Assembly (NCBI GenBank): GCA_947474935.1
Contig: CANJKL010000003.1
Span: 13,963 to 77,962, forward strand
From: Opitutia bacterium
GTDB lineage: Bacteria; Verrucomicrobiota; Verrucomicrobiia; Opitutales; Opitutaceae
DNA: 64,000 nt
Reading direction: 5' to 3'
In this document: one piece after another, positions 1 to 64,000 of the stretch
Numbering within the stretch: the stretch's first letter is position 1
How the letters are laid out: every line of letters starts with the position of its first letter
Made by a program: the position numbers and the translations under genes
The notes under the pieces: model-generated
Database searches by the model: none
What the model saw: only the letters and a program-made list of their open reading frames with translations
What the model was told of the DNA's origin: nothing

Positions 1-227
1 CCGAGCCAAACCAAGTGCACGTGATCCGGCATCAAGACGTAGACGGGAGTCGCGAGTTCATGGCGATGGCAGGTGTGCACGAGAAGCTCGCGGAACTGGA
101 GGTGAAACGCCTCGTTCAGCCAACCGGTGGCGCGCCCAGCCATCGTATGAGACCACATCACGAAAGCGCGCCCTTGGTAGAACTCGCGGCCCAGTCGGGG
201 TAGTTTGGATTTCGGAGTGAAGGTCAT
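1..227 (-). mobile_element. REP-associated tyrosine transposase (RAYT, IS200/IS605-like HUH Y1 family), N-terminal part; runs off the left edge
   Basis: Manual translation of the minus strand from ATG at 227: MTFTPKSKLPRLGREFYQGRAFVMWSHTMAGRATGWLNEAFHLQFRELLVHTCHRHELATPVYVLMPDHVHLVWLG, with the HUH motif YVLMPDHVH. Absent from the ORF track because no stop lies in the window. REP hairpins lie immediately upstream. Confidence 0.88.
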
Positions 228-243
228 GGTGACCTTAGGGCTG

Positions 244-270
244 GGTCCCGCCGCTCACGCAGCGGGCTAC
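244..270 (-). repeat. GTAG-family REP hairpin, copy 1
   Basis: Reverse complement reads GTAG-CCCGCTGC-GTGA-GCGGCGGG-ACC (8-bp stem with one G-T, GTGA loop). Confidence 0.85.
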
Positions 271-300
271 GACGTTGTTCGTTACGACTGCCGTCGCGAA

Positions 301-327
301 GGTCCCGCTGCTCACGCGGCGGGCTAC
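301..327 (-). repeat. GTAG-family REP hairpin, copy 2
   Basis: Reverse complement reads GTAG-CCCGCCGC-GTGA-GCAGCGGG-ACC; direct repeat of copy 1 with 2 differences. Confidence 0.85.
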
Positions 328-352
328 AATGCTCTTCCTTACGGCAACCGTC

Positions 353-379
353 GTAGCCCTGCGCGTGAGCGCAGGGACC
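353..379 (+). repeat. GTAG-family REP hairpin, copy 3 (inverted relative to copies 1 and 2)
   Basis: GTAG-CCCTGCGC-GTGA-GCGCAGGG-ACC, perfect 8-bp stem. Confidence 0.85.
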
Positions 380-410
380 GATCGAGAGGGAAGCCACGGA
401 GTCGCGGATC

Positions 411-2738
411 TCACCGGCGGACGGGGTTGGCGAAATCCTGCAGCACGGCCAGCGCATATCGCAGGGCTCCCCGCAGCCGGTGGCCGTCATCCCAGGCAGT
501 CAGCGCGGCGACGAACGTGGTGTCGCTGCGGGCGCGCGTTGGCAGGCGCTGGTAACGCCGTTCCTCATGCAGATACTCCTGCCAGTGCCATTCGAGCGAC
601 GCCTCGACGACGAGATAGTTCAGCCAGACCCACGGCGCGCGCAGCCCGAGCGTGCCGCCCTGCCCGCGTTGAAAGTTCAGATTCATCCGTAGATCGCTCC
701 ACGTTTTCAGCCAGACCGTCTTGACGCTGAACGGGCAGGCGCCGCCGTGCGCGGCGAAGAAATAGCGCGCGGCATTCCCGTTGCGCCAGAAATAGCGCAG
801 CATCGCAGCGAAGGTGTCGCGCCGGTGATCGTGGCGGGCGACCAGGGTGGGCTCGTAGCGCAACCGGTAGCCGGCCGCGGCGATCCGGCGCGTCAAATCG
901 ACATCCTCGCCGTTGGGCAGATCGGGATTGAAGCCGCCACTGCGCTGGTAGGCCTCGGCCCGCACGAGGAACGCGGCGCTGTAAAGCCAGTCGCGTTCGC
1001 CGGCGAGCGGGCTCTGTTGTGCCCAGAAATTCGAAATGTCGGTGAGGCGCTCGAAGAATCGCCCGCTCTTTCCCGGGAGCCGGAATCCGACGGCGCCCAC
1101 CGGCGGCGTGGCGCCGTTGGCGAAGGGCGCGGTCACAAAAAGCTCCAGCAGCCGCGCGTAACAGTCGGGTGCGAGCTCGATGTCGTCGTCGACAAAGAGG
1201 AACCAGTCGCCGGTGGCGCGTTCGACCCCGAGGCAGCGCGTACGCGGCGGGAGCTGGTTGGCGGCCAGCACCACGGGCACGATGGGAAGATGCGGGTGCG
1301 CGCGGGCGACGGCCAGGGCCTCGACGCCGACGAGTACGATTTCCCAGTTGGCTGGCAGGCGTTGCTGACCAACGAGAGCGGCGAGCGTCGGCGCAATCCG
1401 TTCCGGCCGGCCCATGGGAATGATGACGGACAGCCGGGGCTCAACCGACGGCGGGGCGGACGGTGGCGGTGGCGCCAGCAGGCTCTGGATGATCTGCAGG
1501 CGGGCGAAACGATCGGCGTTCAGACTCAGGATTTCCCGCTGCAAACGCTGTTTAACCGCGGTGGTTTCGCCTTCGGGCGCGCCGGCCAGCGGCGTGGCGA
1601 GCGTGACCGCGACGAGCGAAGTGTCGCCGGCGAGCATTTGGTTGGCAGCGGCGACCACGGCTTCCACCGGGATATCCGCCACGCACACCAGCCGGTCCCA
1701 AACGCAATGCCACTGGCATCCGGCACAGGCGATCTCGCTCTGCACGAACTTCACGCGTCCCTCCGATGGGTGGAAGCGTCCGTGTTGCCCGGCGCCGTAA
1801 ATTGCCACCGTGGGCACTCCGAGGCCGGCGGCGAGATGAACGTAGGCGGTGTCGTGGCACAGCAGCAGATCGCTGTGCGAAAGCGCTGCCACGAGCGTGG
1901 CGAGTTCCGTCGCGCTGAAACGCAGGCGCGCCGGTTCCTCGTCGGGCGGCAGGCCGGCAAAATAGGCCGCATCGCCCGGGCCCTCAATCCAGGTAACCCT
2001 CGCGCCGCGGGCGCGCAAGATCGCGGCAACCCGCGCGAAATTCGCGATGCCCCATGCGCGGCGGGAGTCCGCCCCGACGCCCGCCGCGATGAAAATGCGC
2101 GGCGTGGCGGGGAACCCGGAGGACGGCTGCCACGCCACGGACGTCCGCCAAACTGGCACCGGGTCGAGGCCGCCCAAGCGCGGCTCGAGCAGGGCGAGCA
2201 GATCGCGCAGCTGCGCGGCCTCGGAGCGGGTAAACGACGGCGACAGCGTGGCGGTGAAGGTCGGGGCGTTCGGTCCGGCCAGTGCGTCGGCCTCGTTGAC
2301 GAGCGGCTGGCGCGCGGCGTTGGCGGCGAACCCGACCCGCACCGGCGCCGCGGCGACCGCGACGGTCAGGTCGCCCACCCAGTTGCGGTTCACCAACCCG
2401 AGGACCGTGGCGTCCCAGGCTCCGGCCCGAATGAAGTCCGTCCACCATTCGATTCTGCGGCGGAGGTCGGCGCTCCACGCTTCGCCCGGAGAAAGCGGAT
2501 ACGGCACGACGACGAGCGCGCCGCTGTGGGTCGCGAGACGCGCGGCCTCGGTTTCGGGCGCGGCCTCGGTTTGAGGAATGAAAACCGCGGCGCCGATCAG
2601 CGGTGCGAATACCTCCATGCCCGCCCGGACGTGCCACACGATGCGCCAGTCCGGCTGCAAGGGCTGCAGCGCTTGCACGATTCCGGCGGCGATGAACTGG
2701 TCGCCGAGCGAGTCCGGCTTGGAAAGCAGCAGCCTCAT
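411..2738 (-). CDS. Bifunctional glycosyltransferase: N-terminal GT9 (heptosyltransferase-like) fused to C-terminal GT2
   Basis: GT9-like motifs LGDQF and LLLCHDTAYVHLAAGLGVPTVAIYG; GT2 motifs LSVIIP, FLFVDDD and GGFNPDLPNGEDVDL. Confidence 0.8.
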   Translation of the reverse strand: MRLLLSKPDSLGDQFIAAGIVQALQPLQPDWRIVWHVRAGMEVFAPLIGAAVFIPQTEAAPETEAARLATHSGALVVVPYPLSPGEAWSADLRRRIEWWTDFIRAGAWDATVLGLVNRNWVGDLTVAVAAAPVRVGFAANAARQPLVNEADALAGPNAPTFTATLSPSFTRSEAAQLRDLLALLEPRLGGLDPVPVWRTSVAWQPSSGFPATPRIFIAAGVGADSRRAWGIANFARVAAILRARGARVTWIEGPGDAAYFAGLPPDEEPARLRFSATELATLVAALSHSDLLLCHDTAYVHLAAGLGVPTVAIYGAGQHGRFHPSEGRVKFVQSEIACAGCQWHCVWDRLVCVADIPVEAVVAAANQMLAGDTSLVAVTLATPLAGAPEGETTAVKQRLQREILSLNADRFARLQIIQSLLAPPPPSAPPSVEPRLSVIIPMGRPERIAPTLAALVGQQRLPANWEIVLVGVEALAVARAHPHLPIVPVVLAANQLPPRTRCLGVERATGDWFLFVDDDIELAPDCYARLLELFVTAPFANGATPPVGAVGFRLPGKSGRFFERLTDISNFWAQQSPLAGERDWLYSAAFLVRAEAYQRSGGFNPDLPNGEDVDLTRRIAAAGYRLRYEPTLVARHDHRRDTFAAMLRYFWRNGNAARYFFAAHGGACPFSVKTVWLKTWSDLRMNLNFQRGQGGTLGLRAPWVWLNYLVVEASLEWHWQEYLHEERRYQRLPTRARSDTTFVAALTAWDDGHRLRGALRYALAVLQDFANPVRR

Positions 2739-2775
2739 ACGCGTGCGGTGCGGGCCGGGCGGGGGAAGAATGCGA

Positions 2776-4317
2776 TTAACCGGTCCACGGGAAAAATCGG
2801 CGCCAGCCGGTGGCCGCGCGTTTTTGCAGCAGCGCCGCTCCCGTCACGTAGTTGTGATGCGGCGCGGTCTGCCGATGCCACCGGAGGAAGGGCGGGATAT
2901 CCTCGAGATTCCATTCGGGCGCGGCCCGCCGGCCGAATGCGGGCTGATTCCAAATCGAGCTTTCGAATTCGCCCATCGTCAGCGCGCGGCCGTTCCACTC
3001 GGGAAACGTCATGCCGAGCGACGGTTCGCAGATGTCGAACGAGAGGCCAAACCGGCCGCCCGGTTTGAGGACGCGGCCGATTTCCGCGGCGGCAAGCGCC
3101 TTGTCGGTCTGGTGCTCGATGACGGAGAAACTGGTGACCACATCGAACGTGTCCTTGGGAAACGGCAGGCGGCACGAGTCGACGATCTGCCAGTCGACCG
3201 CGACGGCGCCGAGCGCGCGCCGGACGGCTGCCCACTGCTCGATCCAATTGCGGCCGGTCTCGATCAACGTCACGTTGGCGCCCTTGGTGGCGAGCCACCA
3301 GGGAAAGGGCGACTGTTCGGACCCGAGATCGAGCACGCGCTTACCGCGCCAGTCGATCGCGCTCAGGCCGTGGTGCCAGAGCCACGGATACTCCCAGAGC
3401 TTGGACCAGTTGGTGAACTGCCGGAGGCCGAGCGGCGCGGCGAAGGCGTTGAGTTCGTCGATGAAGCCGGTCCAGGCCGGCGAAAACATCTCCGGGAGAT
3501 TGGCGAGATGGCGGACGGGGCGGGCGGGCCGGTCGAGCCGGCGGGCGATCACGATCTCGTGCGCGCGGCGCCAGGCGGCGTTGTTTTCGAGCACCTCGAA
3601 TTCCGCGGTTTCGAGCAGGGTCGCGACCGCTTCGCGCGAATAGATGAAAACGTGTTCCTGCGGATCGAAGACCTTTTCGGTCATGTGGCCGAAGTCGGGC
3701 TGGGCCGCTTCCATCAGGGGCAATTGCAGGAAGATCAGGCCGCCGGGCCGCAGCGATGTACGCGCCGCCTGCAGGAAGCGCAACGGATCGGGAACGTGTT
3801 CGAGCACGTCGCACGCCACGAACAGGTCGCAGGCCGGGGCGGGCGTGTCGGGAAATACGCCGGCGCGCACATCCAGGCCGGTGCGTTCGCGGACGCCCGC
3901 CGCGGTTTGGGCGTCGGGTTCGATGCCGACGGTGGTCCAGCCCAGCTTCCGCAGGTGGAGCAACATCGTGCCTTCGGCGCAGCCGGCTTCGACCGCGGTG
4001 CCGCGTTGGGTGCCGGCGTGGCGTGCGATCGCATCGATCCAGCATTGCACGCGGCCGTCGGCCTCGAGCAATTGCTGGCGCTCCCAAAGGGTGGGGTGCT
4101 GCTTGCTCTGCTGGCGCTGCTGCCAGTAGCCCTCGTAGCTGTAGAATTTTTCGATGCAGTCGGGCTTGAGCCGGCGCGACGCGAAATGGGCGCCGCAGCG
4201 CGGGCAGACGCGGTAGTGAGGGGAGTGCGGGCTGACCGTTTCGCTCCGGCCGCCGCACCAGCATCGTTCGGCCGTTTCGAACCAGGCCTCGTCGACGGAC
4301 TGGAGGACGGCGTTCAC
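2776..4317 (-). CDS. Tandem class I SAM-dependent methyltransferase (two domains)
   Basis: Two motif-I sites (VEAGCAEG, VLDLGSEQ) and post-II motifs (CDVLEHV, FSVIEH). Start placed at GTG 4317, overlapping the upstream stop (GTGA), not at the ORF-track start 4470. Confidence 0.8.
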   Translation of the reverse strand: MNAVLQSVDEAWFETAERCWCGGRSETVSPHSPHYRVCPRCGAHFASRRLKPDCIEKFYSYEGYWQQRQQSKQHPTLWERQQLLEADGRVQCWIDAIARHAGTQRGTAVEAGCAEGTMLLHLRKLGWTTVGIEPDAQTAAGVRERTGLDVRAGVFPDTPAPACDLFVACDVLEHVPDPLRFLQAARTSLRPGGLIFLQLPLMEAAQPDFGHMTEKVFDPQEHVFIYSREAVATLLETAEFEVLENNAAWRRAHEIVIARRLDRPARPVRHLANLPEMFSPAWTGFIDELNAFAAPLGLRQFTNWSKLWEYPWLWHHGLSAIDWRGKRVLDLGSEQSPFPWWLATKGANVTLIETGRNWIEQWAAVRRALGAVAVDWQIVDSCRLPFPKDTFDVVTSFSVIEHQTDKALAAAEIGRVLKPGGRFGLSFDICEPSLGMTFPEWNGRALTMGEFESSIWNQPAFGRRAAPEWNLEDIPPFLRWHRQTAPHHNYVTGAALLQKRAATGWRRFFPWTG

Positions 4318-5045
4318 GGGGTCGGGGGATAGCCGTAGCGGCTGAAATCGCCGGGATCGGCCAGCGTCAGATCGGCCTGCCAGCCGGCGTCGGTGCTCCA
4401 TTGGGCGTTGTTGCCCGTCCGATAAAAGGTGCGCGCACCTTCCCGGGTCATGCGATCGAAGTCGGTCCACCAGTGGACGAACGCCGGCGAGAGTTTGGGC
4501 TGTACGCCGACAAAGGCCGCGAGGCCCTGCAGGACGGCGGGATCTTTTTTCAATTCCTCGAAGCGGATCAGGAAAGTGCGCGCCGGGTTGGCCGCCTGCA
4601 CGGCCAGCGCCTGGTCATAGAACTCCCGATACTGGCGGTAGGCGTCACGCAGCCAGGCGACGCGGTCGGGAACCTTGGCGCCCCAGCGCTCGGTGGCGGT
4701 GTGATACCAACTGTAGATCGTGGGGTGGGGATCGCGGATGAGGATGATCGCGGGCCAGTCGCCCCGGGCGGGCGCGCCATGCACGCCCTGCGGGGCGGCA
4801 TTGATGTAGACCGGTTGATGCGGCACGCCGTCCTCGCGCAACCGGAGAACATAGAAGGCGTGCGGGTTGAGCTCGTCGGCGCGCTGCTTGGCCTCCGGAT
4901 GATCGACGAAGTCGTTCGGATAGAAAACGAGGTCGAACAGCCCGGTGAAGCAGGCCCAGAGATAGTGGCTACCCGTGCGCGGGAACGCGTAGTAGTCGCA
5001 GCGCACCGCGAGTCGCGTGCCGAAATGATAGCTTTCCGGGCTCAT
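4314..5045 (-). CDS. Sulfotransferase domain protein
   Basis: 5'-PAPS-binding loop AFPRTGSHYL and 3'-PB motif IILIRDPHPTIYSWY, later FLIRFEEL. ATG at 5045 overlaps the upstream stop (ATGA). Confidence 0.75.
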   Translation of the reverse strand: MSPESYHFGTRLAVRCDYYAFPRTGSHYLWACFTGLFDLVFYPNDFVDHPEAKQRADELNPHAFYVLRLREDGVPHQPVYINAAPQGVHGAPARGDWPAIILIRDPHPTIYSWYHTATERWGAKVPDRVAWLRDAYRQYREFYDQALAVQAANPARTFLIRFEELKKDPAVLQGLAAFVGVQPKLSPAFVHWWTDFDRMTREGARTFYRTGNNAQWSTDAGWQADLTLADPGDFSRYGYPPTP

Positions 5046-5659
5046 AGGATGGAATAGCGCGGGGCCTCGCCGAACTCGGCGCAAACGAAAAAGCTCTCCA
5101 TCGCGTCGGGACCGTCGTCGCTGCCGACGATCCGGCCGGCAAGGCGGGTCAGGGTGGACTTGATGATCTCGGGGGTGGGCGCCCATTTATGACCATCACC
5201 CACGAAGGGCGATCCCGGCCGCCAGATGCCGCAGGTCTGGTGGGGCAGATAGAGGAACAACCGGCCCCCGGGCTTCAGTTTGCCAATCCATTCGCGCAGT
5301 GCGGTCTCCCACGCCGCGATGTGCTCCAGACAGTGGGAGCTGAAAACGAAATCCTGCGAGCCCGCGGGAAAATCTGCCAGCGTGCGGCCGGCCCCGGGAC
5401 CGCGCTCCAGATCGACCGCGACGGCGCCCCGCAGCGGCCAGAGTCCGGCCCCGACATCGAGGCCGTTGCCGGTGCAATACTTCAGCGCGGTGCGTTGAAT
5501 CGCGAACGAGGCTCCGCCGACAAAAAGATAGTCGGGATAGAAACGGTTCTCGAATCTCCAGCCACCGGGTTCGCGCTCGACCGAGGGGAACGAAAGCCAG
5601 GTGCGGTAGGCGTGGAAGAGGTCGGGAGCGTGAGGATAGTTCTCGAGCGGAATCATCAA
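5042..5659 (-). CDS. Class I SAM-dependent methyltransferase
   Basis: GLDVGAG motif I; QDFVFSSHCLEH; LKPGG. Confidence 0.8.
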   Translation of the reverse strand: MMIPLENYPHAPDLFHAYRTWLSFPSVEREPGGWRFENRFYPDYLFVGGASFAIQRTALKYCTGNGLDVGAGLWPLRGAVAVDLERGPGAGRTLADFPAGSQDFVFSSHCLEHIAAWETALREWIGKLKPGGRLFLYLPHQTCGIWRPGSPFVGDGHKWAPTPEIIKSTLTRLAGRIVGSDDGPDAMESFFVCAEFGEAPRYSIL

Positions 5660-5793
5660 AAGGGACGGTGGCCGTCCGGAAGAGAGCTATCGCACCGGAA
5701 GGCGCCGGGAGGTTCAAGTCGCATTTACCGCCGGTGCCCGTGGCGCGCTGAATCCAACCGTTTGGTTGCCAAAAACCGCCGGCGGACAGCGGT

Positions 5794-6624
5794 TCAAATC
5801 ACATCCGCAAACGCCGGCCGGAGTTTGCGGAACGTGAAGTGGCCGATCAGATAAATCACGATCCCGCAGGCCCACAGGTAGACGATCTTTTTGATTTCGG
5901 GCGACTGATGGAAGAGGACGGCGTTGCGCGCGCTGACCACGGCCTGCAGGAGCGGATTGGCGAATAGGATTTTTTGCGCCCAGAGGGGCGCATCGAGGAG
6001 CCGTGACGTCGGGTAGAATACGGCGCTCATGAACATGAGAATCTGCATGACGAACGGCATCACGTTCGCGATGTCGCGGATGAACACGCCCAGTGCGGAG
6101 AAAAACCACGCGCAGCCGAACGCGATCATGGCGATGGGTGGCACGATGGCGAAAAGCCAGAGTGCATGCCGGTCGAGCCCGGGGCCGATGATCGCGATGC
6201 CGGTCAGCGCGAGCGCAAGGCTGATACCGGCCGAGAACGCCGCCGCGCCGACGGTTGAGGCGGGCAGCACCTCCAGGGGAAAGACGACCTTTTTCACGAA
6301 GTTGGGCTGCGTGACGATTGTCAGCGGGCTCTGGGACAGTACTTCGCTAAGAAAATTGAAAAGGATGAGCCCGAGAAAGGCGGCGAGCGCGTAGTCGAGG
6401 GTGGTTTCCGTTTTCGAATCCGTGAAGCGACCCGTAAACACGAAGCCGAAGATGAAGGTGTAGATCGAGAGCGAGATCATCGGCGCCAGCACGGCCCAAA
6501 AGAGGCCGAGGAAACTGCCCCGATGGCGTGCCTCGATGGCCCGGCGCGCGAACTGCCGCAGCAGGCCGCTGTGGCGGTGCAGCTGCACAAACGGCGTGAG
6601 CGGGTTCCAGGCGGACGCGTTCAT
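5794..6624 (-). CDS. wzm: ABC-2 polysaccharide export permease (Wzm)
   Basis: [41 protein letters not shown]; six hydrophobic segments. Confidence 0.88.
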
Positions 6625-7742
6625 GCGGGCCGGGGGAGTGCGGCAAAGAACGTCCGGATCGCGAGACAGACGTGATCGATCTGCTCTGCCGTCAGGTGCG
6701 GGCCGATCGGGAGGCTGAGCACCTCACCGGCCAGCTGTTCGGCGAGGGGAAAATCCCCGCATTTCCAGCCCGCCGGGCGATAAGCGTTCGAGAGATGGGG
6801 TGGAATGGGGTAGTGAATCTGCGTCCCCACGCCCTGGGCGGTGAGATGCGCTTGCAGCGCGTCGCGGTGCGCGGTCCGAATGACGAAAAGATGCCACACC
6901 GGTTCGGCCGACGCCGGCACGAACGGCAGCACGAGATCGCCTACGCCCTCGAGTTGGGCGAAATAGCGGGCGGCGAGGGCGACGCGGCGGGCGTTCCAGG
7001 CGGCGAGGTGCGGAAGCTTCGCGCGCAGGAACGCCGCCTGCAGCTCGCTGAGGCGCGAGTTGAGGCCGAGGTATTCGTTGTGATATCGGACCTTGGAACC
7101 GTAGTTGCGCAGGTGGCGGACCTTGTCGGCAAGGGCGTCGTCACTGGTGGTGACAGCACCGGCATCCGCGAGCGCGCCGAGGTTCTTGCTTGGGTAGAAA
7201 CTGACCCCCGCGGCGTTGCCCAGGGCACCGGCGGCGCGGCCGTGGCAGCGGGCGCCGTGGGATTGCGCGGCGTCTTCCAAGACAAAGAGGCCATGGCGCC
7301 GGGCGATGGCGTTGATCGCCTCCATCTCGGCAGTCTGGCCGTAGAGATGAATCGGCAGAATTGCCTTCGTGCGCGCCGTGATGAGTGCTTCCAGCCGGGA
7401 CGGATCGAGATTGTAGGTGCGCGGATCGGGCTCGCAGGGAACCGGCCGCGCGCCGGTGTGGGTGACCGCCAGCCACGTGGCGATGTAGCCGTGAGAGGGA
7501 ACGATGACCTCGTCGCCGGGGTTCAGGTCCAGCGCCATCAGTACGAGTTGCATGGCTTCAAGGCCGTTGGCCACGCCGATGCAGTGTTTCGCCCCGACGC
7601 TCCGGGCGTACTCGGATTCGAAGGCTTCCAGCTCCCGCCCGAGCAGGAGCCAGCCCGACTCCATGACGCGGTGATAGGCGGCGTCGAGCTCGGTGCGGAG
7701 CTCATCGTAGGCGGGCTTGAGGTCGAGGATCGGGACTTGCAT
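6621..7742 (-). CDS. DegT/DnrJ/EryC1/StrS-family NDP-sugar aminotransferase (FdtB-like)
   Basis: [38 protein letters not shown] (PLP lysine), GLNSRL. Start placed at MQVPILDL (7742). Confidence 0.92.
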
Positions 7743-7780
7743 GACGCGGAGCGGAGGAGAATCAGGAAATCCGCGAAAAC

Positions 7781-9199
7781 TCACACGAATTTAATCTTTC
7801 GGGCGGCAAACATCACCATGCGCAGCAGCAGCCAGCCGTGGCGCCAGCGCTGAATGTTGGTCGTGCCGTAGGTGCGCTCGCGGTAGCGGATCGGCACGTC
7901 GGCGACTTCAAGGTTCAGTTTCGCGGCGCCAAACAGCAGGTCGAAATCGCCGAAGGGATCGAAATCGCCGAAGTAGCCGCGGTTGGCGGCGATCCGTTCG
8001 TAGTGCGCCCGCGAAAGCACCTTGGTGCCGCAAAGCGTGTCCTTTACCGGCTGACCCAGGAGCCAGGTGAAGATGAGCCCGAAGGCCTTGTTCGCGCACA
8101 GATTCAGAAACTGCATCGCCTCTTCCTCCATCGGGTACACCAGTCGGACCCCATTGGCGAATTCGGCGCGACCGCTCGCGATGACGTCGTAGAATTTCGG
8201 CAATTCCTCGGGCGGCATCGTGAGATCGGCATCGAGGATCATCAAGACGTCGCCGGTCGCGACGGCGAAACCCGCGCGCACGGCGTCGCCCTTGCCGCGT
8301 CCGGTTTGCTGGAGGATTTTTATCCGGCGGTGAGGGTTCTGGGCGGCGACCTGCTGGATGGCGGCCCACGTTTCGTCGCGGGAATGGCCTTCGACGAAAA
8401 TCAGCTCGGTGCCGGCGCCCATTTCCGGGGTGCGGGCGACGGCAGCCGGGATGTTGCCCGCTTCGTTGCGGGCGGGGATGACGACTGAAACGCGGAGCGG
8501 CTGCGGGGCGGCGCGCGGCCGGCGGGCCACGATGAAGACCGTGAGGCAGAACCACTGGAGCAACGGTCCGAACCAGCGATTGACCCAAGATCCAAGGCCG
8601 AGCACGGCAAACGGGATCAGGATCCGGTTGTGCCGAAAGACCGGGCTCCAGCCGGCGAGATGTAGCAGGTTCAGCACGTCGGAGGCCGCCAGCCAGCTGT
8701 TCTGCGGCTGGGGCGCCTTGAGACCGACCCAGCGGGCCAGCGTCAGCAACGGACGCCAGAGCGTATTCTGAAAATTGAGGATCAGCCGGGTGTCGGCATG
8801 GGCGACGGCATGCAGTCGTTCGAGCAGGCGCTGCACGTCGGCGGCGAGATTCAGGGTGTCGGAAACGATGATGATATCGAAGGTGCGGTCCAGTTCGAGC
8901 AGTTCGCCGGTCTGCGCGAAAAACTCGGCCTCCGGCACGCGTTGCCGGGCGGCTTCGATTTGTCGGGACGAGAGGTCGATCCCGGTCTTTTGCTTCGCCC
9001 GCAGCCGGGCGAGGAGTTCGCCGGAGCCGCAGCCGACTTCGAGCACGGTCGCGTCGGGCGGAATCAGGAGATTGTAATAGTGGGCGAGCAGTCCCCGGTA
9101 GCTGCGGGCGCCGGCCTGGGCCTCCACCGGCGCGCTGTCGTAGAACGCCCGGACCTGGTCGAGGTGTTCAAGGGCGAGGGAGGAAATGGCGGGTGACAT
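7781..9199 (-). CDS. Methyltransferase-GT2 glycosyltransferase fusion
   Basis: N-terminal VLEVGCGSG; C-terminal [27 protein letters not shown]. Start placed at ATG 9199. Confidence 0.82.
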
Positions 9200-9375
9200 G
9201 AAGCGGGAGGCGCGCGCGGCGTAACACCACGGCCGGTCGGACATTGAGTTGACGGGAAGCGTTGTTGGGTTTTCGCCCCGCGAAAACTCAATTTATTGGA
9301 TATTTGGGCCGCAATAAGCTTTGCAATCGCCGTGGACATCCCGCGGGCTCACCCTTCAATTTTACGCGCCGATTC

Positions 9376-10782
9376 ATGTTCTTGTCCGGTCTAAGGTCCA
9401 TGCGTGGCGGGCGTCGCTCGTTCCTCCTGTTGTGTTCGCTCGGCACGATCACGCTTGGCGGTGCCCAGCCGGCGGACGTGACCGGAATGATGCCGGAAGC
9501 CTATTTCCCGGGGCTGAAGTCGATCTTGAAAACCGCGTGGAGCCGGTCGCCCGAAAAGATCGAGAAAGAGCTCGAGATCGCCCAGCAGGAGGCGAGATCC
9601 TACATCTTGAACGCACAGCGGCTGCCGAATGCCACCGCGTGGGTCGATCTCGCCCGCAACCAGACGGCGATTTCCGGGGCCGGCCAGTCGCAATCGAGCG
9701 ATACGGGTTTGTTTTACCGGCTGGAGCTGACGCAGTCGATTTTCCGCTGGGGCGAGCTGCAAAACCGGAGTGCGCTCGCGCGATTGGGTGTGCTGATGGC
9801 GGAGAAGAGTTTTACCGAGGCGGCCCGCCTGCTGGCGGTCACGCTGCGCCAGTCCTATCTGCAGCTCATCGTGAAGAAGGCGGCGTTGAAGCAGGTTCGA
9901 CTGGCCCAACAATTCAGGACCGAGGAGCTGAAGGTTCTGCGGGATAAGCGAGACCGCGGGCTGGCTTCGACGGCGGAGGTGGCCGGGTGGGAACTCGGCT
10001 TGAACGAACAGGCGGCCCAGTTGGCCATCGCCGAGGAGGATTTTACGTCTGCCCGGCGACTCTTTGCGCGTCTGGCCGGGCTGCCGGAGTTACCGGAGGA
10101 GGAGGTGCCGGATACGATTCCCAAGCCGGCTTATTCCTCCGCCCTCACGCATTCGCTCCTGGCGGATCTACTCCGGGACGGGGGCAAATTTTCCTTCGAG
10201 GCGGAAGTGAATGCCCTGCGGGCCGAGGAGGCGGAGCTCAACTATCGCATCGCGCGCGTGCGGCTGCTGCCAAAATTCGACGCGCTGGCGAGCTACGGTT
10301 TGCAGAATCTGGCTACGGCGAACAACAACGGGGTGTCCCAGACGGGCGTCACGACCCAAACCGTCGGACTCCGGGTCACGTGGTCGATCTTTGACGGCCT
10401 CGCCACGCGGGGTGAAAAGCAGCAGGCGCTGGCGACCAAACGCCTCTACGAACGGCGATTCCAAACCGCGGCCGAGGTGGCGCTCGAGGAAGTGCAGGGC
10501 CTGGGGCGCAAACTGGACCTCGATGCGCGGATGTTGGAGTTTGGGGACACGCGCCTCAACCTGGCCGTACTTTCGGAACAGCGCATGAAGGACGAATCCC
10601 AACTCGGCAACGTGCCGCAAACCGCGATTGATGCGACGCGACTCCAGCGTTATCAGGCCGAAGTGAACAACGCGACGGCCCGGGCAAATTTCCTGGGCAC
10701 GTGGAGCGTTTTCGTGTCGCGCGCCGGACTCGATCCCCTCCTCAAAACCCTTCCCGCCCGTCATGCCCGAGAAAAACGGTAG
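9376..10782 (+). CDS. TolC-family outer membrane efflux protein
   Basis: Signal-peptide-like N-terminus, helical repeat pattern, RLLPKFD and VTWSIFDG motifs; first gene of an MFP-ABC operon. Start could be 9376 or 9400. Confidence 0.75.
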   Translation: MFLSGLRSMRGGRRSFLLLCSLGTITLGGAQPADVTGMMPEAYFPGLKSILKTAWSRSPEKIEKELEIAQQEARSYILNAQRLPNATAWVDLARNQTAISGAGQSQSSDTGLFYRLELTQSIFRWGELQNRSALARLGVLMAEKSFTEAARLLAVTLRQSYLQLIVKKAALKQVRLAQQFRTEELKVLRDKRDRGLASTAEVAGWELGLNEQAAQLAIAEEDFTSARRLFARLAGLPELPEEEVPDTIPKPAYSSALTHSLLADLLRDGGKFSFEAEVNALRAEEAELNYRIARVRLLPKFDALASYGLQNLATANNNGVSQTGVTTQTVGLRVTWSIFDGLATRGEKQQALATKRLYERRFQTAAEVALEEVQGLGRKLDLDARMLEFGDTRLNLAVLSEQRMKDESQLGNVPQTAIDATRLQRYQAEVNNATARANFLGTWSVFVSRAGLDPLLKTLPARHAREKR

Positions 10783-12028
10783 TCTCAGCCTCATCGTCAA
10801 AGTCGCCGTCGTGCTTGTGCTCGTGGGAGCGGGGCTGGCGCTGGCGTCCGTGGGATTCCGCACGCTGGCCCGGGTCGAGACCGTGACCCGGGGCAAGGCG
10901 GTGGCCGCGGTTTCCGGCAGCGTGGTCGTTTACGCGGACGGCAACATCAAGGAACTGAAAAGCGAGGCCCGTGGTACGGTCGTCTGGTGCGAAGCGCTGG
11001 ATCCGGGCAAGGGGTTCAAGGAGGGCGAGGTGCTCGTCCGCCTGGACCCCACGGAACTCGAGCGGCAGATCGAGCAATCGAAGCGCGATTTTGAAACGGC
11101 GCAGCGGAGAGTCGAAATTCGCTTCGCCAACAATCCCGAGTGGAAAACGGCGAAGGCGAAGCTGGCTGCGGCGCTGAGCCAAACCCCGGGCGGACCAGCC
11201 GCGGCGGCGGAAATCGGACGTTTGCAGACCGAACTCGATGCGGTTGCGGCGCTCGCCGATCCCCGGCGGATTGCCGCGAAGGAGGCGCTGGCCGAGGCGG
11301 AGCGGCTCCAGCAGAATTTTGGCACCGTATCGGTCGAGCAGGTGAAGCAGGCGCGACGGGTCCTTGAGGCGATCGAGACGGAGATCCGGCTCGCGCAGTT
11401 TGACGCCCGCAACCAGCAGGTCGCCCATGAGGTCGACTTGGCGAACAAGCGTCTCGAACTGGAGAAGATGACGATCAAGGCGCCCTTCGCCGGCGCGGTG
11501 AAGGACGCCTTCGTCTGGAAAGGCGCGCTGATCGGGAGTGGCTCCACCGTGGCGACGATCTATTCGAACGCCCGGATCGTGGTGGCCAAGATCGGCGAGG
11601 AGGATTTTGGGCGGGTGAGCCTCGGGCAGAGCGCCCGGGTCCGCCTGCTGGCCTATCCCAATCAGGAATTCGATGCGAAGGTGATCAAGATCCTGCCGAC
11701 GGCCGATGAGAGCACCCAGCGTTACACCGTCTATCTCGAAGTGAAGATCGAGGAGCAAAAGCTCATCCCCTACAGCACCGGGGAGGTCACGATCACCGTC
11801 GATGCGCACGACAATGTGCCGCTCATCCCGCGGCGAGCGGTTTTCAACGGTAGTTTTGTCTACGTGGTGAAGGACGGTCGGGTCGAGAAGCGCGAAATTG
11901 GGTTGGGCTTGCGGGCGCTGAACATCGTCGAAGTCACCAAGAACCTGACGCCGGGCGAGCAGGTGATCGTCGAGAACCTCGAGCAGTATCGGAACGGGCA
12001 AAGCGTTCGTCCCGCGGCTGTCGAGTAG
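10763..12028 (+). CDS. Periplasmic membrane-fusion (adaptor) protein
   Basis: N-terminal TM, FKEGEVLVRLD, long coiled coil, TIKAPFAGAV, REIGLG and LTPGEQVIV. Confidence 0.85.
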   Translation: MPEKNGSLSLIVKVAVVLVLVGAGLALASVGFRTLARVETVTRGKAVAAVSGSVVVYADGNIKELKSEARGTVVWCEALDPGKGFKEGEVLVRLDPTELERQIEQSKRDFETAQRRVEIRFANNPEWKTAKAKLAAALSQTPGGPAAAAEIGRLQTELDAVAALADPRRIAAKEALAEAERLQQNFGTVSVEQVKQARRVLEAIETEIRLAQFDARNQQVAHEVDLANKRLELEKMTIKAPFAGAVKDAFVWKGALIGSGSTVATIYSNARIVVAKIGEEDFGRVSLGQSARVRLLAYPNQEFDAKVIKILPTADESTQRYTVYLEVKIEEQKLIPYSTGEVTITVDAHDNVPLIPRRAVFNGSFVYVVKDGRVEKREIGLGLRALNIVEVTKNLTPGEQVIVENLEQYRNGQSVRPAAVE

Positions 12029-12055
12029 CCGGATCCGCTCCACGCCTTACGCCTC

Positions 12056-13300
12056 GTGATGTCGCCCAACCTTCGCATCGCGTTCCGCTTCCTCACCGCG
12101 AAGAAGCGGGCCATGTTGATGAGCCTGTCGTGCACGATTTTGGGCGTGGGGCTCTTCATTGTCACGCAAGGCACGACGAGCGGCTTCGAAAAGTTTTTCA
12201 TCCGAACCCTGCTCGGCACGGACGGCGCGATCCGTATTGAGGATCGCATCCAGGACACGATGCGGAGCCGGAGCGCGGGTGGGGGGAGCGATTTTCAGAT
12301 TCGCCAGAAGGATGGCGTCAAATACATCGAGGGCGTCGAGGAACCGAAGCTCATCATGGACGCCGTGCGCGCCTTCCGGAACGTGCGCGGGGTTTCCGCG
12401 GTACTGCGCAGCAACGTGGTCGTCACGAGCGCCTTCAAGAGCAAGGATGTGCAGGTTTTCGGCATCAACGTCGACGATCACGTGCAGGTTTCCAACCTTG
12501 CCCGCCAGATCACGGTGGGGAGCCTCGAAAAGTTTCACGAATCGGCGTCCGGTGCGCTGGTGGGGCGCGTGATCGCGGATGAACTGCAGTTGGCGGTGAA
12601 CGACTGGTTTGTGCTCAACGCCCGCGGCGAGACGCGCCGCTACCGGGTGGCCGCGATCTACGAGACCGGCGTGCGCGACATCGACAAGAGCCGGATCTTT
12701 ATCGACCTCAACGAGGCGCGGTCGCTCATGAAGAAACCCACGGGGGTCACGTTCATCCAGATCAACCTGATCGATCCGGAGCGGGCGGTGGCGGATGCGG
12801 CGCACATGGCCGAGGTCCTGCAGCACAGCGCGACACCCTGGCAGACCCGCGAGAAACCGTGGCTCGAGGCCTTCCGGGCGCTGCGGATTTCGTCGGCGAT
12901 CACCGTTTCGGTGTTCACGCTCATCGCGAGTCTGGCGATGTTCAATACGCTCGCGATGATCGTGCTCGAGAAGACCAAGGATATCGCGATCCTGCGGTCG
13001 ATGGGCTACGAGCGGAAGGACATCACCCGGATCTTCCTGTGGCAGGCGGCCATCGTCCTCGCGATCGGCGCGGTCGTTGGCGCGCTGTTTGGCGCGGTGG
13101 TGACCTACGCGGTGTCCCGTCTGCCGCTGTCCCTCACAGGCATCTTCAAGACGGCGACGTTTCAGGTTTCATCCGAGCCGGCGCATTATGGGCAGGCGAT
13201 CCTGACCGCATTGGTGATGGTGATGATCGCGAGCGTGATCCCGGCCCGGCGGGCCGCACGGCTCGAGCCGGGTGACATTGTGCGGGGGACGGCGCAGTAG
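12056..13300 (+). CDS. FtsX/MacB/LolCE-type ABC permease
   Basis: IAFRFL start, large periplasmic domain, EKTKDIAILRSMG, PARRAARLEP. Confidence 0.85.
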   Translation: MMSPNLRIAFRFLTAKKRAMLMSLSCTILGVGLFIVTQGTTSGFEKFFIRTLLGTDGAIRIEDRIQDTMRSRSAGGGSDFQIRQKDGVKYIEGVEEPKLIMDAVRAFRNVRGVSAVLRSNVVVTSAFKSKDVQVFGINVDDHVQVSNLARQITVGSLEKFHESASGALVGRVIADELQLAVNDWFVLNARGETRRYRVAAIYETGVRDIDKSRIFIDLNEARSLMKKPTGVTFIQINLIDPERAVADAAHMAEVLQHSATPWQTREKPWLEAFRALRISSAITVSVFTLIASLAMFNTLAMIVLEKTKDIAILRSMGYERKDITRIFLWQAAIVLAIGAVVGALFGAVVTYAVSRLPLSLTGIFKTATFQVSSEPAHYGQAILTALVMVMIASVIPARRAARLEPGDIVRGTAQ

Positions 13301-13341
13301 CGCGGCCGATGCAAGCGAGTCGCGAACAGAAACATTGATCG

Positions 13342-14067
13342 ATGCCTCCTCCCTCCTCCCTTCTCCCTGCGCCCGCCTCCGTTTCCGCTTCCGGCATCGT
13401 CCTGCGCTGCCAGAATCTGCACCGGCACCTCGGAGAGGGCGAAGGCCGTGTCCATGTGCTGAAGGGCGTGTCGTTTGAGGCCCGGCGCGGACAGATCTAC
13501 GCGATCGTGGGTCCATCGGGCTGCGGTAAAAGCACTCTGCTGTATCTGCTCGGGCTGCTCGATCAACCGGACGAGGGGCGGATCGAGATCGATGGCCGGC
13601 CGATGTCGAACAGCGACGATCTGGCCCGGACGACAGCCCGGTGCGAGCACATCGGTTTCGTCTTCCAGTTTCATTTCCTGATGCTGGAGTTCACGGCGCT
13701 CGACAACGTGATGATGCCGATGCGCAAGCTGGGCCGGCTGGCGCCGGAGGCCATGCGCGCCCGGGCCCACGCCCTGCTCGATTCCGTGGGGCTCGGGGCC
13801 AAAACCCACCGGCTCGGCACCCAGCTTTCCGGAGGCGAACAGCAGCGCGTGGCGATCGCCCGGGCCCTGGCGAACGAGCCTTCGATCATCCTGGCGGATG
13901 AGCCGACGGGGAACCTCGACGTCAAGAATTCGGGCCTCGTGTTCGATCTGCTTACCCGGTTGGCGAAGGAAAACGGCCAAGCGGTGGTTCTGGTGACGCA
14001 CAATCCGGAGATTGCCCAGCGGTGCGACTTCACCCGGCCGATGCGCGATGGGGTGTTTGTCTCGTAA
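13342..14067 (+). CDS. ABC ATP-binding protein (LolD/MacB-like)
   Basis: Walker A GPSGCGKS, signature LSGGEQQRVAIARAL, Walker B ILADEPTGNLD, H-loop LVTH. Confidence 0.92.
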   Translation: MPPPSSLLPAPASVSASGIVLRCQNLHRHLGEGEGRVHVLKGVSFEARRGQIYAIVGPSGCGKSTLLYLLGLLDQPDEGRIEIDGRPMSNSDDLARTTARCEHIGFVFQFHFLMLEFTALDNVMMPMRKLGRLAPEAMRARAHALLDSVGLGAKTHRLGTQLSGGEQQRVAIARALANEPSIILADEPTGNLDVKNSGLVFDLLTRLAKENGQAVVLVTHNPEIAQRCDFTRPMRDGVFVS

Positions 14068-14136
14068 AAGGCGGCGAGATGGCCCGGTGCGGGTTGGTGC
14101 AAATAAGGACCAACGAATCGTTCCCGTGGGTGAGCT

Positions 14137-14158
14137 AATTTCCCTCTGCCGGGAAATT
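14137..14158. promoter_or_regulatory. Perfect 22-bp palindrome upstream of the ACIII operon (candidate operator)
   Basis: AATTTCCC-TCTGCC-GGGAAATT. Confidence 0.4.
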
Positions 14159-14236
14159 CCCGAGGAAAATTTGGTTTACAAGCGAAACGCCGCTGCCTTC
14201 TTTCCAAGGCGATTTTCCTTCACTTCACCTGTGCCT

Positions 14237-14431
14237 GTGACCCAACACCCATCACGAAAGCAATTTTTCGCCAGACTGTTTGGATTCGGCGTGGCTTTCA
14301 GTGTGTTTCCACGGTTGTTTGCCAAGTCGTCCGCGACGGCGATGACTTCGGGCGACTCCCGGGAGTCGTCCCGGGTGCTTGAAGTGCGGCCGGAGGCCCG
14401 GGCAGTTGCCCGTCGTCCCGACTCGGCCTAA
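14237..14431 (+). CDS. Small protein with a Tat-like N-terminus upstream of actA
   Basis: From GTG 14237 (or 14231): TQHPSRKQFFARLFGFGVAFSVFPRLFAKSS...EVRPEARAVARRPDSA; stop 23 bp before the actA start. Confidence 0.55.
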   Translation: MTQHPSRKQFFARLFGFGVAFSVFPRLFAKSSATAMTSGDSRESSRVLEVRPEARAVARRPDSA

Positions 14432-14454
14432 CCCGCGCCCGGCCCCCTCCGCCC

Positions 14455-15108
14455 ATGTCGAAGCTTTTTCCTAAGTCGGCGAACAAGCTCCCGCTCCAGA
14501 TCGTAATCTACCTTGCGGTGCTCGGTAGCATCGCGACCGCGGGGGTTACGTACTACATGACGCCGAAATACACCCGCGTCGGGTATGCGCCCGTGCAGCC
14601 GGTGCCTTTCAGTCACGCCCAGCACGTCAAGGAGATCGGCCTCGATTGCCGTTATTGCCACTCGAACGTCGACAAATCCGGCCATTCCAATGTGCCGACC
14701 TCGCAGACGTGCATGAATTGCCACTCGATCATCAAGGCTAATTCGGCGCTGCTTGCCCCCGTGCGGGAAAGCTTTGCGAAGGGCACCCCGGTGCCGTGGG
14801 TTTGGATTCACGCGACGCCCGATTACGCCTTCTTCAACCACGCCGTCCACGTGAACCGCGGCGTTTCCTGTGTGGAATGCCACGGCAAGGTGAACGAGAT
14901 GGACACCGTGACCCACATGCAGCCGCTCAGTATGGGCTTCTGCCTTGAGTGCCATCGTGATCCGGCCTCCCGGCTGCGTGATCCGAAAGACGTGTTTAAC
15001 CTCGATTCCAAGCGGCTCGTCGATCAGGGCCGCCAGGCGGACGCGGCGAAGTTCGTCCACGATTGGAAAGTGATGCCTCCCCAGAGTTGCTCCGGCTGCC
15101 ATCGATGA
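14455..15108 (+). CDS. actA: Alternative complex III pentaheme cytochrome c subunit
   Basis: N-terminal TM; five CxxCH (CRYCH, CMNCH, CVECH, CLECH, CSGCH); QPVPFSHAQH; first gene of an act-type cluster. Confidence 0.9.
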   Translation: MSKLFPKSANKLPLQIVIYLAVLGSIATAGVTYYMTPKYTRVGYAPVQPVPFSHAQHVKEIGLDCRYCHSNVDKSGHSNVPTSQTCMNCHSIIKANSALLAPVRESFAKGTPVPWVWIHATPDYAFFNHAVHVNRGVSCVECHGKVNEMDTVTHMQPLSMGFCLECHRDPASRLRDPKDVFNLDSKRLVDQGRQADAAKFVHDWKVMPPQSCSGCHR

Positions 15109-18100
15109 AACGCAAACTTGAACATCCCGCTCCGTCGGAACGCGAGCTGTCCGGTCCCAAATACTGGCGCAGCCTCGATGAGCTTGCGGCTACGCCCGGA
15201 TTCAAGGCGCAGCTGGAACGTGAGTTCCCGGAAGGCGCGGACGAGCTGACCGGTTTTGACCGCCGCCACTTCATGAAGCTGATGGCGGCTTCGTTTGCCC
15301 TCGGTGGCGTGGGTCTGGCCGGCTGTCGCCGTCCGGAAAAGAACATTCTGCCCTACGGCAAATCGGTGGAAGGCGTGATCCCGGGCCTGCCGCAATATTA
15401 CGCCACGGCGATGCCGTTGCGGAAGAGCGCGATCCCGTTGCTGGCGGAAACGCATCAGGGCCGCCCCACCAAGCTCGAAGGGAACCCGACCTATGCGCCG
15501 CACGGTGGCGCGGCCTCGCTGATGGCGCAGGCGTCCATCCTCGATCTATACGATCCGGATCGCGCCACGGCTCACACCAAGGGCGGCGCGGTTTTGAAGG
15601 CGGAAGCCGTCAATCAGCTGCTGGCCGGCATCAGCCAGAATTTTGGCGGCAATCAGGGATCCGGGCTGGCATTTCTAGCCGAGGAATCCGCCTCGCCGAC
15701 GCGGGCGCGCGTAGTCGCGGCCCTGCGCCGCAAGTTCCCCCGGGCAGTCTGGGCGGAATATGAGCCGGTGATCGACGAGGCTCCGGCCGCCGCGGCTCAG
15801 GCCGTGTTTGGGGCGAATGTAAAGCCGCTCTACCATTTTGATAAGGCCCGCCGGATCGTTTCGATCGACGCGGATTTCCTGCAATCCGAGTCGGGCAGCC
15901 TTTATCACGCGCGGGCCTTTTCGAAGGGCCGCCGCGTGGCGAAGAAGGACGACCCGATGAACCGCCTCTACGTGGCGGAAAGCGGTCTGACGATTACCGG
16001 CAGCATGGCCGATCACCGCTTGCGGCTCGCGAGCAGCCACATGCTGGCCTTCGCCGCCGCCCTCGCGGTTGAGACGGTCGACGGTGCCCGTGAGATGCTT
16101 CAGTCTTTCGCACAGGGACTCGATGCCAGCCCGAAGTGGATCGAGGAATGTGCCACGGATCTGAAGGCCCACCGCGGGGAGTGCCTGGTGGTGGCCGGGG
16201 CGCATCTCCCGGTGCAGGTTCACGCGATCGTTTATTCGATCAACGCGCTCTTGGGAAATATCGGCCGGACGGTCGATTTTGTTGCCGTTGATCCCTCCGG
16301 CGCCGCGTCAATTTCGGATCTCGCCGCGGTCATCAAAGGCGGCTCCGTCAAGACGCTTGTAATCTTGGGCGGCAACCCCGCCTACAACGCCCCGGCCGAT
16401 CTCGACTGGCCGGCTTTGCAAGGCTCGGTCGGTGAAGTCGTGCGTTTTGGCTATTATGCCGACGAGACGTCCGCGCTGGGTGGGACCCACCTCGCCGCGG
16501 CGCATTATCTCGAATCATGGGGCGATGCCCGGACCGTCGATGGAACGATTGTTCCGGTGCAGCCGATGATCCTGCCGCTGTTTGGCGGACTGACGGAAAT
16601 CGAAGTGCTGGCGCGTCTGGCTGGGGAAGAAAAAACCGACCCCTACGAACTCGTGCGCACCACGATCAGCGGGTTGGCCGGCGGTGACGCCGACCGGGCG
16701 ATGAACCGGTTCCTGCACGACGGCGTGCTGGCGAAGTCCGCCTATTCCCCGGTACAGGTGGCGTTCAACCGCCAGTCGATGAGCACCCTGTTTCGGCAGC
16801 CCGCGACGGCGACGGCGGTGGCGCTCAGTGCCAAGAATCTCGAAGTTCGTTTCGTCGCCGATCACAAGATGGACGACGGCCGTTTCGCCAACAACGGCTG
16901 GCTGCAGGAATGTCCCGACCCCATCACGAAGATCTCGTGGGATAACGCGATTCTGGTCAGCCCGAAGCTGGGACGTGAACTTGGCATCGATCCCAAGGGC
17001 GCCCTCATCCAGGTGGCGCGGAAAGAGGAAGCGGAATTCTCGATGGGCAAGGAAAACGCGTTCGTCTTTGAGCTTTCGATCGGTGGGCGCAAGATCCGCG
17101 GTCCGGTGCATATCCAGCCCGGTCTGTCGAATTACACGGTGATCGTGCCGCTCGGTTACGGCCGCACGCAAGTCGGTCACGTGGGTAAAGGAGCCGGCTT
17201 CAGCGCCTATCCGCTTCGCACCGCGGCCGCGATGCACGTGGCGACCGGTGCGACGCTGACGAAGACCGCAGCCCGCATGTTCCTGGCGAACACGCAGGAG
17301 CACTGGTCGATGGAAGGCCGTGAGATCATCCGCGAGGCGAATTTCGAAAAATCCGGGAAGAGCAACGGTAACAGTTACCAGGAAAATCCCGCCTTCGTGA
17401 ATACGTTCGGGATGGAGTCGCATTCGCCGACGATCCTGGGCGAATACGGCGAGAAAATGTCGCCCCAGCAGCGGGCCACGCTCGTCCCGCGCGGCAATTC
17501 GCTCTACGAGACCCCCACCTTTGACGGGCTTCACCAGTGGGGCATGTCGATCGATCTCAACACCTGCATTGGCTGCAATGCGTGCGTGGTCGCCTGTCAG
17601 GCGGAAAACAACGTTCCGATTGTCGGCAAGGACCAGGTGCTGCGCGGCCGTGAGATGCACTGGCTGCGCATCGACCGTTACTATTCCACCGGCACCGCCG
17701 ATGGCGGTGCATTTGGCGGGGAAGGCAACCGCGAGTTGCCCGAGGATCCGCAGGTTTCGCTGCAGCCGATGGCCTGTGTCCACTGTGAACTTGCGCCGTG
17801 TGAAACGGTGTGCCCGGTCAACGCGACCGTGCACGATGAGGAAGGCCTGAACGTCATGGCCTACAACCGTTGCATCGGCACCCGCTATTGCGCGAACAAT
17901 TGTCCCTACAAGGTCCGCCGCTTCAATTTCTTCGACTGGAATCAGCGTTCGCTTGATCAGCTTTACATGGGCCAGCTGGCGTCCTTCGGCATGCCGGAGC
18001 TCGTCAAGATGGTGAAGAATCCCGAGGTCTCCGTGCGCATGCGCGGGGTGATGGAAAAGTGCACCTATTGCGTGCAACGGATCCAGAACGGGAAGATCCA

Positions 18101-18485
18101 GCACAAGGTGAAGATGGCGCAGGCCGGAACGCCTGGTGACGTCATCGTCCCGGATGGCGCGATCCGGACCGCCTGCGAGCAGACCTGTCCCGTCGGTGCG
18201 ATCACCTTTGGTAACATTCTCGACAAGGAAAGTGCCGTGATGAAGGCCAAGGATCGGGCACAAGACTACGCGGTGCTGGGGTATCTCAACACCCGTCCGC
18301 GCACGACTTATTCCGGCAAGCTGCGTAACCCGAATCCGGCGATGCCCGATTACGAGTCGCTGCCGCTGAGCCGCATCGAATACAACAAGAAGAACGTTCC
18401 CGCCGGTCACGGTGCGGCCGCCGGACACGGCGCGGCCGGACCTGGCGCTCCGGCGCATGGTGCGGAAAAGAAGGGTGGGCACTAA
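15105..18485 (+). CDS. actB: ACIII subunit B: Tat lipoprotein, molybdopterin-oxidoreductase-like domain fused to an Fe-S domain
   Basis: YWRSLDEL, Tat motif DRRHFMK, lipobox [14 protein letters not shown]; Fe-S motifs [42 protein letters not shown]...CEQTCP. Start at ATG 15105 (ATGA overlap with actA). Confidence 0.93.
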
Positions 18486-18609
18486 GCATGAATTCCCGCG
18501 CAATGCTTCCTGACGGTTGCGGCCTTGGGGCCGAATCGCTTCACTTTACCGGGCCGATAGGCCAAAACGCGCGCCCGGCTTTTCCCCCTGTTTCCGGAGG
18601 ACTTAGCTG

Positions 18610-20055
18610 ATGGCCCACACTTCTGAAAATGCAATGGCGGCTCCGGCGATCTTGAACGAGGTCAACCCGGCGGTTTTACCGCGGGCGGTGCTGGTCCATA
18701 ATAACCGCAGTTTCTCGTGGATCACCGAAAAAATCTGCGGGATCATCGAAGGCAAGACCCCGGCTTGGTGGTGGGTATGCTTCGTTCTGGCGTGTTTCAT
18801 CGCTTCTTTCACGGTTGGGGGCATCACCTACCTGGTGACCACGGGCGTCGGCGTGTGGGGCCATGCCAATCCGGTCAACTGGGCGTGGGACATCGTCAAC
18901 TTCGTTTTCTGGATCGGTATCGGCCATGCCGGCACGTTGATTTCCGCCATCCTGTGTCTGCTGCGCCAGAAATGGCGCACCTCGATCAACCGTGCCGCCG
19001 AGGCCATGACCATCTTCGCGGTGGTCTGCGCCGCGATCTTTCCGGTCTTTCACGTCGGTCGTATTTGGTATGCGTGGTATCTGTTCCCCATTCCAAACTC
19101 GAATGTCATCTGGCAGAACTTCCGTTCCCCGCTCGAGTGGGACGTGTTTGCCGTTTCGACCTACGGCACGGTTTCAGTATTGTTCTGGTATATCGGGCTG
19201 ATTCCCGACTTGGCGGTGTTGCGTGATCGCTTCTTCGCGGCCGGTAACAAATTTCGCTCCTTCCTCTACGGATTGTTCGCGATGGGTTGGCGCGGATCGA
19301 ACCGCCACTGGAGTAATTACGAGATGGCCTACCTGATCCTGGCCGGCGTCTCGACGCCGCTGGTGCTCTCGGTGCACACGATCGTTTCGTTCGACTTCGC
19401 CGTCTCCCTGCTCCCCGGCTGGCATACGACGATCTTCCCGCCTTACTTCGTCGCCGGCGCCATTTTCTCCGGTTTCGGCATGGTGCTCACGCTCATGTTG
19501 CCGCTGCGCGCGATCTACCGCCTCGAGGACCTGATCACGCAGTACCACATCGACTGCATGTGCAAGGTGACCTTGGCGACCGGCACGATCGTGGGCTACG
19601 CCTACGGTATCGAGTTCTTCATCGCGTGGTATGGCGCGAATCCCTACGAGGGTTTTGCGTTCATCAATCGCGCCTTCGGCCATTACGCGTGGGCTTACTG
19701 GATCATGATTTCGTGCAACGTGATCACGCCACAGTTCTTCTGGTTCAAGGCCGTGCGGGAAAACACCACGCTGGTTTGGGTGCTCTCCATTTTCGTGAAT
19801 GTCGGCATGTGGTTCGAGCGCTTTGTGATCATCGTCACGTCGCTGGCCCGCGATTTCCTGCCTTCGAGCTGGGGTTATTATTCCCCGAGTGTGGTCGAGA
19901 TCTTCACCTTCTTCGGCACCTTCGGCGTCTTTTCGGTGCTCTTCCTTCTGTTTATCCGTTTCCTCCCCATCATGCCGATGGCCGAACTCAAAGCGGTGAC
20001 TCCACAGGCGGACGTCCACGGTGGCCAAGACGCGAGCGTGGCGCACAAACACTGA
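18610..20055 (+). CDS. actC: ACIII quinol-binding membrane subunit C (NrfD/PsrC family)
   Basis: [68 protein letters not shown]. Confidence 0.93.
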
Positions 20056-20061
20056 TCGACC

Positions 20062-20595
20062 ATGGCTGCACCTTCCCACGGCCTGATCGCCACCTTCAAC
20101 ACGGCTCCCGAGCTGTACCACGCCGCGGAAAAAATCCGCGACGCCGGTTACCGCCACTGGGACTGCATCACGCCCTTTCCCGTGCACGGGCTCGACAAAG
20201 CCATGGGGCTGCGGCGTTCGATTGTGCCGCGGATCTCCCTGGCCGGCGGCATCGCCGGATTTTTCACCGGAATGACGATGATCTGGTGGACGGGTGCCTA
20301 CGACTACAAGCTGATCGTCGGCGGCAAACCGCTGTTCAGCCCGATGTTCGCCTTCCCGGTGAGCTACGAGCTCACGATTTTGTTCACCGCCTTTGCGACG
20401 ATCATCGGCATGTTCATCGTGAACGGACTGCCGATGCACTATCATCCCGTGCTCAAGTATGACCAGATCCGGCGAGGGATGGACGACACCTTCTTCATCG
20501 TGATCGAGGCGCGTGACCCGCGTTTCAATTCCGCCAACACCAAGGCCCTGCTCGAAACGGCCGGCGGGACCAACATCTCGGAGCTCGAGGCCTGA
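20062..20595 (+). CDS. actD: ACIII subunit D (DUF3341-like)
   Basis: TPFPVHGLDKAMG, IVGGKPLFS, YELTILF; position between actC and actE. Confidence 0.88.
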   Translation: MAAPSHGLIATFNTAPELYHAAEKIRDAGYRHWDCITPFPVHGLDKAMGLRRSIVPRISLAGGIAGFFTGMTMIWWTGAYDYKLIVGGKPLFSPMFAFPVSYELTILFTAFATIIGMFIVNGLPMHYHPVLKYDQIRRGMDDTFFIVIEARDPRFNSANTKALLETAGGTNISELEA

Positions 20596-20598
20596 GCC

Positions 20599-21237
20599 AT
20601 GCGCAACGTCTACCTCGTCACCCTGTTCGTTTGCGTGCTGCTGGTCTCGATTCTGGGCCTGCGGGGCCGGATCTTCACCGCGCCGCCGATGGATGTTTTC
20701 CCGGAGTGGGCCTTTCCCGGCATGAAGTATCAGCCGAAGTTGCGCCCGCAGTCGCACAGCGACTTTTTCGCCGATGGCCGCGCGGACCGGATGCCGGTCG
20801 CGCGCACCGTCGCCCGCGGCATGCTCCGCGAGGACGATGGACTTTACGCGGGCAAGGATTCCTCCGGCCAGTTTGCCCGTGGATTTCCCGTGGCGATCAC
20901 GGTCGACTCCAAGCTGCTGGAACGCGGGCGTGACCGCTTTGAAATCTATTGTGCGCCTTGTCACGGGTCACTCGGCGACGGCAATGGCATCACCAAGCGC
21001 TACGGCATGGGCGCGACGCCGTCTTATCACGACGACCGGATTCGCAATCTGCCGGAAGGTGACATTTTCAATACGATCACGAACGGCAAGAACACCATGA
21101 TGCCTTACGCCGACCAGCTCGTGCCCGAGGATCGCTGGGCCGTGGTCGCCTACGTCCGGGCCCTTCAGCGGGCACAACAAGGCAAGCCCGGAGACGTCAC
21201 GGACGCCGCGGCGCGTCAGAAACTTGGCATTCAATGA
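20599..21237 (+). CDS. actE: ACIII monoheme cytochrome c subunit E
   Basis: MKYQPK, FADGRADR, single CAPCH, ITNGKNTMMPY, DRWAVVAYVRALQ. Confidence 0.88.
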   Translation: MRNVYLVTLFVCVLLVSILGLRGRIFTAPPMDVFPEWAFPGMKYQPKLRPQSHSDFFADGRADRMPVARTVARGMLREDDGLYAGKDSSGQFARGFPVAITVDSKLLERGRDRFEIYCAPCHGSLGDGNGITKRYGMGATPSYHDDRIRNLPEGDIFNTITNGKNTMMPYADQLVPEDRWAVVAYVRALQRAQQGKPGDVTDAAARQKLGIQ

Positions 21238-22514
21238 GCTCTCACGCTGCAACTGTATCCGCTGCCGGCGTCCCCGCCGAGCAATCGTCCGCCGCTCTGG
21301 CGGGCAAGGCGCTCACCATTGGCTTCGTGGGTCTCGCCCTGACCGCGGTCGGGCTCTTCGTTTCCGGAGCTTCGGCGGTCGCTTTGTCCTACCTCGTGGG
21401 ACTCACCTATTGGACGGCGATCGCGATCGGCATGCTTCTGCTGATCTTCATCCACCACATCTTTGATGCCTCGTGGTCCGTGGTGATCCGCCGCCAGTGG
21501 GAACACGGCCTCGCCGCCTTCAAGTGGCTCGGGATCCTGTTCCTCCCGCTGATTCTCGCCTCACTGTTTTACCAGCGCGATCTCATCTGGCCTTGGATGA
21601 ATCCGGGCCACGAAATCCACGGTGGGCATACGGTCGGACAGGATCCCCTCTATTTGAAGAAGGAGGGATTTCTGAACCTTAACGCCTTCGTCATCAGCAC
21701 GGCGGCCTTTTTCCTCCTGTGGATGTGGTTGTCGGCGCGCCTGCGGAAAGCCTCGTTTTCCCAAGACAGTGACGGCGAATTGAAGTGGACGACGATGAAC
21801 CGCAAGACCGCCGCGTTCGGCATTCCGATTGCAGCGCTCACGCTGACGGCGGCGGCAATCTTCTGGGTCAAGAGTCTCGAATACCACTGGTTCTCCACCA
21901 TGTACGGGGTGTGGTTTTTCGCCAACTGCGTCCGCGGGGCGTTGGGTTGTGGCGTCTTGATCATGGTCTGGCTTTGGGGCCGTGGTGACTACAAGGGCAT
22001 ACTCAACAAGAATCACTTTCACAGCATCGGGATGCTGATGCTCGCCTTCACCGTGTTCTGGGCCTACGTGACCTTCTCGCAGTATTTCCTGATCTGGAAT
22101 GCGAACGTTCCCGAGGAAACTTTTTGGTACAACCTCCGCGAAGTGAATCACGACGGTTCGCCCAACCAGTGGAAATGGGTCGGCATCTACGGCATCCTTT
22201 TCGGTCATTTCTTCATCCCGTTCTTTGCCCTGCTCTCCTACCGGTACAAGGTAACGCCGCACATCATCCGCCGGATCGCACTCTGGATTCTGTCGATCAT
22301 CCTGCTCGACATGTGCTACAACATCCTGCCGTCGCTGAAGGATGCGCACGGTGACTCCCTGCCTTTCCTTTCGATCAATTTGCTCTGGGTGGCGACCTCG
22401 GTGGTCGGAGTGGGGGGCGTTTGCGTTTGGGCCTACCTCCGCAGCTTCCCGACGGCGAAACTCATTCCGATCCGTGACCCGCGCATCGGCGAAAGCCTCA
22501 CGCACCATGAGTGA
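21234..22514 (+). CDS. actF: ACIII membrane subunit F
   Basis: About 10 TM segments; SLEYHWFSTMYG, FWAYVTFSQYFLIWNANVPEE; IPIRDPR C-terminus. Confidence 0.88.
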   Translation: MSSHAATVSAAGVPAEQSSAALAGKALTIGFVGLALTAVGLFVSGASAVALSYLVGLTYWTAIAIGMLLLIFIHHIFDASWSVVIRRQWEHGLAAFKWLGILFLPLILASLFYQRDLIWPWMNPGHEIHGGHTVGQDPLYLKKEGFLNLNAFVISTAAFFLLWMWLSARLRKASFSQDSDGELKWTTMNRKTAAFGIPIAALTLTAAAIFWVKSLEYHWFSTMYGVWFFANCVRGALGCGVLIMVWLWGRGDYKGILNKNHFHSIGMLMLAFTVFWAYVTFSQYFLIWNANVPEETFWYNLREVNHDGSPNQWKWVGIYGILFGHFFIPFFALLSYRYKVTPHIIRRIALWILSIILLDMCYNILPSLKDAHGDSLPFLSINLLWVATSVVGVGGVCVWAYLRSFPTAKLIPIRDPRIGESLTHHE

Positions 22515-22836
22515 TCCGACCGCCAGTTCGCCTCGCCCGGTTTCGTTGCTCACGACCCTCTTCGTCCTCGCGCTCTTCGCCGCGTTCTTCTTCGTCGTGC
22601 GCCACTATTATCAGCCGGCCGGCACGGCGGCTTTTGTCGCGACTCCCGAGAACCTGACGAAGGAACTCGAATGGAAGGCCTCGCGGGCTTCGCGCCAGAA
22701 AACGCTTCAGGAGGCGCGCCAAACCGAGGCGGATCGCGCCCGTGCTTATGGCTGGGTCGACCAAAAATCCGGCATCGTGCAACTGCCGATCGAGCGGGCG
22801 ATGGAACTGACCGCGCAACAACACGGCAAAAAATAG
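22507..22836 (+). CDS. ActG-like small single-TM subunit
   Basis: ATG at 22507 overlaps the end of actF; one TM then YGWVDQKSGIVQLPIERAMEL, which resembles the ActG C-terminal motif. Confidence 0.65.
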   Translation: MSDPTASSPRPVSLLTTLFVLALFAAFFFVVRHYYQPAGTAAFVATPENLTKELEWKASRASRQKTLQEARQTEADRARAYGWVDQKSGIVQLPIERAMELTAQQHGKK

Positions 22837-22864
22837 CGATAACGCGCCTCCAATTTATTCCGAG

Positions 22865-24289
22865 ATGATCAACGCTCCGACCAATGGCGCTTCGGCCGAA
22901 GTTACCGCCGTCGACACCACCACCCGCTGGCCCCTGCTCTTTTTGATCGGGTCCGGCATCGTCTGGCTTCTCGTCAGCGGTGTGCTCGCGCTCATCACTT
23001 CGATCCAATTGCATTCGCCCCAATTCATGGCGGACTGTTCCTGGCTGACCCACGGCCGCGCCGTGGCGGAGCGTGAAACGGCCTTCGTTTACGGCTGGGC
23101 GGCGAACGCCGGGATCGCGATCGCGCTTTGGGTGCTAGCCCGGCTGGGCGGATCGCCGCTGCGAGGGACGAACTGGCTCTTCATCGGGACGCTGTTTTGG
23201 AATCTGGGTGTGGCGATTGGCCTCGTCGGCATCGCGACCGGAGACATGACGACCTTTGCGTTCCTGCAGCTACCCGCCTACGTGCAGCCGTTGATGCTTT
23301 TTTCCTACGGTGCGATGGCTGTGGCCGGCGTGCTCGCCTGGTCGGGCCGCCGGGCGGATGGCACTTATGCCGCTCAATGGTATGCGGTGGCGGCGCTGTT
23401 CCTCTTTCCGTGGCTCTTCTCCGCGGCTCAGGTCGTTCTTCTGTGGGCGCCGGTTCGCGGAACGGTGCAGGCCGTAGCCGCCGGCTGGTTTGCGCAAGGG
23501 GCTTGGACGCTCTGGCTCGCCCCGCTCGCGCTGGCGGGTGCCTACTATGTTGTGCCCAAGGTCAGTGGGCGCGCGCTTCGCAGTTACGACTTCGCCTCTC
23601 TGGGATTTTGGACGCTGATTACGGTTGGCGCCTGGTCGGGTGGACGGCACCTGATCGGTGGACCGGTGCCCGCTTGGGTCGCCACCATGGCGGTGGCGAG
23701 TTGCTCGCTCCTCGTTGGGCACTACTTGATTGTATTTCTCAATTTGCGTGGCGCCGTTGGGGCTGGTGGCACGGCGCTCAACTTCATCACGTTCGGATTG
23801 GTCGCTTACACCTTGGGCGGCCTGCTCGACTCGATCACCGCATTCCGTGAAATCGCGCTGCAAACCCAGTTTACGCTGGTCTCCAGCGCCCAGCAGGAAC
23901 TCGCGCTCCACGGCGCCCTGTCGATGATGCTGTTCGGCACGATCTACTACATGGTGCCCCGTCTCACCGACCGGCCATGGGCCTCGGCCGGATTTATCGG
24001 GGCACACCGTTGGCTCGCCACCGGCGGCGTGGTTCTGCTCGTCCTCGCGCTGGCGATTGGCGGCTGGACGCAGGGGGCCGACCTGCTGGCGCCCAAGACG
24101 TCCTTCGCCGCCATTCATGGCCATTTGAAACTTCCCCTGCTCGCGGTCACGGCCGCCTATGGCTTGCTGCTGGCGGGCAACATCCTGTTGTTGGTTAATT
24201 TCCTCCGGAGCGCGTGCGTCTGTGGCTCGACCACGGCAACGGTCACGCCCTTCCGCCAGCCCTTGAACATGGAAGCGACTGCGCCATGA
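22865..24289 (+). CDS. Degenerate cbb3-oxidase subunit I-like (CcoN-like) membrane protein lacking most heme/CuB ligands
   Basis: Aligns by eye along CcoN landmarks (WLTHGR, YAAQWY, YYVVPK, SY..A.LGFW, YYMVPR), but the ligand positions read R, Q, R-H, Q-x-E. Confidence 0.8.
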   Translation: MINAPTNGASAEVTAVDTTTRWPLLFLIGSGIVWLLVSGVLALITSIQLHSPQFMADCSWLTHGRAVAERETAFVYGWAANAGIAIALWVLARLGGSPLRGTNWLFIGTLFWNLGVAIGLVGIATGDMTTFAFLQLPAYVQPLMLFSYGAMAVAGVLAWSGRRADGTYAAQWYAVAALFLFPWLFSAAQVVLLWAPVRGTVQAVAAGWFAQGAWTLWLAPLALAGAYYVVPKVSGRALRSYDFASLGFWTLITVGAWSGGRHLIGGPVPAWVATMAVASCSLLVGHYLIVFLNLRGAVGAGGTALNFITFGLVAYTLGGLLDSITAFREIALQTQFTLVSSAQQELALHGALSMMLFGTIYYMVPRLTDRPWASAGFIGAHRWLATGGVVLLVLALAIGGWTQGADLLAPKTSFAAIHGHLKLPLLAVTAAYGLLLAGNILLLVNFLRSACVCGSTTATVTPFRQPLNMEATAP

Positions 24290-24972
24290 AAAACGGACCG
24301 CTTTTTCTGATCGGCCTCTTTATCGCGCTCGTGCTTTCATGGGCGGGCTTGGTGCTGGGCTCCCATGTCCAGTTCGGCGCCTTGACGCCTTATTATGATG
24401 ACACCGAGGGCGCGTCGTTTCCCTCGCGTTCGTCAGGCATCGCCGCCCGCGGCCAGTTTGTTTACGCTGATCTGGGGTGCGCCGCCTGCCATACCCAGCA
24501 GGTGCGCCGGCCCGATTTTGGCAGCGATCAGGCCCGGGGTTGGGGCGAACGCCAAAGTGTCGCCCGTGACTACATCTTCCAATCCCGGCCGCAACTGGGG
24601 GCATCGCGCCTCGGGCCGGATCTGACCAATCTCGCCGGTCGCAAGCCCTCCGCGCCCGATGCCGAGGATCTGATGAAGCTGCTTTACGCCGGTTCCGGAC
24701 TCCACCCGGCCTACAAATTCCTGTTCGATGAACGTGAAATCGTCGGGCAGCGGTCCGACAAAGCACTGACTCTTTCCGGTAAACTTGCCCCGCCGGCCGG
24801 CCGGGAAATTGTCGCCACGGAGCGCGCCCAGAGTCTCGTCGCCTATTTGCTGAGTTTGAACAACGGCTACGACTATCCAGAATCCCGTCCGCTGCCGAAA
24901 CCCGCCGCTGGCGGCCATGGTGGTACGACGGAAAAGCATGGTGAAACGAAGATGCCGGAGGGAAAGAAATGA
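24286..24972 (+). CDS. CcoO/FixO-like monoheme cytochrome c (variant)
   Basis: N-terminal TM, GQFVYADLGCAACHTQQVR, LGASRLGPDL (cf. CcoO GSKRTGPDL), then HPAY where CcoO has MPxY; ATGA-coupled to the CcoN-like gene. Confidence 0.82.
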   Translation: MKNGPLFLIGLFIALVLSWAGLVLGSHVQFGALTPYYDDTEGASFPSRSSGIAARGQFVYADLGCAACHTQQVRRPDFGSDQARGWGERQSVARDYIFQSRPQLGASRLGPDLTNLAGRKPSAPDAEDLMKLLYAGSGLHPAYKFLFDEREIVGQRSDKALTLSGKLAPPAGREIVATERAQSLVAYLLSLNNGYDYPESRPLPKPAAGGHGGTTEKHGETKMPEGKK

Positions 24973-25637
24973 GTACGCCCCCGAATTCCGATCCTCGGCT
25001 CGATCAAGCGGCTGTCACCGACGACAGTCTGCTTGCGGCGCACGAAAAACTCGCTGGCAAGCAGCCCGATGAGCAGGGGCGCTACCGTTTGATGCCGCTG
25101 AGCCTGCTGTTCATTTTTAGCGGGCTCATTTTTTTCGCCGGCACGTACCTCGGGCATTACTCGGGCGATTTTGATGCGCATGTCTTCGACGAGCATGGCC
25201 ACGCCAGCAAGGGCGGCGCGGCCGCCGCTCCCGCCGCCAATCCGATCGAGGTTGGGAAAAAGGCGTTCAACAACGCTTCCTGTAACACCTGTCACCAATC
25301 GACCGGATTGGGCGCACCGGGAGCGATTCCTCCCCTTGTGGCCTCGGAATGGGTCACGGGTTCGGAAGAACGCCTGATTCGCATCGTGCTTTATGGGTTG
25401 CAGGGCCCCATCAAGGTCAACGGAACCGATTATAACTCGGCCATGCCGGCCTTCGGCAAGGTGGCCGGTTCAGGCTTTAATTGGACGGACGATCGGATCG
25501 CCGCGACCCTGACCTATATTCGGCAGGAATGGGGCAACCAGGCTGGACCGGTCACCCCACAAAAAGTCACCGAGATCCGCACCAAGGAAGGCGACCGCAA
25601 GGCCTTCACCGCCGAAGAGCTCCTCAAGCTTCCCTGA
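24969..25637 (+). CDS. Membrane-anchored class I monoheme cytochrome c
   Basis: TM segment, CNTCH, PPLVASEWV, LYGLQGPI, SAMPAF (Met ligand); ATGA-coupled. Confidence 0.87.
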   Translation: MSTPPNSDPRLDQAAVTDDSLLAAHEKLAGKQPDEQGRYRLMPLSLLFIFSGLIFFAGTYLGHYSGDFDAHVFDEHGHASKGGAAAAPAANPIEVGKKAFNNASCNTCHQSTGLGAPGAIPPLVASEWVTGSEERLIRIVLYGLQGPIKVNGTDYNSAMPAFGKVAGSGFNWTDDRIAATLTYIRQEWGNQAGPVTPQKVTEIRTKEGDRKAFTAEELLKLP

Positions 25638-25663
25638 TCGCCCGCCCTCCGGGGTTCATTTCC

Positions 25664-25692
25664 AGCCGCGATCTACGGATCGCGGCTTTTTT
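25664..25692 (+). terminator. Intrinsic terminator ending the ACIII operon
   Basis: AGCCGCGATC-TACG-GATCGCGGCT followed by TTTTT. Confidence 0.8.
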
Positions 25693-25727
25693 GTTCCGCC
25701 TCGGTCTGCCGGCCGGCGCCGCGGGCT

Positions 25728-26774
25728 TCATTCGCCGAGTTTTTTTCCAGGCACCATATAATTTTGCACGTAGTCACGCACGGCGTCGGCCAGTGGGGTC
25801 ATCGGGCGTCGGTAGCCGGTGCTCCGGAGCTTTGCGATATCGGCGCGGGTGAAATACTGGTATTTGCCGCGCAGCACCTCGGGCATGTCGATGAAATCGA
25901 CGAGGGGATCGCGACCAAGCGCGGCGAAGATCGCGCGAGTGAGAGTCAGCCACGTGTTGGCTTCGCCACTGCCGAGGTTGAAGAGGCCACCGGCCTCCAC
26001 GCCCTGCGGATGCTCGGCGAAATGCAGGGTCATTTCGATCGCGTCCTTCACGTAGAGAAAGTCGCGCATCTGTTCGCCGTCCTTGAACTCGGGCTTGTGG
26101 CTCTTAAACAGCTGCACGCGGCCGGTCGTGAGGATTTGCTGGTAGGCCTTGTTCACGAGCGAGCGCATGTCGCCCTTGTGATCCTCGTTCGGGCCAAAGA
26201 CGTTGAAGTATTTCACGCCGACGATCCGCGACAGCCAGCCCTCGCGCTGGGCGAGGACATCGAAGTCCTGTTTTGACTGGCCGTAGAGATTGAGCGGATG
26301 CAGGCGGGCGAGGTTGTCGTCGCGGTCGTCCATGCCGGCCGTGCCGTCGCCGTAGGTCGCGGCCGAGGAGGCGTAGATGTAGCGGGCGCCCTGTGCGAGC
26401 GACCACGCCGCAAGCTGGCGGGTATACTCGACGTTGATGTCCTCAAGGAATTGCCGGTTCGACTCGGTGGTCGACGAACAGGCGCCCAGATGGAAGACCG
26501 CGGAAAATTTCCCGAAGGCCGCCGGACTCGCTTGGATCTTCGCGCGAAAAATATCCGCTTCGACAAACTCGCCGAATTGCAGTGGCTGCAGGTTCTTCCT
26601 TTTCTGTTCGGCACTCGAGCCCAGCGGGACGGTGCCACGCCAGCGTTTCGTGGGCTCCAGAAAATCGGTGACCGCGATATCGCTAAAGCCGCGCCGGTTG
26701 AGCGCCCAGATCAGCGCGCTACCGATGAAACCGGCGCCGCCCGTGACGAGGATGCGTCCGTTGAGGAAACTCAT
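25728..26774 (-). CDS. hldD: ADP-L-glycero-D-manno-heptose 6-epimerase
   Basis: ILVTGGAGFIGS, FHLGACSSTTE, YASSAATYG, PLNLYGQSK, KYFNVFGPNEDHKGDMRS, GKYQYFTRAD. Confidence 0.9.
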   Translation of the reverse strand: MSFLNGRILVTGGAGFIGSALIWALNRRGFSDIAVTDFLEPTKRWRGTVPLGSSAEQKRKNLQPLQFGEFVEADIFRAKIQASPAAFGKFSAVFHLGACSSTTESNRQFLEDINVEYTRQLAAWSLAQGARYIYASSAATYGDGTAGMDDRDDNLARLHPLNLYGQSKQDFDVLAQREGWLSRIVGVKYFNVFGPNEDHKGDMRSLVNKAYQQILTTGRVQLFKSHKPEFKDGEQMRDFLYVKDAIEMTLHFAEHPQGVEAGGLFNLGSGEANTWLTLTRAIFAALGRDPLVDFIDMPEVLRGKYQYFTRADIAKLRSTGYRRPMTPLADAVRDYVQNYMVPGKKLGE

Positions 26775-26849
26775 ATCGGAATTTAATCGCGGAAGCGCGG
26801 AAGGGCGGAAGCACGAAATCAGATTTTCAGCGGTTCCGCCCTTCCGCGA

Positions 26850-27656
26850 TCAACCGTCTTTTGAGAGCTCCTGCGAGCGCGCGGTCGCGGCCAGGACCGA
26901 CTCCTTGATGAGGCCGCGAAAATCGCGCGCCTGCATCCGCTGCAGCCCGGCGAACGTGGTGCCGTTGGGCGAGGTGACCTGATCGCGCAGGAATTCGGGT
27001 TCGGTGCCGGTGCGAGCCATGAGGCGGGCGGAGCCGAGCACGGTTTCCATCGCGAGCTTCCAGGCGATGTCGCGGGGCAGTCCGGCGGCAACACCGGCGT
27101 CGCGCAGCGCTGCGGTGAATTCGAACACGTAGGCCGGGCCGCTGCCGCTCAGGCCCGTGACGGCGTCCAGCTGCGGCTCGGCGATTTCGACCACTTGGCC
27201 GAGCGCACCGAGAATGGCGTCGACGATCGTGCGATCGGCGGGCGTCAGCAGGCGGGAGGCGGACCAGGCGGTGATGCCGGCGCCAATCTGCCCGGGCGTG
27301 TTTGGCATCGCCCGGACAATCGCGCGCGCGTTGGGAAAGGCCTCCGTGAGGCGGGCGAGGCGTTTGCCGGCGAGGATGGAAAGTACCAGTTTCCCATCAG
27401 TAAGGGCGGCAACACTTGGGTCGAGGGTCGCGAGTTGCTGGGGTTTGCAGGCCAGCACGATGGTATCGGCAGGACTTAACAGGGAGGCGAGGTCGGCCGC
27501 CACGCTGATGCCGGTGCGCGCGGCGAGGATGCGGGCCGTGTCGTCGCCGCCGTCGGTGCAGGCGAGATCGAGGGGGGCGCGGACGTTTTGGGCGAGAAGG
27601 CCGTCGACAATGGCCGAGGCCATGCGGCCGGCGCCGAGGAATGCAATCTTGGACAT
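26850..27656 (-). CDS. proC: Pyrroline-5-carboxylate reductase
   Basis: FLGAGRMA, LACKPQ, RAMPNTP, TGLSGSGPAY, VTSPNGTT. Confidence 0.95.
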   Translation of the reverse strand: MSKIAFLGAGRMASAIVDGLLAQNVRAPLDLACTDGGDDTARILAARTGISVAADLASLLSPADTIVLACKPQQLATLDPSVAALTDGKLVLSILAGKRLARLTEAFPNARAIVRAMPNTPGQIGAGITAWSASRLLTPADRTIVDAILGALGQVVEIAEPQLDAVTGLSGSGPAYVFEFTAALRDAGVAAGLPRDIAWKLAMETVLGSARLMARTGTEPEFLRDQVTSPNGTTFAGLQRMQARDFRGLIKESVLAATARSQELSKDG

Positions 27657-27701
27657 GGAAGGTCGTAAGGGTGGATCGGGAGACGATGGATCGACGGCAG
27701 G

Positions 27702-28829
27702 TTACTCCTCGATGTGCCGCTTTTTCTTTTCCACCGGATGCATCAACAGCGCCGTGGCCCCTCCGCCCGGCGTATCCGTCATCGTGACCTCGCCCCCGAG
27801 GTTGCGCAAAGCATGGCGGGCGACGGTGAGCCCCATTCCCACTCCCACGGTGTTCTTTGTGCTGACAAAGGGCTCGAACATCTTGTCGCGGACGTCGCTT
27901 TGGATGCCCTGGCCGTGATCCGTCACCCGGATCTCCACAAACTGGCCTTCCTCCGGCTTGACGACAGTGCGGGTGTGAATGGAGATCGGGTGGGGATCGG
28001 CGGGCTTGTTGTCGTAGGACTCCCAGGCGTTGATCAAAACTTTCGCGAGCACCTCCTCGAAAATTTCGTAATTGGTGTCGATCACCAGATCGCCAAGCGG
28101 ATTGTCGATCGTGACCGGCGCGGTGAGGCGGTAGTCGTCGTGGAACCGGGCGATGCCGCCTTCGATAAGTTTTTGCACGTTGGCCTTGATCAACGGCGGA
28201 CGCGACTTCACGACCAGCGTGCTGAGCTGCTTGATGATGGTCACGATCCGCAGCACGGCGTTCTCGACGTGCTGCGCGTTCTTTTTCACCTGCTCGGGCT
28301 TGTCGTAGTAGGCTTTGATCAGGTCGAGATACCCGATCACGACGCCGAGGAGGTTGTTGAGATTGTGCGCGATGCCCTGGGTGACGGCGCCGATGGTGGC
28401 GGCCTTGCGCGATTCCTCGAGGCGGCGGGTCAGATCGACGAGTTGGCGGTTGATGGCAACGAAGCGGAGCTGTGTCTGGACGCGGGCGAGCGTCTCGTCG
28501 AGATCGATGGGCTTCGTGATGTAGTCGACGGCACCGACGCCCAGCCCCTCGAGCTTACTTTCCTTCGTGGTCCGCGCGGTGATGAAGATGACAGGGATGC
28601 CGCGGGTGTCCTCGTTGGCCTGGAGTCGCTGACAGACTTCAATGCCGTCCATATCAGGCATCATCACGTCGAGGAGGATCAGGTCGGGCTGGCTCTTTTT
28701 GACCGCGTCCAGTGCCTCCAGACCATTGTAGGCGGCGGTGACCCGGATGCCCTCGCGCTCCAATTTACGCTTCAAGAGCTGGACGTTGATGGGTTGGTCA
28801 TCGACGACCAGAATGGAGGGAGCGGCCAT
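27702..28829 (-). CDS. Hybrid REC-histidine kinase
   Basis: ILVVDD, LLDVMMP, YITKP; H-box IAHNLNN; G boxes DHGQGI, FVSTK, GVGMGL. Confidence 0.88.
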   Translation of the reverse strand: MAAPSILVVDDQPINVQLLKRKLEREGIRVTAAYNGLEALDAVKKSQPDLILLDVMMPDMDGIEVCQRLQANEDTRGIPVIFITARTTKESKLEGLGVGAVDYITKPIDLDETLARVQTQLRFVAINRQLVDLTRRLEESRKAATIGAVTQGIAHNLNNLLGVVIGYLDLIKAYYDKPEQVKKNAQHVENAVLRIVTIIKQLSTLVVKSRPPLIKANVQKLIEGGIARFHDDYRLTAPVTIDNPLGDLVIDTNYEIFEEVLAKVLINAWESYDNKPADPHPISIHTRTVVKPEEGQFVEIRVTDHGQGIQSDVRDKMFEPFVSTKNTVGVGMGLTVARHALRNLGGEVTMTDTPGGGATALLMHPVEKKKRHIEE

Positions 28830-28925
28830 TGCCTTGCGAAGAAAGCGGCTGGTGGTGGCGGGCGCAAGTATTGGTGGTGCGGACCGCGCTTGGGGCCGAA
28901 ATCCGTTACCCGCCGGGCAGCCGCT

Positions 28926-29801
28926 CTACAAGCCCGGGTTCAACCGGTACGCCTTGACGGTGTTCTTCATCAACATGGCGACCGTCATGGGGCCAACGCC
29001 GCCGGGCACGGGCGTGATCAGGGAGCAGTGCGGGGCCACCTCGGAAAACTTCACGTCGCCGGTCAGGCGATAGCCGGATTTTTTGGTAGCATCGGGCACG
29101 CGATTGATACCCACGTCGATCACGACGGCTCCCGGCTTCACCATCGCCCCCGTGACGAATTCGGGCCGGCCGATGGCGGCGACGAGCACATCGGCTTGCC
29201 GGGTCAGGCTGGGAAGGTCGGCGGTGCCGGAGTGGCAGATGGTCACAGTGCCGTTGGCGCCAGCTTTTTTCTGGAGAGCAAGCAGAGCCAGGGGTTTGCC
29301 GACGATGAGCGAACGCCCCACCACGACCACGTGCTTGCCTTTCAGATCCACGTTGGATCGGGCGAGCAATTCCATGATGCCGGCGGGAGTGCAGGCCACG
29401 AATCCGGTTTCGTCCTCCTGGGCCACCTTGCCGAGGTTGATCGTGTTGAAGCCGTCCACGTCCTTGTGGGGTGCGACCCGGCGAAACACCGCCACTTCGT
29501 CGATGTGCTTTGGCAGCGGCGATTGCACGAGAATGCCGTCCACTCCGGGATCAGCGTTCAGTTCGTCGATCAACTGGAAAAGCTCGGTTTGGGAAATCGA
29601 AATGGGCGGAAGAATTACGCGGCTGGTCACCCCGATCGTGGCGGCGGTCTTCTCCTTTTTGGTCACGTAGGAAACGGAGGCGGGGTCTTCGCCCACGCGC
29701 ACCAGCGCAAGACAGGGCTTCCGGCCGGCGATGCCCGCGACTTCGGCCTGCAATTCGGCAATGATACTGGCGGCGATTTTGTTTCCGTCGATGAGGTCCA
29801 T
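28926..29801 (-). CDS. folD: Bifunctional methylene-THF dehydrogenase/cyclohydrolase
   Basis: [60 protein letters not shown]. Confidence 0.96.
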
Positions 29802-29883
29802 GAAAACGAGCGAGGAGGAGGAAAAGAAAAACGGCGCGACGTGCGCGATGCGGCCGCCACTGAGGAGTGGCGCCCGTTGCCGG

Positions 29884-30741
29884 CTATTTCAGCTGCAGCG
29901 TCTCAACCTCGATCACGATATCCCGGCCGTCCGGGGCGCTTTTCGCGGCGCCAAAGACCACGACCTGATGGCCGGCGTACTTCTCGATCTGATCGGTCAG
30001 CAGAAGTTTCGAGACATCCAGGTAGGCGTAACGTTTACCGGCGTCGTCGTTGAGCGCCCAATCGAACGGACGCCGCGGCGAAAAAGGCCGGCGAGTCGTG
30101 GCGAATTTTCCCGCAAACTGGCGCGGCAACGAGCTGCCCCCGCCGTCACCGAGGTTGACCATCGGCGCGGGCTGCCCGGCGCTCGCGACGCCATAGGCAG
30201 CGGGCGTCACGGGTGCCGGAGCCATCGCCCCGCCGCCGCCGCTTCCCGCGGCGGGAGTGCGAGCGGCCGGGGTGTTCGCGATCGGCGGAACGTAACCCGG
30301 GGCGCCACCGATCTGGATAAACCCGGTGAGCTTCTTATCGAGGCTGATTTGAGTCCACTTGCCCCGCAGACCGGTGATGGTGCTTTTGTCGTTCGGTTCA
30401 GCGGCCGCGAGAATTCCGGCATCGGCCTTGGGTGCGAGGCGGAGCGCGGCGCCCGGCTTTACGTCGAGGCCCTTCGTGAGGTCCTTGTTTTCGACGTAGG
30501 CTTCGAACGGTCCGGCCACTTCCACGGCCATCCAGCCGGCCGGAGTTCCGGCCATCGCGCCCGGAACGGCGACGGGTTCCGCGCCCGCTTTCAAATAGGT
30601 GATGGTGGGGGCCGTGCGGTCCGGCTTGGTGTGCACCGCCGTGGTCTCGGACAATGGCGCCGCGGTCAGGCTGGACGTCAAGCCAAGGGCCGTGAGGAGG
30701 ATTCCGGTAAACGAAACGGAACGGGAGGGATTAAGTTTCAT
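29884..30741 (-). CDS. Secreted hypothetical protein with SH3-like N-terminal repeats
   Basis: Signal peptide (MKLNPSRS...SLTAA); two beta-rich units ending GWMAV...EAYV and GKWTQI...TGFI; Ala/Pro/Gly linker; separate C-terminal domain. Start placed at 30741. Confidence 0.55.
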
Positions 30742-31534
30742 CGGAAAAATGGGCGGGCTTCTTGGTGGATGCTTCAAACGCGGCACGCGGCGTGCGCGGG
30801 TTGCGAAACAGGAGTTCGACTTCCTTCGTAGAAAGGACTTTCCCGGCCCGCAACGGGATTCCCTTCAACTGCAATGCGCCGATTTGGTAGCGGCGGAGGC
30901 GCTTTACCTCGAAACCAAGGCCGGTGAAAAGTTGCCGGATCTCGCGCTTCTTGCCGTGATGCATATGGACGTCCAAGTCGGTCGAACCTTCATCCGCCTT
31001 CGCGTTGATGAGGGCGGCGCGCTCCACCTTCATCCGCTCGCCCTCCAAGGTGATGCCCCGCACCAGCTGCACCAAACGCGAGGCGGGAAACGGCCGTTTC
31101 AGCGTCACGTGGTAGCGTTTCACCACCACATTGGACGGATGCATCAACCGGTGGGCGAGGTCGCCGTCGGTGGTGAGGATGACGAGGCCTTCGCTGTCGA
31201 GATCGAGCCGGCCGGCGCAGAAAAAGCGGAGCTTGGAAAACTCCCGTGGCAGTAGCTCGAAAACGGTGGCGGCGTGATGGGGATCGTCGTTTGAACAAAC
31301 GAGCCCGCGGGGTTTGTGCACGACGACGGTGATCCGTGGCTGGGCGGTCGTTCGTACCGATTTGCCGCTGACGGTGACCCGGTCGACGCCCGGGGTGATT
31401 TTCTGGCCGAGGGTGGCCGCGGCACCGTTGACCCATACCTCCCCCTGTGCGATCAGCGCTTCCGCCGACCGGCGCGAGCAGACTCCCGCATCGGCGATGA
31501 ATTTTTGCAGACGAATCGATTCGGGACTGGCCAT
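30731..31534 (-). CDS. rRNA pseudouridine synthase (RsuA/RluB family)
   Basis: S4 domain IRLQKFIADAGVCSRR, HKPRG, catalytic GRLDLDSEG, GKKREIRQL, RLRRYQIG. Start at ATG 31534. Confidence 0.92.
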   Translation of the reverse strand: MASPESIRLQKFIADAGVCSRRSAEALIAQGEVWVNGAAATLGQKITPGVDRVTVSGKSVRTTAQPRITVVVHKPRGLVCSNDDPHHAATVFELLPREFSKLRFFCAGRLDLDSEGLVILTTDGDLAHRLMHPSNVVVKRYHVTLKRPFPASRLVQLVRGITLEGERMKVERAALINAKADEGSTDLDVHMHHGKKREIRQLFTGLGFEVKRLRRYQIGALQLKGIPLRAGKVLSTKEVELLFRNPRTPRAAFEASTKKPAHFSDET

Positions 31535-31714
31535 GGTTGAGGGAGGGTGTCTGCGAAGGCTAGGGTGGCGCAAGCTTCCGCATGCGGCGCGCGGATCCAC
31601 GGCAAACTTCCCTCCGGTTCTGGCGAAGGAGGCCGGCCGACCGCGACCAGATCGCACGGCACCCGTAAACCGACTTGCCTGCGGTCGTAAGGCGGGGCTT
31701 GATCGGGATAGTTC

Positions 31715-32884
31715 ATGTCCGCGCATCCCCCCGCCCAAGCTTACCACAAGGATCATCCGTTTCTCGCGAAACTCACGGAAATCCGGCTGCTTAACAAGCC
31801 GGGGTCCGCGAAGGAAACGCGCCACCTGGTCGTCAATCTTGCCGGCAGTGGCCTGACCTATACCACCGGCGATTCCCTCGGGGTTTTTCCCGTCAATCGG
31901 CCTGCGGAGGTGGAGGAAATTTTGCAACGGCTCGGCGCGACGGGAGCGGAGTTGGTTTCACCGGCGGCCCTGCGGCTGCCGGAACCGATAGCGCTGCGGC
32001 AAGCCCTCGAGGCTCGATTGGCCCTGTCCAAGCCGACGCGCAAAGTCATTGAGGTGCTCGCCACCAAGGTCACGGATCCGGACGGGAGCGCGAGATTGGC
32101 GGGTTTACTCGCGCCTGAGGCCAAGGACTTGCTCACGTCATTCCTCGAGCAACGGGAATTTGTGGATCTGCTGACGGAGTTTCCGGGAGCGCGTTTTGCG
32201 CCCCAGGAATTCGTCGACTTACTCCGCAAATTGATGCCGCGGCTCTACTCGATCGCGTCGGCTCCGCAGGTGCATCCCGCCGACGTTCACCTCACCGTGG
32301 CGATCGTCCGCTACCAGACGAATCATCGTGATCGCGTCGGAGTCTGCTCGAGTTTTCTCTCGGATCGGGCGCCGGTTGGCCAGCCGGTCGTGCCGGTTTT
32401 CGTGTCGCACTCCCATTTCGGTCCGCCCGAAGACGGAGCGAAAGACTGCATCATGGTCGGGCCGGGAACCGGGATCGCGCCGTTTCGCGCCTACTTGCAG
32501 GAGCGGGTGGCTACGGGCGCGACCGGCCGCAACTGGATCTTTTTTGGCGATCAGCGGCGGGGGACCGATTTCCTCTACGAGGAGGAGTGGCAGCGTTATC
32601 TGGCCAACGGCCAGCTGGCGCGCATCGACACGGCATTTTCCCGCGATCAGCTGCTCAAGGTCTACGTGCAGGACCGCATGCGCGAAAATGCCGCCGAACT
32701 CTGGGCGTGGCTCCAGGGCGGAGCTTATTTTTACGTCTGCGGCGATGCGAAGCGGATGGCGAAGGATGTCGATGTGGCGCTACACGAAATTATCGCAAAG
32801 CAGGGCGGAATGACGCCCGAACAGGCGGTCGAATACGTGAAGCAACTCAAAAAAGATAAGCGCTATCAGCGCGACGTGTATTGA
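31715..32884 (+). CDS. CysJ-like FAD/NAD(P)H reductase lacking the flavodoxin domain
   Basis: KETRH, PRLYSIAS, GVCSSFL, MVGPGTGIAPF, AFSRDQ..KVYVQDRM, YVCGDAKRM, RYQRDVY; no N-terminal flavodoxin. Confidence 0.85.
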   Translation: MSAHPPAQAYHKDHPFLAKLTEIRLLNKPGSAKETRHLVVNLAGSGLTYTTGDSLGVFPVNRPAEVEEILQRLGATGAELVSPAALRLPEPIALRQALEARLALSKPTRKVIEVLATKVTDPDGSARLAGLLAPEAKDLLTSFLEQREFVDLLTEFPGARFAPQEFVDLLRKLMPRLYSIASAPQVHPADVHLTVAIVRYQTNHRDRVGVCSSFLSDRAPVGQPVVPVFVSHSHFGPPEDGAKDCIMVGPGTGIAPFRAYLQERVATGATGRNWIFFGDQRRGTDFLYEEEWQRYLANGQLARIDTAFSRDQLLKVYVQDRMRENAAELWAWLQGGAYFYVCGDAKRMAKDVDVALHEIIAKQGGMTPEQAVEYVKQLKKDKRYQRDVY

Positions 32885-32979
32885 GCGGAAACGGCGGACG
32901 GGACGGAGCACGAGTGTGCCGGCCCGGCTGAATTTTCTCCTCGCAACGCGCCGTCGGCTACCCGCAATTTTTCGTCTGC

Positions 32980-33729
32980 ATGCTCACCTTTAACAATCGT
33001 ACCGCCCTCGTCACCGGTGCCGGCCGGGGTATCGGGAAGGCCATCGCCGAAACGCTCGCCCGGCATGGCGTGACGGTCATCTGTGTCTCGAAATCCGCCG
33101 ATTCGTGCGGAGCGGCGGCGGCGGCGATCAATGCTGGCGGCGGAAAAGCCAGGGCGCTGGCCGTCGACGTGGCGGATGGGGCGGCGATCGCGCAGGCGGC
33201 CGAACAACTGCTCAAGGAATTTCCCGCCATCGACATCCTCGTGAACAACGCGGGCATCACGCGCGATGGCCTGCTGTTTCGGATGAGCGATGCCGATTGG
33301 AACGATGTCATTGCCACGAACCTGACGAGCTGCTTCCACTGGACGAAACTGCTTGGCCGGCCCATGACCCGTGCGCGTTGGGGTCGAATCGTCAATATCA
33401 CCTCGGTTAGCGGAATCATGGGTAACGCGGGTCAGGCTAACTATTCGGCGGCGAAGGCGGGAATGATTGGTCTGACGAAGACGCTGGCGCGTGAGTTCGC
33501 GGGGCGAACCGTCACCGTCAACGCCGTCGCGCCGGGCTTCATCAAGACAGACATGACGACTGAGTTCGTGAACAATCCGGAAGTATCGGCCAAGATTCTG
33601 GAGGCGGTGCCGCTCAAGCGTTTTGGAGAGGCCGCCGATATCGCCAACGCGACCGCCTTTCTCTGCTCCGAAGAAGCAGGATACATCACCGGACAGGTTT
33701 TTTCCGTTGACGGCGGCATGGCGATGTGA
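32980..33729 (+). CDS. fabG: 3-oxoacyl-ACP reductase
   Basis: TGAGRGIG, NNAGITRD, YSAAKAG, NAVAPGFI, VDGG. Confidence 0.93.
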   Translation: MLTFNNRTALVTGAGRGIGKAIAETLARHGVTVICVSKSADSCGAAAAAINAGGGKARALAVDVADGAAIAQAAEQLLKEFPAIDILVNNAGITRDGLLFRMSDADWNDVIATNLTSCFHWTKLLGRPMTRARWGRIVNITSVSGIMGNAGQANYSAAKAGMIGLTKTLAREFAGRTVTVNAVAPGFIKTDMTTEFVNNPEVSAKILEAVPLKRFGEAADIANATAFLCSEEAGYITGQVFSVDGGMAM

Positions 33730-33768
33730 ACCCTCCGCACGAACCCTTTTCCGTTCCCTTCCCGTCAA

Positions 33769-34032
33769 ATGGCCGACCAAAAAACCATCGAACAGCGCGT
33801 CAAAGAGATCATTGTCAATCAGCTCAACGTTAACGAAGAGCAGATTACTCCGACCGCCTCTTTTCTCGACGATCTCGGGGCCGATTCGCTTGATACGGTC
33901 GAGCTGATCATGGCTTTTGAGGAAGAATTTAAGGACGAGATCAAGGGCGAGATTCCCGAATCCGACGCCGAAAAACTTCAAACCGTCGGCCAAGTCATCG
34001 AGTACATCAAGGCCAAGGCGGGTCCGGCTTAA
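33769..34032 (+). CDS. acpP: Acyl carrier protein
   Basis: [21 protein letters not shown]. Confidence 0.96.
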
Positions 34033-34132
34033 CTCCCGGTTGTTTCGTTTGGCGTTCTGCCCGTTTCCCTCGTGGAAATGTCTGGCAGAACGCCTTTTTG
34101 TTTTCTGAGATTGGTGTCTTTAATCCTTGTTT

Positions 34133-35383
34133 ATGGAAACCCTCTCGTCCTCCCGCCGTGTGGTCGTCACCGGCCTCGGAGTGGTGACTTCAATCGGTCA
34201 TGACGTCGATTCGTTCTGGGCCGGGTTGCTCGCGGGCCGGTCCGGCGTGAAACGCGTAACGCTTTTTGATCCGAAGGACTACGCCAGTCAGATCGGGGCC
34301 GAGGTCCGGGACTGGGATCCGACGCTGCACATGGACCCCAAGGAGGTGCGGCGCAACGACCGCTATACTCATTTTGGCTTCGTGGCGGCGAAGCAAGCTG
34401 TGGTGGATTCGGGCTTGGAAATGGCGCGGGAAGACGGGGATCGCGTCGGTGTGATCATCGGGTCTGGCATTGGTGGTATGTACACCTACGAGTCGCAGTT
34501 GAAAGTGCTGGCCGAGCGCGGGCCGCGGCGGGTGTCGCCGTTCACGATCCCGGCCCTCATCGGCAACATTTGCGGCGGGCTGGTGGCGATCGAATTTGGG
34601 GCGCGCGGACCGAATTTTGGCGTGGTTTCGGCGTGTGCGACCGGCACGCATGCGCTGGGCGAAGCCGCGCACGCGATTCGCCGGGGCGATGCCGACGTCA
34701 TGATTGCGGGGGGCAGCGAGGCGGCAATCACGCCGTTTGCCTACGCGAGCTTCTGTGCGATGAAGGCCATGAGTACGCACAACGCCGCACCGGAAAAAGC
34801 GAGCCGGCCTTTCGACCGGAATCGCGACGGTTTCATCATGGGTGAGGGGGCCGGAGTCGTGGTGCTGGAGTCGCTGGAGCACGCCCGTGCCCGCGGCGCC
34901 CGAATTTATTGTGAACTCGCGGGCTACGCAGCGACGTGTGACGCCTTTCACATCACCCAGCCCGATCCCGAGGGGAAGGGGCTGTCGATGGCGATGAAGC
35001 GCGCCCTCGCCAGCGCGGCGGTCGGGCTGGAACAGATCGACTACATCAACGCGCACGGCACCTCGACTCCCTACAACGATAAATTTGAAACGCTCGCGAT
35101 CAAGAAGGTGTTTGGCTCGCATGCCCGCACCGTTCCGATCAGCTCCACAAAATCCATGACGGGGCATCTACTCGGCGCGGCCGGCGGCATAGAATCGGTG
35201 ATCTGTGTGAAAACGATCCAGTCGCAGATGATCGCCCCGACGATCAACCTCGAAGAGCCTGATCCCGACTGCGACCTCGACTACGTGCCGAACGTTGCGC
35301 GGCCGGCGCCGGTCCGGACCGTTTTGAGCAACAATCTTGGATTTGGCGGACAGAATGCGGCGATCGTATTTCGGGCGCTGTAG
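34133..35383 (+). CDS. fabF: Beta-ketoacyl-ACP synthase II
   Basis: RRVVVTGLG, SACATG, INAHGTST, TGHLLGAAG, NNLGFGGQN. Confidence 0.95.
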   Translation: METLSSSRRVVVTGLGVVTSIGHDVDSFWAGLLAGRSGVKRVTLFDPKDYASQIGAEVRDWDPTLHMDPKEVRRNDRYTHFGFVAAKQAVVDSGLEMAREDGDRVGVIIGSGIGGMYTYESQLKVLAERGPRRVSPFTIPALIGNICGGLVAIEFGARGPNFGVVSACATGTHALGEAAHAIRRGDADVMIAGGSEAAITPFAYASFCAMKAMSTHNAAPEKASRPFDRNRDGFIMGEGAGVVVLESLEHARARGARIYCELAGYAATCDAFHITQPDPEGKGLSMAMKRALASAAVGLEQIDYINAHGTSTPYNDKFETLAIKKVFGSHARTVPISSTKSMTGHLLGAAGGIESVICVKTIQSQMIAPTINLEEPDPDCDLDYVPNVARPAPVRTVLSNNLGFGGQNAAIVFRAL

Positions 35384-35541
35384 CCCGACCGCCCGGAGTT
35401 GATCCTCCGGTCCCGCCTGCGGGCGCGCTTGCCGTGGCTGGCGTCAGAAGGCCTGCAGGGTAAAAACGGTGGATGGAATCGACGCGCGAGTTCACGGGAT
35501 TCCCGCTGGCCTGTCCCTCCAACTCCGCCATCCTCGGCCGG

Positions 35542-36066
35542 GTGAGCCGGCTTTTTTATGTGCTGTTGCTCGGTGGTTTTCTCGGATGTGGTCGTCGCGA
35601 GGGGATGGTTCGCAATGGCGTGCAGCCCACCCGGGACGAGATCTGGTCCGCGATCCAGCCCCAAGCACGGCGCTATCAGATGGAGCCGGCGTTCATCAAT
35701 ACTTTGGTCGCGGCTGAATCGAATTTCGATGCTTGGGCGTAAAACGGCGAGGCGCGCGGGCTCATGCAGCCAAAGCCCGGCGCAGGGCGGGCGGTTTCGG
35801 CCGCCCCTTACGAGACCGCCGTATGGGATTGGCGGCAAAATATCGAGGTGGGCGTAGACTATCTGGCCTACTTCCGCAGTTATCTGCACCGGAAAACGAC
35901 GTTTTCCTGGCCTTGGCTGCTCCCGGCCTTTCACTACGGGATAAGCTATCTCGAAGCCCGTGATTTCGATGTACGCCGCGCGCCGGTTCCGGACAACGAG
36001 ATCTATCGCGCGCTTTGGCGGGGAAACCTTGCGCCGGTGCCGCCACCTCGCGCACCTGCGCCGTAG
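35542..36066 (+). pseudogene. SLT-domain lytic transglycosylase lipoprotein interrupted by an in-frame TAA (35740-35742)
   Basis: ORFs 35473..35742 and 35764..36066 share a frame and read VAAESNFDAWA*NGEARGLMQ...NIEVGVDYL...AFHYG; lipobox FLGC after GTG 35542. Confidence 0.75.
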
Positions 36067-36151
36067 CACTTCGGGCGCGACCAGATCAATCGCCTGCCCC
36101 TCCGGCGGTCGTGCTCGCGGCGAAGTGTGCCGAAAGGGCCGAACTCGCGGA

Positions 36152-36958
36152 TCAACTCTGCTTCCGCTCCGCATGGCCGGGCCGGCTATCGGACTGGTAC
36201 CAACGGTAGAAAATAATCGCGAATGCAACCCCGGTAACGCCGATACCGACGAGTTTCATGGCGGAGCCGGCGAGCAGTTGGTCATCGGCCGCGGAGAAGT
36301 TCGCAAACAGCCGGGGCGCGAATTCGTAGGTGGGGTAGAGGATATCGCTTGAAAACGTGATGTAGGCAAAGACCGGGGTCATCGCGATCACCATCCCGGT
36401 GAGGTAGAGCATCTGTGCGCCGAAGCGGACGGGAGGAAATACGCGGGACGGGCTCAGCAACGGCCACCAATAGAAGAGGGCGGCAGTGAAGAAGCTCACA
36501 TGCTCGGCGACATGCACGAGCTTGTTCTGGAGTGCCAGGTCGTAGGCGCTGGGTACGTGCCAAAGACTGATGCTGAGAGTATAGACCAATCCGCAGATGA
36601 GCGGGTGCGCAAGAAATCGACCCGGTCCGCGCAAGCCCGGCCGGTTGAGCGCGGCATCGACCATCCATTGGGGCAGCCCGAGAAGAAAAAGGATGGCGGC
36701 GGGGTAGATCAGCAACTGGTGCTGCAGCATGTGGGCGCTGAAAAGAAAACGTTCGCCGATCTGGTCCAGCGGCGAGCCCACCGCCAGATAAAAGACAAGG
36801 AGCGCCCCGTAGAAATACCACGCCTGCCGCCGGGGGTAGCACGCCGCCGGTGCCAGTCGTGAACGCAAGGGCCCGGCCAGCACGGCCCAGAGCCAGCCGA
36901 GAAAAACCAGCCCGCCGACAAGGTACGGCTCGTTGTGCCAATGGCGCCAGTCAATCAT
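36152..36958 (-). CDS. ctaG: caa3-type cytochrome c oxidase assembly factor CtaG
   Basis: SPLD....FLFSAHMLQH, LWHVP, EHVSF..A.FYWWP, DDQLLAG. Confidence 0.85.
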   Translation of the reverse strand: MIDWRHWHNEPYLVGGLVFLGWLWAVLAGPLRSRLAPAACYPRRQAWYFYGALLVFYLAVGSPLDQIGERFLFSAHMLQHQLLIYPAAILFLLGLPQWMVDAALNRPGLRGPGRFLAHPLICGLVYTLSISLWHVPSAYDLALQNKLVHVAEHVSFFTAALFYWWPLLSPSRVFPPVRFGAQMLYLTGMVIAMTPVFAYITFSSDILYPTYEFAPRLFANFSAADDQLLAGSAMKLVGIGVTGVAFAIIFYRWYQSDSRPGHAERKQS

Positions 36959-37031
36959 GAAGCGGGAAGGCTAACCCGGAGACGAATCCGGATAAACAAA
37001 GATCGTGGTCGGATCCGTGGGCGGGCGTTGT

Positions 37032-37061
37032 AAACAAAAACGGCGGCCGAGGTGGCCGCCG
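37032..37061 (-). terminator. Intrinsic terminator after oxidase subunit IV
   Basis: Minus strand CGGCGGCC-ACCTC-GGCCGCCG followed by TTTTTGTTT. Confidence 0.7.
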
Positions 37062-37088
37062 GGTGCAGGAGGGAGATCGACGCGACGC

Positions 37089-37430
37089 TCAGGTGGGGAG
37101 CGGCAGGCTGGCTTCGGCTCCGAAGAGGGTGAGCAGGGCCCACATCGTGCCACCGGCGAGAATCAGACCGATGAAAAACAGGATGGTGCAGAACGGTTTG
37201 TCCCACCGCAGATGCATGAAGTAAAAAATAACGAACATGAATTTCACCGTGGAAAGAACGACCAGCGCGGTGACGAGAATCCATTTCGCGAACGGGACGT
37301 AAACGATGACGATCTCGATACCGGTGATGACCGCGAGGAGCATCGCAATCTGCACGTAGATTTGGAATTTGCTCTCGTCGTGACCGTGATGATCGGCGTG
37401 AGCTGAAATAGCGGAGGCGGGTGCGCTCAT
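37089..37430 (-). CDS. Cytochrome c oxidase subunit IV (prokaryotic COX4-type)
   Basis: LAVITGIE, KFMFVIFYFMHLRWD; three TM segments; His-rich N-terminus. Confidence 0.85.
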   Translation of the reverse strand: MSAPASAISAHADHHGHDESKFQIYVQIAMLLAVITGIEIVIVYVPFAKWILVTALVVLSTVKFMFVIFYFMHLRWDKPFCTILFFIGLILAGGTMWALLTLFGAEASLPLPT

Positions 37431-37472
37431 GGATGGCAGGGGCTGGAAAAGGCTGGGAGAATAAAATCCGGC

Positions 37473-38330
37473 TTAGAGGTATTCGAGCAGGTAGACCGCG
37501 GTGAAAATCACGATCCACACGATGTCGACGAAATGCCAGTAGAGGCCCATCGATTCGACGTCGATGGCGTGGCGCTGGTCGAAGTCGACGGCGCCCTGCG
37601 GGCGGGCGAACCACCGGAGCGCGACCACGGCCACCGCCGCCAGAGCCATAAATAGCCACTGGGTACCGAACACGTGGCCAATTGATGCCCCATTGGCTCC
37701 GTGTTCGATGAACTCAAACACGAAAACCAGGACGACTTTCAAGGCCAGCAGCAGGAAGGCGATCATCGTCACCGTGTGGGCCAGATTGACCGGGAACCAC
37801 GAGGACTTCGCGACGGCCGGAGCGGGCTTGAACGACCGCACGTACATGAGCGTCAGCCACAGTACCCCGATGGCGACGTGGCAGCCGTGGGTTCCGGTCA
37901 GAGTGAAGAACGTCGAGCCCAGGATGCTGTTCGAGATCGTCATCTTCTTCACTTCGACGAATTCGGTAAACTCGAATACCTGGCAGCCGAGGAAGATCAT
38001 ACCGAAGAAGATCGTGGTGAGCAGCGACCAGCGCGTGCTCTTGACGTTCCCCTTCTGGATCGCATTGACCGCCAGGGCCATCATCAGCGACGACATCAGG
38101 AGGATGAAGGTCGAGAACGAGGTCAGGGCCGGGGCGAAGATCTCCTTCGGGCTCGGGTTGCCCGCGGGTGGGTGCAATCGGTAGATCAGGTGCGTCGAGA
38201 TAAGCGCACCGAAGAACATGCAGTCTGAGGCAAGAAACGCCCACATGAGCAGTTTCTTGTTCGGAATCCCGGTCGACGTGCTCGGGTCGTGATGATGGTC
38301 GATGGTGGCGGTGCCGGCGTGGCTGCTCAT
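37473..38330 (-). CDS. ctaE: Cytochrome c oxidase subunit III (short type with an internal hydrophobic insertion)
   Basis: WAFLASDCMFF, FFTLTGTHGCHV, GLYWHFVDIVW. Confidence 0.88.
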   Translation of the reverse strand: MSSHAGTATIDHHHDPSTSTGIPNKKLLMWAFLASDCMFFGALISTHLIYRLHPPAGNPSPKEIFAPALTSFSTFILLMSSLMMALAVNAIQKGNVKSTRWSLLTTIFFGMIFLGCQVFEFTEFVEVKKMTISNSILGSTFFTLTGTHGCHVAIGVLWLTLMYVRSFKPAPAVAKSSWFPVNLAHTVTMIAFLLLALKVVLVFVFEFIEHGANGASIGHVFGTQWLFMALAAVAVVALRWFARPQGAVDFDQRHAIDVESMGLYWHFVDIVWIVIFTAVYLLEYL

Positions 38331-38356
38331 GGAGAGGGAGGAAATGGAAGGTGGAC

Positions 38357-40330
38357 TTAGTGCTTGGCGTGAGGGTCGTCGACGGGCTTGCCGTCCTTGT
38401 CGAGGTGGAGGTGGTAGCCTTCATTGCCCTCGAGCGACCAGAAATAGATGCCGACGAACATAACGGCGCCGCCGATCAGTGAGAGACCGAGCTTGGGGCC
38501 GATGCCCGGGCCTTGTCTGGCATCGAACACCGTGATCCCGACGGCTCCGATCAACAGCCCCAAGCTGGCGACCAGCGGCCAGATCGAACCGAAGGGCATG
38601 TGGATTCCGCCGTGCGCATCCTCTGCCTTCGCGTGCTCGGTTTTTTCCCGGGCGATTTCGTCCTGGTGGTGTTTTTCGTACCACCAGGCATCACGGGCAT
38701 GGACGGTCGGGATGACGCGGAAATTATATTCCGGGGGCGGATTGGGAATCGACCACTCGAGCGTGCGGCCGTCCCAGTAGTCGCCCTTGACGCGTTCACC
38801 TTTGAAATAGGAATACACCATCACCGCAAAATAGATGAAGATGCCGACGCCGAGGATCAGGGCGCCGATCGTTGCAATGTAGTTCGCCGTGTTCCAACCG
38901 AGGTTGGGGTCATAGGTGAAGGTGCGGCGCGGCATGCCGTTCAGGCCGAGGAAATGCATCGGGAAGAACGTGGTGTTGAAGCCGGCGAAGATGATCCAGA
39001 AGGAGAGCTTGCCCCAAAACTCGCCAATCCGACGGCCGAACATCAGTGGGAACCAGTAGTGGATGCCGGCGAGCAGGCCAAACACCGAACCCCCGATCAG
39101 CACGTAGTGGAAGTGCGCGATAACGAAGTAGGAGTCGTTTTGCTGCGCGTCGGCGGGCGCGGCGGCATGCATCACGCCGGAGAAGCCGCCGATCATGAAC
39201 ATCCAGAGGAAGCCCAGCGCGAACATCATCGGCGTGCGCATCATCAGATGACCACCCCACATGGTGCCGATCCAGTTGAAGATCTTTACGCCCGTTGGCA
39301 CCGCGATCGCCATTGTGGCCAGCGCGAAGGCCGCGGTTGCGACTGTGCCCATGCCCGTGGTGAACATATGGTGGCTCCAGACGGAGAAACCGAGGAAGCC
39401 GATCGACGCGCCCGAAAATACCACGATCGGATAACCGAACAGCGGCTTGCGCGAAAACGTCGGTAGAATCTCCGAAATGATCCCCATGGCCGGCAGGATC
39501 AGGATGTATACCTCGGGATGGCCGAATACCCAGAAAAGGTGCTGCCAGAGAATCGGCATGCCGCCGCCCGAGACTTCAAAGAAGTTGGTGCCGAAATTGC
39601 GGTCCATCATGACCTCGACGAGCGCGATGGTGATGAAGGGGAAGGAGAGCACGATGAGGAAGGACGTGATGAGCGTCATCCATACGAAGACGGGCAACCG
39701 CATCATCGTCATGCCGGGGGCGCGCATGTTGATGATCGTCACGATGAAGTTCAACGAGGCCGCGATCGACGCGACACCGAGGAGTTGCAGGCCCATGATC
39801 CAGTAGTCGATCGAGTGGCCGGGCGAAAACTGCTTCGAGGTCAGCGGGGCGTAGCCATACCAACCACCATCCGGGGCGCCTTGCAGCTCCCCCGGGATGA
39901 ACCACCCGATGTTGAGGATGATCGCCCCCGCCACGAACGTCCACAGCGAGAAGGCATTCAGCCGCGGGAAGGCCACGTCACGCGCGCCGATTTGCAGCGG
40001 CATGATAAAATTGAAGAAGGCCGATGACAGCGGCATCACCGATAGGAAGATCATCGTGGTGCCATGCATCGTGAACAACGTGTTGTACTGATGGGCGGTC
40101 AGCAGGTCGTTATTCGGCACCATCAGTTGCAGGCGGATCATCAGCGCCTCCAGTCCACCGACGAGAAAGAAGAAAAGCGCAAAGAAGCCGTAGAGGAATC
40201 CGATGCGCTTGTGGTCGACGGTGATCAGCCAGCTCCACAGGCCGGTCTTGGCGGTCGGGTGGGCGAGCAGCCCGGTTTGCGCCGGAGCGTGCTGCTCTTT
40301 CGTCAGATAGGCGGATTTAGCCAGTTCCAT
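38357..40330 (-). CDS. ctaD: Cytochrome c oxidase subunit I, A1 type
   Basis: DHKRIG, TMHGTTM, AFPRLN, FGHPEVY, WSHHM, AHFHY, GMPRR; all six His ligands present. Confidence 0.96.
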   Translation of the reverse strand: MELAKSAYLTKEQHAPAQTGLLAHPTAKTGLWSWLITVDHKRIGFLYGFFALFFFLVGGLEALMIRLQLMVPNNDLLTAHQYNTLFTMHGTTMIFLSVMPLSSAFFNFIMPLQIGARDVAFPRLNAFSLWTFVAGAIILNIGWFIPGELQGAPDGGWYGYAPLTSKQFSPGHSIDYWIMGLQLLGVASIAASLNFIVTIINMRAPGMTMMRLPVFVWMTLITSFLIVLSFPFITIALVEVMMDRNFGTNFFEVSGGGMPILWQHLFWVFGHPEVYILILPAMGIISEILPTFSRKPLFGYPIVVFSGASIGFLGFSVWSHHMFTTGMGTVATAAFALATMAIAVPTGVKIFNWIGTMWGGHLMMRTPMMFALGFLWMFMIGGFSGVMHAAAPADAQQNDSYFVIAHFHYVLIGGSVFGLLAGIHYWFPLMFGRRIGEFWGKLSFWIIFAGFNTTFFPMHFLGLNGMPRRTFTYDPNLGWNTANYIATIGALILGVGIFIYFAVMVYSYFKGERVKGDYWDGRTLEWSIPNPPPEYNFRVIPTVHARDAWWYEKHHQDEIAREKTEHAKAEDAHGGIHMPFGSIWPLVASLGLLIGAVGITVFDARQGPGIGPKLGLSLIGGAVMFVGIYFWSLEGNEGYHLHLDKDGKPVDDPHAKH

Positions 40331-40457
40331 GTGGATCGATTTGTTTAAATTTGAATTGGAATTCTTCGTTGCAATGACCGGCGCTCAGTTCGCATTTTCC
40401 GGCCAACCGGCGGCATCGGCTGACCGAGGGCGCACGGTTCAGGCAAAATCGGCGCGG

Positions 40458-41732
40458 TTACTTCAAGCTTTCAAGGTACGAAACCAGGGCGATCTCGTCC
40501 TCGGGGGTGAGCTTGATATTGTTGTCCTTGTAACCCTTGGCCATTTTGTTGCCCGGCTTGACCGCGCCCGGATCGTGAATCCACCGGTGCAATTGCTCCC
40601 GATTGTTTTCGAGCAGGCCGGCGGCGATCGTGGTGCGCGATCCGACGTGCGTCAGGTCGGGGGCGGTTACGCCCTGGGCGCCGTGGCCGCGGATCGAGTG
40701 GCAGGCAATACATGCCTTGGCCGCGAACAACGCCTTCCCTTGCGCCACGAGTTCCGCGTTTTCGTCCTTTTCCGGCGCTTGCTTGCCCTTCCAAGCCTCC
40801 AGCGGCTCAAGATCGAACTTATTGGTGACACCCACTTCGTTGCGTTTGAAGGAGCGCAGGTTGGCAAACTGCGCTTTCGCGCCGTTCGCCACGGCCGTGC
40901 GCGGGGCGGCCAGGGTGCGGGCCGGTTGCAGCTGCTGATCGAGCCAGTCATTGAAATCCTTCGGCCCGAGTGCGACCACCCGGAAGCGCATCACGGCGTG
41001 CGAATCACCGCAGTATTCCGCGCATTGGCCCCAGAAATACCCTGGTTTGTCCGCTTGCAGCCAAAGAAAGTTGGCCCGATTCGGGATTATATCGACCTTG
41101 CCGGCCAGCTTCGGCACCCAGAAGGAGTGGATCACGTCCACGGTGCGAAGATTGATCCGGACCGGCCGGCCCGCCGGAATGACCAGCTCGTTGGCCGTGA
41201 CCAGCGGCATCTTCGAGTTTGCGTCGAGCGCGGCCTGCTCGGTGGGATATTCAAATTTGAACCACCACTGATAGCCCGTTGCATTGATCTCGTAAGCCGA
41301 GGCTTTTTGCTCCGCGGGCACGTCGTAGGTGTACCAGATGCCCTTCAGGGTGGGAACCGCGATGATGACCAGCGCGAGCACGGACGCCCCGATGAGGCCG
41401 AGTTCGATCAGCGGGTTGCCGTGGCCTTGCTCCGGCGGTTCGGCATGTTCGTCGGCATCGGACTTGGCCCGGAACTTCACCGTCGTGTAGGCGAGCACGC
41501 CGCCCACGATGATGAAAATCACGAGGGTGACCCAGCAGGTCACGTAAAACACGGCCAGTTGATCGCGGGCGACCGGGCCGTCGACGACGATGGTCGATTG
41601 GTGGCCGTCCATTCGCCAGAAATTGAAGTCGCAGCCGGCGAGCAGGGCGAGAGCGGGAAGAGTGAGGGCGGGGCGGACCCAGCGGGCGAGACGAGCGCGG
41701 AGCGGCGTCGGAGACGGATTATTCAGTCGCAT
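40458..41732 (-). CDS. ctaC: Cytochrome c oxidase subunit II with CuA and fused cytochrome c (caa3 type), lipoprotein
   Basis: Lipobox LAGC, QWWFKFEY, DVIHSFW, CAEYCGDSHAVM (CuA), CIACH and GNKM. Confidence 0.94.
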   Translation of the reverse strand: MRLNNPSPTPLRARLARWVRPALTLPALALLAGCDFNFWRMDGHQSTIVVDGPVARDQLAVFYVTCWVTLVIFIIVGGVLAYTTVKFRAKSDADEHAEPPEQGHGNPLIELGLIGASVLALVIIAVPTLKGIWYTYDVPAEQKASAYEINATGYQWWFKFEYPTEQAALDANSKMPLVTANELVIPAGRPVRINLRTVDVIHSFWVPKLAGKVDIIPNRANFLWLQADKPGYFWGQCAEYCGDSHAVMRFRVVALGPKDFNDWLDQQLQPARTLAAPRTAVANGAKAQFANLRSFKRNEVGVTNKFDLEPLEAWKGKQAPEKDENAELVAQGKALFAAKACIACHSIRGHGAQGVTAPDLTHVGSRTTIAAGLLENNREQLHRWIHDPGAVKPGNKMAKGYKDNNIKLTPEDEIALVSYLESLK

Positions 41733-41966
41733 GTGGTCAGGCGGGAAGGGAAGGGCTGTGGCGGCGAACGCCAGAAGCTTAAGAGCGTTCGCGAACGCGT
41801 AGGCATTTCAAGCCATATTCGGTGCTTTTTCTCCCGCGCCGCGGCTCGCAAATTTTCTTCATGGCCAATTCCGCATCCTAATAACCACCCAATCCCGTCG
41901 CTCCCGCGCCGGTGGCCTCGCTTCGGGTTTGCATGTCGCCCTTCGGCCTCCAAATTTTGTTTCCCT

Positions 41967-42488
41967 ATGAAAATCCGAATCCTGTTCGTTTCCCTTTTCG
42001 CGGCGCTGGCGGTTACCGGTTGTGGCCAGAAAAATACGGCTTCGACCGAAACGGCTGCGCCCGCGCCCAAGGCCGCCGCCAGCGCTCCGGCGCCACAAGC
42101 CAAGGCCGCTCCCCGGACGATTGAGATCACCGCCAACGATCAGATGAAATTCAGCCTCGCCACGATCGAGGCCAAGGCCGGCGAAGACCTCAAGGTGGTG
42201 TTCACCAACGCGGGCACGCTGCCGAAGGAAGCCATGGGCCACAATTGGGTGCTCCTTGCTGCCGGGACCGATGCGATGGCGTTTGCCATGGCCGCCGCGA
42301 GCGCGAGGGACACCGACTACATTCCCGCAGCGTTCAAGGACAAGGTCATCGCCCATTCGGCCATCCTTGGGCCCCGGAAGTCCGAAGAAGTCTCTTTCAA
42401 AGCTCCGGCGCCGGGTGAGTATGTCTATCTCTGCTCGTTCCCGGGGCACTTTGCCGTCGGCATGAAGGGCAAGTTGATCGTCAAGTAA
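41967..42488 (+). CDS. Azurin/auracyanin-like blue copper lipoprotein
   Basis: ATG 41967; lipobox VTGC; Ala/Pro linker; ANDQMKF, MGHNWV, YLCSFPGHF.VGM (His, Cys, His, Met type-1 Cu ligands). Confidence 0.9.
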   Translation: MKIRILFVSLFAALAVTGCGQKNTASTETAAPAPKAAASAPAPQAKAAPRTIEITANDQMKFSLATIEAKAGEDLKVVFTNAGTLPKEAMGHNWVLLAAGTDAMAFAMAAASARDTDYIPAAFKDKVIAHSAILGPRKSEEVSFKAPAPGEYVYLCSFPGHFAVGMKGKLIVK

Positions 42489-42540
42489 TCCGCTTGCAGC
42501 TTTCCGCCCCGGATCACTTCAATCCGGGTGCAACTTCGAT

Positions 42541-42580
42541 CCGCCGCCTTTTCGTTCGGAAACGGAAAGGCGGCGGTTTT
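42541..42580 (+). terminator. Intrinsic terminator after the azurin-like gene
   Basis: CCGCCGCCTTTTCGTT-CGGA-AACGGAAAGGCGGCGG followed by TTTT. Confidence 0.75.
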
Positions 42581-42666
42581 GTGACCGGCCGCCTTGGAGC
42601 CGGACTGGCTCAATTTTCCTCACGAGGAGGGAGGGCGAATGCGGCCCGGTTGCGTTCGTCGGGGCG

Positions 42667-43962
42667 TCAGCGAGCGGCGGGTTGGGCGCGATGTTCCCGC
42701 AGGAGCCGGAGTGCGGCTGCGACCATCAGGCCGCCGCATTCGTCTGCGCCGCGGCCGTCGGGGCCCATTTCGTAACCGCCTTTGATTTTTTCTCCGGGCA
42801 ATCCGACGTATTCGACTCCGTCGCCGTTCGAATAGCCGAGCACTACCGTGTGCGGAAAAGGCGATGCTTTTTGGATGGCGAAGGAGATTTCGATGAGCGG
42901 TTCCCCGGGCAGGGCGACGAAGGCAAGATCGCCGCAGGAAATGACTTGAATCTCGGCCTCGGTCGACCGTTGACCCATGCGAGCTGACGCCGCGGCCGTC
43001 AGGGGCAGGCCCACCATGGCGCGCGAAACCTTGAGCGGGGCCGCCGGCAAAACGAGGGCCTGGGCGGCCGCTTTCGCGGCCCGACCGGCGATAAAGGCCC
43101 CCATTTCGCGCGCCTGCTCGACCCCGCGCCTTGCCGGCACAATGTCGCCGGCGCAGCCCTGCAGAAAAAGCACTTCCCCGCCGAGCGCTTGCGCGAGGCT
43201 GGCACAGGCGGCGCCCGGCCAGTCGGCCGAAACACCGGCGTTGGCCGAGTAAACCGAGACCGCGTGGCAGGCGAGGTGGAGCAGCGTGGCAACGGATTTT
43301 CCGTCGGCATCGCGAAAAGAAAGCACGGTGGCGGTCGGATCGACCGGGCCGAAGCGCAGCCCTTCGGGCAGGACGGTCGAGTCGGGCGTCGTCATCATCA
43401 TCTTCACCGTGCCATCCGGCCGCACGGGCCGCCGGTTGAAGAGCCATTCGCCGACGGTCGCGCGGCCCACGGCGAGTGAGACGGGTCGACGGCCCGCCTC
43501 GGCCTGGCGTGCGGCGTCGGCGCAGCGAGCCGGCAGCTGGCGCATCCAGCGCTCGAGGTTGGGATCGGCCGTCATGGTCCTGCTCGGGTTGCTGACCCAT
43601 TCGTAGCGGGGCGACGTCGGGCCCGAATGGGTGTGCGAGGCATTGACCAGAATGTGCCGGGGCGGGATGGAGATCGCGGCGGCCACGGCCTGCCGGATTT
43701 CGGCGGAATCGGTCTCGTTGATATCAGTGAGATCGAGGGTGAGAATCGCGACCCGCTCCGACTCGGATCCCATGATCAGGGCGCGCACGTGAATCCGGTC
43801 GAGCACTCCGGCGTAGGGACGCTTCGTGACCCAATTGAGCGTGCCCGGATCGGGCGTAAGATCGACGGCAGCGGCGCCGGCGCTAAACCCCGGAGCGACG
43901 GCGGTCAGGAGGGTGGGGGCTACGAGCGCGAGCAGGACCGGTAGAATCCAGCGGAGGGGCAT
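42667..43962 (-). CDS. Secreted neutral/alkaline ceramidase-like hydrolase
   Basis: Signal peptide from ATG 43962; AGAAAVDLTP, D.IHVRAL, NASHTHSGP, HLACH, SADWPG, FLQGCAGD, LPGEP. Confidence 0.65.
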   Translation of the reverse strand: MPLRWILPVLLALVAPTLLTAVAPGFSAGAAAVDLTPDPGTLNWVTKRPYAGVLDRIHVRALIMGSESERVAILTLDLTDINETDSAEIRQAVAAAISIPPRHILVNASHTHSGPTSPRYEWVSNPSRTMTADPNLERWMRQLPARCADAARQAEAGRRPVSLAVGRATVGEWLFNRRPVRPDGTVKMMMTTPDSTVLPEGLRFGPVDPTATVLSFRDADGKSVATLLHLACHAVSVYSANAGVSADWPGAACASLAQALGGEVLFLQGCAGDIVPARRGVEQAREMGAFIAGRAAKAAAQALVLPAAPLKVSRAMVGLPLTAAASARMGQRSTEAEIQVISCGDLAFVALPGEPLIEISFAIQKASPFPHTVVLGYSNGDGVEYVGLPGEKIKGGYEMGPDGRGADECGGLMVAAALRLLREHRAQPAAR

Positions 43963-44082
43963 AGGCTCCGAGTCAGGCAGAAAGATCGGTCGCTCGGCGA
44001 AGAAATTTTGTGGATCGGCAGCCTCGCGCAATACTTGGGTGCGCCGTGGGCGCAGGCCGGCGCGTCCGGTGGATCGCGCGGT

Positions 44083-44496
44083 TTAAATATTATCGTCCTC
44101 GCCGGCCCGTCCCGTGCCGCCGTTGGCGGGCAGATGGTGCGGCAGGAAGAGATAATAGTTCATGAGCCACCAGCTGCGCGACGATCGATAAAAGAGCGCG
44201 GGAAACACCAGCGCACCGATCCCCGCGAGCACGATCGCGGTGGTGGGGCCGATCACCTTGTTGTAGGCGAGCAGTATCACGGGCAGGAGAAAGCATACGA
44301 GCGTCACACCGTAGTTGAGGGACATCGAGCCGAGGAAAAAGCCTTCGTCGTTGTTGCGCTCGATCTTGAATCCGCACGCGGGGCACGCCTTGTTGACCTG
44401 AAAGAAAGTCCCCGCCTTGAACAGCGTGGGGCCTCCGCAGTTGGGACAGCGGTTGGTGAGTCCCCGGACGACGATTTGGGCGCGAGTGACTTTCAT
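44083..44496 (-). CDS. DUF983-like zinc-ribbon membrane protein
   Basis: CPNCG...CPACG followed by two TM segments. Confidence 0.7.
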   Translation of the reverse strand: MKVTRAQIVVRGLTNRCPNCGGPTLFKAGTFFQVNKACPACGFKIERNNDEGFFLGSMSLNYGVTLVCFLLPVILLAYNKVIGPTTAIVLAGIGALVFPALFYRSSRSWWLMNYYLFLPHHLPANGGTGRAGEDDNI

Positions 44497-44547
44497 GTGG
44501 GTGGCGGGGTGGACCGATGATCTTCCCGAAAGCGGACTCCGACAAAG

Positions 44548-44578
44548 AAAAAAAAGGCGCCTCGTGGGACGAGGCGCC
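44548..44578 (-). terminator. Intrinsic terminator after tsf
   Basis: Minus strand GGCGCCTCGT-CCC-ACGAGGCGCC followed by TTTTTTTT. Confidence 0.85.
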
Positions 44579-44601
44579 GAAATTGCTGACGGATCAACCG
44601 C

Positions 44602-45195
44602 TCACGAGCCGAGTTGATAGCGGATAAAGCGGCGGACCTGGATGTTCTCGCCGATCTTGGAGATCTGCTCCGTGAGAATTTCCTTCACGGTCTTATCCGG
44701 CTGCTTTACGAAGGGCTGATCGAGCAGGCAGATCGTCGAGTAATATTTTTCGAGCTTACCCTCGACGATCTTCTGGGCGGCCGCCGGCGGCTTGCCCAGC
44801 ACCTGCGCTGAGGCGATGTCGCGCTCCTTGGTGAGATCGGCTTCCGGCACCTCGTTGCGGCCGACATAAAGCGGGCTGGCGGCGGCGATTTGGAGGCAGA
44901 GGTCCTTCACGAACGCCCGGAAGGCGTCGTTGCGCGCCACGAAGTCCGTTTCGCAATTCACCTCCATGAGAACGCCGACTTTACCGCCGACATGGATGTA
45001 GCTTTCGATCAAGCCCTCTTTGGTGGCCCGGTCGGCCTTTTTCGCCGCCGAGGCGGCGCCCTTTTTCCGCAGAATCGTGGTCGCCTCCTCGGTGTTCCCG
45101 TTCGCTTCGGTGAGCGCTTTCTTGCAATCGAGCAACCCGGCGCCGGTGGACAGGCGCAGGTCGTTGACCATTTGAGCGGTGATGGTGGTGCTCAT
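44602..45195 (-). CDS. tsf: Elongation factor Ts (short form)
   Basis: TGAGLLDCKKAL, EVNCETDFVAR, LLDQPFVK, RRFIRYQLG. Confidence 0.96.
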   Translation of the reverse strand: MSTTITAQMVNDLRLSTGAGLLDCKKALTEANGNTEEATTILRKKGAASAAKKADRATKEGLIESYIHVGGKVGVLMEVNCETDFVARNDAFRAFVKDLCLQIAAASPLYVGRNEVPEADLTKERDIASAQVLGKPPAAAQKIVEGKLEKYYSTICLLDQPFVKQPDKTVKEILTEQISKIGENIQVRRFIRYQLGS

Positions 45196-45221
45196 TGAGA
45201 GAGTGATTTCGGTGAGTTGAC

Positions 45222-46115
45222 TTATTCGGCCTTCACGACGGGACGCTTGGCGCGAACGATCGTCTTCTTGGTCGCGGCCGGATCGGTTTCGCCTCCGGCG
45301 ACGGCAACGACATCGGCGGGCAACTCGACCTTGGAGAGGTCGATGTCATTGGCACCTGCGCCGGCCGGAGTGACGCCCGCCTTGATGGCGCGCAGATCGG
45401 CGGCGCCGCGTTGGGCCCGCCGCGTGTCGCGCTGGGACAGGCCACTTTGGATCGCCGCGGTGATGGTCTCGACGATGATGCGGATCGATTTGACGGCGTC
45501 ATCATTGCCCGGGACGGGGTGCGAAACGGTGGTCGGATCGGAATTGGTGTCCACCAGGCCGACGCACGGGATGCCGGCGCGGGCGCCTTCGGCCACGGCG
45601 ATTTTGTGATGGTGCACATCGACCACGAACATCGCGGACGGCAGGCCGCCCATGTCGGCGATACCATTGAAATTCTTCTGCATGCGGGTCATCTCGCGCT
45701 TGATGGCGGATTCTTCCTTGCGGGGCAGCTTGGCCATCTCACCGCTGGTTTCCATCGCCTGATATTTTTTGAACTTCGCGATGGATTTCTTGACCGTCTC
45801 GTAATTCGTCAGCGTGCCGCCCAGCCAGCGATCGACGCACATGGGCATGTTCACGGATGTGGCCGCCTCGCGGACGATTTCCTTCGCCTGGCGCTTGGTG
45901 CCGACGAAGAGAACGTTGCCGCCATTGGCGACGGTATCCTCAAGGAAAGCACAGGCCTTGGTGAGGGCTTCGTGGGTTTTGCCGAGATCGATGATCGAGA
46001 TGCCCTGGCGATGATCGAAGATGAAAGGCTTCGAACGCGGGTTCCAGCGCTTGGTCTGGTGCCCGAAATGTACGCCTGCATCGAGCAGGTCTTTGGGAGT
46101 TACGGTAATGCTCAT
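45222..46115 (-). CDS. rpsB: 30S ribosomal protein S2
   Basis: LLDAGVHFGHQTKRWNP, FVGTKRQA, RWLGGTLTN, VDTNSDP, PGNDDAV. Confidence 0.97.
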   Translation of the reverse strand: MSITVTPKDLLDAGVHFGHQTKRWNPRSKPFIFDHRQGISIIDLGKTHEALTKACAFLEDTVANGGNVLFVGTKRQAKEIVREAATSVNMPMCVDRWLGGTLTNYETVKKSIAKFKKYQAMETSGEMAKLPRKEESAIKREMTRMQKNFNGIADMGGLPSAMFVVDVHHHKIAVAEGARAGIPCVGLVDTNSDPTTVSHPVPGNDDAVKSIRIIVETITAAIQSGLSQRDTRRAQRGAADLRAIKAGVTPAGAGANDIDLSKVELPADVVAVAGGETDPAATKKTIVRAKRPVVKAE

Positions 46116-46282
46116 TTGATCTGATGTATCTGCGACACAGGTCGGCCGATGGGCCGCCTTGCGATCGTTTGATGGTTGATGGTTACGGTTTACGACTGAC
46201 GTCTATCCACTGACAGAGCCGGCCAAAACACCGTCCGCGGGAACGAGTGGCAAGCGCGAATTGCGGAAAATCCAAAATGGCG

Positions 46283-46311
46283 TTGACAGGGGGCAGGGTG
46301 GCGGGGACCTT
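46283..46311 (+). promoter_or_regulatory. Candidate sigma70 promoter of the tRNA
   Basis: TTGACA (46283-46288), 17-bp spacer, weak -10 GACCTT, ending 14 bp before the tRNA. Confidence 0.45.
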
Positions 46312-46325
46312 CCGCGTCCCGTTGT

Positions 46326-46402
<77 letters not shown>

Positions 46403-46406
46403 ATTT

Positions 46407-46441
46407 AACTCCCTCGTAGGCCGCAAGGTTACGAGGGAGTT
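46407..46441 (+). terminator. Hairpin after the tRNA (terminator or attachment-associated palindrome)
   Basis: AACTCCCTCGTA-N11-TACGAGGGAGTT followed by TCGTTTTC. Confidence 0.6.
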
Positions 46442-46529
46442 TCGTTTTCAAAGGGCGGAAAAATGTGGGTCCGAGTTAACACCGGCGTACAGAGGTAAAC
46501 GCTTTTGGACAAAGACCCACATTCGGACC

Positions 46530-46857
46530 TTGGAGAATCCCTATTGGCAGCACTTCAGCGGCAAACAGTTCTTCCAGCATGGGCTGCCCGATTGATCCGT
46601 CGAGCATGACGCGGTGGCGGCCGCGCCTCGGAGAGGCCGGAGCGGAAGCGATGCTGAAGGAAATGATTGAAACCGGGCTGCGGATGAAGGCGATCAAGCC
46701 GACGCAATTACACCGGGTGAATGTCGACGCGACCGTGCAGAGGAAGGCGGTGCGTTTTCCGACGGATGCGCGGTTGTAAAACCGGGCGCGGGAGCGCTTG
46801 GTGAAAACGGCCCGGGACTGCGGGCTGAAGGTCGAGCAAGGCTACGAGCGGATCGCC
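46530..46857 (+). mobile_element. IS5-family transposase fragment with an internal stop
   Basis: LENPYWQHFSG..FFQH.LPIDPSSMTRWR.RLG...VNVDATVQ.KAVRFPTDARL*NRARERLVK; TAA at 46777-46779; both ends missing. Confidence 0.82.
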
Positions 46858-47047
46858 TGTAGCCCGTTGATCACCGGCATCGCGACGTCCAAGATGATGA
46901 CATCGGGCCGAAGGGACGCGGCCTTCTCCACCGCTTCACGACCATTCCGCGCCTGCAGCACTTTGAGATGGTCACCAATTTTCAACAACCGGCACAGACC
47001 CTCGCCACCACCGCGTGGTTCTCCGCCAGCAGGACGGTGATTCTCTT
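46858..47047 (-). pseudogene. NarL-type response regulator remnant (frameshifted, truncated)
   Basis: KRITVLLAENHAVV in one frame continues as EGLCRLL...ARNGREAVEKAASLRPDVIILDVAMP.INGLQA in another; it ends at the IS5 fragment. Confidence 0.7.
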
Positions 47048-47154
47048 GCACGCGCTCACGCGAGGCCCCGCAGGAAAAACAGAGGTGTCCGAGTGGATTG
47101 CGGTCTCATGGGGCTGATTCCCCGCCATGGCCCCGGGCTTTCGGCCCGCGGACT

Positions 47155-48246
47155 TCAACCCCCAGTTTCCCGATCGAACCGCGGCAAATCCAGCGTTACG
47201 TGCAAGCCGCGGCCATCGGCCCCGGCCTGCGCGAGAAACTGGCCGCCCGCGATTTCCGCCGCGGCGCGAACAATGGCCAGGCCCAGGCCGAGGCCCTGTT
47301 GGTTCTGCCGCGCGCGATCAAATTGCTGGAACGCTCCGACCCGGGCGCACTGCTCCGGCGACATACCCGGCCCCAAGTCCGCGACCTCGATCCGGTAGCG
47401 CCCCGGGTGCGCCACTCCTGTGACCGTTACCGGCGCGCCCGGCTTCGAGAAAATGAACGCATTGGTCACGAGTTCGGCGATCGCCGCACTCAGGTGGGCC
47501 CCGTCCAGCGCCACCGTTCCTTCGGCGAGGCTCACCGTCAGATCGGAGCCACGCTTGAAGCGCTGCACGACGGCGCTGACTCCGCCGGCGATAGCGACGG
47601 ACGCGTCACATCTCGCCCTGTATGCCGCCGGCGACATTTTCATCCGCTCCAGCTCGAAGTAGATTATGATTTTTTTCGACAACTGATATTGCCGCTCGGC
47701 GCCACCGCGGATGATCGCCAGCAGGTCTTTGAGTTCGTCCGGTTTGACCGAATCAATTTCCGACTCGATCAGTTCAAGGCCACCCAGCACGCCCGTGAGT
47801 GGCGTCATCAATTCGTGCGACCACTCGGCCCCTGCCTCGCGACAACGCTCGGCGACCAGGGCCTCGATCCGCGCGCGGAGCGGCTTTTGGCGGCGGATGC
47901 GCGCTTCGATCACCGCGAAAATCTCCTGCTCGGTAAACGGCTTGGTGACGAAATCGTCCGCCCCCAGCGTCATGCCGTGACGCTGGGCCGCCCGGTCGGC
48001 CTTCGCGGTCAAGAACACGAACGGTATGCCGCGGCACTGCGGGAGTTTCTGGATCTCCTCGAAGACCTGATAACCGTCCATTCCGGGCATGCCGATGTCG
48101 CAAAAAATAAAGTCGGGCCCCCGTTCGGCGAGTTTGATGGCTTCCGGGCCGTCGGCGGCGGCCATCACGCTGTGGCCGTTCAGCTCCAGCAATAGACCCA
48201 GTCCCGTGCGGATCGGCTCGTCGTCTTCAATAATCAGGATGTTCAT
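47155..48246 (-). CDS. Hybrid REC-histidine kinase
   Basis: ILIIEDD, FCDIGMP, FVTKP; H-box SHELMTPL; ELVTNA, DLGPG, GLGLGL. ATG 48246 coupled to the upstream stop. Confidence 0.88.
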   Translation of the reverse strand: MNILIIEDDEPIRTGLGLLLELNGHSVMAAADGPEAIKLAERGPDFIFCDIGMPGMDGYQVFEEIQKLPQCRGIPFVFLTAKADRAAQRHGMTLGADDFVTKPFTEQEIFAVIEARIRRQKPLRARIEALVAERCREAGAEWSHELMTPLTGVLGGLELIESEIDSVKPDELKDLLAIIRGGAERQYQLSKKIIIYFELERMKMSPAAYRARCDASVAIAGGVSAVVQRFKRGSDLTVSLAEGTVALDGAHLSAAIAELVTNAFIFSKPGAPVTVTGVAHPGRYRIEVADLGPGMSPEQCARVGAFQQFDRARQNQQGLGLGLAIVRAAAEIAGGQFLAQAGADGRGLHVTLDLPRFDRETGG

Positions 48247-49337
48247 GGTAAAAGGAGGGCGGAATTGGCCTCCGGCGGATGGTCGGCCGGGAGTTCGAAC
48301 CAAAAGCGGGCGCCTGAGCCCGGACGACTCACGACACCGACGTTGCCGCCGAGTTTCTCGGCAATACGACGCACGATGGAGAGGCCGAGCCCGTTGCCTT
48401 TGACGCGCGCGTCGGAAATCCGCGCAAAAGGAACGAACATCCGCGCCTGCTCGGCCTCGTCGAGGCCAGGCCCGTCATCCTCCACCCAAAACCGCACGTG
48501 CCGTCCGTCGGCATTCAAGGCCGCGCCTAGCGTGATTCGCGGCGCCGGGCCGCCGTATTTCGCCGCATTGCTGAGGTAGTTCGCCCAAAGGTGGATGACC
48601 CACGGCCCGTGGCCGAGTGCGGCGGGCCAAACCGCGGGCTGCGCGATCTTCACTTCATGCTTTTCGAGGAGACTGTCGAGTTGCTCAATCGCCTCGGCGA
48701 CGATCAAAGCCATCTCGAGCGGGCGCAAGGCGACGGTCTGTCGCCGCACTCCGGCGAGCACCAGCAATTCGTTGATGATGGTGTTCAGCCGCCGGCCGGA
48801 CTTCCTCGCCTCGTCGACCTGGTGCCGCAGCGTCGCCTTGTCCGCGCTGTCGAGGAGCAGCCCAAGCAGATCGATCCGGCCCAGGAGCGTGGTGAGCGGA
48901 TTCTTGAGATCGTGCGCCACGGTGTGGGAGAACGAATCCAGTTCGTCGAGCAGCTCCTTTTTCTCCAGGCGGGCGGCAATCGAGTGCAACACCTCAGGCT
49001 CGGAAAACGGCTTGGTGATAAAGTCCGCCGCCCCGAGTTCCATCCCGCGCCGCGTGGTCTCGCGGTCCACCCTCGCCGTGATCACGATCACCGGGATCCC
49101 GCGCAGCGTCTCGTCGCCGCGAAATACCTCCAGCAGCTCAAAGCCCGTCAGGCCCGGCATGTTGATGTCCGTCATCACGATCGCCGGCCGCTCGCAGCGG
49201 GCGAGCCGCAATCCTTCCGTTCCATTGGGCGCGACCACCACATGGAAATTGTTCAGTTCAAGCATCTCGGCGAGCGCCTGGCGGATCTGTTCATCGTCCT
49301 CGATGACCAGAATGGTGACGGCAGGGAGTGGGGTCAT
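48243..49337 (-). CDS. Hybrid REC-histidine kinase
   Basis: ILVIEDD, MTDINMP, FITKP; H-box AHDLKNPL; NYLSNAAKY, DDGPG, GNGLGL. Confidence 0.9.
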   Translation of the reverse strand: MTPLPAVTILVIEDDEQIRQALAEMLELNNFHVVVAPNGTEGLRLARCERPAIVMTDINMPGLTGFELLEVFRGDETLRGIPVIVITARVDRETTRRGMELGAADFITKPFSEPEVLHSIAARLEKKELLDELDSFSHTVAHDLKNPLTTLLGRIDLLGLLLDSADKATLRHQVDEARKSGRRLNTIINELLVLAGVRRQTVALRPLEMALIVAEAIEQLDSLLEKHEVKIAQPAVWPAALGHGPWVIHLWANYLSNAAKYGGPAPRITLGAALNADGRHVRFWVEDDGPGLDEAEQARMFVPFARISDARVKGNGLGLSIVRRIAEKLGGNVGVVSRPGSGARFWFELPADHPPEANSALLLP

Positions 49338-52300
49338 GAAGGTGAAGGCGTGTAGCTTGGCAGAATCAGGATGAAGCGGCTGCCGCCGGCCGGCACGGGC
49401 TCGTAGGCAATCGTGCCGCGGAGTATCTCCGTCATGCGCTGCACGATGTTGAGTCCGAGTCCGGTGCCATTGATGCTGCCGACGTTCGAGCCGCGCTCGA
49501 ACGGTTCGAAAATCCGCGCGCGATCGTCCTCCGGGATCCCGATCCCCCGGTCCTCCACCGTCAACCGCACGCGGCCGTGATCCGCCTCTAACGACGTGGC
49601 AATAGTGGTGCCGGCGGGCGAATAGCGCGCCGCGTTACTCAACAGATTGGAGAGAATCTGGCCGAGCAACGCGGGTTCGGTGAAGAACGGCCCGAAGCTT
49701 CCTTCCGCGTGGAATTCAAACCGGTGGGCGGCGTGGTCGCCCGCCTGGACTTCGGTCATCGCAGCTTTGGTGAACGCTATGAGGTCGATCGGCTCGAAAT
49801 TCAGCTTGAGCCCGCCGGCGTCCATCCGGCTCAGCACCAGCACTTCGTCAAGCATGTTAGTCATCCGGCGCATCGAGGTGTTAATGCGGGCGAACAACTC
49901 GGTGCGCTTGGTCGGCGATAACTGCTCCAAGTGGTTGTTCAGCGTGTCGGCCGACAGCATCGCGGCGGCCATCGGCGTGCGAAATTCGTGCGAGGCGACC
50001 GAGATGAACCGGGTCTTCATCGCGGAAACCTGCCGCTCCTTCTCCAGATTCGCGGCGGTTTCAGATTCAAGCTGCATTCGTGCGGTGATGTCTTCGAAAA
50101 TGTAGAACCGCCCGTGATATTCGTCCATCTCGTCGCGAATTTGCGACGTATAGCGGCGGATGGTGCGCCCGTGCGTAAAGGCGATCCTGTCTTCGACGAC
50201 CACGCGGTTTTCCACGTCCTGCAGGGGGGCGCACGAGGCGGCAAAAGCCGGCACGTCAACGAGCATGGGCAGGCAATCCGGAATGATGTCGTTGTTCTTC
50301 AGTTCGCCGCGGCGAATGCCTGCGGCCAGATGAGTGATGCCCCAAAGTTCACAGAAGCGCTCGTTGAATTGCAGGATCGCATCGGTGCGGTTGTCGACCA
50401 CGAGGAAGCCCAGGGGCGACGCGTGGAACATCAACTGCAGCAGCGATTCATCCCGGCGCAGCTTGCTCGCCGCCTGCTTTTCCGCGGTGATATCCCAGTT
50501 GGTGCCGAGCATGCGCAGCGGCCGGCCGGCGGTATCCCGCTGCACGATGGCCAAAGCGCGGATGGCATGCGCGCTGCCGTCCGGCCAGACGATACGGAAC
50601 TCAGTATCGAAATGCTTTTTTCCACTCAACGCCCCCCCGATTTCCTCGTCAGCCCGTTGCCGATCGGCGGGGTGGAGTCTATCCAGCCAGTTATCGTAGC
50701 TGCTGTTGGATGCGTGCTCCCCCGTCAGCCCATAAAGGCGCATCATCTGCTCGTCCCACGTCAATTTGCTTTCGCCCACGATGTAGTCCCAAATCCCCAC
50801 CCCGCCAGCTCGGGCAGCCAAATTGAGCCGATCGCTAGACTCCGTCCCTGCCGCCGTCATGCGCTCAAGCTGCAGATTCGCTTCCTGTTCAGGACCCAAA
50901 TTCCTCGCGACCATGAAGACGCAATCGCGCCCGTCCCACTGGCCGAACCACAGGCGCGTGTCGACGGGCACCGCATCGCGGTCTTTGCGCAGGAGCGGCA
51001 GGGTGGAATGGTTTCGCTCACCCCGGAACACCGCGGCCCAAATCGCCTCGGCTTCCGGCCGGAGGTCCGCCGGGTGTATCGCGAACAGGTTCATTGCACC
51101 CAGTTCTGCTTCGCTGTAGCCGAGCGTCTCTGCAGCCGCCCGATTGGCCGCGATCAGTTTCCCGTCCGTGCTTCCGACGAAGACCATGTCGTTGATGGTT
51201 TCGAAAAAGGCCCGGAAATTGTTCAGATTCTCGTTCGTCGCCCGCTCCTGGGCGTGCCGCGCGGTGACGTCGGTGTCGGAACCGGTATAGCCCAGCAGGC
51301 TGCCATCGGCGGCCAACTCCGCCTCGCCGGTGGTGGAGAGCCAAAGTGCGCGACCATCCTTGCCCTGCGCGGCGGAGATCCGTTCCACGAACGGTTCCCG
51401 TCGTCCGAAGATCGCCAGGCTGGAAGCCTTGAACTCCTCCCGTCCGCCGCTCGGATGCAGGTCGTAAAAATACATCCGGCCGACCAATTCGTCCGGCCGG
51501 TAGCCCAGCACTCGTTCTGCGAGCGGGCTGACGTAGGTGTAGAGGCCGTGGGCGTCCACCTGCCACACAAAGGTGCCGGTCTGCTCGGCGAGTCGGACGA
51601 AGCGCGCCTCACTCGCTTGCAGATCCAATTGCAGCTTCTTGCTCTCCGATACGTCCTGTTGGATCGCCACATAATGCGAGATGTGCCCGCTCGGGTCCCG
51701 GAGCGGGGAAATCGCCGCCGTCTCCCAAAAAATCTCGCCATTCTTTTTCCGACTCTGGAACTCCCCGCGCCAACTCCCCCCGGCACTGAGGGCCAGCGAC
51801 AGTTTCTTATCGAGTTCCGCCCGCGTGGGGCCCGGGTTGAGGGTGCGGGCGTTTTCCCCGAGCACCTCCGAGCTCCAAAAGCCGGTCACGCGCGTGAACT
51901 CGGAATTCACGTATTCAATCGTCCCATTCCGGTCCGTGACGATAATCGAGGAGTTCGACTGTTCGACCACCTGATTGGCACGGTAGAGGCGAGATTCCAC
52001 CTCCTTGAGTCGGGTGATGTCGCGCCCGCTGACCCGCAGTCCGAGGGACCGGCCGACGCTATCAAAAATCGGTTGCCACGACAGACTCAACCAGAAGTGC
52101 GTGCGGTCTTTGTGGTAGCACTGAATTTCCCGCGCGCTGTCCGATCCGCCGAGCACGACACCCCGGCCGAGCGCGGCGAGGGTTTCGGCGCTGGCGCCGT
52201 CCGCGATGGCGATCGATCCGATAAAATCCGGCTGTCCCATGACCGAGGCGACCGAGTAACCGGTGATGCGCTCCACGCTTGGGCTCACCCACAAAATCTT

Positions 52301-53473
52301 TTTATCAAGGCCGAACCACAATTCAAGATCCACGGTGTAATCGGCGATCGCGCGAAACTTTTCCTCTCTCGACCTCAGTTCCGCGGTCAGCCGCCAAGCT
52401 ATTCTCTCCGCCTTCAACCGCGTGTTGAAGAGGGAAGAAACAAGCCCGGCCAAAAGCAGACTCCCGGCGACCCCGCCCACCAGCGAGCCCCAAACACGGC
52501 CGTCGAGCAGCGCGGGGTTGGCCCGGGTGAAGCTCAAGGTCCAGATGTGCCCCGCGAACTTTATTGGGACTTTCTGTGTCCGGTTCGTCCCTCCGTCCTT
52601 GGGCCGGGGATCGCGCGCCGCACTGTCGTGGAGCAACACAGTGCGAGCGGCCACGGCGCCGTCGAAAACCTCCAGACGCATGGTTCGGCCATCGGGGCGC
52701 AGGAGCCTGGGCCAGATCGCCTGCATCAAATCATCCATCCGGTAGGGGCTGCAGACCCAACCCAGCAGTGCGGCACGCCGTTCGCCGACCGACCGCGTCG
52801 ACTCATTCCGCCGGTATACCGGTACATACATCAACGTGCCGGTTTGGATGTCTTGCCCCGTCTCCTGCACGAGGACGACCGCGCCCGAAAGAGCCGTGGC
52901 ATTCTGGTCACGAGCCCGTTCCATCGCCTCTCTACGAACCGGTTCGCTCAGCATGTCGTAGCCAAGGGCCCGGAGATTCCGATTGGTGAACGGTTCGATG
53001 TAGGTGATCGGCGAGTAGGTCTCCCGGTCGCCCGCCGGTTTGATCTGATAGTTGGGAAATCCATCGGCACGGAGCGCCTCCACGTGACGCGGCAGATCCG
53101 CCCGGGCAATCACCGGCGCAAAATCCACGCCCTGAATACCCGACCACAGCGGGCGCGTCTGGGTCTGATCGGCGATATAACGACGCCATTCGTCGCGCGT
53201 GCTCAACTCCGCGCCGCGGTTGATAAACGTCGCCGCGCCTTGCAGGACTGCTTCGCAGTCACGGAGTCGCGCCAACACCGCGTCCTCGATTGCTTTGTAC
53301 TGGAGTTCGAAATCGCGCCGGTCAGTCTCATCCACCGACGACTGGATTAAATTGGCGATTATGGCGGTGACGAGCAGCCCGGCCAGAAAAACGGCCAAGC
53401 TCAGGAAAAGCCGGCTACGGCGCGTGCGCATCTGAGGGTCTATCGGCGCATTCGCGAACGAGTTCATGGACAT
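49334..53473 (-). CDS. Membrane sensor histidine kinase: TM-CHASE-TM, six PAS/PAC domains, HisKA-HATPase
   Basis: CHASE motifs YIEP...N.RALGYDM...RREAMERARD; six PAS-like units (ending DITRLK, DVSESK, DVTARH, RNL, WDITAEK, EDITARM); H-box SHEFRTPM; NLLSNAARY, GTGLGL. Confidence 0.9.
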   Translation of the reverse strand: MSMNSFANAPIDPQMRTRRSRLFLSLAVFLAGLLVTAIIANLIQSSVDETDRRDFELQYKAIEDAVLARLRDCEAVLQGAATFINRGAELSTRDEWRRYIADQTQTRPLWSGIQGVDFAPVIARADLPRHVEALRADGFPNYQIKPAGDRETYSPITYIEPFTNRNLRALGYDMLSEPVRREAMERARDQNATALSGAVVLVQETGQDIQTGTLMYVPVYRRNESTRSVGERRAALLGWVCSPYRMDDLMQAIWPRLLRPDGRTMRLEVFDGAVAARTVLLHDSAARDPRPKDGGTNRTQKVPIKFAGHIWTLSFTRANPALLDGRVWGSLVGGVAGSLLLAGLVSSLFNTRLKAERIAWRLTAELRSREEKFRAIADYTVDLELWFGLDKKILWVSPSVERITGYSVASVMGQPDFIGSIAIADGASAETLAALGRGVVLGGSDSAREIQCYHKDRTHFWLSLSWQPIFDSVGRSLGLRVSGRDITRLKEVESRLYRANQVVEQSNSSIIVTDRNGTIEYVNSEFTRVTGFWSSEVLGENARTLNPGPTRAELDKKLSLALSAGGSWRGEFQSRKKNGEIFWETAAISPLRDPSGHISHYVAIQQDVSESKKLQLDLQASEARFVRLAEQTGTFVWQVDAHGLYTYVSPLAERVLGYRPDELVGRMYFYDLHPSGGREEFKASSLAIFGRREPFVERISAAQGKDGRALWLSTTGEAELAADGSLLGYTGSDTDVTARHAQERATNENLNNFRAFFETINDMVFVGSTDGKLIAANRAAAETLGYSEAELGAMNLFAIHPADLRPEAEAIWAAVFRGERNHSTLPLLRKDRDAVPVDTRLWFGQWDGRDCVFMVARNLGPEQEANLQLERMTAAGTESSDRLNLAARAGGVGIWDYIVGESKLTWDEQMMRLYGLTGEHASNSSYDNWLDRLHPADRQRADEEIGGALSGKKHFDTEFRIVWPDGSAHAIRALAIVQRDTAGRPLRMLGTNWDITAEKQAASKLRRDESLLQLMFHASPLGFLVVDNRTDAILQFNERFCELWGITHLAAGIRRGELKNNDIIPDCLPMLVDVPAFAASCAPLQDVENRVVVEDRIAFTHGRTIRRYTSQIRDEMDEYHGRFYIFEDITARMQLESETAANLEKERQVSAMKTRFISVASHEFRTPMAAAMLSADTLNNHLEQLSPTKRTELFARINTSMRRMTNMLDEVLVLSRMDAGGLKLNFEPIDLIAFTKAAMTEVQAGDHAAHRFEFHAEGSFGPFFTEPALLGQILSNLLSNAARYSPAGTTIATSLEADHGRVRLTVEDRGIGIPEDDRARIFEPFERGSNVGSINGTGLGLNIVQRMTEILRGTIAYEPVPAGGSRFILILPSYTPSPS

Positions 53474-53747
53474 TCCCCGTCTTTCGGCGAGTCGCCGTCG
53501 ACCCGGACGGCGTGATCGCCCTCATTGCCTCGCAACTCGCCTTCTACCATGCACGGCGACGGCGATCGGGAAATCCAATGCCGTGATGAAAGAGCTGGAT
53601 TCGCCGTCAGCTGCATGGGTGATGGGTTCGGGCCGGTGTTCGGGAGGCAGCCCCGGACCAAGAATTTAAACCGCGGCAGGGGCCCGCACTACAGTGTATC
53701 TTACGATTAATGACAAATTATGTGGTCTGATGCAACCGCTCCGCCGG

Positions 53748-54602
53748 CTAATGGCGCGCGATCTGCCCCGCGAAGAAATAACCAACCCCGTGGTGCGTGA
53801 GAATCGGGGGCCGCAACAGGGTTTCTGCGGAGATGCGGTGGCGGGTGCGATGGATCAACGTCTCAAGCGCCCGCTCGGCACTGCTGTTTTCACTCTGATA
53901 GAGCTCGGCTAGCAGGTGGGCCCGGGTGACCGTGCCGTTCTGCGTCATCAGCAGGCTGAGCAACTTGAATTCCATCGTGGTCAACTCCAAGACCGCGCCT
54001 TTCGGTGTCCGCAATCTGCGCTCCGTCGTCAACAATGTCCAAACCGGGGTGCTTTCGGCGAACAGAGTTGGCAGCGCAACCGCGTTCTGTTTTTCCAGTT
54101 TGCGCAGCACCAGATTGCTGATCGCCGCGGTCAATTCGCTAAAATCCAACGGTTTGCTGAAGAACAGATCCGCGCCGGCCTGAAACGCATCGATCCGGGC
54201 TTCCACTCGGTCCTGCGCCGTCACGACGACGATCCCGCTCGCGGTATTCCGGCGGGTGTATTCGACGAGGATTTCCCCCGCCTGATCCGGCAAGCCCATG
54301 TCAATCACTGCGATGGTAAAGGCGCGGCTGGCGAGCTCCTGGTAATAGGCGAGCCCGCTGCTCACGGCGGTGACCGCAAAACCCATGTGCTGTAAGAACG
54401 CCGTGAGCGTGTGGCGTTCGGCCTCACCGTCCTCCACCAGAGCTGCGCTCGCGCCCTCACCTAGCCTCTTGGTAAGGTCGGATGTCTGTAAGTGTATCGG
54501 GGATTCGCGGAGTGCGGACAAGGTGACATTAAGTTCAGATTTCCGCTCGGATGGCCATTTTTTTCCGGACTCGGAATTCGCCCGGCCGCGATGCATCCTC
54601 AA
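53748..54602 (-). CDS. OmpR-family response regulator (true start likely downstream of 54602)
   Basis: ALVED, VIDMGLPD, FFSKP; wHTH LTTMEFKLL..L, ALETLIHRTR, THHGVGY. Confidence 0.8.
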   Translation of the reverse strand: MRMHRGRANSESGKKWPSERKSELNVTLSALRESPIHLQTSDLTKRLGEGASAALVEDGEAERHTLTAFLQHMGFAVTAVSSGLAYYQELASRAFTIAVIDMGLPDQAGEILVEYTRRNTASGIVVVTAQDRVEARIDAFQAGADLFFSKPLDFSELTAAISNLVLRKLEKQNAVALPTLFAESTPVWTLLTTERRLRTPKGAVLELTTMEFKLLSLLMTQNGTVTRAHLLAELYQSENSSAERALETLIHRTRHRISAETLLRPPILTHHGVGYFFAGQIARH

Positions 54603-54716
54603 TCACGGTCGCGGGCGACCCCTCAACATCCTGGAAACTCTGAAAAATGCGTTCTGCCGTAAATTCTCGTGCGCTCTTGAGGAGTTTGAACGGCGGGCGT
54701 TGATGGAGGCGCTTTA

Positions 54717-55435
54717 GCGCCTATCCGAATAACCCGTGCTTGTCCGGCGATGATAGTGGCGCAGGCGAGGTGAAGCATGGCTTCGGAGTTGGCGGCTTGC
54801 TTTTCCCAGCGCACCAAGAGGCGGCGGAAGCGGTTGAGCCAGGAGTGGGTGGGTTCGACGACCCAGCGGCGGGCGGGACCGCCGCACGACCAAGCCGGCC
54901 AGGCTTTCGGCCAGCAAGCGATGGTCGTTACGGTTGGCCCCGGCCACCGTCACCCCGACGGGCGCGTCCGCGGCTTCCCGTGACGACGCTGTGGTTTACC
55001 CCGCTTTTTTCCCCACGGCGGCCAGGGGCGCCTTGGTCATGCTCCCGTCCACGCTCCACCCCGCCCAGTCCAGGCCGCGGAGTTCATCATACTCGCCCAG
55101 CAGCGCCGCCCACAGCTGCTGCCAGACTCCGGCCTGCACCCACTCTGTGAACCGGTCGTACGCGGTGCTGTGCGGACGGATCCCCGTCGCGTTCAGCGCC
55201 TCCCACTGGCATCCCGTGCGCAGCACGAAGAAGCTCCCCTCCATGTAATCCCGATCCGGGCAGCGCGGCCGGCCACCGCCCTGCGGATGCGGACTATGAT
55301 GTTTGGGCAGGAGCGGCTCCAACCGCCCGACAGTTCGTCCGGCAAGCGGCAGCCCAATTTCTTTTTCGCCATCCTCCATCCTTGGGCGCACCGGAAAACT
55401 TTGAGCACTCTAAACTGGCTTATTCGGATAGGCTC
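54717..55435 (-). mobile_element. Degenerate IS5-family element (719 bp) with terminal inverted repeats and TTA target duplication
   Basis: IRs GCGCCTATCCGAATAACCC (54717-54735) and GGCTTATTCGGATAGGCTC (55417-55435), 17/19 complementary; TTA on both flanks. Transposase pieces GGRPR, FVLRTGCQW, VDGSMTKAPL, GANRND and THSWLNRFRRLLVRWEK, with frameshifts and an internal deletion. Confidence 0.88.
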
Positions 55436-56722
55436 TTAGCCAAACAATGCCGTGATCGGCTTGCCGCCGTCGGTGATCGGCACGGGGCGCGAGCCGTTGA
55501 AAAGTTCCTTCGCCGGATTGATTCCCATCGCGGCGTAAATCGTCGCGTGGAAGTCCGGCACGGAAACCGGATTTTCGACCGGCTTGTTGGAAAGCGCGTC
55601 GCTGACGCCATACGCTCCGCGGTGTTTCAATCCGCCGCCGGCCAGCACGAGTGAAAACAAAGCCGACTGGTGTCCGCGACCGCCGCCGCCGTCGAATTGC
55701 CCCGGCCGGCCGAATTCCGTGCCGATGGCGATCAGGGTCCGGTCGAGGAGGTGCTTCTCCTCGAGGTCGCTGATCAGGGCGGAGAGTGCGGTATCGAGTT
55801 CCCGGATAAGTACGTGCTGGTTGAGCTGGCCGGCGTTGTGCGTGTCCCAGCCCGCGCCGTTGATGAAATTCAGGTTGTGCGACACCTCGATGAAGCGGAC
55901 GCCGGTTTCCACCAGCCGGCGGGCGAGCAGGCAGCGCTGGCCGAACTCTCCGCCGTAGCGTTGGCGCACGGCCGCCGGTTCCTCGGCGAGCTTGAAAGTG
56001 CGCATGAAGCCGGGGCCGGCGAGCCGCAGCGCCGCGCGTTGCGCTTCCTCGTAGTCGGCGAGCACGGCTTCGCCGGCGGCGCGGCCCTGCATCGGAACGA
56101 GTAATTTCTGGCGGGCGGCGGCGCGTCCGGCGTCGATGCCCTCCGGCGGCGTGAATCCCGCGGGGCCGGTCTCGGTGTCGACGAGATAAATATAGCCGTG
56201 TTTCGCGCCGAGAAAGCCGGGGCCGCGGCTCACGCTGGGATAGCCGATCATCAGGTAAGCTGGCACGCGGTCCGTCACGGCGCCGCGCTCGTGCACGATG
56301 ACGGAGCCGAGCGACGGGTAAACCGTACTGCCGCTGACCGGTCGGCCGGTGTGCACAAAATTCGTCGCGAGCGCATGCTCGATCCCGAGCTTGTGATTCA
56401 CGGTGCGAACCGCCGTGACCCGCTCCGCGAGTCGGGCGGTTTGCGCGAGGTGCTCCGTGTAGCGGACCCCGGGCACCGCGGTGTCGATGATATCGTAGTC
56501 GGTGCCGGAGGCGCGCGGCGTTGCCTTCGAATTGCCGCGCTTCTTCGGATCGAAGGTGTCGATCTGCGACATCCCGCCGCCCAGCCAGATGAAGATGCAA
56601 TGCTCGGCCTTGCCCTTGGGCCAGGCGGGCGGGCGCGTCGCGTCGCTCGCCCGCAACCCGCCGGGAAGCGTGGCCGCGGCCGCGGCGGTGGAAACGTGGG
56701 TGAGGAAGGCCCGGCGGTTCAT
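55436..56722 (-). CDS. DUF1501-family Tat-exported protein
   Basis: MNRRAFL Tat motif; [57 protein letters not shown]. Confidence 0.9.
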
Positions 56723-56810
56723 GGGAAAGCGGAAAGTTCCTGAAGGCAGAGAGCGGCGATGACGACGGTTAAATGCTCGTTCAGGAGAGGCGAGGGTGGG
56801 GCACTTGTTT

Positions 56811-59765
56811 CTACAGTACCCGGGCCCATTCCGGCGCGTTCAGCAGCGCCCAGACCACATCCTCGAAGCGCTGCCGCCAGCCGGCCTCCAGCCGCGCCGT
56901 GGGCGGATCGCCGCGCCGGGCGGCGGCCTCTTCCTCCAGTCGCAGCGAGTTCGCCGCGCTCTTCATGTGATTCGACCAGGCGACATATTTCCGGTGCCCG
57001 GCTGGCGCGGCAAGCGTATCGATCTTCGGCGCAACCACGCGCGTCACGTAGCCCGGCTGCAACGCCCCAGTGTAGATCTTGTTTTCCTCGGCCGTGGGGT
57101 GTCGGGTGAAGAAGCGCAGGAACAGCCGGTCGACGAAGCGGTCGAGCGGCTGGTTTTCCAGGGCGAACTGCGTCAGCCCGTGGTCGTCGCTGAGCCGCGT
57201 GAGCCACGTCATCATCGTGCCGTTGGCGAGCAGCGCGGGCTGGAGCACGTTGGCGTCGGCGTCGCGGATGCCGCTGGCGGCATCCGGCCGGGCGCCGCGC
57301 CAGCCGAAAACTTCCAAGACTTCCGCGACCGCCTGAATCCGCGGCAGCATGAGGCTCGGGCGATCGCGCTCGTTGGAGGTGGAGGCGAGCATCCACGCCC
57401 GCCGGGCGCGGCCGAGATCGAGCGCGTTGTCGATCGGGCGGACGCTGTCGACGTCGATGTTGACCGGTTCGACCGTGAAGGGCTTGCCCGTCGCGGCGAA
57501 CAACGAGTCGACGAGTTGCTCCGCCTCGATCCGGCGCGGCGCGGGCGCGGCGAAGAGCGGCCCGGTTTCGCCGAGCGTGGGATCGACGGCGCGCTGGTAG
57601 GCGTGCGAGGTGAGGATCAGCCGCGTGACCGCCTTTTGGTCGTAGCCCGAGCGAACGAACTCGCGCGCCAGCCAGCGCAGCAATTCCGGATGCGTGGGGG
57701 TGGATTTCTCCCAGTCGCCGATGGTTTCGACCAGTCCCCGCCCCATGAAGCGTTGCCAGATGCGGTTTACCATGACCGCGGCGAAGCGCTCGTTTTGGGG
57801 CGCCGTGATCGCCGCGGCCAGCCGGTCGCGCGGATCGTCGGGATGTTCCGCGAGAGTGGCCGCGGCGCGCTCGTCGCCGAACTGGGGGAACGGCCAGGCC
57901 GGGGCGACGACGGTGCCCGGCTGGAGCGTGACCTCGATGAGCGGCTCGCGTCCGCCGAGGCGCAGGTGGTCGAGCGATACGCTGCTGGTCGCCGGCACGG
58001 TGATCGGTTTGGTCTGCAGCATCGCGGCGAGTTGAAAGAGTTCCTGCTGCTTCGCGGCGTGCGTCGGCGCATCGTGGCAGCGGGCGCATTTCATTTCGAG
58101 GCCGAGGAACGCGGAGCCGACGATGATGCCCTTCGCGGCCATCGGCACATCGTTCTGCGACGCCACGCCAAATCCCGCCGGTCCGCCGAAGCGCTCGCTG
58201 CCCTCCTGCCGGATGAGCTCCGTCGCGAAGAGGTCGAGCGGCTTGTTGTCGCGGAGCGATTCGTAGATCCACCAGCGAAACGGCCCGGTGTTGTTCAGCG
58301 TGGGGTTGATCAGGTTTGGATTCTCCGCGAGCACGTCGAGCCAGTAGCCCATCTGGTGATCGGCCCAGCGTGGGTCGGCGAGCAGCCGGTCGATCAGCCG
58401 CGTACGGCGGTCGGCGGAGCGGTCGGCGAAGAAGGCGGCGATCTCGGCTTCGCCGGGGGTGATGCCGACGGTGTCGAGGGTGACGCGGCGCAGGAACGTC
58501 AGGTCGTCGGTGAGCGGCGTGAGCTTGAAATTGCCAAAGGCGAAATCCGGCCACGCGGCGCCTTCCTCGATCCAGCGTTTGAGCAATGCGATCTCCTGGG
58601 GCGCCAGCCGGTCGCCTTTGGCGGGCATCGCTTCGTCCGCATCGTCGCTGGTGATGCGCTTGAAGAGCGCGCTCTCGGCGGGCTTGCCCGGCATGATCGC
58701 CGGGCCGTCATCCTCGCCGCCGTGGAGCGCCGCACTGCGCAGGTCGAGCCGGAGCCCGCCTTTCACCTTCGCTCCTTGGTGGCAGCTATAGCAGCTGTTT
58801 TCGAGAATCGGTTTGATCTCCCGGTGAAAATCCACGCCGCCTTTCTTTTTCAACGGTTCGTAATCGGCCGAAACCTGGGCGATGCGGGCGGCGAGAAAAC
58901 GGTCGATCGCGTTGTGCGCGGGAAAGCCCTTCGGCAGCGCCGGCACGGCGACCTCGGGGGTCGCGGCCAGCCACGTGCGGGCGGCCTCGCGGCGGCGATT
59001 CCAATACGCGGCGGTGGCGCTGCGGCGGGCGGCGCGTGCCGCGGTGTTAATGGTGTCGAGCCGCGTGCGGCGTTCCGCTTCGTAAGCGGCCCACGCGGCA
59101 TCCGTATAGCGAACCTGCCGCGTTCCCGGCGACAGCAGCCGCCATTCGCCCGTGCCTTCGAGCGCGATCGCGACCACGGTCTCGCCAACTTCGGGGCGAA
59201 AGGGCTTCTTGCTCTTCGGCTCGATGCCGCCGACCAAGGTTTCGAGCACCACTTCGACGGCACGGCCGGAAAATGCGATCGTGTCGGACGCGTCGCGGTT
59301 GCCCGGAGGCGCGAAACGATAGCCGGGGCCGGGATCGAAAAAAGCATCCTGCTCCTCCATGGGCAGTTCGCCGCCGTTGCCCACCGCGTACTGCCGCGGC
59401 TGGTCGAACGGCGTCTCCAGGACTTTCTTGCCATCGATCAGCAGCCGCGTCGCCCCGCGGGCGCGCAGTAGGACGCGATGTTTGCCCGCGGGCAGCGTGA
59501 CGCGGGCGGTGGCACGCATGAGCGTGGGGAAAGCCCGGTCGGCGCGGACGCCGGTGGAAATGTATTTTTGCGGCAGCTCGAAGAATCCGAACAAATCCTC
59601 GGTGTAGGTTTCGGTCGCCGGGGGCGGAGTGAGTGGCCATGTCCCATCTTTGGGCAGTCCCGCCTCGCAGAGTTCAACCACCACCTGTCCGTCCGGCGGT
59701 ACCGCCGCGAGCGCGGTGGCGCGGAGGGCAAGCAGGCAGCAAAGCGTCAGGAAGCAGCGGGGCAT
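56811..59765 (-). CDS. Planctomycete cytochrome c + DUF1549 + DUF1553 multidomain protein
   Basis: Signal peptide; NAIDRFL; [28 protein letters not shown]; FLRRVTLD; KCARCHD; [16 protein letters not shown]; THPELL; [11 protein letters not shown]; LQPALLAN; WALLN. Confidence 0.88.
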
Positions 59766-59966
59766 GGGGGGCGCAGACCGGAGGAGATCACCGATTCATG
59801 GTGGGTACACAATTTTTTCCGCACCGCTCAGCGCAAACCGGTAGAGCCCGGCCTAGTGACTCTCGACCAACCGGGAAAAAACCTCGTCGTGCATGGCGGC
59901 AGGGGCAGAGCGGGTTTCCAGGTCACGCGGCCCGAACCCGGGGAAAGCGGAGGGGCGCGACGGTGA

Positions 59967-60425
59967 GGCGGACGCGCGACGTTCGCCGAGGCCGGCGGGG
60001 GCGAAACCGCGTTCCTCTTCGAGGCCGACGGCAGCATCGTTGCAATCGGGCGCCACGGCGGCGGGAAGCAGGCCCAGCTGATCCGCGCCAGGCCGCCTTA
60101 CACTGAGTGGCAGCGCCAGTCCCTCGATCGTCCCATCGGCGGTCCGTTGCTCGCGAAGTGGGGCGACCGTTACCTCATCGGCGGGCGCAAGACCACGAAG
60201 GACCGGGGCCCGAAGACCTCGCTCTGCTGGCTCGTGGGCGATGCCTTGCTAGAGTTCGCCGAGTTTTCCAGCGGCGGGGGCAACTCCTATCCCGGTTTCG
60301 TCGCGCTTTCGCCGACGCGCGCTCTGGTGTCCTACTACTCCAGCCACGAAAAGGATGCCGCCGTGAGCGCTCCCGTCGGAAAGAGTGGTGCAATTTTCGG
60401 GGACTCGGTTCGAGTGGGCGCATGA
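59967..60425 (+). pseudogene. 5'-truncated fragment of a BNR/sialidase-like beta-propeller protein
   Basis: The frame is open from the stop at 59964-59966: ...GETAFLFEADGSIVAIGR...ARPPYTEW...IGGP...SGGGNSYPGF...VSYYSSHE. No start codon precedes the homologous-looking part; the stop overlaps the next ATG. Confidence 0.55.
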
Positions 60426-61303
60426 AGGTGCTGGTTGTTCATGCTCATTTTGACGATTTCGAATTCACCGCCGGCGGCACGTTCGAGCGGTGGCGGCGCA
60501 AGTTCGGCGCGGATTTCCGCGGCCGGGTGCTGGTGTGCACCAACGGTCAGGCGGGCCACCACTTCCGCACCCGGGAGGAAACCGGCCGGATGCGATGGGC
60601 GGAGCAGGAGGCTTCCGCGAAGATCGGCGGCTACGAATGCGAGCTGCTCCGGCTGCCGAACGGCGAGACGGTGCGGGAGGGGTTTCCGGGCCTGACGTTC
60701 GAGTTCATGGCGGCGCTGTGGAAGGCGATCCGCGAATTCGAACCGGACTATCTGCTTTGTCCGCCGCTGCCGGCTGACCCGCTCGCCGGGATTCACAGCG
60801 ACCATGTCAACGTGGCCGAGGCCGTCCGCCGGGTCGCCTACTTGATCAACGTGCCGCATGCATTCACCCCGGAATTTCCCGCCGACGAAACCGTGTCGCG
60901 GCCCTGTCGCACGCCCGTGATTCTCAACCTGTATGACGGCTACATGTTCGGGGCGAATTCCTACGACTTCGCGATCGATGTCGGCGAAGCGTGGGAAACG
61001 ATTGTCGCCATGACGTGGTGCCATCGGTCGCAGGTGGTCGAATGGCTGCCGTGGGTCGGCCGTCACCACCTGGCGCCCGCGGCGTCGGAGGCGGAATGGG
61101 CCGGGTCGCTGCGGCGCCGCTTCGAGCGGCAGAATCGCGGGTTGGGGATCGTTTCATCGCAGCCGATGGAGACTTTCCGGGTGACAGCGTGGGGCGCTAT
61201 TCCCGAATATGAGCAACTGCGGGCGGATTTTCCCGCGATGGTGTCCGAGCCGGCCAACGCCGAGGCGTTGCAGCGGCGGCTGGAATTATGGCGGCGCGGC
61301 TGA
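60422..61303 (+). CDS. PIG-L/LmbE-family deacetylase
   Basis: VLVVHAHFDD, CTNGQAG, HSDH, HRSQ; ATG 60422. Confidence 0.85.
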   Translation: MKVLVVHAHFDDFEFTAGGTFERWRRKFGADFRGRVLVCTNGQAGHHFRTREETGRMRWAEQEASAKIGGYECELLRLPNGETVREGFPGLTFEFMAALWKAIREFEPDYLLCPPLPADPLAGIHSDHVNVAEAVRRVAYLINVPHAFTPEFPADETVSRPCRTPVILNLYDGYMFGANSYDFAIDVGEAWETIVAMTWCHRSQVVEWLPWVGRHHLAPAASEAEWAGSLRRRFERQNRGLGIVSSQPMETFRVTAWGAIPEYEQLRADFPAMVSEPANAEALQRRLELWRRG

Positions 61304-61463
61304 ATCGTGGTCGATTGGGCCGGCAATTTGGTTTGCGCGGTCGGCAACGGGGGCCGGGCCTCGGCTGCAGGCGGGAAAATTTCATTTGGTTCCAGCGCCG
61401 GATTGCGCGTAATCGAACGAATCCGGCGTCTTGTTCCCCTTTAACCCTTCAACCCCACTTTTC

Positions 61464-62660
61464 ATGGCCTCCTTCTATCACGAACTCGGCGTGCGTCCGG
61501 TCATCAACGCGGCGGGCACGCTCACGCGACTCGGCGGATCGTTGATGCCGCCGGAAGTCGTCGAAGCCATGGTGCGTGCGGCCGGGCATTGCGTGCGCAT
61601 GGAGGACTTGCAGGACCGCGCCGGGGAGTTGATCGCCGAGGCGACGGGTGCGGAGTCCGGCTACGTCACCTGCGGCGCGGCGGCCGGGCTGATGCTCGGT
61701 ACGGCGGCGGCGGTGGCCGGGCTCGATATTCACAAGATGGAGCGCCTGCCCGACACGGCTGGTCTGAAAAATGAAGTCATCGTCCAGCGTCCGCATCGCA
61801 ACAGCTACGATCACGCGATCCGGGCCGTCGGCGTGAAACTGATCGAGGTCGGCTGGATGGGCCATCCGACGCCGCGGGCCGTGCAGGATTGGGAAATCGA
61901 GGCGGCTATCAACGAACGCACCGCGGCGATCTACTGGCCCGACATCCCTGCCACCGCGGCGATCACGGTTGGGCTGGAAGCGACGGTGAAGGTGGCGCAC
62001 CGGCATGGCGTGCCGGTGATCGTGGACGCCTCGGCCTCGCTGCCGCCGACGTCGAACCTGCGCGCGTTCACCGCGACGGGGGCCGACCTCGTCGCGTTCT
62101 CGGGCGGCAAGGCGCTGCGCGGCCCGCAGGCCTCGGGCATTCTCGCCGGGCGCCGCGACCTGATTCAGTCCGTGGCCTTGCAGCATCAGGACATGGACGT
62201 GCATCCTTCGACGTGGTCGTTGCGGAGCCGGTTGCTCGAATCGGGCAAGCTGCCCGGCCCGCCGCTCCAAGGCATCGGCCGCGGCCTGAAAGTGGGCAAG
62301 GAGGAGATCGCGGGACTATTAACGGCGCTGCGGGTGTTTCGCGCGCGCGACGAAGCGGCCGAGCTGGCCGGTTGGACGCAGCAATTGAACACGATCGTCG
62401 CGCTCGTGAGCGGATTGCCCGATGTCCGCGCGGAAATCTCCCGGCCGGCCGGCCGGTTCGTTCCTCTCCTCAAGGTCTCGTGGGATGAAACGAAACGGAA
62501 AACGACCGGGCCAGCCGTGATCAACGCGCTGGCGGACGGCGAGCCGTCCATCTGCGTGGGCGGCGATGGTGCCGGCGGGCAGATCGCGGTGAATCCGTTC
62601 AGCCTCAAGTCGGGCGAGGCGGAGATCGTCGGGCTTCGTTTGCGCGAATTGCTTTCGTGA
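61464..62660 (+). CDS. SelA-like/DgaE-family PLP-dependent enzyme
   Basis: LGVRPVINAAGTLTRLGGS, TCGAAAGL, NEVIVQ, VIVDASA, FSGGKALRGPQASG, GRGLKVGKEEI. Confidence 0.82.
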   Translation: MASFYHELGVRPVINAAGTLTRLGGSLMPPEVVEAMVRAAGHCVRMEDLQDRAGELIAEATGAESGYVTCGAAAGLMLGTAAAVAGLDIHKMERLPDTAGLKNEVIVQRPHRNSYDHAIRAVGVKLIEVGWMGHPTPRAVQDWEIEAAINERTAAIYWPDIPATAAITVGLEATVKVAHRHGVPVIVDASASLPPTSNLRAFTATGADLVAFSGGKALRGPQASGILAGRRDLIQSVALQHQDMDVHPSTWSLRSRLLESGKLPGPPLQGIGRGLKVGKEEIAGLLTALRVFRARDEAAELAGWTQQLNTIVALVSGLPDVRAEISRPAGRFVPLLKVSWDETKRKTTGPAVINALADGEPSICVGGDGAGGQIAVNPFSLKSGEAEIVGLRLRELLS

Positions 62661-62725
62661 ACGGGACGCGGGTCGGCCCGGGGTTTGGCGTTGCGGGCCG
62701 GTGCGGTCGGCGGCAGAGCGGTGGC

Positions 62726-63388
62726 ATGAAAATGCATGCGCTCGGTCTCCTGTTCGCCGGCGTGTTGTCCTCCAGCGCGATGGCCGCCGAGGCGGGCTGG
62801 CAGGCGTTGTTCAACGGCCGGGATCTGACGGGCTGGGTGGCGAATGCCGACCCGGGCGCCTTCACGGTGGTGGACGGCGCGATCAAGGCGCACGCGACCC
62901 ATCCCTCCAATCGCGGCCACCTTTTCTTCGTCGGCGACCGGAAGGAAGGCGAGGTGAAGTTCCGCAACTTCGAACTCGTGGCGGTCGTGCGCGGGGAGCC
63001 GAACGCAAATTCCGGTATTTTCTTCCACACCGACCGGGCGACCCGGGACGGCGTGCTTCACCTGCGCAACGGCTACGAGGTGCAGTTGAACAGCTCGCCG
63101 CAGGAAAAGCGCAAGACCGGGAGCCTCTACGCGATCGTCGATCTCGATAAATCGCCGGTGGACGAATCGAACTGGTTCACGACCCGGATTCGCGTCGAGG
63201 GCAAGCGCATCCAGGTTTGGATCAACGACACGCAGACGGTGGACTACGCGGAGCCGGAAAAACCGGTGCGCACCAAGGACCGGGTGGGCCGGCTGCTGCG
63301 GGCCGAAGGCGGGGCAATTGCGCTGCAGGCGCACGATGACGCGAGCACGTTTTATTTTCGGGAGATCCGGATCCGCCGGCTGCCGTGA
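62726..63388 (+). CDS. DUF1080 (3-keto-glycoside hydrolase-like) secreted protein
   Basis: Signal peptide, WQALFNGRDLTGW, NSGIFF, YEVQL, GSLY, GAIALQAHD, FREIRIR. Confidence 0.85.
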   Translation: MKMHALGLLFAGVLSSSAMAAEAGWQALFNGRDLTGWVANADPGAFTVVDGAIKAHATHPSNRGHLFFVGDRKEGEVKFRNFELVAVVRGEPNANSGIFFHTDRATRDGVLHLRNGYEVQLNSSPQEKRKTGSLYAIVDLDKSPVDESNWFTTRIRVEGKRIQVWINDTQTVDYAEPEKPVRTKDRVGRLLRAEGGAIALQAHDDASTFYFREIRIRRLP

Positions 63389-63513
63389 AGGGTCTGGGCC
63401 GGAGCGACCGAGAGATTCGGGGGAATTGAACTTGGGCCTGTAATCCGCTGGCGCCGCGTTTTTTTGACGGCACTGTCGCAATCAGGTGCGGCCTGACTGC
63501 GCCGGTCCACCGC

Positions 63514-64000
63514 GTGAGATTCATCCGACGTTTTCTGATCTTCCTGACTCTGGTAATCGCGCTGGCTGCCGTCCTGGTGGCCGCCGCCTTCATTCCCGCG
63601 ATCCAAACGTTGATCGCGGAACACGTCTTGGCCCGGTGCCCCGGACTGCGAGCGTCGGTGGGATCGTTGTCCGTGGGATTTTCAACGGTGCAGATCGTGG
63701 ACCTGCAACTGCAACGCGACGGGATCGTGCTTACGCTGCCGGCGATTGAAGCCGAAATTCCACTCAAGGCGGTGCTGTGGGATCGGAGAGTTCCGGTCCG
63801 AACTTTGGTCGCGAAAGGTTGGACGCTCGATTTGTCCGGGCGACCGGGCGGGGGTGACGAAAAGGCCCGCGGGGCCGTCGCCGTGCAGCCTGCTGACGGA
63901 GGCGGTCGTCCGGCGCCCGCCTCGCCGGAGATGTCAGCGGTGCAACAGGCGGTGAGTGGTGTTCTCGGGTTGCTGGATGGCGAGGTGCTGGCCTGCGATG
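63514..64000 (+). CDS. N-terminally anchored hypothetical protein (AsmA-like start), partial
   Basis: Open frame from GTG 63514 to the window end: MRFIRRFLIFLTLVIALAAVLVAAAFIP...; TM followed by beta-rich sequence. Not in the ORF track. Confidence 0.5.
   Translation, partial: MRFIRRFLIFLTLVIALAAVLVAAAFIPAIQTLIAEHVLARCPGLRASVGSLSVGFSTVQIVDLQLQRDGIVLTLPAIEAEIPLKAVLWDRRVPVRTLVAKGWTLDLSGRPGGGDEKARGAVAVQPADGGGRPAPASPEMSAVQQAVSGVLGLLDGEVLACD

Follow-up and report, generated by a model that had tools for sequence, protein, structure and literature searches.

Gene organization of the ACIII operon

The window (the whole stretch of DNA analysed, 64,000 nucleotides) contains a co-oriented alternative complex III (ACIII) operon on the forward strand, with tight junctions, in which a CcoN-like gene is the eighth of ten genes. 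The first gene (14455..15108) encodes ActA, the multihaem cytochrome c of the complex, assigned from Cytochrome_C7/c3 Pfam matches, a QrcA-like NCBIfam match and synteny. It is followed by the genes of ActB (15063..18485), a Tat-exported molybdopterin-like and Fe-S subunit recognized by TIGR04519, by QrcB/QrcC-like matches and by its 4Fe-4S domains; of ActC (18610..20055), the NrfD-type membrane subunit (PF03916, 79.6 bits); of ActD (20062..20595; PF11821, 216 bits); and of ActE (20599..21237), a monohaem cytochrome c (PF13442/PF00034). The membrane protein encoded next (21234..22514) gave no Pfam or other family match and was assigned as ActF by position only, being conserved in 78 of the 80 Opitutales loci described below. 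ORFg (22507..22836), called actG-like in the preliminary description, is conserved in the same number of loci. It encodes a small protein of about 109 aa with one hydrophobic helix in its translation, for which no family match was obtained, and its start was inferred to be the ATG of MSDPTASS.

The CcoN-like gene (22865..24289), whose product is a homologue of subunit I of haem-copper oxidases (HCO) lacking five of the six His ligands and the cross-linked Tyr, comes after ORFg. It is followed by a gene for a CcoO-like monohaem cytochrome c (24286..24972), matched by PF02433 FixO with 37 bits (cut-off 29.6). In this protein the axial Met is replaced by His, as the Met of IMPKY was aligned with the His of GLHPAY; this His, CAACH and GPDL do not vary among 79 orthologues. 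The final gene of the operon (24969..25637) encodes a membrane-tethered class I cytochrome c, CcoP-like and with a single domain, which showed PF00034/PF13442 matches and a weak match to TIGR00782 (ccoP); it is present in 76 of 80 loci, with CNTCH and MP conserved. An intrinsic-terminator-like hairpin on the same strand (25664..25697), with a 10-bp stem including seven GC pairs and followed by TTTTTT, lies 27 bp downstream of the stop codon of this last gene, and an operon terminator was seen only there.

Oxidases are also encoded outside the operon in this genome. CtaD of an A-family (caa3) oxidase, a possible electron acceptor, lies outside the operon on the reverse strand (38357..40330; PF00115, 520 bits at G000:C3:52817-54169, which corresponds to 38855-40207 of the window), and CtaG is found at 36152-36958. 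This caa3 cluster is not contiguous with the ACIII operon, a strong terminator and unrelated genes lying between them. A genuine fused CcoNO of cbb3 type (651 bits with TIGR00780), accompanied by CcoP and CcoG, is located elsewhere in the genome. A second, weak COX1-like ORF of the same genome (C9) was considered as a possible member of the CcoN-like family and discarded, as it gave neither a significant BLASTP match nor a PDB match.

The CcoN-like gene and its product

The CcoN-like gene runs from the ATG at 22865 to the TGA at 24287-24289 and encodes 474 aa without internal stops, as the preliminary description had stated. Its reading of both junctions was also correct: 28 bp separate the ATG from the TAG of the upstream gene (22834-22836), and the stop codon overlaps the start of the CcoO-like gene in an ATGA at 24286-24289.

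PF00115 matched residues 27-410 of the product with 107.9 bits (cut-off 34.8), and phmmer aligned the cbb3 CcoN chains 9g6b_A, 8smr_E and 3mk7_A with it over the full length (E 1.6e-15 to 1.6e-13). The AF2 model presented 12 TM helices with a pTM of 0.85, and its top PDB matches by Foldseek were cbb3 CcoN chains (TM 0.84-0.86). The fold criterion for an HCO subunit I, which is 12 TM helices together with sequence homology, was therefore met. The score criterion of TIGR00780, the CcoN equivalog, was not, since the protein reached only 83.4 bits with a cut-off of 583.15, whereas the genuine CcoNO of its own genome reached 650.9 bits. Proteins of this type are named 'cbb3-type cytochrome c oxidase subunit I' in NCBI, UniRef and JGI.

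An identity as NorB of cNOR was also considered. The NorB site comprises His ligands for haems b and b3, and three His plus one Glu for FeB. This identity was rejected because the same His positions are gone in the CcoN-like protein and NorB was only the second-best Foldseek match (TM 0.76-0.77), behind CcoN.

Loss of the cofactor ligands

Ligand positions were read from pairwise alignments and from an L-INS-i multiple alignment, which took in the genuine CcoNO of the same genome and four intact relatives, and they are numbered as in Pseudomonas stutzeri (H60, H207, Y251, H257, H258, H345 and H347). All the motifs quoted in the preliminary description stand as given, and the alignments confirmed that His is missing from five of the six ligand positions. 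GRLRPLHTN, containing a haem b ligand, reads GRAVAERET in both types of alignment (H60 to R70); WYGHN, containing a CuB ligand, reads WFAQG (H207 to Q211); IGHVH reads SAQQE (H345 to Q343 and H347 to E345); and ITVYIWAGPHHL reads ITVGAWSGGRHL (Y251 to G255 and H257 to R261, with H258 kept as H262). The substitutions are thus H60R, H207Q, Y251G, H257R, H345Q and H347E, with H258 as the sole retained His.

Considered by site, both axial His of the low-spin haem b (H60 and H347) are absent, being R70 and E345 in this protein and R/Q/A and Q across 81 Opitutales orthologues. The proximal His of haem b3 (H345) is also absent, its position being occupied by Q343 here and by Q, L or I in the 81 orthologues, and only one of the three CuB ligands (H207, H257 and H258, now Q211, R261 and H262) is kept. 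The cross-linked active-site Tyr (Y251) is replaced by G255, which is invariant (81/81). R261 is equally found in all 81 orthologues, Q211 in 80 and H262 in 78, and at most two of the six ligand His remain in any of the 81. With these exceptions for Q211 and H262, the residues Q211, G255, R261, H262, H286 and H381 can be called invariant in the Opitutales subfamily, and K232 is also among its fixed polar residues. In the wider family, ligand loss was seen in about 125 of the 130 full-length clusters formed at 50% identity.

Conservation, selection and co-occurrence with ACIII

A locus search with a profile built from a 9-sequence alignment returned 80 species-level loci, all of them from Opitutales. 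The order ActABCDEF-ORFg-CcoN-like-CcoO-like-CytC is kept wherever the sequence of a locus reaches far enough, and the same synteny was found in other orders (loci L089, L091, L099 and L100). The CcoN-like reading frame is open in all 80 loci. One genome (G108) had raised the suspicion of a pseudogene by an apparent TAA, which turned out to terminate the upstream ORF.

The median dN/dS of the CcoN-like gene was 0.28, below 1 as the preliminary description had anticipated for a retained gene, and close to the medians of the CcoO-like gene (0.25), the tethered cytochrome c (0.26), ActE (0.22) and ActF (0.20); ActC was under the strongest constraint in the operon (0.075). These values were obtained with our own NG86 code, and the ratios are only approximate because the median dS of the pairs used, 0.8-1.2, approaches saturation. 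Over the same genome pairs, the CcoN-like protein evolves 3.6-fold faster (median) than genuine CcoN(O). The constraint on the CcoN-like gene is relaxed yet real. Neutral decay in this lineage only, which would have overturned the preliminary description, does not agree with a ligand loss fixed across 81 orthologues at this dN/dS.

Among 151 genomes sampled from the phylum, which are not phylogenetically independent, ActD was present in all 34 genomes with the ligand-less form, at a distance of 3-10 kb wherever both genes were on one contig, and no genome without ActD had this form. The genomic criteria in our operational definition of an accessory subunit of ACIII (location in the operon, same strand, tight spacing, conserved order and phyletic co-occurrence) were satisfied, contact with ActA-F being inferred. 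The gene is kept under selection across Verrucomicrobiota as the eighth gene of the ACIII operon.

Breadth and origin of the ligand-less family

At 50% identity the ligand-less family falls into no fewer than 125 clusters, which come from several orders. It derives from intact ACIII-linked cbb3 oxidases, and intermediates are included. Intact relatives, P0163 among them, are placed at the base of the clade; P0163 (GCA_018398935.1, locus L090) lies in an ACIII operon, where ActA-F are followed by CcoN, CcoO and a cytochrome c, with genes for FixS/CcoS and a P-type ATPase alongside. These intact proteins share the signatures HLIGGP(V/I)PAW and FT(H/x)(Y/F)T with the CcoN-like protein. They differ from it in having the six His and the Tyr, and neither FixS/CcoS nor a Cu-ATPase gene was found in the operon of the window or in the other ligand-less operons. 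As for the intermediates, P0129 has lost Y251, H257 and H258 while keeping H207 and all the His ligands of haems b and b3, and P0137 has kept the HH pair. Intact, CuB-less and fully ligand-less stages hence coexist today, and a large HCO family has been maintained despite the near-total loss of its active-site His, which is of interest for enzyme evolution.

Three methanotroph-like genomes, each with three pmoA copies, contain the ligand-less form beside ACIII as their only CcoN-like gene, no genuine CcoN being found in them. The ACIII-associated 'cbb3' genes have been treated as a working high-affinity terminal oxidase (PMC8498564, PMC6688271, PMC11102522), and the gene set of these papers (Refojo 2010 as cited in PMC8498564) is apparently the same as that described here. 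However, the Opitutales form and that of the three pmoA-bearing genomes are ligand-less. Ligand-less proteins have consequently been counted as a high-affinity terminal oxidase in genome-based studies of Verrucomicrobiota, and the 'cbb3 oxidase' published for the methanotroph-like Verrucomicrobia corresponds to the dead form only. Since this is their sole CcoN-like gene, inferences of microaerobic respiration may be wrong. For the 'cbb3' genes of strain IT6, one study reports that oxic and anoxic conditions did not differ. In the literature open to searching we found no account of the ligand loss or of the role of the CcoN-like protein, although a mention in Refojo 2010, Ducluzeau 2008 or Sousa 2012 is not excluded.

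Comparison with known systems

The CcoN-like protein shares the 12-helix fold and full-length homology with CcoN (FixN) of P. stutzeri (3MK7/5DJQ) and P. aeruginosa (8SMR, 9G6B), as well as a skeleton that includes W34, G64, R65, W208, P231, W249, P269, W271 and H381. Positions conserved in at least 75% of ligand-less clusters are all present in intact C-family oxidases too, and they are W, G, P and aromatic residues of this skeleton. The operon also resembles that of CcoN in the CcoO-type monohaem subunit and the CcoP-like cytochrome c encoded downstream. In contrast to CcoN, the CcoN-like protein has no canonical ligand left for haem b or haem b3 and only one of three for CuB, lacks the cross-linked Tyr and the polar proton-path residues, falls far below the equivalog cut-off, evolves faster and is encoded inside an ACIII operon without ccoS, ccoI or ccoG.

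Active-site His are conserved in all the HCO families surveyed by Murali et al. (2024; PMC11214002) but one, in which a single His is replaced. The gNOR and other divergent families of that survey have altered active sites without the cross-linked Tyr, as the CcoN-like protein does; this protein, however, has lost five of six His, the haem axial ligands among them. A parallel in concept is found within ACIII itself, which is described as built of modules from other respiratory complexes and whose ActB1 domain is free of molybdopterin (PMC5928083). Both ActB1 and QrcB are formerly catalytic subunits kept without their cofactor as architectural parts. Their fold and origin are those of molybdoenzymes, whereas the CcoN-like protein comes from a haem-copper oxidase, and its role is inferred.

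Proposed role of the CcoN-like protein

The preliminary description had inferred a retained and repurposed derivative of CcoN that is not an oxidase. This inference is supported by the synteny in 80 of 80 loci, the dN/dS, the conserved ligand loss, the co-occurrence with ActD and the genuine cbb3 oxidase elsewhere in the genome. Because the ligands were lost and the gene is nevertheless kept under selection in the ACIII operon, a structural platform is the most likely function. Specifically, we propose, with a probability of roughly 0.6, that the protein is a redox-inert derivative of CcoN acting as a membrane scaffold for the CcoO-like and tethered cytochromes c, a role that is inferred and not demonstrated. 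The 12-helix shell would be kept while canonical binding of haem b, haem b3 and CuB would be impossible, so that reduction of O2 or NO would be excluded, on sequence grounds and without activity data. The absence of any cofactor is likewise deduced, no haem or metal measurement being available.

In real cbb3 oxidases the CcoN shell carries CcoP as well as CcoO, the latter by its TM helix and its haem domain. By analogy, the CcoN-like shell, made together with ACIII, may carry the His/His haem c of the CcoO-like protein and the tethered His/Met cytochrome c. These two cytochromes would prolong the haem wire of ActA and ActE into an exit relay feeding separately encoded terminal reductases. In this genome these might be caa3 or the genuine cbb3, and relatives might use aa3 or NosZ. 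Contact of the CcoN-like protein with the CcoO-like protein, the cytochrome c and ACIII is inferred, with no direct evidence for it, as is the direction of electron flow through the relay. Three roles had been suggested in the preliminary description, of which anchoring of the CcoO-like cytochrome fits best, in view of the ATGA overlap, the constant adjacency of the CcoO-like gene and its invariant haem c motif. Docking of ACIII to the caa3 oxidase encoded at 36-42 kb is possible. Electron transfer from ACIII to its partners is unsettled, and an exit module made from an oxidase shell, if true, would be a testable answer for one phylum.

The third suggestion, a proton or ion channel, was disfavoured. 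More broadly, we regard it as unlikely that the shell without haem serves as an energy-coupling or ion- or proton-conducting module adding charge translocation to ACIII. Proton paths do exist in HCO shells. However, S240, T215, E323 and Y251, which we take to be the C-family proton-path residues (the list reportedly originates from Buschmann et al. 2010), have become apolar: the first three are A244, A219 and L321 in the CcoN-like protein, which fails the polar criterion, and across clusters S240 is replaced by A in 103 of 125, T215 by G or A, E323 by L and Y251 by G or A. In addition, the family as a whole conserves no charged or polar residue within the membrane besides those common to real CcoN. 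The conducting module draws some support from the unresolved energy coupling of ACIII (PMC5928083; PMC8498564) and from a set of polar residues fixed in Opitutales (Q211, R261, H262, H286 and K232). A caveat to the scaffold reading itself is that Q211, G255, R261, H262, H286 and H381 are invariant in this order, where a remodelled polar site able to bind something is not ruled out.

With still less confidence, an assembly or regulatory factor may be considered instead of a stable ACIII subunit, for example a chaperone-like platform for maturation of the two c-type cytochromes or a decoy for partners of CcoO/CcoP type. A place in the operon is in itself no proof that the protein is incorporated stoichiometrically, and orphan CcoN subunits of P. 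aeruginosa make hybrid cbb3 isoforms (PMC10790758). Nevertheless, the ATGA overlap suggests equimolar synthesis, all loci keep the same gene order, this genome has its genuine cbb3 as a fused CcoNO with no need of a separate CcoO, and the methanotroph-like genomes with the dead form have no genuine CcoN to regulate.

A divergent oxidoreductase, with a redox or catalytic function based on haem or metal bound through non-canonical ligands, is very improbable. The retention of H262 in 78 of 81 orthologues, the invariance of H286 and H381 in Opitutales and the ligand subsets of some members (P0129, P0137) could be explained in this way. Nonetheless, no new set of conserved ligands was found across the ligand-less family when His, Met, Cys, Lys and Tyr were checked; H381 is not a new ligand because it is present in intact CcoN, H286 is specific to the subfamily, the positions once occupied by ligands are freely variable from cluster to cluster, and the dead operons have neither FixS/CcoS nor Cu-ATPase. 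Finally, a pseudogene under neutral decay that by chance is still open here, a reading favoured only by the missing catalytic residues and the 3.6-fold faster evolution, hardly deserves consideration and is already refuted, as its criterion (a broken frame or a dN/dS near 1) failed with 80 of 80 frames open and a dN/dS of 0.28, the replacement residues Q211, G255 and R261 are near-invariant (80/81, 81/81 and 81/81), and the family is spread over several orders, with 125 or more clusters at 50% identity.

A further and rather speculative possibility is that the CcoN-like protein is an obligate stoichiometric subunit making ACIII a distribution hub, with its two c-haems as a branch point towards caa3/aa3, the genuine cbb3 and NosZ and with the former CuB pocket as a gate or sensor. 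The pocket residues concerned would be Q211, R261, H262 and H286, and their gating of ions or protons, or their sensing, would couple electron exit to energy conservation.

A natural fusion of a CcoN-like protein with FixO was found on a single 3.9-kb contig only. In its AF2 model, obtained with a block alignment (pTM 0.72), the cytochrome domain was predicted poorly, residues 521-604 having a pLDDT below 50, and only the shell was predicted with confidence.

Sequence and cofactor ligands of the CcoN-like protein

The CcoN-like gene of the ACIII operon (window 22865-24289, + strand) is an uninterrupted frame of 474 codons. The stop codon of the gene preceding it is at 22834-22836, leaving 28 bp, and its own stop codon overlaps the start of the next gene as ATGA (24286-24289). 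The Pfam COX1 model matched residues 27-410 of the product with 107.9 bits (cut-off 34.8), and the CcoN equivalog TIGR00780 gave only 83.4 bits (cut-off 583). When all PDB sequences were searched with phmmer, only cbb3 CcoN chains were matched, end to end, with E values from 1.6e-15 to 1.1e-08. AlphaFold2, run with 20 orthologues, yielded a model with twelve long helices (mean pLDDT 77.7, pTM 0.85), and comparison of this model with the PDB by Foldseek placed cbb3 CcoN at the top (TM 0.84-0.86, 20-21% identity), followed by cNOR NorB (TM 0.76-0.77) and then by the B- and A-family subunits I. Residues 11-21 (window 22895-22927) form a conserved N-terminal cytoplasmic motif, AEVTxIDxxAR, in which E12, V13, T14, D17 and R21 are invariant in 20 orthologues; this segment is disordered in the model and may be a docking peptide.

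Substitutions at the ligand positions were taken from pairwise alignments and from an L-INS-i multiple alignment including P. stutzeri CcoN (whose numbering is used), the genuine CcoNO of the same genome and four intact relatives. The haem b axial ligands H60 and H347 are replaced by R70 and E345, the haem b3 proximal ligand H345 by Q343, the CuB ligands H207 and H257 by Q211 and R261, and the cross-linked Y251 by G255; the CuB ligand H258 is kept as H262. Both kinds of alignment agree, and they bear out the motif-by-motif account of the ligands in the preliminary description, whose full-length 474-aa frame, 28-bp spacer and ATGA coupling were each confirmed as well. Alignment to CcoN structures and HMMs reveals the homology and fold of CcoN with five of the six ligand histidines replaced. 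It is very unlikely that the protein is an O2 or NO reductase.

Conservation and selection in Opitutales

When each species was represented by a single genome, scanning gave 504 relatives, the best 80 of which were all from Opitutales. The order ActA-ActB-ActC-ActD-ActE-ActF, one-helix ORF, CcoN-like, CcoO-like and cytochrome c was found in every one of these best 80 loci, gaps being confined to contig ends. Among the orthologues, Q211 is conserved in 80/81, G255 and R261 in 81/81 and H262 in 78/81, and none of the 81 carries more than two of the six ligand histidines. In this Opitutales subfamily, Q211, R261, H262 and H286 make up an invariant and still unexplained cluster.

Median dN/dS values (Nei-Gojobori, pairs with dS between 0.05 and 1.5) were 0.28 for CcoN-like, 0.25 for CcoO-like, 0.26 for cytochrome c, 0.22 for ActE, 0.20 for ActF, 0.19 for ActB, 0.13 for ActD and 0.075 for ActC. 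These values are approximate, since the median dS of the pairs used was 0.8-1.2, near saturation; nevertheless, all eight genes are far from neutral. In a paired comparison within ten Opitutales genomes, nonsynonymous change in CcoN-like was a median of 3.6-fold (range 1.25-7.3) that of the genuine CcoN(O). Constraint is thus relaxed with respect to a working oxidase, yet clearly present, and the CcoN-like protein is almost certainly a functional, selected one. The conserved loss of ligands with dN/dS below 1 that the preliminary description proposed as a test was observed.

Within one taxonomic family, the ligand-less protein of the window's genome (G000) is only 37-38% identical to those of G012 or G024, whereas the genuine CcoN(O) proteins of the same genomes are 86-89% identical (comparison of G000, G012, G024 and others, loci L101-L118). 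The copy of G024 shares more identity (63-66%) with copies from another family, and some genomes in this comparison have two ActD genes. Such a pattern points to old paralogous lineages or to transfer of the operon.

Broader family and evolutionary origin

When 1.84 billion cluster representatives were searched exhaustively, 1338 matched with E <= 1e-3, 288 of them below 1e-30. Among the best 150, all six histidines and the tyrosine were present in only 4 of the 130 full-length representatives; the others are ligand-poor, and their former ligand positions vary from cluster to cluster. Trees from FastTree and from a quick IQ-TREE run both split canonical CcoN, along a long branch with full support, from an ACIII-linked clade in which the intact proteins are basal. 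Of 39 ligand-poor proteins sampled, 37 fall in one group (SH-aLRT 84); the remaining two, P0129 and P0170, lie outside it, basal with the intact proteins. The minimum number of changes for ligand loss on the tree is two; a single origin is not excluded by these sequences.

The intact representative P0163 is preceded by ActA-B-CD-E-F, a 153-aa ORF and FixS, and its COX1 gene is followed by FixO, cytochrome c and a P-type ATPase, so this locus is an ACIII-cbb3 operon with cofactor-insertion genes. P0129, which retains H60, H207, H345 and H347 and has lost Y251, H257 and H258, is in an ACIII operon without FixS. The ligand-poor P0128 is also ACIII-linked; for P0132, P0139 and P0155 only the local ORFg/CcoN-like/FixO pattern was seen, their contigs being too short for act genes. 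A single 667-aa protein with NrfD and ActD domains (L090:5088-7091, + strand) represents both ActC and ActD in the genome that has the intact ACIII-linked cbb3.

All positions conserved in at least 75% of the ligand-less clusters are likewise conserved in intact C-family oxidases: they comprise a skeleton of Trp, Gly, Pro and aromatic residues together with R65, R93, R162, N293 and H381. No family-specific set of conserved His, Met, Cys, Lys, Asp or Glu residues that could form a new cofactor site was found in the ligand-less clusters. A residual or novel cofactor in the CcoN-like protein is disfavoured, there being no ligand set common to the whole family.

Distribution and previous annotation

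In a sample of 151 genomes across the phylum, the ligand-less form was present in all 27 genomes of the same order and in seven from other orders of the class. ActD was found in all 34 of these, within a few kb where contigs allow, and no genome of the sample without ActD carried the ligand-less form. In other classes, ACIII is accompanied by a genuine, fused CcoNO at a separate place in the genome. ACIII linkage was also seen at loci from two further families of the class, whose ligand patterns are HSAQKFV and HSGNKFL.

Three pmoA copies are present in each of three genomes about 2.3 Mb in size. One of them, G132 (2.25 Mb), encodes an ACIII-linked CcoN-like protein with ligand pattern S-E-S-S-H-F-V and no Pfam match whatever, and TIGR00780 gave nothing above 28.5 bits in any of the three. 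G132 lacks a genuine CcoN. In its ACIII locus (L096, G132:C1:953001-973000, minus strand), an inserted nosZ-nosD cluster separates ActF from the ORFg/CcoN-like/CcoO-like/cytochrome c module, and the gene immediately downstream is an A-family COX1. This agrees with the published description of Methylacidiphilum caldifontis IT6, in which the ACIII cluster contains the nos cluster and is adjoined by genes for aa3 and 'cbb3'.

In verrucomicrobial methanotrophs, ACIII genes are described as directly adjoining cbb3-type oxidase genes, and cbb3 is given as one of three complex IV types (PMC8498564); other genome papers likewise count it as a terminal oxidase. A transcriptome study of strain IT6 saw no change in expression of the 'high-affinity cbb3' genes from oxic to anoxic growth, a result that fits an ACIII accessory as well as an oxidase. 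Within the HCO superfamily, gNOR was described as the first family with even one active-site histidine replaced (Murali et al., 2024; PMC11214002). No statement of ligand loss in ACIII-linked CcoN was found in the searchable full-text literature, although earlier mention in subscription papers, e.g., Refojo 2010, is not excluded. The gene belongs to a large family that, as far as that literature goes, seems undescribed. Its members are routinely annotated as working oxidases, and the family is, as judged from sequence, a cofactor-less CcoN derivative fixed in ACIII operons of Verrucomicrobiota.

Operon partners and proposed role

The ten genes of the operon share one orientation and are followed by the only strong terminator-like hairpin found (about 25664-25687), beyond which there are unrelated genes on mixed strands (epimerase, ProC, FabF-like and others). 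Some 10 kb beyond these, on the opposite strand, is the caa3 cluster. Another contig carries a genuine cbb3, whose fused CcoNO (773 aa) scores above the equivalog cut-offs (CcoN 650.9 bits, CcoO 214.2 bits) and is followed by genes for a CcoP-like protein and CcoG, so the ACIII-linked gene is an additional paralogue and not the sole C-family gene.

Both cytochrome partners retain redox cofactor sites, in contrast to the former catalytic subunit. The CcoO-like protein (window 24286-24972, + strand; FixO 37 bits, above cut-off) keeps CAACH and GPDL in 79/79 orthologues. Its invariant histidine (GLHPAY) aligns with the axial methionine of canonical CcoO (IMPKY), so its haem c is predicted to be His/His. 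The fusion protein P0248, from a related lineage, retains MPPY, so the Met-to-His change is subfamily-specific. The product of the operon's final gene is a membrane-tethered class I cytochrome c in which CNTCH and MP are conserved. Between ActF and CcoN-like, the one-helix ORFg (window 22507-22836, + strand) has no family match; it is kept in 78/80 loci (dN/dS 0.33), and the motif YGWVDxxxGxVxLPIxxAMEL is conserved at its C terminus.

The CcoN shell of cbb3 oxidases bears the CcoO transmembrane helix and haem domain, and also CcoP (3MK7 and related structures). The unit that has become part of the ACIII operon retains the shell and both cytochrome partners but, judging from sequence, not the catalytic metals. 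The simplest reading is that the CcoN-like shell would be a redox-inert platform for both partners. This platform would hold two c-haems, one His/His and one His/Met, beside the ActA/ActE haem wire, and these may form a built-in ACIII exit relay to separately encoded reductases. We give a scaffold or relay role at the ACIII exit a probability of about 0.6; physical membership in ACIII and electron relay are inferences that go beyond selection in the operon. The shell might instead serve as a channel or in coupling, but this is disfavoured by apolar replacements (S240 to A244, T215 to A219 and E323 to L321) at residues reported by Buschmann et al. (2010) to line the single proton path of C-family oxidases. 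The broader claim of a repurposed non-oxidase CcoN derivative in an ACIII operon holds on ligand loss, dN/dS, synteny and co-occurrence with ActD.

A natural fusion protein of 706 aa, in which a ligand-poor CcoN-like domain is joined to a FixO domain (L120:1118-3238, + strand), was seen only on one 3.9-kb metagenome contig; it may represent a Rosetta-stone fusion or else an artefact of assembly. In the window's genome, a weak COX1-like ORF of 488 aa unrelated to CcoN-like (L007:11018-12484, minus strand, i.e., G000:C9:143146-144333) scored 32.8 bits with PF00115, just under the cut-off, and had no match in PDB or NCBIfam. It is located upstream of a COX2-like gene, a 587-aa COX1, a SCO1-like gene and a cytochrome b/4Fe-4S fusion, and may be another degenerate oxidase subunit.
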